Of a stretch of 12,941 bases of DNA, positions 1-12,941 are shown piece after piece. The notes under the pieces are model-generated. The model saw only the letters and a list, made by a program, of their open reading frames with translations. It was not told the origin of the DNA and made no database searches. Origin of the DNA: an uncultured candidate division Zixibacteria bacterium (GTDB lineage Bacteria; Zixibacteria; MSB-5A5; UBA10806); contig CAWFQL010000008.1 of assembly GCA_963817915.1 (NCBI GenBank), forward strand, positions 1 through 12,941, written 5' to 3'. Positions within the stretch are counted from its first letter, which is position 1; every line of letters starts with the position of its first letter. Made by a program: the position numbers and the translations under genes.

Positions 1-2
1 TG

Positions 3-1010
3 CGTCCATTTATTGATGAATCCCTTAAGAATCATTTGGATTTACCTAAGGCAAGAAGAGGTGGAATCGCAGGTGGATTGTTTTCTATTTGTGTCCCGGC
101 GCCTCAATCGTCACCTGAACGAAGCCCTATCTATGGCCTAAAGATTGACAAAAACGGTTATGAGATAAAATATCCACGGCCCCTCGACAACGAATATGCG
201 GCGGGATTTGCCAATGATTTAATGGATTTTGCATTTCACATAGAGCAACTGTCAGAGGGCAACGTCAAAATCACAAAAGATTTTGCCGAATTAGATCATT
301 CAATCCAAAACGGTATTATCGCTATGGTTCTACATTTCGAGGGAGCCGAGCCAATTAGATCAGATTTGAGTAATCTTGAAGGATATTATGACAAGGGCTT
401 GCGATCATTATGTCTTACCTGGAGCCGGCCTAATTCATTCGGCAATGGTGTCCAATTTTGCTATCCTCACTCGCCCGATACCGGTGATAGTTTGACATCC
501 GCGGGCAGGGAATTGGTAATGGCCTGCAATGAGCTCGGGATAATTATCGATCTGGCGCATATCAATGAAAAAGGATTCTGGGATGCCGTTAGAATATCAA
601 AACATCCGTTGGTAGCCAGCCACACTGCTGTTCATTCCTTATGTCCGTCATCTCGAAATCTCACAGATGATCAAATCGACGCGATCGGCGATTCCAATGG
701 TATTATTGGTATTATATTCGAAGCTCCAAGTATCAAGATGAAAATCAATGATGACCTAACCCCAGAATTCAATATGCCGTTAAATGAAATAGTTAATCAT
801 TTTGACTATATCATAAATCGTATTGGTATCGACCATGTCGGATTCGGCTCCGATTTCGATGGCACAGAAATGCCAGAGCAGCTTAAAGACGCGTCATATC
901 TGCCGAGTCTGATAGAATCATTCCGCGAATCGGGATACGATGAGCAATCATTAGAAAAAATTGCATATAAAAATTGGCTCAGAGTCATCAAAGATACCTG
1001 GACATCTTAG
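3..1010 (+). CDS. Membrane/renal-type dipeptidase (peptidase M19), 5'-truncated by the window edge
   Basis: The frame is open from nt 3 (RPFIDESLKNHLDLPKARRGG), so the true start lies upstream. M19 motifs are present: HLDLP..RRGG, HFEGAEPI, IIDLAHINEKGFWD, ASHT...SRNLTDDQ, GIDHVGFGSDFDG. Confidence 0.93.
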   Translation, partial: RPFIDESLKNHLDLPKARRGGIAGGLFSICVPAPQSSPERSPIYGLKIDKNGYEIKYPRPLDNEYAAGFANDLMDFAFHIEQLSEGNVKITKDFAELDHSIQNGIIAMVLHFEGAEPIRSDLSNLEGYYDKGLRSLCLTWSRPNSFGNGVQFCYPHSPDTGDSLTSAGRELVMACNELGIIIDLAHINEKGFWDAVRISKHPLVASHTAVHSLCPSSRNLTDDQIDAIGDSNGIIGIIFEAPSIKMKINDDLTPEFNMPLNEIVNHFDYIINRIGIDHVGFGSDFDGTEMPEQLKDASYLPSLIESFRESGYDEQSLEKIAYKNWLRVIKDTWTS

Positions 1011-1299
1011 AGACAAATTCATTTCAGCTGTTCGCGTTAAAAAATTAAATATATGGCAAAACGCTTAATCGTTAGAAGACGAGATTATCAATATATTTTT
1101 ATTAATAATAATCATTTTCATAATTACTCGGAACAATCAGCCGGGTATTGGCGATTTAATTGTCATATGAAATTGGGGATTTTAGACAATGATTGACAGT
1201 ACGACTCGACACATGTTGAACGGTGAAATTAAATCGAGAATCTGGGGAATTCGCCAGAGCCATTTGGAATATATAATCTAACCTGAAAGGAGCATTACA

Positions 1300-1578
1300 A
1301 TGGCATCCAAGAACGAATTCATGGTTATTTCTCCTCATACGAAGGAGGAATGTCTTGCGGCATTGGACGCGGCCGCCAAACAGGGTAAGGAATCCCTGAA
1401 TAAGCTGGAATGGGGATGTATGGAAGGCGACCACACCGCTTACGCGATTTATGAGGCCGAAAGCGCGGAAGCAGCTATGAAATTAGTGCCCGAGAATGTT
1501 CGCAGCAAGGCACGGGTGATCAAAGTCGCCAAATTTACTACCGATCAAATTCGTAAATTTCACGAACAATACGCCTAG
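1300..1578 (+). CDS. Small conserved-looking hypothetical protein (92 aa) with His/Cys residues; possible DUF3303/DUF4242-like alpha-beta barrel
   Basis: Strong RBS (GAAAGGAG) just upstream of the ATG, a TATAAT at 1272-1277 and a downstream hairpin. Motifs SPHTKEECL, WGCMEGDH and EAESAEAA. The family call is from memory and tentative. Confidence 0.8.
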   Translation: MASKNEFMVISPHTKEECLAALDAAAKQGKESLNKLEWGCMEGDHTAYAIYEAESAEAAMKLVPENVRSKARVIKVAKFTTDQIRKFHEQYA

Positions 1579-1617
1579 AAACAAAAGCAAATAACTTTAT
1601 CCCTTTTTCAAAATTCG

Positions 1618-1648
1618 TATGGAGGAGAGATACCCGCTCTCCTCCATA
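1618..1648 (+). terminator. 12-bp hairpin, probable intrinsic terminator of the 1300-1578 gene
   Basis: TATGGAGGAGAG-atacccg-CTCTCCTCCATA, followed by a weak U-rich tract (tattgttg). Confidence 0.6.
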
Positions 1649-1679
1649 TATTGTTGCTTGGTGTGAGATATTATTCCAA

Positions 1680-3257
1680 TTGACTATCCGGGATTTGTCG
1701 GCTAATATTTTAGCAATGATAGCGAATGTAATCTCCCGTGTACTAAATAATAAAATCCTATCTCTGGCATTAATAATCGCGGTGGCCGTAATAATCCGAA
1801 TTATCTCATTCTATGGCTATTATGGATCCGATGATGGCACCTACGCCGAGCTTTCGCATAAGATGGCCATCGGTGCATATGATGTCCTCAAGTTCGAAGG
1901 CGCTCCCGTTTTCCCAATGAGAATTGGTCTGATCGCGCCTACATCTCTGGCATTTAGCATTGTCGGCACGAGCGAATTTGCCATGCTGATTTACCCGTTC
2001 CTATTATCGCTTGCCGGGATAATTTTGGCTTATCTGATCGCTTCAGTGTTTACGAATTACAAAACCGGATTGCTTGCCGCTCTATTAATGGCGCTTCTTC
2101 CTATCGACGCCAGATCAGCCTCGTTGCTATTACCTGATTTACCTGCCGCCTTCTGGGCCAATTTGGGACTATATCTTATTTATTGCGCCTCGCGCGGAAA
2201 GCAGACTCAAAACCGACTTATCTTGGGTTTATTAGCAGGATTAGCGCTCGGTTGCTCCTGGCTCTGTAAAGAGAGCGTTATCTTCTTACTGCCGTTTATA
2301 CTGTTTTACCTGGTGTTATTGTATAAATCTGAAAGAATGAATTTGGCAATAATTATAGGGCTGGCGCTAAGCTTTATCGCCGTTGTCTTGGCCGAATCAT
2401 TTGCATATTATTTCCATGCAGGTGATTTACTTTTCAGGCTTCATCAAACCGAACGAAATTATGAAGTCGCCAAAATGTGGTTTTTCTCGGAAGGCAGTGA
2501 ATTTGGATGGCAGCCCGGTGCTTATCTGGCCGGGCTAGCCAAACGATTATTTATCAGCGGACCGAAAATTATATTTTTTAGCAGGGGCCTTTCGCTGGTA
2601 AATCTTATCGCTCTTGGAGCGTCAATTTATCTTATCATAATGAAGAAAAAGAATTACAAAATTATAATATTCTGGTTTCTATCATTATTAATATTTTTCA
2701 ATTTTGGGACATCGAGTGTCACTTCATATAAACCATTAGCTCTTTTCGATAGATACATATATCTGATGCTATTGCCGGCAATAATCTTAACCGCGATAAT
2801 CACGCTTGAATTATTGGCCTCTAATGGCACAAATGATCGAATAATATTTATTCGCAAACCCATTTGGGGATATTTGATATTAATTGGGTTTACTTTAGTG
2901 AGTATTTGGACAATATCGAGATACTCGAGTACCGGTAAAGCCAGTCCAGTCGAACGATCTGTCGTGAGGTTAATTTCCCCATCAGATAAGTTATATACGG
3001 ATACTCGCACAGCATGGGTCTTGGAGTTTTTCTGGAAATATCCAAAGTCGCCTAATGTGCATGATTACGCGGGACTTGATAAATCGAATATTACTGATTC
3101 GTCGTATGTTCTAATTAATCGAGAAAGAGCTGACTATATTCACACTACTTATGATTATAGTTTACCAAAGTTTTACAATGATATTCCCGTCAATTGGCTA
3201 TTAAAATGGCATAACGCCACTGCGGAATTATATTTTGTTCGGGCACGGCCCAATTAA
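1680..3257 (+). CDS. ArnT/PMT-like (GT-C fold, GT39/GT83-like) membrane glycosyltransferase
   Basis: Polytopic membrane protein. Acidic first-loop motif GSDDGTY, LLPDLP, conserved LCKES, DRYIYLMLLP, and a soluble C-terminal domain. The start may be TTG 1680 or ATG 1716. Confidence 0.85.
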   Translation: MTIRDLSANILAMIANVISRVLNNKILSLALIIAVAVIIRIISFYGYYGSDDGTYAELSHKMAIGAYDVLKFEGAPVFPMRIGLIAPTSLAFSIVGTSEFAMLIYPFLLSLAGIILAYLIASVFTNYKTGLLAALLMALLPIDARSASLLLPDLPAAFWANLGLYLIYCASRGKQTQNRLILGLLAGLALGCSWLCKESVIFLLPFILFYLVLLYKSERMNLAIIIGLALSFIAVVLAESFAYYFHAGDLLFRLHQTERNYEVAKMWFFSEGSEFGWQPGAYLAGLAKRLFISGPKIIFFSRGLSLVNLIALGASIYLIIMKKKNYKIIIFWFLSLLIFFNFGTSSVTSYKPLALFDRYIYLMLLPAIILTAIITLELLASNGTNDRIIFIRKPIWGYLILIGFTLVSIWTISRYSSTGKASPVERSVVRLISPSDKLYTDTRTAWVLEFFWKYPKSPNVHDYAGLDKSNITDSSYVLINRERADYIHTTYDYSLPKFYNDIPVNWLLKWHNATAELYFVRARPN

Positions 3258-3310
3258 ACATTAAATATCAAAAACTGCTGATTTTACAGGATACAACTTT
3301 AATTCGTAAA

Positions 3311-3928
3311 TTACTTCGCCCTAATCGAACTTATCAAGTTGGCAAAATCGCCCGATGATGCCGCAACAGTATTCTCCGGTCCGATCATTTTGAAAAACAC
3401 AATTCCCTCGGGGCTCTCGACTATGGCTCCCATTAAATGCCATCGAGGTTTTCTTTCGATAATATCCAGATTCATCCCAGACGCGAGCTTATATGTTCCT
3501 TTAATGTCCACAGTAGTAATCTTGAGATTGCCTTTTGAAATTTCGGATACTTTCGCGGAATCAAGGGCGTTCCCACCGTCCTGTCGTTCGAATTGCTCGG
3601 CCCATCTCTGCAAATTAGCGTTTTTATCTCCTCCGCCACCCGAAAAATAGAAAACGCCGCATTCGCCATTATCAGTATCACCATTTTGCGCTTTGATAAT
3701 ATATGTTTTGATTCGCATCGGGCGATCCTGCCCGGCTATCCAGGTTGATGGAGCAATCCAGGTAATCCCGCCGGCGGAATCGCTCACGCCGCTGGAAATC
3801 GCGGTTGAATCAATAGCGATTTTATTTAATTCGGATTTGGATTCCTTTTTATTTGCGCACGCCGCGATAATCGATATAATCAAAACCAATGACAAAATAT
3901 GAATTTTAAATAATTTACTATTGCGCAT
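3311..3928 (-). CDS. Predicted lipoprotein, PsbP/Mog1-like hypothetical
   Basis: The ATG at 3928 follows a GAGGA RBS (the ORF-track start at 3976 overlaps the upstream gene). Signal peptide MRNSKLFK...IIAA-C. Motifs W.AP..W, GG...ANLQRW..QF and FFKMIGP..TV. Confidence 0.75.
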   Translation of the reverse strand: MRNSKLFKIHILSLVLIISIIAACANKKESKSELNKIAIDSTAISSGVSDSAGGITWIAPSTWIAGQDRPMRIKTYIIKAQNGDTDNGECGVFYFSGGGGDKNANLQRWAEQFERQDGGNALDSAKVSEISKGNLKITTVDIKGTYKLASGMNLDIIERKPRWHLMGAIVESPEGIVFFKMIGPENTVAASSGDFANLISSIRAK

Positions 3929-3932
3929 ATTA

Positions 3933-4409
3933 TTATCCTCTGGGGTGAAGCTCGTTTTCTTCATTTTTAATATCATCGAAGTCCTTCAATCTTAATCTGA
4001 ATAATTGATAATGAATCAGCGATATTGCTACAAAAAGAAATAGCATCTCAAATTTATTGCCAAGGAGTACAATGACCAATCCGTAAGTCGAGATTGCCAT
4101 TGCGAATGCCGCCATGATAACGCTTATCGTGTTTAGTTTGATTTCAGGACTATTTGACTGCGTGGTTTTCGATAATTTGGCCATTAGCGATTTCCGAACA
4201 AAAAAAGCTGCAGGAAATTCCGAAAGAGCGACAAGAAATATCACTTCCGTTAACAAATCGAGCTTAAACCCTTCTTGAGAAATACGCTCCTGAGTCACCA
4301 AATACCCTATAGCGGCCATTACTATGGCACTTCCCAGCACCATCATCAGCGAAATCAGCGAAAGCCTCGAGATAGTTTCCACTTTTTGCTGTTCGGAATT
4401 GAATTTCAT
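3933..4409 (-). CDS. Hypothetical integral membrane protein (~4 TM helices)
   Basis: Four hydrophobic segments. Its start overlaps the tadA stop (ATGA) and its stop lies 4 nt before the lipoprotein ATG, consistent with an operon. Confidence 0.75.
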   Translation of the reverse strand: MKFNSEQQKVETISRLSLISLMMVLGSAIVMAAIGYLVTQERISQEGFKLDLLTEVIFLVALSEFPAAFFVRKSLMAKLSKTTQSNSPEIKLNTISVIMAAFAMAISTYGLVIVLLGNKFEMLFLFVAISLIHYQLFRLRLKDFDDIKNEENELHPRG

Positions 4410-4888
4410 TTATTTTCTCTCCTCTTAGTCTTGAAAAATTCCTGCATTATGGCGGCGCATTCCGGTTCCATTATTGATTCGGTCACCATTATTTGATGAT
4501 TCAGCTTCTTTTCGGCAGGGATATTAAATATCGATCCGCAAGCTCCGAATTTTGGATCCCGCGCTCCGAAGACCAAGCGTCCGACTCGCGCCAGTACCAA
4601 CGCGCCGCAACACATGGCGCAAGGCTCGATAGTTGAATATACCGTACAATCTATCAGCCTCCAGGATTGCAAATTCTCTGAAGCGGCTGTAATCGCCAAT
4701 ATCTCCGCGTGCGCCGTGGCATCCTGCAATCCTTCAGTGCGGTTATGCCCTCTGCCAATTAATATATTATCGTGTACGATTACGCATCCAACAGGTACTT
4801 CGCCTTTCGCGAACGCCTTTTTTGCCTCTCTTAAGGCTTCACGCATGAATCTTTCGTCTGTTTCGGGAAAGCCCAATTCAAATTCCAT
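4406..4888 (-). CDS. tadA: tRNA adenosine(34) deaminase
   Basis: DERFMREAL, GEVPVG, HN...DATAHAE (HxE), TIEPCAMC (PCxxC), ARDPKFGACGS, LNH and FF..KR. The ATG is at 4888, with an in-frame TTG at 4891. Confidence 0.95.
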   Translation of the reverse strand: MEFELGFPETDERFMREALREAKKAFAKGEVPVGCVIVHDNILIGRGHNRTEGLQDATAHAEILAITAASENLQSWRLIDCTVYSTIEPCAMCCGALVLARVGRLVFGARDPKFGACGSIFNIPAEKKLNHQIMVTESIMEPECAAIMQEFFKTKRRENK

Positions 4889-4939
4889 CAACCTATTTTA
4901 CATTCGGATGCCCAAAAATCAAATCTTTTATTTTGGCCT

Positions 4940-4968
4940 TTGAAAACCAGACGGATATATGGTATAAG
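4940..4968 (+). promoter_or_regulatory. Putative sigma70 promoter for the methyltransferase-metalloprotease pair
   Basis: TTGAAA (4940-4945), N17, TATAAG (4963-4968), with an extended -10 TG at 4960-4961. It lies in the divergent tadA/methyltransferase intergenic region. Confidence 0.5.
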
Positions 4969-4998
4969 CAATTCAAATGTTTTACGAAAGGGTGAGCT

Positions 4999-5739
4999 AT
5001 GGGGGATAAGAATCGTTGGGAAGAATTTTTTGACGGCCACGCGCCGAAATATATGCAGAATGTATTCACCAAAAATACATTCGCGGAGGTTAATTTTATT
5101 GTCGATGAATTGAAATTACCTAAGGGAAGCGAGATTCTCGATATCGGTTGCGGTACCGGCAGGCATAGTGTGGAACTCGCCGAACGAGGCTATAAGATGA
5201 CGGGTGTTGATATATCATCCGGGATGCTGGCGCAGGCCGAAAAGGCCGCCCGCGCCGCAGGTGTGGAAATCGAATTGATTCAATGCGACGCCGCCAAATA
5301 CAAAGCCGAGAAATCATTCGATGCCGCCATTTGCCTCTGCGAAGGAGCCTTCTGCCTGCTCGGACAAGACGATGATCCTATCGAGCGAGATATCGCTATT
5401 CTGAGCAATATCTATGATGCCCTCAAGCCCGAATCCAAATTCATCCTGACTGCTCTAAACGGACTTCTGAAAATCAGGCAGTACTCCCAAAAAGATATCG
5501 ATAAGGGCCTATTCGATCATCTGAATATTATCGAGCTGTGTGAAATGGAACTCGAACTGCCTGGATTACGTAAGACTATAACAGGGCGCGAAAAAGGATA
5601 CGTTGCCTCTGAATTGAAATTGCTCTTTCATTTTTCAGGATTTGGAATAGAAAATATTTATGGCGGCACTGCCGGGAATTGGGGGAGAAGGCCGCTTGAT
5701 ATCGATGAAATGGAAATAATGATCATTGCAAAGAAATAA
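4999..5739 (+). CDS. Class I SAM-dependent methyltransferase
   Basis: Motif I ILDIGCGTGRH, then TGVDISSGML, IQCDA and FDAAICL. Confidence 0.92.
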   Translation: MGDKNRWEEFFDGHAPKYMQNVFTKNTFAEVNFIVDELKLPKGSEILDIGCGTGRHSVELAERGYKMTGVDISSGMLAQAEKAARAAGVEIELIQCDAAKYKAEKSFDAAICLCEGAFCLLGQDDDPIERDIAILSNIYDALKPESKFILTALNGLLKIRQYSQKDIDKGLFDHLNIIELCEMELELPGLRKTITGREKGYVASELKLLFHFSGFGIENIYGGTAGNWGRRPLDIDEMEIMIIAKK

Positions 5740-5759
5740 AAATAACTTGAGGAGGCTTG

Positions 5760-8394
5760 ATGAGGTTTTCGATTAAGAATCTATTCGCCGCGTTATTGTT
5801 ACTGGCGATCGCGTTCCCCGCGGAAAATTCGATCGCAAAAAAGGAAGAGCCGAAGCCGGACGAAAGTAAAGGCAAACAATTCGGCGACGTAATCAAAGAT
5901 TATTCTAAGATCGAGGGACTATTTACATTTTATACCAAATCGGATGAGGGCAAAGTCTATCTGGCAATCAAGCCCGATCAATTGAATAAAATATTCCTCT
6001 GTGGCATTACCCGTTCAGCGGGCGATGGTACTTTCTACGACAACAGCGCGCAGGACAATGAATTTCCATTCGAATTCAAGCGAGTCGGCAAGACGATTCA
6101 ATTGGTACAAATTAACCTTCGTTTCAGGGCTGATTCAACATCGGCCCTATCGCGTGCCATCGACCGCGGTGTCAGCAATTCGATCTTCGGAGTTGCCAAA
6201 ATAGAATCGTTGCCTGACAAAGACACGCAAGCCTTGCTGGTCGATCCCACTACGTTTTTTATTCAGGATGTTGACAACACCACATATTTTCTCGGCAAAG
6301 AACAAAAGCTCGAATATAGCTTCGACAGAGAAAACAGCTATTTTGCCACAATCAAATCATTTCCTTTAAATAGCGAATTCGATGTCAACCTGCATTTCAG
6401 GACATCAAAGCCGAATGGCGCTCAGACATTCCCCAGCCCCTACAGCATGATTTTGACATATCATTATTCGCTGTCGCAATTGACTCAAACAGATTATAAG
6501 CCTCGTCTGGCCGATGACCGCGTGGGTTACTTCCAGACGATTTACCAGGACTACACGCATCTCGATTCTGAGACTCCCTATGTGCGCTACGTATCTCGTT
6601 GGAATCTTCAGAAGTCCGATCCCAAGGCGCCGTTATCTCCGCCAAAAGAACCTATAGTCTTCTGGATGGAAAACACCATCCCGGTCGAATATCGTCCCTA
6701 TGTCGAAAAGGGTATTCTGGCTTGGAATAAGGCGTTCGAGAAGGCAGGCTTCAAGGATGCCGTGGTTGTCAAACAGATGCCCGATACTGCATCATGGGAT
6801 CCCGCAGATATTCGTTACAATACTGTCCGATGGATGCTCTATCCGGGCGGCACCTATGCGGTCGGGCCATCGCGCACGAATCCATTCACCGGGCAGATAT
6901 ACGATGCCGATATCAGGGTCTGCGCCGATTTGATTCGCTACCTCTACATGCAATCGCAGTATACAATCACTCCCATCAAGGCTCGAAATGGCAATCAAAT
7001 GTCCGACGACATTCCCAATCCCTACAATGACAATTTCGCTGAGGAATCCGCCAATGATGCCGCCTTCGGTTACGATGTCCTCTGGGCGCGCTCTGATTTC
7101 GCCGACAAGGATTCGATTACAACTGAATTTGTTCAAAGCTATATAGTTGATCTCGTCATGCACGAGGTCGGGCATACATTGGGATTACGCCACAACTTCA
7201 AGGCGTCATCGGTGCGAAGTAACACCGAACGGCATAACAAAATGCTGACATCGGTCGAGGGACTGACCGGCTCCACCATGGATTATAATCCTGCCAATAT
7301 CGCGCCTAAGGGTGTCGAGCAGGGCGAATATTTCCATTCGGTGCCGGGAGCATATGATCTCTGGGCGATTGAGTACGGCTATACACCAACCGATGCCGCC
7401 ACGCCCGAGGCTGAAAAGCCCGCTCTCGATAAAATCGCTTCACGTTGCGCCGAACCGCAATTGATATATGCCACCGATGAGGACGTCTTCGGCAACTCGA
7501 CGCGCGCCATTGATCCGCTGTGCAGTCAATTCGATATGAGCTCCGATCCGATCGCATATTACAAGGACGAGATTTCGCTGACCAAGGAGCTATGGGGCAA
7601 GATCGAGGAGAAATTCGGCAAGGACGGCAACCGCTACCAGATGATGATGTCGGCATTCGATAAGGGATGGCGCTCGTATCGCTACGCGGCGATGTTGGCG
7701 CCGAAATTTATATCGGGCGTTTATCGTTACAATGACCATGTCGGCGATTCCAAGACCAGACTGCCATTCGAGCCGGTCTCTGCGGCCAAACAAAAAGAAG
7801 CGATGAAGTTTCTGAAAGATTATATTCTCGCGCCCGACGCTTTCCAGTTCCCGTCGTCGCTATTGAATAAGCTCCAGCCTGAACGGATGGAAGATTTCGG
7901 ATTTTCGGCGGGCAGTATCCAACGGCTCGATTATCCGATTCACGATGTCGTCTTCGCGGTTCAGAAACGGCCGATTGACCGTCTCTATGATCCTCTCGTG
8001 CTTTCGCGCATGCAGGATATCGAGCTTCGTTACGCGCCCGGCGCGGAGAAATATACGATGGCCGATATGTTTCCCGAACTGCGCGACGCTATCTGGAGCG
8101 AGCTTACCGCCGGAACGAATATCAACAGCTTCCGCCGCGATCTCCAACGATACCATCTCGAAAAGCTGATCGGCCTGATGCTCGATAAATCGCTGAATAT
8201 CCCGGAGGACGCCCGCAACCTGGCCCGCAACGATATGAAGACCCTGCAGAAACGAATCACCGACAGCTCAACTCAAGCCCGGCTTGAATCTTTTCACTCG
8301 CAGTCATCTCGATGAAACCAAATCGCGTATCGACGCCGCTCTGGTAGCCAGCCTCCAGCGCAGCCTCAAAGCCCCCGATATGCCGGGACAATAG
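5760..8394 (+). CDS. Secreted zinc-dependent metalloprotease (metzincin; DUF5118/DUF5117/DUF4953 EcxA-like), with a +1 frameshift near 8260-8272
   Basis: AGGAGG RBS and a signal peptide. PRLADDRVGYF, RWNL, DIRYN..RW, NPFTGQIYDAD, HEVGHTLGLRHNF (HExxHxxGxxH) and the Met-turn STMDY. The original frame stops at 8315, but the +1 frame continues TRSHLDETKSRIDAAL...GQ* to 8394. Confidence 0.9.
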
Positions 8395-8407
8395 ATATCG
8401 ATGCCCG

Positions 8408-8434
8408 GTAGGGGCGAGGTCACCTCGCCCCTAC
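8408..8434. repeat. GTAG-family REP-like palindrome
   Basis: GTAGGGGCGAGG-TCA-CCTCGCCCCTAC: a perfect 12-bp inverted repeat bounded by GTAG/CTAC, starting 14 nt after the frameshift-corrected metalloprotease stop. Confidence 0.8.
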
Positions 8435-8483
8435 ATTGTCAGTGGTGTGAGAAATCCCTTTTTAACCTATAGTAAAGGAGTTT

Positions 8484-9179
8484 ATGCCGGTCAAACTGAT
8501 TTCAAACGAAAAAATTCAGATTGCAATCTTTGATCTGATAGACGAAGCGGGAGAATTTCTCTTATTGGTCTCGCCCTATATCAAGATATGGGGGCATTTG
8601 CGAAATCACATGGAAAAATGCAAGGCAAAGACAAAAGTAGCTATTGTTCGAGATGAGAATCTTGACGAGAAGGCCGAAGTAATAAGTGAGCTCAATCAAC
8701 TTGGCTTTATGGTAAAAGTACTACAAAATCTCCATGCCAAAATTTACCTAAGCGACAAAGCTTGTATTATCTCATCCATGAACCTCTACGATTTTTCAGC
8801 CGCCAATAGCGAGGACGTCGCATTATTAATTTCAGACAAAGAAAGTTTGATCGAAATCAAGAAATATGTCAAAGATAATCTCTCGTTTCGATCAAATGAA
8901 TTCGATCCAAAAAAGCTCAAACCAAGCGGTGCCCGGCCAGATCAAAAGAAGAAATACAAACGAATTGAGACTAAGGCAGATTCAGGCGGTCATTGTATCC
9001 GCTGTGGGAATGCCATAAAACTCAACCCAGAAAGACCATACTGCAAATCTTGTTTCGAGTCTTGGGCGCTCTATGAGAACCATGAATATCGGGAAAAGCA
9101 CTGTCATGTTTGTGGCAAGCCAGAAGCCACGACAATTCTAAAGCCGGTTTGCGGAATATGTTATCGAAAAGGCATTTAG
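8484..9179 (+). CDS. Phospholipase D-family (single HKD) nuclease-like protein with a C-terminal four-CxxC zinc-binding domain
   Basis: AAAGGAG RBS. LVSPYI, HAKIYLSD-x6-SMN (HxK-x4-D) and a downstream NSE. C-terminal CIRC, CKSC, CHVC and CGIC. No signal peptide. Confidence 0.85.
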   Translation: MPVKLISNEKIQIAIFDLIDEAGEFLLLVSPYIKIWGHLRNHMEKCKAKTKVAIVRDENLDEKAEVISELNQLGFMVKVLQNLHAKIYLSDKACIISSMNLYDFSAANSEDVALLISDKESLIEIKKYVKDNLSFRSNEFDPKKLKPSGARPDQKKKYKRIETKADSGGHCIRCGNAIKLNPERPYCKSCFESWALYENHEYREKHCHVCGKPEATTILKPVCGICYRKGI

Positions 9180-9241
9180 GATGGCGTGTAGAAAAAGAAT
9201 GTTTTAGCCTTTCAATAGGGTCAAGAATCCTAAGTTGGCTA

Positions 9242-9928
9242 TTATTGCCAATCATCCTGTCTGACAGGGGTTATTTTATCACTCTTGCCCATGATTAAAT
9301 CCACTATTCCTTTAGCGGCAATCCTTGCATGTTCCTCATAGCCTTCAACTTTGGTTAACTCTCCGCTGATTCGCGATTCTGCAATAGCATTTCCTTCCAA
9401 GGCAACATCGCCAACAGAAGAATCCCATATTTGTACAAATGCTTTTACTTCGGCGCCTTTTTTTGTAGTATAGCCTAACCAAATATCGTAACCGAAGCTT
9501 TCTTGCTTTTGGAAAGTGCCCAAACTTATAAACATCAAATATCTGGTTCCTAGAGCCTTTTTAACTTCATTTAACATGGATTTATCGAAAATCGCAGTAG
9601 ATGTATATGCCGAAATAGCTGTTAGATATTTTTCAGTAAGTCCCGCGTCATTTATTTTTTTCATCGCATCTTGCCAATGGACAAAATTAATTGATCCAAA
9701 GGCGCTGTCCAAATCAGCGTTAAGAAGTCGCCAAGCGGTCTTCTGTATTCTTCTTGACCAGCGCTAGTGATTACTGGAAGCAGCGATAGGCCATCTGTTC
9801 TAATATTTTCCAAAGAAAAACCGGGATTTATATAGCTGATTTTGCTATGGTTCATAATGGGAGCAGTGCAGCTTACGATAACTATCGCAATAATGCCAAC
9901 TATCACAAATCGCTTTTTAGGCCTCCAT
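9242..9928 (-). pseudogene. Frameshift-split hypothetical lipoprotein (pseudogene or assembly error)
   Basis: ORFs 9661-9906 and 9242-9712 join if one A is restored at ~9720 (TTC TTA [A]AC GCT GAT TTG = FLNADLDSAF). Removing one G after the ATG at 9928 gives the lipoprotein signal MRPKKRFVIVGIIAIVIVS-C. Confidence 0.7.
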
Positions 9929-10068
9929 CTTTATTAGAAAAAGCTATAATTTAATTGCCTCGCGGAGAATTAAATGAGTCGAAGAGCGGAAAGTACGATC
10001 AACTTACAAGTTCAATTCTGATCTGTTTCGCTTTTTTATTTTCAGTACCTTTACCAATATTCAACAAA

Positions 10069-10097
10069 TATTTACCCAAATAAGATGAAAATGTCAA
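10069..10097 (-). promoter_or_regulatory. Possible sigma70 promoter for the split lipoprotein gene
   Basis: Minus-strand TTGACA (10097-10092), N17, TAAATA (10074-10069). The -10 element is imperfect. Confidence 0.35.
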
Positions 10098-10139
10098 TAT
10101 TATATTTATGTGCAATCATGAACCCCCCTCAAAAGAAAA

Positions 10140-10213
<74 letters not shown>

Positions 10214-10437
10214 AAGGACTTGGCCGCCAAATCGGCAGACCTGAAATTGTAAAAGAACATCACCCCCCAAACCGCATTAAACAGGAAATCCCCCATTTTC
10301 GCAAGCGAATTCTGATAGATTGCCACCCCTCAATGAAGTAGGGCGGAACCCCTGCGGTTCCGCCGACTTCGGGAAAATGAAAAGAAGTCCGAACCACGGG
10401 GGTTCGGACCTACCAAGCTACAACGCCATTTCCTCCA

Positions 10438-10467
10438 TTGACAAACCACCAAAATCCATTATATAGT
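10438..10467 (+). promoter_or_regulatory. Sigma70-like promoter, copy 1
   Basis: TTGACA (10438-10443), N18, TATAGT (10462-10467). Confidence 0.55.
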
Positions 10468-10568
10468 TTGTAGGCGGAACCCCTGCGGTTCCGCCGACTT
10501 CGGGAAAATGAAAAGAAGTCCGAACCACGGGGGTTCGGACCTACCAAGCTACAACGCCATTTCCCCCA

Positions 10569-10598
10569 TTGACAAACCACAAAAATCCATTATATAGT
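10569..10598 (+). promoter_or_regulatory. Sigma70-like promoter, copy 2
   Basis: TTGACA (10569-10574), N18, TATAGT (10593-10598). Confidence 0.55.
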
Positions 10599-10700
10599 TT
10601 GTAGGGCGGAACCCCTGCGGTTCCGCCGACTTCGGGAAAATGAAAAGAAGTCCGAACCACGGGGGTTCGGACCTACCAAGCTACAACGCCATTTCCCCCA

Positions 10701-10730
10701 TTGACAAACCCCCGAAATCCATTATATAGT
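10701..10730 (+). promoter_or_regulatory. Sigma70-like promoter, copy 3; the likely native promoter of the Reeler/T9SS gene
   Basis: TTGACA (10701-10706), N18, TATAGT (10725-10730), ~50 nt upstream of the start codon. Confidence 0.65.
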
Positions 10731-10779
10731 AATAGCGATATTTATGATTTAGAATGGTAAATGCGATCAAGGAGTAATG

Positions 10780-11571
10780 ATGAAAAATGGTACTAAAATC
10801 TTCGGAACAATACTTATTGTCCTGCTAACTACCTCGTTGGCGTTCGGCCATGCGAGCTATACCGGATATTCCGGCGCGCCCGGCACCAGAGGCGCCTGCG
10901 CAGGCCAATGCCATGGATCCAACGGCGGCACAATCCAGGTTAGCGGATTCCCGACTCAATACATATCCGGCCAGGCCTATACGATAACCATATCCCATAA
11001 TGGCGGCACCACTATCAGGCAATTCAATGGCAGCTGCCGAATCGGCACAGGTTCGCAAAATGCCGGCGTTATTGCCGCAGGCACGAGAACCTCGATCTAC
11101 AGCGCTACCGGCGAAACCAATGGTGTGAAGTTGACATCCACCAATCAGAATGACGGCACCTTTTCATGGACCGCCCCGGCCTCGGGCAGTGGCGATGTCA
11201 AATTATATATCTCGGGATTGCAAGGTAATTACAGCGGCCTGAATACAGAACTGGTGTTGACCTCGTCCGAGCAGACAACAGGCATAGACGAGTTGGTCCA
11301 AAATCCATCCAATCTCAGCATTCTCTCTAATTATCCTAATCCATTCAACGCTGTCACTACTATATATTTCTCGACATCAACCGCGGGCCCGGCCAGCCTG
11401 AATATCTATAATCTCGTAGGACAAAAAGTTGCTTCATTATATGAAGGCAATATAAGCACGGGCGAGCACTATATTCATTGGGACGCCAACAAGTATCCCA
11501 GCGGCGTCTATTTCTGCAGACTCGCGCTCAATGGCCAGACAATTACCCGTCAATTGACTCTTCTGAAATAG
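10780..11571 (+). CDS. Secreted Reeler-like (choice-of-anchor V-type) protein with a T9SS type A C-terminal sorting domain
   Basis: AAGGAG RBS (ATG 10780 is better spaced than 10777) and a signal peptide ending AFG. SGAPG...CAGQCH, PTQYISGQAYTITI and FSWTAPASGSGDVKLY. C-terminal domain NYPNPFN...IYNLVGQKV...WDA...SGVYF...LTLLK. Confidence 0.85.
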   Translation: MKNGTKIFGTILIVLLTTSLAFGHASYTGYSGAPGTRGACAGQCHGSNGGTIQVSGFPTQYISGQAYTITISHNGGTTIRQFNGSCRIGTGSQNAGVIAAGTRTSIYSATGETNGVKLTSTNQNDGTFSWTAPASGSGDVKLYISGLQGNYSGLNTELVLTSSEQTTGIDELVQNPSNLSILSNYPNPFNAVTTIYFSTSTAGPASLNIYNLVGQKVASLYEGNISTGEHYIHWDANKYPSGVYFCRLALNGQTITRQLTLLK

Positions 11572-11599
11572 CCTTAGCGTAAAATATCCGAAAGCATTT

Positions 11600-11629
11600 A
11601 AGCGCCTGTTCATCGGGCGCTTTTTTTTT
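11600..11629 (+). terminator. Rho-independent terminator
   Basis: AAGCGCCTG-ttcat-CGGGCGC hairpin followed by T9, 29 nt after the stop at 11571. Confidence 0.85.
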
Positions 11630-11778
11630 ATTTTCGACATTCAATTCGGTCATCAAAAAATTAAAATGGACAATACCCGCTTTTCATAAAGAATTTTTAT
11701 CATTCGCCGATAGTGTTAAAAGAAAAGAGAATTATTAGCGCGAGGTTTAAGCCGGAATTAGTCAGGTGGGGGAGAAAT

Positions 11779-12852
11779 TTGCTATCGGAACGGATTGAAC
11801 AGTCTCATCCCGAGACTGGTAACGATATATTTTCAATAAAAGATTTTATTGAGTTATTAATCGCCAGATGGAAATTTATTCTATCTGTCTCTTTAGCCGC
11901 CGGATGCGTTGCGGCATTAATCAGTTTTTTTATCCCAAATCAATATACCGCCACATCAACCATTCTTCCAACCATGAACGATACCGGCATGGGCAGTATG
12001 TTTTCGCTGGTCGATAAAATGCCAGGTATCGATTTGTCTACATTTGGGCTATCTGATAAATCGCCATCGATATTATATCCCGAAATCATCAAAAGCCGTC
12101 AAGTCTCCGAACAGGTATTAAATCAAATTCATACATTCAATATTGGCAATAAAAGAATTACTCAAAATCTCTATCAATATTTGAAAACACCGGACCGGGA
12201 CGACGCGATCAGCGAATTATCCAAATGTGTCAGCATTACCAATGATAAAAAGACAAGAATAATCAGCGTATCCGTGACTACCAAAAGCTCCGAACTATCG
12301 GCGCAAGTTGCCAATGATCTCGTAGAACGGCTTGACGAATTCAATAAGCTGCAAAGGAAAACGGGCGCGAGTCAGAATAGAGAATTCATTGAAAATCGCA
12401 TGATCGAAACAAAAACCGATCTGGCAGATGCCGAAGCGAATTTGAGGGATTTCCGCGATAATAATCTGAATTATTACAATTCAACCGATCCCGAATTGAC
12501 TCTATTAAATGAACGTCTGACGAGAGAAGTAGAATTGAAATCCCAGGTTTACCTTGCCCTCTCACAACAATATGAGATGGCGGTAATTCAGGAAAAAAAG
12601 GATCTCGCAATTATCCAGATACTTGATAAGGCGGTTCCACCCAGCAGGAAGAGCGGACCACATAGGGCAAATAATGTAATGGCAGGCTTAGCAATGGGAT
12701 TTTGTCTTTCGCTCGCCTGGATAATATTTGAACGACGTGCTAAGACAGGAAATAGCTTTTTCGATTCGAATCATCCGTTTGGAAGGCTTCGATTTATTCG
12801 ACCCCGCGACAAAAACGATATTCGCTTGGAAGAACATGCTGAACACCGTTAA
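11779..12852 (+). CDS. Wzz/FepE/GumC-family polysaccharide chain-length determinant (polysaccharide co-polymerase, no kinase domain)
   Basis: N-terminal TM followed by PNQYTATSTILP and EIIKSR, a coiled-coil, then IQILDKAVPP..KSGP and a C-terminal TM. The likely start is TTG 11779 after GGGGAG; the frame is open from 11713. Confidence 0.88.
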   Translation: MLSERIEQSHPETGNDIFSIKDFIELLIARWKFILSVSLAAGCVAALISFFIPNQYTATSTILPTMNDTGMGSMFSLVDKMPGIDLSTFGLSDKSPSILYPEIIKSRQVSEQVLNQIHTFNIGNKRITQNLYQYLKTPDRDDAISELSKCVSITNDKKTRIISVSVTTKSSELSAQVANDLVERLDEFNKLQRKTGASQNREFIENRMIETKTDLADAEANLRDFRDNNLNYYNSTDPELTLLNERLTREVELKSQVYLALSQQYEMAVIQEKKDLAIIQILDKAVPPSRKSGPHRANNVMAGLAMGFCLSLAWIIFERRAKTGNSFFDSNHPFGRLRFIRPRDKNDIRLEEHAEHR

Positions 12853-12941
12853 GGGCTTCTTTAAACAAACATTTCTTTACGGCTTCGTCGCGGGACTCAG
12901 TTCGCTGATGGAGTTCCTGCTTTTGCCGATATATTCCCGTT
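12836..12941 (+). CDS. Wzx-like oligosaccharide flippase, N-terminal fragment running off the window
   Basis: Not in the ORF track. Translates MLNTVKGFFKQTFLYGFVAGLSSLMEFLLLPIYSR, matching the typical K.T..YG...FLLLP.Y.R flippase N-terminus. It overlaps the wzz-like gene end by 17 nt. Confidence 0.75.
   Translation, partial: MLNTVKGFFKQTFLYGFVAGLSSLMEFLLLPIYSR

Follow-up and report, generated by a model that had tools for sequence, protein, structure and literature searches.

Tandem clusters composed of a REPIN and its flank are already known. In Pseudomonas fluorescens SBW25, nearly identical REPINs occur in tandem "including the flanking sequences", as stated in the relevant passage of Bertels and Rainey (2011, PMC3116915), and tandem REPINs of up to five repeats are described in a 2011 review, according to which no mechanism for them had been put forward (PMC3337134). 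Other GTAG REP families also form tandem REPINs with flanking DNA, and for arrays that flank EPS (surface-polysaccharide) genes in Thauera a modulation of expression was speculated upon in the corresponding part of that work (Di Nocera et al. 2013, PMC3733652). BIMEs are often present as consecutive tandem copies, and TnpA-REP cuts at CT or CA near the hairpin under the guidance of GTAG, according to the portion of Corneloup et al. that deals with these elements (2021, PMC8266576).

The stretch of DNA analyzed in this study (the window) is an entire contig of 12,941 bp, referred to here as C8, of a 22-contig, 3.33-Mb MAG that is 93.9% complete with 2.7% contamination. Tandem Repeats Finder detected an array at 10338-10730 (period 131, 3.0 copies, 97% matches, score 751), and a repeat search of the window gave three in-register copies with spacings of 131 and 132 and identities of 100, 98, and 94% to the reference copy. 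The units are arranged head to tail, are 130 to 132 bp long, and begin with GTAG at 10338, 10470, and 10601. Each consists of a 76-nt inverted doublet of REPs (75 nt in unit 2, owing to the absence of one G) and a flank of approximately 55 nt, and every flank contains TTGACA-N18-TATAGT, which matches 11 of 12 consensus positions with a -35/-10 spacer within the 16-18 nt range of sigma-70. The features of the array and of its immediate neighbors are as follows.

10139..10214, minus strand: tRNA-Arg(ACG), found by ARAGORN and matched by the Rfam tRNA family at 64 bits; divergent left neighbor of the array
10338..10413, plus strand: REPIN copy 1, in which a GCGG-type and a TCCG-type GTAG REP form an inverted pair, their GTAG ends outermost
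10414..10469, plus strand: flank copy 1, with the promoter-like site P1 (TTGACA at 10438-10443, TATAGT at 10462-10467) and the junction TT
10470..10544, plus strand: REPIN copy 2, without one G after GTAGG
10545..10600, plus strand: flank copy 2, with the promoter-like site P2 at 10569-10598 and the junction TT
10601..10676, plus strand: REPIN copy 3, the third inverted doublet
10677..10730, plus strand: flank copy 3, with P3 at 10701-10730, probably the native promoter of the gene to the right; runs into unique DNA
10385..10411, 10516-10542, and 10648-10674, minus strand: terminator-like hairpin plus T-run, formed by the inward-read TCCG-type REP, after which comes CTTTTCATTTT
10780..11571, plus strand: downstream gene, 263 aa, with a signal-peptide-like N-terminus, a choice-of-anchor V domain, and a T9SS type A sorting domain

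The doublet begins with GTAGG, which is followed by hairpin A (GGCGGAACC...GGTTCCGCC), a 22-nt A-rich spacer, hairpin B (GTCCGAACC...GGTTCGGAC), and CCTAC. When folded as single-stranded DNA, it takes the form of two 9-bp hairpins at -21.8 kcal/mol (z = -4.2), and 0 of 200 shuffles equaled this value. Two bases, TT, separate the -10 box of units 1 and 2 from the GTAG of the unit that comes after; unit 3 continues into unique DNA and then into AAGGAG (10769-10774) and the ATG at 10780. The initial annotation, made from the sequence alone, had described three tandem units of ~132 bp, each with an inverted REP doublet and TTGACA-N18-TATAGT, and a TT-GTAG junction after the -10 box in units 1 and 2; both searches and the sequence itself agree with that description. 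Two further readings of the repeats were dropped: a CRISPR-like one, because the "spacers" are near-identical copies, and an att-site one, because the tRNA end turned toward the array is the 5' one.

Four substitutions and one indel distinguish the three units, and the combination of variants is distinct for each unit. All four substitutions are located in the 55-nt flank, one just 5' of the -35 box and three in the spacer, and none in the hexamers or in the REPIN. By our own arithmetic, the chance of all four falling in the flank is (55/131)^4 = 0.03, and the chance of four flank substitutions sparing the hexamers is (43/55)^4 = ~0.37. REPINs free of substitutions may hint at conversion, or at constraint or selection on the REPINs, which plain neutral decay does not predict. 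The intact hexamers fit selection on the promoter, but a p of ~0.37 says nothing about it.

The array resembles the SBW25 clusters of 2-5 units in the head-to-tail repetition of a REPIN plus its flank and in the presence of several clusters per genome, as these are set out in the pertinent sections of the two accounts (PMC3116915, PMC3337134), and also in having a RAYT that is encoded elsewhere and flanked by matching REPs. On the other hand, compared with what those sections report, the host is a Zixibacteria-like MAG and not a proteobacterium, the REP singlets number ~52 versus 1,422 in SBW25, and the copied flank at C8 holds a complete, consensus-grade promoter-like site. The C8 units abut directly, whereas those of SBW25 are separated by short unique DNA according to the legend of Figure S7 (PMC3116915). 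The GTAG tag, the 9-bp stem, and the "HH" dimers with the GTAG ends outside are shared with the GTAG families as Di Nocera et al. characterize them in the sections concerned; the promoter idea in those sections refers to the repeats themselves, whereas the promoter at C8 belongs to the co-amplified flank (PMC3733652). The linkers of E. coli BIMEs are short family-specific motifs, whereas the C8 linker is unique neighboring DNA, and the REP hairpins of C8 are perfect, whereas a bulge is required in those of E. coli. The initial annotation had implied a greater novelty than is warranted, since tandem REPINs with flanking DNA are on record in the passages cited above (PMC3116915, PMC3733652). A limited literature search returned no report of a REPIN cluster with a complete promoter as the repeated flank, and the modest novelty of the locus is the promoter as a passenger.

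The two halves of the unit differ in their distribution, as had been predicted for separate searches with the doublet and with the promoter half. The 76-nt doublet gave 26 to 30 BLAST matches across the genome, whereas the 55-nt flank is confined to this locus within the 3.33-Mb genome, where the best match beyond it covers 19 nt (E = 0.11). A pattern search of the genome found 52 GTAG-tagged REP singlets on 10 contigs, all of which consist of GTAGG, a 9-bp stem, and a 5-nt loop; 39 of them are intergenic by crude ORF calls, and the remaining 13 are mostly in short ORFs called across arrays. Approximately 20 inverted doublets of 70-85 nt are formed from these REPs, always by a GCGG-type and a TCCG/CCCG-type REP with the GTAG ends outside. 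The hairpin pair of the array is thus a genuine dispersed GTAG REPIN. Two REP subtypes alternate in inverse orientation, as in the BIMEs of E. coli, where the inversely alternating subtypes are the Y and Z REPs. The 52 REPs share no dinucleotide on the 5' side of GTAG that could mark a target or cleavage site; the internal junctions of C8 and of an array on contig C16 are both TTGTAGG, although these are two cases only. Matches to the REP family were found in 0 of 13 genomes of the same family, and 2 of 10 genomes of the sister family gave partial single-REP matches and nothing fuller. Judged from these sequence comparisons, the family is nearly restricted to this genome. Another REP family is represented in the window by a GTAG-tagged perfect palindrome (GTAGGGGCG...CGCCCCTAC) at 8408-8434, between the Met-zincin and PLD-like genes, which shows a sub-threshold match to the Rfam family "Termite-leu" (E = 0.77).

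No Y1 transposase gene was found among the 13 ORFs of the window by the Pfam scan, and none of the eight Y1_Tnp (PF01797) matches in the genome is on C8, so the earlier statement that the window lacks a RAYT gene stands. A RAYT gene flanked by REPs of the array's family, for which a genome search had been suggested, is present on another contig, at C17:582892-583404. Its product scores 132 bits against NF047646, the NCBIfam model of the REP-associated tyrosine transposase (cut-off 80), and aligns over residues 3-154 with TnpA-REP of the E. coli REPtron (PDB 4ER8, E = 1.3e-20); the H-W-H and Y-W-D-H motifs are visible. A single REP of the C8 family lies 59 nt upstream of the gene (582807), and a doublet lies 2 nt downstream (583406-583474). 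The closest relatives of this RAYT are mostly in MAGs titled Candidatus Zixiibacteriota, and GTAG-tagged perfect hairpins were found at 50 of 79 loci of such relatives, mostly at the gene borders, versus 25 of 200 random 2.9-kb control segments. The C8 doublet belongs to a REPIN/RAYT system, and the C17 RAYT would be the enzyme that cleaves or mobilizes its REPs.

The best Y1_Tnp match in the genome is an IS200-like TnpA (C3:57499-57927, 98 bits) that has its own end hairpins and apparently interrupts another gene. The downstream part of the interrupted gene terminates in a T9SS sorting tail, and its stop codon is followed by a REPIN. Five to six further Y1/RAYT-like ORFs, including a truncated one, have flanking palindromes that belong to a different family in each case, and they are located at the following positions.

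C16:408754-409233: Y1/RAYT-like ORF
C21:21173-21637: Y1/RAYT-like ORF
C21:25025-25291: Y1/RAYT-like ORF
C17:65932-66483: Y1/RAYT-like ORF
C4:11224-11691: Y1/RAYT-like ORF
C16:227854-228393: Y1/RAYT-like ORF

Several of the palindrome families of these other RAYTs also occur in tandem, for example at C3:73335-73830 (123 bp, four copies) and C17:67796-68079 (122 bp, 2.3 copies).

The C8 family forms two more arrays in this genome. At C16:413283-413899 (207 bp, three copies), between rsmG (Pfam GidB, 133 bits) and a parA-like gene, the unit consists of a REPIN of the C8 family together with the last 35 codons and the stop codon of rsmG, so that two orphan rsmG 3' ends follow the real one. The crude ORF caller placed a phantom ORF of 111 aa across this array. 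At C11:71268-72536 (318 bp, four copies), a REPIN of the same family is accompanied by ~45 nt on one side and by ~190 nt with other palindromes on the opposite side, and the unit boundary is not at the REPIN edge. Neither of these sister arrays has a promoter-like site in each unit; the scan gave one 9/12 site within the rsmG part on C16 and none on C11. The copying of an rsmG 3' end in one case and of promoter-less hairpins in the other indicates that the amplification takes whatever adjoins the REPIN, blind to its function. Among the eight non-coding tandem arrays of the genome (period at least 40, at least 90% matches, no open frame), six contain perfect hairpins of at least 8 bp, which points to duplication of a REP plus its flank as the usual source of non-coding tandem repeats in this genome. 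In the C8 and C16 arrays, two cases only, the terminator-like side of the REPIN (the TCCG-type REP plus T-run) opposes the local direction of gene transcription, and read-through is possible. A different kind of tandem array is found at C16:333683-334673 (322 bp, 3.1 copies), where every unit opens with a copy of the 3' portion of the neighboring tRNA-Met gene (334647-334720, minus strand) and has a minus-strand ORF of ~126 aa. Recurrent integration at tRNA-Met, or some other duplication process, may underlie this array.

On C8, the array is situated between two genes that are transcribed away from it. The first GTAG is 123 nt from the 5' end of tRNA-Arg(ACG), which was the only Rfam match in the window to pass; a sub-threshold match to Plastid-ycf2 is the same tRNA read on the opposite strand. 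In the 123 nt upstream of the tRNA (10215-10337, minus strand), no near-consensus promoter was found, and the best site is TTGCGA-N17-TTTAAT (9/12), which lies 61 nt upstream. A minus-strand promoter for the tRNA within the array was considered and rejected: the TATAAT there (the complement of ATTATA) has no usable -35, and the promoter scan gave no minus-strand site. The three minus-strand terminator-like REP hairpins are placed just beyond the upstream region of the tRNA. A TadA-like tRNA adenosine deaminase gene (4406-4891, minus strand) shares the contig with its expected substrate, tRNA-Arg(ACG), which is probably a coincidence.

The initial annotation had P3 face a Reeler/T9SS gene. The orientation and the T9SS assignment are correct; the product scores above the cut-off of the T9SS type A sorting domain and at 48.7 bits against the NCBIfam model "choice-of-anchor V" (cut-off 42), whereas Reeler, at 20 bits, is below its cut-off of 21. 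The gene likely starts at the ATG at 10780, five bases past AAGGAG, which on sequence grounds is preferred to 10777, and it is followed by a Wzz/GNVR chain-length-determinant-like gene.

The promoter statistics were computed on our own crude ORF-based gene calls (2,827 ORFs, 86.6% coding). Upstream of ORFs, TTGACA is enriched 3.25-fold and CTTGAC 3.9-fold. Following intergenic TTGACA (n = 521), TAnnnT occurs in 15.5% of cases at a spacer of 16 and in 18.6% at a spacer of 17, compared with 1-2.5% in coding DNA; at a spacer of 18, the frequency is 5.4%, which is near the off-spacer background. Intergenic DNA (446 kb) contains 138 sites of at least 11/12 and coding DNA (2,889 kb) 94, a density ~9.5-fold higher in the former. 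When only spacers of 18 are considered, there are 23 intergenic and 22 coding sites (~6.8-fold; 5.9-fold if the three sites of the array are left out). These enrichments indicate that the genome uses E. coli-like TTGACA/TAnnnT promoters. Many of its tRNA genes also have a 10-12/12 promoter site 10-25 nt before the mature 5' end.

The end of P3 is 49 nt from the ATG at 10780. P3 is a credible promoter, and probably the native one, of the choice-of-anchor V gene, with an 18-nt spacer that is not the one preferred in this genome (16-17). Among 11 orthologues of the downstream gene, the best of which is 62% identical and none of which is from the same genus, six have one TTGAnn-N15-19-TAnnnT site, at a distance of 57-123 nt upstream of where the protein match begins, and no REP-doublet matches were present on the orthologue contigs of those genomes. 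In metagenome contigs, the exact 25-nt flank pattern gave 0 matches, and relatives of the downstream protein show 27-49% identity over the best segments, which is too distant for a promoter comparison.

The features described above are best explained by a local triplication of one REPIN plus its flank, with the promoter as an incidental passenger, an account to which we assign a probability of roughly 0.7. The three C8 doublets are identical except for one G, and their identity to any other doublet in the genome is at most 88%, which argues for local duplication of one REPIN and not for three insertions. The starting state that we infer would be a single GTAG-type REPIN between tRNA-Arg and the promoter of the gene for a T9SS-sorted surface protein; such a hairpin element would be non-autonomous, with a RAYT from another locus of the genome acting on it. 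This REPIN and ~55 bp to its right would then have undergone local head-to-tail duplication, which brought the number of units to three. In the first event, the right edge of the flank would have been joined to the left edge of the REPIN, and the third copy could be explained by a later unequal exchange between units. A REPIN-REPIN crossover is excluded for the first duplication, because the array ends in a copy of the flank and has one REPIN per unit. A plain crossover between the flanks also fails to give the junction, since the internal junctions read TATAGT-TT-GTAGG and both outer flanks read AA at the corresponding place. In 1990, Shyamala et al. reportedly observed REP sequences at the joints of tandem duplications of the Salmonella chromosome. 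The C8 array is similar in having REPs at the joins; the Salmonella duplications, unlike the 131-bp unit of C8, are large and extend between distant REPs.

Because the copied flank holds a putative sigma-70-type promoter, the duplication would have resulted in three near-identical promoters (P1 to P3) in series, with a REPIN between each pair. P3, which is nearest to the gene, would be the working promoter. If P1 and P2 fire, their transcripts would begin at the base of the REP hairpin that follows, within or just after GTAG, and would read through to the gene. There is no plus-strand terminator-like site within 10338-10730, and all three such sites are on the minus strand; transcripts from P1 and P2 would therefore pass P2 and P3 into the gene. 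RNA starting at 10473 is predicted to form a hairpin at nucleotides 1-23. The proposal in the initial annotation that REP-linked amplification had captured the promoter of the neighboring gene is the best reading of these data, given the local-duplication pattern, the unique flank, and the use of this promoter type by the genome. The multiplication of the promoter is probably incidental and would be neutral, and the array most likely arose as a side effect of the way in which REPINs are known to cluster in tandem as "REPIN plus flank", and not as a selected device.

A promoter array of this kind could instead have been selected as an amplifier or dial, in which the promoters add up, or the 5' REP hairpin stabilizes the transcripts of P1 and P2, and unequal recombination tunes expression. 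Consistent with such a function, both hexamers are intact in three copies while the spacer and upstream bases vary, the path from P1 to the gene is free of plus-strand terminators, consensus-grade sites are strongly enriched in intergenic DNA, and the RNA from 10473 folds with its hairpin at the very 5' end; work on E. coli ompA is said to have shown that 5' stem-loops stabilize mRNA. However, the hexamer conservation is not significant (p ~0.37), the 18-nt spacer is suboptimal in this genome, and upstream promoters can interfere with downstream ones. The sister arrays, moreover, amplify a gene 3' end and promoter-less DNA, so that promoter function is not needed for amplification, and selection for it at C8 appears unlikely. 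A broader form of the same idea, a copy-number-variable module in which the units add promoters, the mRNA is capped and stabilized by structure, the T9SS protein is tuned by recombination, and the minus-strand terminators insulate tRNA-Arg, seems rather improbable to us; if true, it would make the locus a contingency-type locus built by the RAYT/REPIN system in an uncultured phylum. The initial annotation had also offered an array of self-transcribed structured RNAs of ~130 nt, with each promoter driving one REPIN RNA. The predicted start at the foot of the next REPIN suits this suggestion, and the region folds better than its shuffles (z = -5.0), but such a z-score is expected of any REPIN. 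No plus-strand terminator-like site within 10338-10730 would end such RNAs, no Rfam family matched the array at an E of 1 or better, and such a promoter is absent beside the remaining ~17 doublets of the family, all of which renders an RNA array highly improbable.

The number of units might also be an artifact of assembly, in which a repeat cycle or strain variants in the MAG were unrolled to three copies from fewer true units. The 22-contig MAG (93.9% complete, 2.7% contamination) and the small size of the contig, only 12,941 bp, leave some room for such an error. The assembled TATAGT-TT-GTAGG junction requires that at least two units exist, and the combination of variants specific to each unit (four substitutions and one indel overall), as expected of distinct copies, argues for three. 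In addition, arrays of 3-4 units with the same architecture are present on two large contigs of 454 kb and 304 kb, and the REP family ties C8 to the rest of the genome; a miscounted array is accordingly quite improbable. Some small repeat elements carry promoters, as do the Correia elements of Neisseria, and the unit could by analogy be a composite mobile element, that is, a longer REPIN variant with an outward promoter that was inserted three times. This explanation is disfavored and scarcely credible, since the 55-nt half is found at this locus only, copy 3 continues unbroken into the gene leader, and the doublets are identical to each other and at most 88% identical to other copies.

Under the local triplication of a REPIN plus its flank, the locus is a clean natural example of REPIN-associated local duplication that multiplies a regulatory element, and versions with one, two, or three promoter units offer a concrete test case for the effects of REPIN clusters on expression. 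As seen at rsmG, such arrays are also a hazard for annotation, because they can create phantom ORFs and pseudo 3' ends. The locus and its genomic context document a complete REPIN/RAYT system, together with several REP families and RAYT-like genes, in a Zixibacteria-like genome.
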